DNA of 10,301 bases, taken from positions 1 through 10,301 of the forward strand of contig NW_021827455.1 of the NCBI RefSeq assembly GCF_006345805.1, written 5' to 3'. Position numbers and translations under genes: made by a program. The stretch's first letter is position 1. The number at the start of each line of letters is the position of its first letter. Shown one piece after another: positions 1 through 10,301 of the stretch. Source of the stretch: Octopus sinensis. Lineage: Eukaryota. Under the pieces are notes generated by a model. The model searched no databases. It was given only the letters and a program-made list of their open reading frames with translations, and was not told where the DNA came from.

Positions 1-561
1 CTTTGGTTTAGAGTACTTTAAATTCCCGAATCTAACCATGTTATTTCCACATTGCTTGTCATCACTGGAGACAGCAAAAATATGAAAAGGTACTGCAATC
101 ATAAGATACCACCTGTAGACTTCCGATGAAAGCTATGCCTTGCAGCACGACCTGTATACAAATTATATTCCTTCCTGATTGAATTTTCTATGTTTGATAC
201 CTGATCAATCTCAGTATGTGGCAGCAAATTTGTACGAATGAATAAAAAACAAAATAATGAAGCGTTTTGTTTTTCTCTCTGACGCTCTTTTCACAGCTAT
301 TCATTATTCTATGAAACTTTTGTAGAATTTCTTTGTTCCGCTCATAGTGATAATCTGTGAAAGGTTGGAATTCGTTTTTTCTTCAAAGAGTCAATCAATA
401 TGCACGCATGTATATAAGTACATGTACGCATGTATATATATTATATATATATACATAAATGTTTGTATATATGCATATATGTATGCATATGTTTTGGTTT
501 GTATTTGTGTATATATGTAAACATGTACGTATTAATGCGTATATGTATGTTTACTCATCAG

Positions 562-663
562 GATTTATCACTGAAATACGCAACCAATAGAAGGAGAGAG
601 GGTCCCCAGCTTGGAGACAAAACTCTTTTACTGGAATATAGACAGCATCAACCAGGTATTCGT
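562..663 (+). CDS. Candidate internal coding exon (102 nt, phase 0-0), DLSLKYATNRRREGPQLGDKTLLLEYRQHQPGIR; product unknown
   Basis: Non-repetitive island between degenerate (TATG)n tracts. Acceptor tttactcatcAG at 560-561 and donor GTAAGT at 664-669. Only one of the three + frames is open. No protein family recognised. Confidence 0.35.
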
Positions 664-776
664 GTAAGTATGGGTGTACGTAGTGTGCGTGCATACGTAT
701 CATTGCTTTTATAGTTCTATTATGCATCAGCTCCTGAACGTATATGCCTATATGTTTGTGCGTCTGTATGTGTGTG

Positions 777-876
777 TATGTATGTATGTATGTATGTATG
801 TATGTATGTATGTATGTATGTATGTATGTATGTATATATGTATATTTGTATGTATGCATGTATGTTTCTATGTATG

Positions 877-910
<34 letters not shown>

Positions 911-927
911 TGTATGTAGTATGTATG

Positions 928-985
<58 letters not shown>

Positions 986-999
986 CCTATCTATCTATA

Positions 1000-1032
<33 letters not shown>

Positions 1033-1033
1033 A

Positions 1034-1066
<33 letters not shown>
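777..1066. repeat. Compound tetranucleotide microsatellite, (TATG)n switching to (TATC)n
   Basis: (TATG)n at about 777-928, then (TATC)n at about 929-1066, read directly. Confidence 0.98.
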
Positions 1067-1152
1067 AGCAAATACATACTTCAAATTCAGGTGCATTTTC
1101 AGAAATAAATTCTCCTATATTTTTTCCTGTGTGGGAACACACCACTTCTTTC

Positions 1153-1207
1153 CACACACACATACGCACACACACACACGCACGCACACACACACACACA
1201 CACACAC

Positions 1208-1251
<44 letters not shown>

Positions 1252-1252
1252 C
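1153..1252. repeat. (CA)n microsatellite, imperfect
   Basis: Read directly. Confidence 0.97.
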
Positions 1253-1274
1253 ACATGTATAAATAAATAAAACT

Positions 1275-1602
1275 AGCATTCCATCGGCTACGACGTCGAG
1301 TGTGTTAAAACTGAATCGCCCAATAAAAAAATCTGCTCGTGAAATGAACGTGCCAATGGCCGAGTACTCCACAGACGCGCGTACCCTTAACGTATAGTCA
1401 TAAGGTGATGCAGTGTGACATAGACTGTGACAAAGCTGGCCATTTAAATTCCAGGTGCAACTCATTTTTGCCAGTTGTATGACCAGGAGCAACGTGAAAT
1501 AAAATGTATTGCCCTATTTTAAAAAGCACCACCGAGATCCGAACTCATGAGCTCTTACGATCGCGAGCCAAATATCCTAACCACTAAGCCACGCGCCTTC
1601 AC
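1275..1602 (-). mobile_element. tRNA-derived SINE, near full length, with a CORE-like segment after the head
   Basis: The - strand begins gaaggcgcgTGGCTTAGTGGttagg (A box, + 1581-1591), followed by a B-box-like gagttcggatctc (+ 1534-1546). The body resembles an octopus SINE family as remembered. Confidence 0.85.
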
Positions 1603-1654
1603 CATACATACATACATACATACATACATACATACATACATACATACACACATA
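1603..1654. repeat. (CATA)n microsatellite
   Basis: Read directly. Confidence 0.98.
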
Positions 1655-1918
1655 CGCTGAACAATTGAAAAATTTGCAGTTATTCTATCCAGATTACAAA
1701 TTTAGATTTATACCTGTAATTATTGGAGCACTGGGATATGTAACACTCAAAACCAGAAAGAAGAAAGCTGATTCGAAGACTATAGATCCAAACCATCATT
1801 GGAACTGTAAAAATCCGTAAAATTTGCCAGAAGTCTTAAGTATATATGAACCTGTCAAGATATGCAACTATAAGCATAAGAATACATACATAAAACAAAA
1901 CATACAAATCCGCATACA

Positions 1919-1949
<31 letters not shown>

Positions 1950-2047
1950 CCAGTTGATGTTGAAATTCCAATGAAGGAGCCTTGGATCTAGGTTTCAAAG
2001 CGACACTTTCTCTATTGGCAAGAAATCTTAAAATAAAACTGAATTAT
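1653..2047 (+). mobile_element. 5'-truncated 3' end of a restriction-like-endonuclease non-LTR retrotransposon (R4/Dong-like): decayed ORF end plus 3' UTR containing (CATA)n
   Basis: 1653-1745 reads YAEQLKNLQLFYPDYKFRFIPVIIGALGYVT. After a frameshift, 1747-1839 reads SKPERRKLIRRL*IQTIIGTVKIRKICQKS*. The IPVIIGALG...(L)Q....GT..I pattern matches the R4-clade C-terminus as I know it. Internal (CATA)n at 1913-1948. Confidence 0.75.
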
Positions 2048-2135
2048 GACACACATACATATACACATACATACGCATATACACATACACGCACACGCAT
2101 ACACCGCCCCCTTCACACACACATATACACACACG
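2048..2135. repeat. Degenerate (CA)/(CATA) microsatellite
   Basis: Read directly. Confidence 0.9.
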
Positions 2136-2470
2136 GTAGATTTTTGCCAGAATCTTCTGATGATGGTGACATAAATTTGTCACATCGATCAATAATTTAT
2201 ACTATAAGAACTCGTGTTATTCTATACACCTACGCCTGCGTGCAAACGAAAATTTGACGAGCACCCACTACACGGCTGTACTCTAAGCGTAACAGCCGGG
2301 AACTGACGCGGCCTACCGGAGCCAAATATTTCACGCATGCGCAGAAAGGTTGGTGTCACATCCTACCTAAAGGATTTTTGCACACGCAGCACTAGTTTTG
2401 GTAGAAAGAAATAAAATTGGATATTTTCTGAATACACTGCGTATCTTTTCTTTGCTCAAACAACACCACG

Positions 2471-2480
2471 CACACACACA

Positions 2481-2538
<58 letters not shown>
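2471..2538. repeat. (CA)n-(TA)n-(TG)n compound microsatellite
   Basis: Read directly. Confidence 0.97.
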
Positions 2539-2551
2539 ACCGCGTGTGTAT

Positions 2552-2735
2552 CGTAGTCGATTTTCTTTCTCCGTCTTCTCTGCCTTGGACCTTTCCGTTT
2601 TTATGTTTCTGACGAAGGGCTCCGCTCGAAACGTTAAACCCTCCTTCTTTCTTTCCTTTCCTGACCGTCCAATAACACTATACTTGTTCCACGTCCTCGC
2701 GTTGTTGGTTTTCTCTTTGTTCATGTTGGATTAAC
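2552..2735 (+). mobile_element. 184-bp Penelope-like (pLTR/retrozyme-type) element, copy 1
   Basis: Homologous end to end with the reverse complement of 7990-8173 (both run cgtngncgatttt...ggattaac, then (TA)n). Contains a minimal hammerhead motif typical of Penelope-like elements. Confidence 0.75.
2605..2639 (+). ncRNA. Minimal type I hammerhead ribozyme motif
   Basis: GUUU (stem I, 2605-08), CUGACGA (2609-15), A, GGGC ucc GCUC (stem II, 2617-27), GAAA (2628-31), CGUU (palindromic ACGU stem III, GUU cleavage triplet ending 2635), AAAC (stem I', 2636-39). Confidence 0.75.
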
Positions 2736-2890
2736 TATATATATACATATATATATATATATAATTATAATATATATTACATATATATATATATATCTAT
2801 ATATATATATATAATATATATAAATATATATATATATATATACACACGTATGTATGATATGTGTGTTTGTGCGCGTGCGTGTATGTATAT
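2736..2890. repeat. (TA)n tract grading into (TG)/(TATG)
   Basis: Read directly. Confidence 0.95.
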
Positions 2891-2899
2891 AATTGACTC

Positions 2900-3180
2900 T
2901 CCCGTCGAAGACGACATATGAGCGTTCAGCTTGCCGAATGACCTGTACCAATGATTTGTTTATAGTGATTAAATGTTCTTGCCGCACATTAGCCCAGTCT
3001 CTCCATCAAATCGACGCTGTCTGAACCGCTGCAAGGTGTACTATGCGTCAAATATCGAAGTGATAGCAGAGCACGCCAGATGAAGTGTTTTGCCCCAAAA
3101 CACGACACACCACCCACTCTAGGAACTGAAATCAGGACTGCTAAACCATGAGTGGAACACCCTAAGTATTAGGCCATGTG
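2900..3180 (-). mobile_element. Degraded tRNA-derived SINE
   Basis: The - strand head cacatggcctaatacttagggtgttccactcatgg...gatttcagttcc has degenerate A and B boxes. It is followed by gtgttttggggcaaaacacttcat, similar to the matching segment of the 1275-1602 SINE. The left boundary is approximate. Confidence 0.65.
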
Positions 3181-3449
3181 TGTGTGCATATGTATGTATG
3201 TGCGTGTGTGCGTGGGGGGAGAGTGTAGTATTATCAAACCCAAAAGTTTGACTTGCTATTCGAGTTTCTTGCCACTGCGATCTTCAGGCGAGAACTGTTA
3301 TAACACAGCATTTCTTGTGTATTTATATACTTTGGTGTATGTGTGGTGCATTGCTTGTGTTTACATATTATTTTGCGTTTAGTGCTTATTGAATGGGTAG
3401 TGTTTTTCTGGCTCTTCATTCGTTGTTTGAAAAATAAAAAGAAAGATCA

Positions 3450-3486
3450 TATGCATACATACAAACATACGTATATATATATATAT

Positions 3487-3531
<45 letters not shown>

Positions 3532-3650
3532 TATATGTGCGCGTAGTGTGTGTGTGTGTTGTGTCTGTATGTGTCCGTGTGTGTGTGTGTGTCCTTATGT
3601 GTATGTGTGTGTGTTTGTGTGTTTGTGTGTGTGTTGTGTATGTACATAGT
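3450..3650. repeat. (TA)n followed by imperfect (TG)n
   Basis: Read directly. Confidence 0.95.
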
Positions 3651-3779
3651 ATACATAATAGTTATATTTCCAACGATTATGTATAATATATTCCAAATGA
3701 AAAAGCATTTCTTGTACAGTTTTCAAACAATGTGCCGTATATATGGTTCTGCTGGGGCGCTAATAGAATCTAAATGATG

Positions 3780-3975
3780 GGACTACTCTGTAGTCGGTCG
3801 ACCTGTTAAAAACAAAAATAAACTCAAATCTCGCAAAAATCCCACTTTATAATTTGAAAATTTGAAAGGAAACATCAAGGAATGTAATCAAAGATGCTTC
3901 TAAGAAATTGATTTGAAAGCCTTTAATCATTGCCCTGCTCGTTAACATTTTGTCCCGGTGCTAAACAAACAGCAA
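3780..3975 (+). mobile_element. Old, highly diverged interspersed repeat (SINE/LINE 3' part) ending in a (CAA)n tail
   Basis: ttgaaagcctttaatcat...gctaaacaaacagcaat resembles the reverse complement of about 8960-9030. aaatcccacttt resembles aaatcgcacttt in the reverse complement of about 9738-9750. Similarity judged by eye only. Confidence 0.5.
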
Positions 3976-4035
3976 TAATCACAATAACAACAACAACAAC
4001 AATAACGACAACAACAACAACAGTAATAACAATAA
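3972..4035. repeat. (CAA)/(TAA) trinucleotide tract
   Basis: Read directly. Confidence 0.9.
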
Positions 4036-4169
4036 GTGATCACATAATTCACTAGAAGCGTTTAACTGACGGGCATTCTACTGTAGACTGTGACATGGCG
4101 GGATACTAACGTCGCGTAGTTAGGGGACCAAATGTGGCCAGCGACGGAAGCCAGCAAATGGAGAGGTGA

Positions 4170-4427
4170 ATGAACACAATGGATACGCACAGGGGGTGGC
4201 GTCGGGGTAACGGAAGCAAAAGTAGTGGCAGCAACATTAATGGTTCGAACAGTAGAGGAGTGTGCAGCGGACATAACGAGATTAGTGCGTTCTCCAGCCT
4301 CAGATCTTCGCACATGCACCACCAAGAGACATCAAGAATTTACTCTTCATTCGTCTCGGTTCGACGAATGTTCTCCCATGACGCACGCCTTCAGTTTACT
4401 CTCGATTCCGCTTTATGCTGTCAAACG
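4170..4427 (+). other. GC/CpG-richer unique island; possible exon (MNTMDTHRGWRRGNGSKSSGSNINGSNSRG...)
   Basis: Non-repetitive and visibly richer in GC than its flanks, with several overlapping open frames. Possible donor CG|GTAAAC at about 4427/4428 where AT-rich sequence resumes. No homology recognised. Confidence 0.25.
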
Positions 4428-4539
4428 GTAAACCGAATTAATATTTTACGTAAACATATTTTTTTTTTTTCAATTATAACAAAAGATATTTTAGATAAAA
4501 GAAAATGTTGTTTCCATTATTCATAACAGAAAAATAAAA

Positions 4540-4622
4540 CCGACAACAACAATAATAAATAACAGTAATAATGATAATTGTTTTTACTATAGGCACAAGG
4601 ATTGGATGATAATAATGATAAT
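4540..4622. repeat. Degenerate (CAA)/(TAA)/(TGA) trinucleotide tract
   Basis: Read directly. Confidence 0.8.
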
Positions 4623-4655
4623 GGCTGCCTGGTGAGAAGATTGCTTCCCGACTAC

Positions 4656-4866
4656 TTTCAAATTTTGGCACAGGGCCAGTAATTTCGAGGGAAGGAAAAG
4701 TCGATTACATCGACCTCAGTACTCTACTGGTATTTATTCTATCGATTCTAAAAGCATGGAAGACAAAGTCGACCCCGTTCGCATTTGAACTTAGAATGTA
4801 AAGACGGACGAAACGCGGCTGGGCATTTTGCTCTCTGCGCTAACGATTCATAACGATTCACCGCCT
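4656..4866 (-). mobile_element. tRNA-derived SINE (short family with a Nin-like central domain)
   Basis: The - strand reads aggcgg...gttagcgcagagagcaaaatg...ttctaagttcaaatgc (B-box-like), ggggtcgactttgtcttccatgc...cgatagaataaataccag...gaggtcgatgtaatcgact...ccctgtgccaaaatttgaaa. Flanked by TAA-type repeats. Confidence 0.8.
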
Positions 4867-4950
4867 TCATAATAAGAATACCTTGCATAATAACTATAAT
4901 GAAAGATTCTTGGAGTTGTGTTGGTGTATAAAACTTGGTCAATGTTTTAG

Positions 4951-5364
4951 TCTTTTTTTACTCTTTTTTTTCTTATTTGCTTCAGCATTTCTGTGGCCAT
5001 GCTGGAGCACCGCCTTTAGTCGAGCAAATCGACCCCAGGGCTTATTCTTTGTAAGCCTAGTACTTATTCTATCGGTCTCTTTTGCCGAACCGCTAAGTTA
5101 CGGGGACGTAAACACACCAGTATCGGTTGTCAAGCGATGTTGGGGGGACAAACACAGACAACCAACATATACACACAAACCATAATATATATATATTATA
5201 CGACGGGCTTTTTTTCAGTTCCGTCTACCAATCCACTCACAAGGCTTGGTCAGGCCGAGGCTATAGTAGAAGACAACTTGTCCAAGGTCCACGAAGTGGG
5301 ACTGAACCCGGAACCATGTGGTTGGTAAGCAAGCTATTTACCACACAGCCACTCCTACGCCTAT
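4951..5364 (-). mobile_element. Composite tRNA-derived SINE family X, copy 1 (tRNA head, CORE-like segment, internal microsatellite, 3' arm)
   Basis: A box tggctgtgtggtaa (+ 5339-5352) and B box gggttcagtccc (+ 5298-5309) on the - strand. Clearly homologous to 5992-6321, 7752-8347 and 9058-9473. Confidence 0.92.
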
Positions 5365-5446
5365 TAACGATTGATCAATAACTTTTTTAACAACATATAG
5401 AGTGAATCAGAGTCAGTGAAAACAATAATACCAACAGCAGCAGCAA

Positions 5447-5798
5447 GTGGGGGCGCAATGACCCTATGGTTAGGGCAGTGGACTCGCGGTTGGAGGATCG
5501 CGGTGTCGATCCCCAGACCGGGCGTTGTGTGTGTTTATTGAGCGAAAACAACTAAAGCTCCACGAGGCTCCGGCAGGGGTTGGTGGCGACTCCTGTTGTA
5601 CTCTTTCGCCCCAATTTTCTCTCACTCTTTCTTCTTGTTTCCTGTCCCCGACTTCCTACGCAACCGCTGAGCCTGGATGCGCTTTCATCCATCTGTCGAT
5701 GCTCTCAGTGTCGGGGGTTGACCTGTCTTCTCTTCTGCGGGTCTTACGAATAACAAAGGACCATGTTTCGGACATCTCCCACTACAGAGGCTCAACAG
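5447..5798 (+). mobile_element. tRNA-derived SINE family Y, copy A
   Basis: Head gggggcgcaatgaccctatggttagggcag...ggtgtcgatccc (B box 5502-5513). The first 185 nt or so are homologous to the reverse complement of 7500-7680. Ends in a triplet-repeat tail. Confidence 0.9.
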
Positions 5799-5812
5799 CA
5801 ATAGCAACAGTA

Positions 5813-5848
<36 letters not shown>

Positions 5849-5892
5849 CCACCACCACCACCACCACAACAAACAACAACAACAACAACAAC
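5793..5892. repeat. (CAG)n-(CAC)n-(CAA)n compound trinucleotide repeat
   Basis: Read directly. Confidence 0.97.
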
Positions 5893-5991
5893 ACCGATAA
5901 CATCACTACTTCTATATTATTATCATATGAAATGTTATGTTTAATCGAGCCCTATTCTAAAGTGTGACCGAAGAAATATTTTCGATATATA

Positions 5992-6147
5992 CTCTTTACT
6001 TGTTTCCGTCATTTGACTGTGGCCATGCTAGAGCATCGCTTTTAGTCGAGCAAATTGACCCCAGGACTTATTCTTTGTAAGCCTAGTACTTATTCTATCG
6101 GTTGTCAAGCGATGTTGCGAGGACAAACACAGACACACAAACATATA

Positions 6148-6185
<38 letters not shown>

Positions 6186-6321
6186 ACACACAAATACACA
6201 TATGTACGACGGGCTTCTTTCACTTTCCGTCTACCAAATCCACTCACAAAGCTTTGGTCGGCCCGTGGCTATACTAGAAGGCACTAGCCCAAAGTGCCAC
6301 GCAGTGGGACTGAACCCGGAA
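5992..6321 (-). mobile_element. SINE family X, copy 2 (5'-truncated, 51-bp internal deletion)
   Basis: Homologous to copy 1. Stops just past the B box (cccggaa, 6321). Lacks the segment between the two tatcggt repeats. Confidence 0.9.
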
Positions 6322-7019
6322 TATCTGCAAAATATTTATTTATTTGTGTATTATTTATACAGTCCCTTTCTGAAGTTTTAGATAGGATGTTTTTAACCAT
6401 TATATATAATGTTTATAAATTAGATTAGAGTGTAGAGCACTTTCATTTACAAAGGCACGAGCGTCTATGTGAAATGTCATTAATAGAAAAGCATTCGTAT
6501 ATAATCTGTATGAAAGTTTCGTCTGCGGAAGTATAGGTTGTACGCTAATAATACTGAAATCAAGGCGAGCAACATTGTTTCTTTTTTTAAAAGGTTCTGT
6601 TACAACTTTACTGCAAGTGCATAACTATTCAACGGGAAAGACTGTCGAATTAAACAAACGTTTAGTCTAGTTTCGTTAATTTAGCTATCAATTTTATCAC
6701 TATATTTATTGCATGTTATGTTGAGTTTTAACTTGTTTTTGTAAATATGTTCATCTCGCAGATCGAGACCGTTAGCATCTCTCCAGCTATTCACAATACG
6801 AAATGTTTATGTTTTTTTTTTTATTACATTTGATCCTCAGCGGAAAGATCCATAGGAACTAGTTTCCAGACGGTTTGGTCGATCGTTTATTCCTACAAAC
6901 ACATTGCCAGTGGCCCTTGTTATTTGTTGCTTGTGTGTGAGAGACAGAGAAAAGCGTCATTTTCTATTCTAAATTTTAAGATTTGAATGGTATTTATTTA
7001 TTTGTGAATTGGTTTAGAC

Positions 7020-7316
7020 TAATGGTTCTTAACCGGGGTCCATATAAGCCCTAGGGTTTCACGTGGGTCCACGCGAGCAAAATAGTAAATTGGGAACTTA
7101 ATGGCATATTAAGGGTCCACGAAAAATTTTAGCTTTAGATGTATTTATAGCAAGAAACAGCTAGGTTTCTTTCTCGAAAGTTTTGCATAGCTTTTACTCG
7201 ACAAGTAATTTTGAAGGAAGTATCTCTAAAACTAGTTTTTAAATATCAAATGGCGATAAGGGTCCACCAGAATAAAATAGTAATCTAAGGGGTTTATATA
7301 TGGTTCAGAACCGCTG
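7020..7316. mobile_element. hAT-superfamily (Charlie-like) MITE, 297 bp
   Basis: TIRs taatggttcttaacc (7020-7034) and ggttcagaaccgctg (7302-7316), 11/15 complementary. 8-bp TSD gtttagac (7012-7019) / gtttagat (7317-7324). Subterminal gggtccac repeats at 7065, 7113 and 7260. Confidence 0.85.
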
Positions 7317-7375
7317 GTTTAGATAGTCACTGAATGCATTTTGTTCAGAAATTAGTCAGACAAATAGAGTGAAAT

Positions 7376-7680
7376 GCTGTTTGTTCCTTCTCGAGCCATA
7401 CCTGGCTCACAAGGGCCGGTTTCCCGGTTTCTTGGCGTATAGGTTCTCCACCTGGACGGGACGCCGGCCCATTGCAGGTGAGCTGCTAGATGTAGGAGGA
7501 AAGAGTGAGAGAATGTTGTGGCGAAAGAGTTAGCAGAAGTTTCGCCATTATCTTCTGCCGGAGCCGCGTGGAGTTTAGGTGTTTCGCTCATAAACACACA
7601 CATCGTCCGGTTTGAGATTCGAACCCTCGATCGTTCGACCGCGGGTCCGCTGCTCTAACCACTAGGCCATGTGCCTCCAC
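7376..7680 (-). mobile_element. tRNA-derived SINE family Y, copy B (different 3' tail)
   Basis: The - strand head gtggaggcacaTGGCCTAGTGGttagagcag...GGGTTCGAATCtc has a good A and B box. TSD atagagtgaaa at 7364-7374 and 7681-7691. Confidence 0.92.
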
Positions 7681-7751
7681 ATAGAGTGAAAAATAGAGTG
7701 AAATAGCAACGACTGGTAATATAAGGAATTTTGAGGATTCTCTCTTTTTTT

Positions 7752-8347
7752 TCTCTTTTCTCTTTTACTTGTTTCAGTCATTTTGACTGCGGCCATGCTG
7801 GAGCACCGCCTTTAATTGAGCAACTCGACCCCGGGACTTATTCTTTGTAAGCCCAGTACTTATTCTATCGGTCTCTTTTGCCGAACCGCTAAATGACGGG
7901 GACATAAACAAACCAGCATCGGTTTTCAAGCAATGTTAGGGGGACAAACACAGACACACAATCATGCACTCACATTATATATATATATAGTTAATCCAAA
8001 CAAGAAAGCACAAAAAACACAACAACGCGAGGACGTGGAACAAATATAGTATTATTGGACGCTCAGGAAAGAGGAAAGAAGGAGGGTTTACGTTTCGAGC
8101 GGAGCTCTTCGTCGAAACATAGGAGAAGGAAAGATCCAGAGAAGGGAAGACAGAGGAAAAAAAATCGCCAACGGTATATACGAGACGGGCTTCTTTCAGT
8201 TTCCGTCTACCAAATCCACTCACAAGGCTTTAGTCGGCCCGAGGCTATAGTAGAAGACACTTGCCCAAGGTGCCACGCAGTGAGACTGAACCCGGAACCG
8301 TGTGGTTGGTAAACAAGCTACTTACTGCACAGCCATTCCTGCGCCTA
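7752..8347 (-). mobile_element. SINE family X, copy 3, interrupted by the Penelope-like insertion
   Basis: Both arms are homologous to copy 1. Extra 184 bp in the internal microsatellite. Confidence 0.92.
7990..8173 (-). mobile_element. 184-bp Penelope-like element, copy 2 (decayed hammerhead core)
   Basis: Its reverse complement aligns with 2552-2735. The core reads gtttCGACGAagagctccgctcGAAAcgtaaac (+ 8086-8118). Confidence 0.75.
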
Positions 8348-8457
8348 TTCTGTTCATTAAGTACTTACATTCTAGTCACCTCATCTAAAACCAATATATA
8401 AAATCGATACATCCATTCGCTATCTTCTACACCACAGCCATACATAAACACACTTTT

Positions 8458-8660
8458 GAGGTTCCTGGCTTTAAGGGTGTCGCGAAAGATCTGGTTGGAG
8501 ACCCAACCTTCTGAGTTCTTTTACAAGGCTACGAAAAACTGAAGGACCGCTGTAATAAGTGTGTGAATCTGCGAGGGAATATGTTGATTAAATCATAATT
8601 AACTGATCCTCCTGTATTTTCTTTTACCCAAAGCAAGGAACTTTTCTGTAACCCCTCGCA
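8458..8660 (+). mobile_element. Internally deleted Tc1/mariner relic
   Basis: 8492-8577 reads WLETQPSEFFYK / GYEKLKDRCNKCVNLRG across one frameshift, which resembles a mariner transposase C-terminus. Right TIR aaagcaaggaacttttctgtaacccctcgca (8630-8660). Left TIR remnant gttcctggcttt (8461-8472). Confidence 0.75.
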
Positions 8661-8954
8661 CAACTCATTGAAAGAAACACACGCATGTTCACATAAACTT
8701 ATTAAAGCTCTTATTCATACGGAAAGACACGCGACCGAAGCTCCATTTATGGAAAATAGTAATGTTTACGTTAGTTATGTATGACTAAATAATTTATGTG
8801 TAGAGAATCTCCTTAGACCAAAGGTTCCTAAAATGGCACGACTGACCCCCTCTTAGGAGTGGTCTAGAAATGTTTAAATGAGTTATATTAATGAAAGTAG
8901 CTTCCCTAGGGAGTGATGGGTTTGTTGTTACTCCTTTGAAGATTTACCGTGTTA

Positions 8955-9045
8955 ACATATGTTGCTGTTCTTATTTAACCCTAGGTCATCACTCATCCAC
9001 CAAACCTACGATAAAAGGCATTTCAACAATAGTCACTACATCTTT
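8955..9045 (-). mobile_element. Fragment of the old repeat family seen at 3780-3975
   Basis: Its reverse complement ttgaaatgccttttatcgtagg...gacctagggttaaataagaacagcaac resembles 3913-3975. Confidence 0.4.
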
Positions 9046-9057
9046 ACAGCATATCGT

Positions 9058-9473
9058 TCATCTTTTACTTGTTTCAGTTTTTTAAAACTGCGGCCATGCT
9101 GGGGCACCGCCTTGGAGAAATATTTTAGTCGAATGAATCAGACTCACTAGTTATTTTCTTTTTTAAGCTTGCACTTTTATTCTATTGGACTCTTTTGCTG
9201 AACCGCTAGGTCACGGAGACGTAAACACACCGGCACCAGTTGTCAAGCGTAGGTGGGGGACAAAGAGAAACAGACACACACCCGCATACACACGGACATA
9301 GATATATACGACGGGCTTCTTTCAATCTCCGTCTCTGAAATCCACTCACACGACTTTGGTCGGCCCGAGACTATACTAGAAGACACTTATCCAAGTTGCC
9401 ACGCAGTGGGAACGAACCTGGAACTATGTGGTTGAGAAGCAAGCTTCTTACCACACAGTCGCGCCTGCGCCTA
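9058..9473 (-). mobile_element. SINE family X, copy 4 (more diverged)
   Basis: Homologous to copy 1 along both arms, with more substitutions. Confidence 0.9.
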
Positions 9474-9599
9474 TACAGACTTACATTAAATAATGTGTCG
9501 CATTTTGTCATAAGACGGCTGGTCGTGATTTGCGGTTACATTCCGTTGTTGATCGTGTTATCATATGTTATAGTCTTGTGCCTGTGAGCTTTGCCGAGC

Positions 9600-9815
9600 G
9601 GTTTTCTTGTAACCCCATGTCATGCATGACTGAGTGGTTCTATGATCAAAGACATGCTAATCAAGGCAACCCAGTTTTTGTCAGTCACAGTGAACCGAGA
9701 ACCACTCACTTCAATATGTACTTCTTTTCTAATACAACAAAGTGCGATTTGAAGGGTATTTAGCAGCTAGTTCTGGCAAGTCAAGCAATCATGCAGAAGT
9801 CCACTCACGAGGAAT
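9600..9815 (-). mobile_element. Diverged copy of the old repeat family seen at 3780-3975
   Basis: Motifs ctatgatcaaagacat and agtgcgatttgaagggtatttagcagctagttctggcaagtcaagc match the reverse complement of parts of 3780-3975, by eye. Confidence 0.4.
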
Positions 9816-10142
9816 GCTATTTAGCTAGAGAGAGCAAGGGATGAGATAAAGGGCAAAGGTGGTGGACTAAAATAAGTTTGTTAATCTTTGGATTAGATTA
9901 AGCTTTAAAATATCTTTTGTTATAATTCTATATTTTGAAGTATTTCAAATGTGTGTTGGATGGTGATTTCGGCATTTTTTTTATATTCCTTCTCAGAGTG
10001 GATGGAATTTTAATATTGCTATATTCTTTGTACTCGCTCAAATTATGTAGAAAGTTTTAAATCAACATGTTTACAACATGTTTGAAATGATAAGCTCTTT
10101 TTTCCTGATCAGCTGCCACTATCTAACTTTAATTCGTTTGAG

Positions 10143-10229
10143 GTGTCAGTGTTGAAATCATAGAGCCTGTTCATACCAATAGCTATAGAAGTCTCGTCTC
10201 AGCACTGAAGACTCAGTTTATTGATGTTG
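10143..10229 (+). CDS. Weak candidate exon (87 nt, phase 1-1), (G)VSVEIIEPVHTNSYRSLVSALKTQFIDV
   Basis: Branch-point-like CTAAC (10123-10127), AG at 10141-10142 and an open frame. The donor GTATAG at 10230 is weak. Confidence 0.2.
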
Positions 10230-10301
10230 GTATAGAAGTTGGTTGATCGAATAATTTCTTTGATGCGTTTGTCATCTATTCTGTCTGCTTGTTTCATGGT
10301 C

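Follow-up and report, generated by a model that had tools for sequence, protein, structure and literature searches.

Does the 35-nucleotide motif at 2605-2639 on the plus strand of this stretch of the Octopus sinensis genome (contig NW_021827455.1; all 10,301 nt analysed are called the window here) represent a genuine hammerhead ribozyme, and if so, where did it come from and does it cut anything? Read as RNA, the 35 bases are GUUU-CUGACGA-A-GGGC-UCC-GCUC-GAAA-CG-U-U-AAAC, a minimal type I hammerhead with an intact core. The 5' strand of helix I (GUUU, 2605-2608) pairs with AAAC (2636-2639) and, because the bases just outside are mismatched, this helix is exactly 4 bp long. The core box CUGACGA (C3-A9, 2609-2615), which can be read directly and is also recovered by a loose pattern, is followed by an unpaired A (2616) between A9 and G10.1. 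Helix II (2617-2627) pairs GGGC (2617-2620) with GCUC (2624-2627), is closed by G10.1-C11.1 (G2617-C2627), carries a G.U at 10.2-11.2 and encloses a 3-nt loop 2, UCC (2621-2623). G12, A13 and A14 (2628-2630) lead into the loopless palindrome ACGU (2631-2634), in which A2631 is A15.1, C2632 and G2633 are adjacent and U2634 is U16.1. The next base is U17 (2635), and the predicted scissile bond lies between U2635 and A2636.

The general hammerhead core (C3 U4 G5 A6 N7 G8 A9, G12 A13 A14, A15.1-U16.1 and H17) is thus complete, and everything listed in the original prediction, namely the core residues, stems I and II and an ACGU stem III, is present on the plus strand at this position. That list did not include A2616, an extra base that a second copy in the window also keeps. 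Three helices cannot form within one molecule: only helices I and II (4 bp each) are intramolecular and, since ACGU is unable to fold on itself, helix III is possible only with a second molecule. I also considered a hammerhead that folds as a monomer, its helix III hairpin lying further downstream, and rejected it, as the sole AAAC that could pair with GUUU is the one at 2636-2639.

How often would such a motif arise by chance? For the loose pattern, CTGANGA-N6-30-CGAAAC, the expectation is 0.02 matches per window. A descriptor for the minimal hammerhead (min-HHR) specifies helix I of at least 4 bp, CUGANGA, a bulge of 0-1 nt, helix II of at least 4 bp with a loop of 3-8 nt, GAAA, complementary bases at 15.2/16.2, U16.1 and H17, and its sole match on either strand of the window is 2605-2639. 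When first-order Markov sequence that has the composition of the window was scanned (6.96 Gb, both strands), the full descriptor matched 5 times, and 138 times once the helix I requirement was dropped. The chance rate of the full descriptor is 7.2e-10 per base-strand, or 1.5e-5 per window, which extrapolates to about 3-4 chance matches per 2.5-Gb genome; real min-HHRs number in the thousands in genomes bearing Penelope-like elements, or PLEs (PMC4209133). The bulge and G10.1-C11.1 occur together in only 8 of the 138 random matches. The observation is confirmed, and at the per-window level the motif is not a product of chance.

A search with hammerhead models, proposed along with the original prediction, came back empty: the Rfam hammerhead models give no match at the gathering threshold, and none at E<=10 either on the window or on the 101-nt slice 2570-2670. 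This miss is to be expected of a motif without a helix III hairpin, but I still count it as a failed test, and membership in the class is therefore based on descriptor-type evidence. The published min-HHRs were themselves found with RNAmotif descriptors, not covariance models (PMC4209133).

The class in question (Cervera and de la Pena, 2014, PMC4209133) was defined as hammerheads without helix III or loop 3, predicted to act as dimers whose extended helix III forms between molecules. Every PLE examined has them in its flanking repeats, and thousands of dispersed, mostly solitary copies occur in metazoan genomes (PMC4209133). Against a random origin, its authors name several traits that lie outside their descriptor: consensus families that show covariation, a base after A9, G10.1-C11.1 and a palindromic 15.2-16.2 (PMC4209133). 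The last three are found here, as A2616, G2617-C2627 and C2632-G2633 within ACGU, the latter also supplying the palindromic 15.2-16.2 that goes with the missing helix III and loop 3. The motif shares with the published PLE min-HHRs the type I topology, the full catalytic core, the lack of a helix III hairpin, a helix I of 4 bp that lacks a defined loop 1 (theirs is 4-5 bp) and occurrence as a dispersed single motif, nearby pairs on opposite strands being described among theirs as well (PMC4209133). Helix II, in contrast, has 4 bp and a 3-nt loop here, against 6-8 bp in the Schistosoma mansoni and Drosophila virilis families, a length that is a trait of particular species' families and not a rule (PMC4209133). 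A further difference is that here there is no PLE open reading frame (ORF) or pair of pLTRs nearby, and the motif instead sits in a unit of fixed length.

That unit spans 185 nt, and the window holds exactly two copies of it by sensitive blastn. In copy 1 (2551-2735, plus strand) the hammerhead lies at unit positions 55-89, and this copy can be aligned over its whole length with copy 2 (7990-8174, minus strand, read from 8174 to 7990). Aligned globally, the two are 83% identical over 185 nt and their ends coincide, the 5' end reading [C/T]CGT[T/A]G[G/T]CGATTTT and the 3' end TTGGATTAAC in both. The distance from the cut site to the unit 3' end is 100 nt. The copies are inverted relative to each other, about 5.2-5.4 kb apart, and each is single, with no tandem repeat of about 185 nt in the window. 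I considered whether the two might be the ends of one PLE and rejected this, as pLTRs are direct repeats and the interval is full of SINEs and microsatellites. Further copies were sought in several ways: no homologue was found for the sense-frame translations of either unit, the antisense ORF of copy 1 used as a protein query returned only low-complexity HTHT/IYIY matches, DNA anchors found none in viral and metagenome collections, and neither exact-protein contig look-ups nor a query with a SINE-derived ORF found any.

In both units, one sense-strand frame runs for about 60 codons without a stop (2552-2731, plus; 7990-8172, minus), and the two translations are 59% identical; this frame is most likely a by-product of a stop-poor, pyrimidine-rich strand. 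A consensus fold of the two units contains a 3'-terminal domain at 2668-2733 (unit positions 118-183), with its equivalent in copy 2, closed by GUCCAA/UUGGAU, which is identical in both copies and lies a few bases from the unit 3' end. This predicted domain could be a recognition or initiation structure for reverse transcription, although a pair of sequences yields no covariation.

What has become of the hammerhead in copy 2? Its counterpart is a degenerate remnant (8086-8118, minus strand, read from 8118 to 8086), GUUUC-GACGAAGAGCUCCGCUCGAAACG-UAAAC, which differs from copy 1 at three places inside the 35-nt motif. It lacks U4 (C-GACGA), it has a single U where copy 1 has two, at 16.1/17 (ACG-UAAAC), and its G10.2 has become A, turning the G.U of helix II into an A-U (GAGC/GCUC) while G10.1-C11.1 is identical. 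Because U4 and one of the 16.1/17 U's are lost, the core of copy 2 is broken and it is not a functional hammerhead. The original prediction had pointed to GAGC/GCUC as a change that preserves stem II; pairing is indeed kept, and the change is a single pairing-compatible transition with no compensatory double change. Altogether the two copies show one one-sided helix change, that in helix II, and zero two-sided ones. Their identity is 91% in the motif, 90% in the adjoining segment 90-150 and 73% in the 5' segment 1-54, so with two copies there is no excess conservation of the motif over segment 90-150. Indels are common throughout the unit (8 of 189 alignment columns are gaps). The differences in copy 2 are probably best read as decay from an ancestral intact motif, because deriving the core from an ancestor resembling copy 2 would need two specific insertions.

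The surroundings of the two copies tell more about the nature of the unit. Copy 1 is directly adjoined at its 3' end by a 107-nt (TA)n microsatellite (2736-2842), and upstream of it lies a compound (AT)15(TG)13 microsatellite with an imperfect tail (2484-2550). The 3' end of copy 2 directly adjoins a (TA)n (7973-7989) which is the remainder of a TA run internal to a SINE-like repeat. A perfect (TA)n thus begins directly after both unit 3' ends, which is true of only about 1% of window positions. The SINE-like repeat is about 400 nt long and has four copies, all on the minus strand (4962-5364, 5985-6372, 7754-7972 plus 8175-8348, and 9054-9474), each with a (TA)n/(TG)n microsatellite between a conserved head and a conserved tail. 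The third of these is split by the hammerhead unit, and when the four are aligned, this repeat alone is interrupted within its internal (TA)n/(TG)n run, cleanly and by the 185 nt of copy 2. Around copy 1 there is no SINE head or tail, and I therefore rejected the possibility that the unit is part of the SINE. ARAGORN called no tRNA in the SINE-like repeat, and strings from its sequence found no match in the literature. With its internal microsatellite, the repeat resembles the very abundant SINE known from Octopus genomes.

The shared ends and the TA repeats at both 3' ends indicate that the unit is a discrete mobile element with a TA-repeat target. Such a context matches what has been reported of PLE targets: (TA)n is a preferred target of Naiad PLEs, and for Neptune the endonuclease linker has been hypothesised to mediate such a microsatellite bias (PMC8557442). 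PLEs are known residents of the Octopus genome (PMC13282606). Hammerheads are located within pLTRs, near 3' ends (Craig et al., 2021, PMC8557442). PAc, a PLE of Anolis, has its hammerhead cut site at +26, and its reverse transcription begins some 90 nt downstream of this, at +111-118 (PMC11167929), a geometry comparable to the 100 nt between cut site and 3' end here. Pfam gives no match at all for the ORFs of the window or for its X-joined open segments of at least 45 aa, and so no remnant of a reverse transcriptase or GIY-YIG domain; there is no ORF above 183 aa, and outside microsatellites open segments reach about 150 aa at most. The link to PLEs is consequently one of resemblance and target preference. 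PLE fragments usually show variable 5' truncation, whereas the 5' end here is common to both copies. Taken together, the extra base after A9, G10.1-C11.1, the palindromic 15.2/16.2 and the (TA)n-inserted small mobile element uphold the assignment to the PLE minimal hammerhead class made in the original prediction.

I therefore favour, at a probability of roughly 0.7, the reading that the motif is a PLE-type minimal type I hammerhead inherited within a 185-nt, TA-targeting retroelement unit. The unit would be either a short non-autonomous PLE derivative or a PLE terminal fragment of fixed length, inserted into (TA)n microsatellites by target-primed reverse transcription, and the consensus of its family would be expected to carry CUGANGA...GAAACGUU. 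With two units in one transcript, or in two transcripts, the ACGU palindromes would pair into a shared 4-bp helix III, the GUUU of one motif and the AAAC of the other would form helix I, and each core would cut after its U17, here between 2635 and 2636.

Does this happen at the locus itself? The original prediction proposed cleavage after 2635 in tandem or trans-paired transcripts, which might sever a host pre-mRNA because the motif lies on the plus strand like candidate exons. For the 35-mer, the minimum free energy (MFE) of the monomer is -6.8 kcal/mol in a fold whose UGACG/CGUUA pairing buries the core, and the hammerhead-competent monomer fold reaches -2.9 kcal/mol. The double-hammerhead dimer (4 + 4 + 4 intermolecular bp) comes to -3.9 kcal/mol versus -13.6 for two separate monomers, and an alternative extended dimer, the MFE structure, to -20.7 kcal/mol. 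Such energies are not decisive because they ignore tertiary contacts, but the calculated values are in line with published reports of poor activity in this class. In published assays, min-HHR cleavage was nil for the monomer and low for dimers, trimers and constructs with an extended helix III, and activity was seen mostly at non-physiological Mg2+ (PMC4209133). In PAc, no RNA-seq reads end at the hammerhead cut site (PMC11167929). Neither blastn nor the descriptor finds a sense-strand partner or second sense copy in the window, and a plus-strand transcript running over both copies would contain copy 2 as antisense, with which copy 1 would pair. Such a transcript could form an imperfect duplex of about 185 bp (83% identity), burying the hammerhead. 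With no sense partner, the other copy inverted and defective in its core, the double-hammerhead fold disfavoured and a class that cleaves poorly, the proposed cleavage finds no backing here.

The host pre-mRNA part of the proposal fares no better, since no exon evidence was found in the window: there is no Pfam match in its ORFs or in open segments of at least 45 aa, the ORF at 4170-4523 has no homologue among 1.84 billion representatives, and the other long ORFs are derived from repeats or microsatellites. Cleavage at 2605-2639, or of a host pre-mRNA, is thus unsupported. As copy 1 is solitary, it is most likely catalytically silent, a relic whose sequence is intact.

What else could explain the motif? 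One could suppose that a copy of a pyrimidine-rich repeat merely drifted to a hammerhead-like string and that the family never had a ribozyme. Copy 2 without two core bases, a motif that shows no excess conservation and no Rfam match, a string short enough that a few chance matches per genome are expected, and the fact that it was an initial scan that singled it out for study all speak for such a resemblance. I nevertheless consider it unlikely, given the expectation of just 1.5e-5 per window, the scarcity of the bulge with G10.1-C11.1 among random core matches (8/138), the two specific single-base insertions that would be needed to make the core from a copy-2-like ancestor, and a mobile-element context of TA-repeat targeting that is independent of the motif. 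I would put at similarly long odds the idea that the motif was kept for something other than cleavage, either as an RNA structure recognised by a PLE protein or as a passenger parasitising PLEs. The literature lends this idea some weight: the authors of the min-HHR study do not exclude other roles (PMC4209133), catalytic mutants of the PAc hammerhead had no effect on insertion in vitro (PMC11167929), and Naiad PLEs thrive without hammerheads, which led to the suggestion that "HHRs may simply parasitize PLEs" (PMC8557442). Against it, copy 1 keeps its catalytic residues, most simply through selection for catalysis in master copies, and the window offers nothing that bears on the question.

More improbable than either is that the ribozyme is active here, its transcripts pairing in trans with those of other family members and being cut after U2635 so as to sever a host pre-mRNA. 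The core is intact, the palindrome permits pairing in trans, and dimeric and trimeric S. mansoni min-HHR constructs do show some cleavage (PMC4209133). However, the window holds no sense-strand partner, the trans contacts total 12 bp that are mostly A-U (-3.9 versus -20.7 kcal/mol for the best dimer), and the monomer MFE structure sequesters the core. The activity of the class is low and mostly confined to non-physiological Mg2+ (PMC4209133), the PAc hammerhead site lacks RNA-seq read ends (PMC11167929), and exon evidence was not found in the window. Slightly less probable again, and the least probable of the readings considered, is an undescribed short, PLE-mobilised and (TA)n-targeting unit whose extra-small hammerhead (4-bp helices I and II and a zero-loop helix III) would dimerise in trans between dispersed copies, with intronic sense copies occasionally cutting host pre-mRNAs.

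Several other features of the window are worth recording. The segments 5458-5538 and 7590-7670 form an inverted repeat pair of 81 nt with 77% complementarity, and the ORFs lying over its arms (5525-5944, plus; 7352-7603, minus) have similar starts, MCVF...KLH.APA; this looks like a further, unclassified repeat family. An open segment at 1581-1817 (plus) contains '...FIPVIIGALGYVT...' and has no Pfam match; it is reminiscent of the C-terminal part of certain non-LTR retrotransposon ORFs of invertebrates. In E-value mode, Rfam returned dozens of "miRNA precursor" matches (mir-3149, mir-297, mir-1277 and others) far below gathering, at 2456-2540, 794-941, 399-488 and 3450-3560. I rejected these as miRNA genes, as they are hairpins of compound (AT)n/(GT)n/(TATG)n microsatellites.

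By itself, the finding leaves existing knowledge unchanged. With it, the known Penelope-type minimal hammerheads gain one more lineage and one very compact variant, as well as a clean case of a min-HHR carried in a 185-nt unit of fixed length that inserts into TA microsatellites, one of them inside a SINE. If conservation held across the family, the unit would offer a small and convenient substrate for asking whether min-HHRs cleave in vivo or have another role in PLE retrotransposition.

How does the unit compare with other small elements that carry hammerheads? Animal non-LTR retrozymes form tandem arrays of small units with canonical hammerheads, are related to the pLTRs of PLEs and have reported dispersed monomer derivatives (PMC7229834; 10.64898/2026.07.22.740005). 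The unit described here shares with them a small (about 170-400 nt) non-coding unit, one type I hammerhead and a proposed dependence on PLE machinery. Tandem arrays and canonical hammerheads that make loop-loop contacts set retrozymes apart (Cervera and de la Pena, 2020; Li et al., 2026, preprint), whereas here the units are single and in opposite orientation, without the tandem array that marks a retrozyme, the motif is minimal, and the ends are the same rather than permuted. The Sm-alpha elements of Schistosoma are likewise short non-autonomous retroelements with a type I hammerhead, but these SINE-like elements carry a canonical, highly active hammerhead with tertiary contacts. Finally, the dimeric or double hammerheads of newt satellite 2 and ASBVd (Forster et al., 1988, as cited in PMC4209133) likewise have a helix III too weak for folding as a monomer, and their activity comes from the pairing of two copies; they keep a helix III of 1-3 bp with a small loop and loop-loop tertiary contacts, whereas the octopus motif is loopless.
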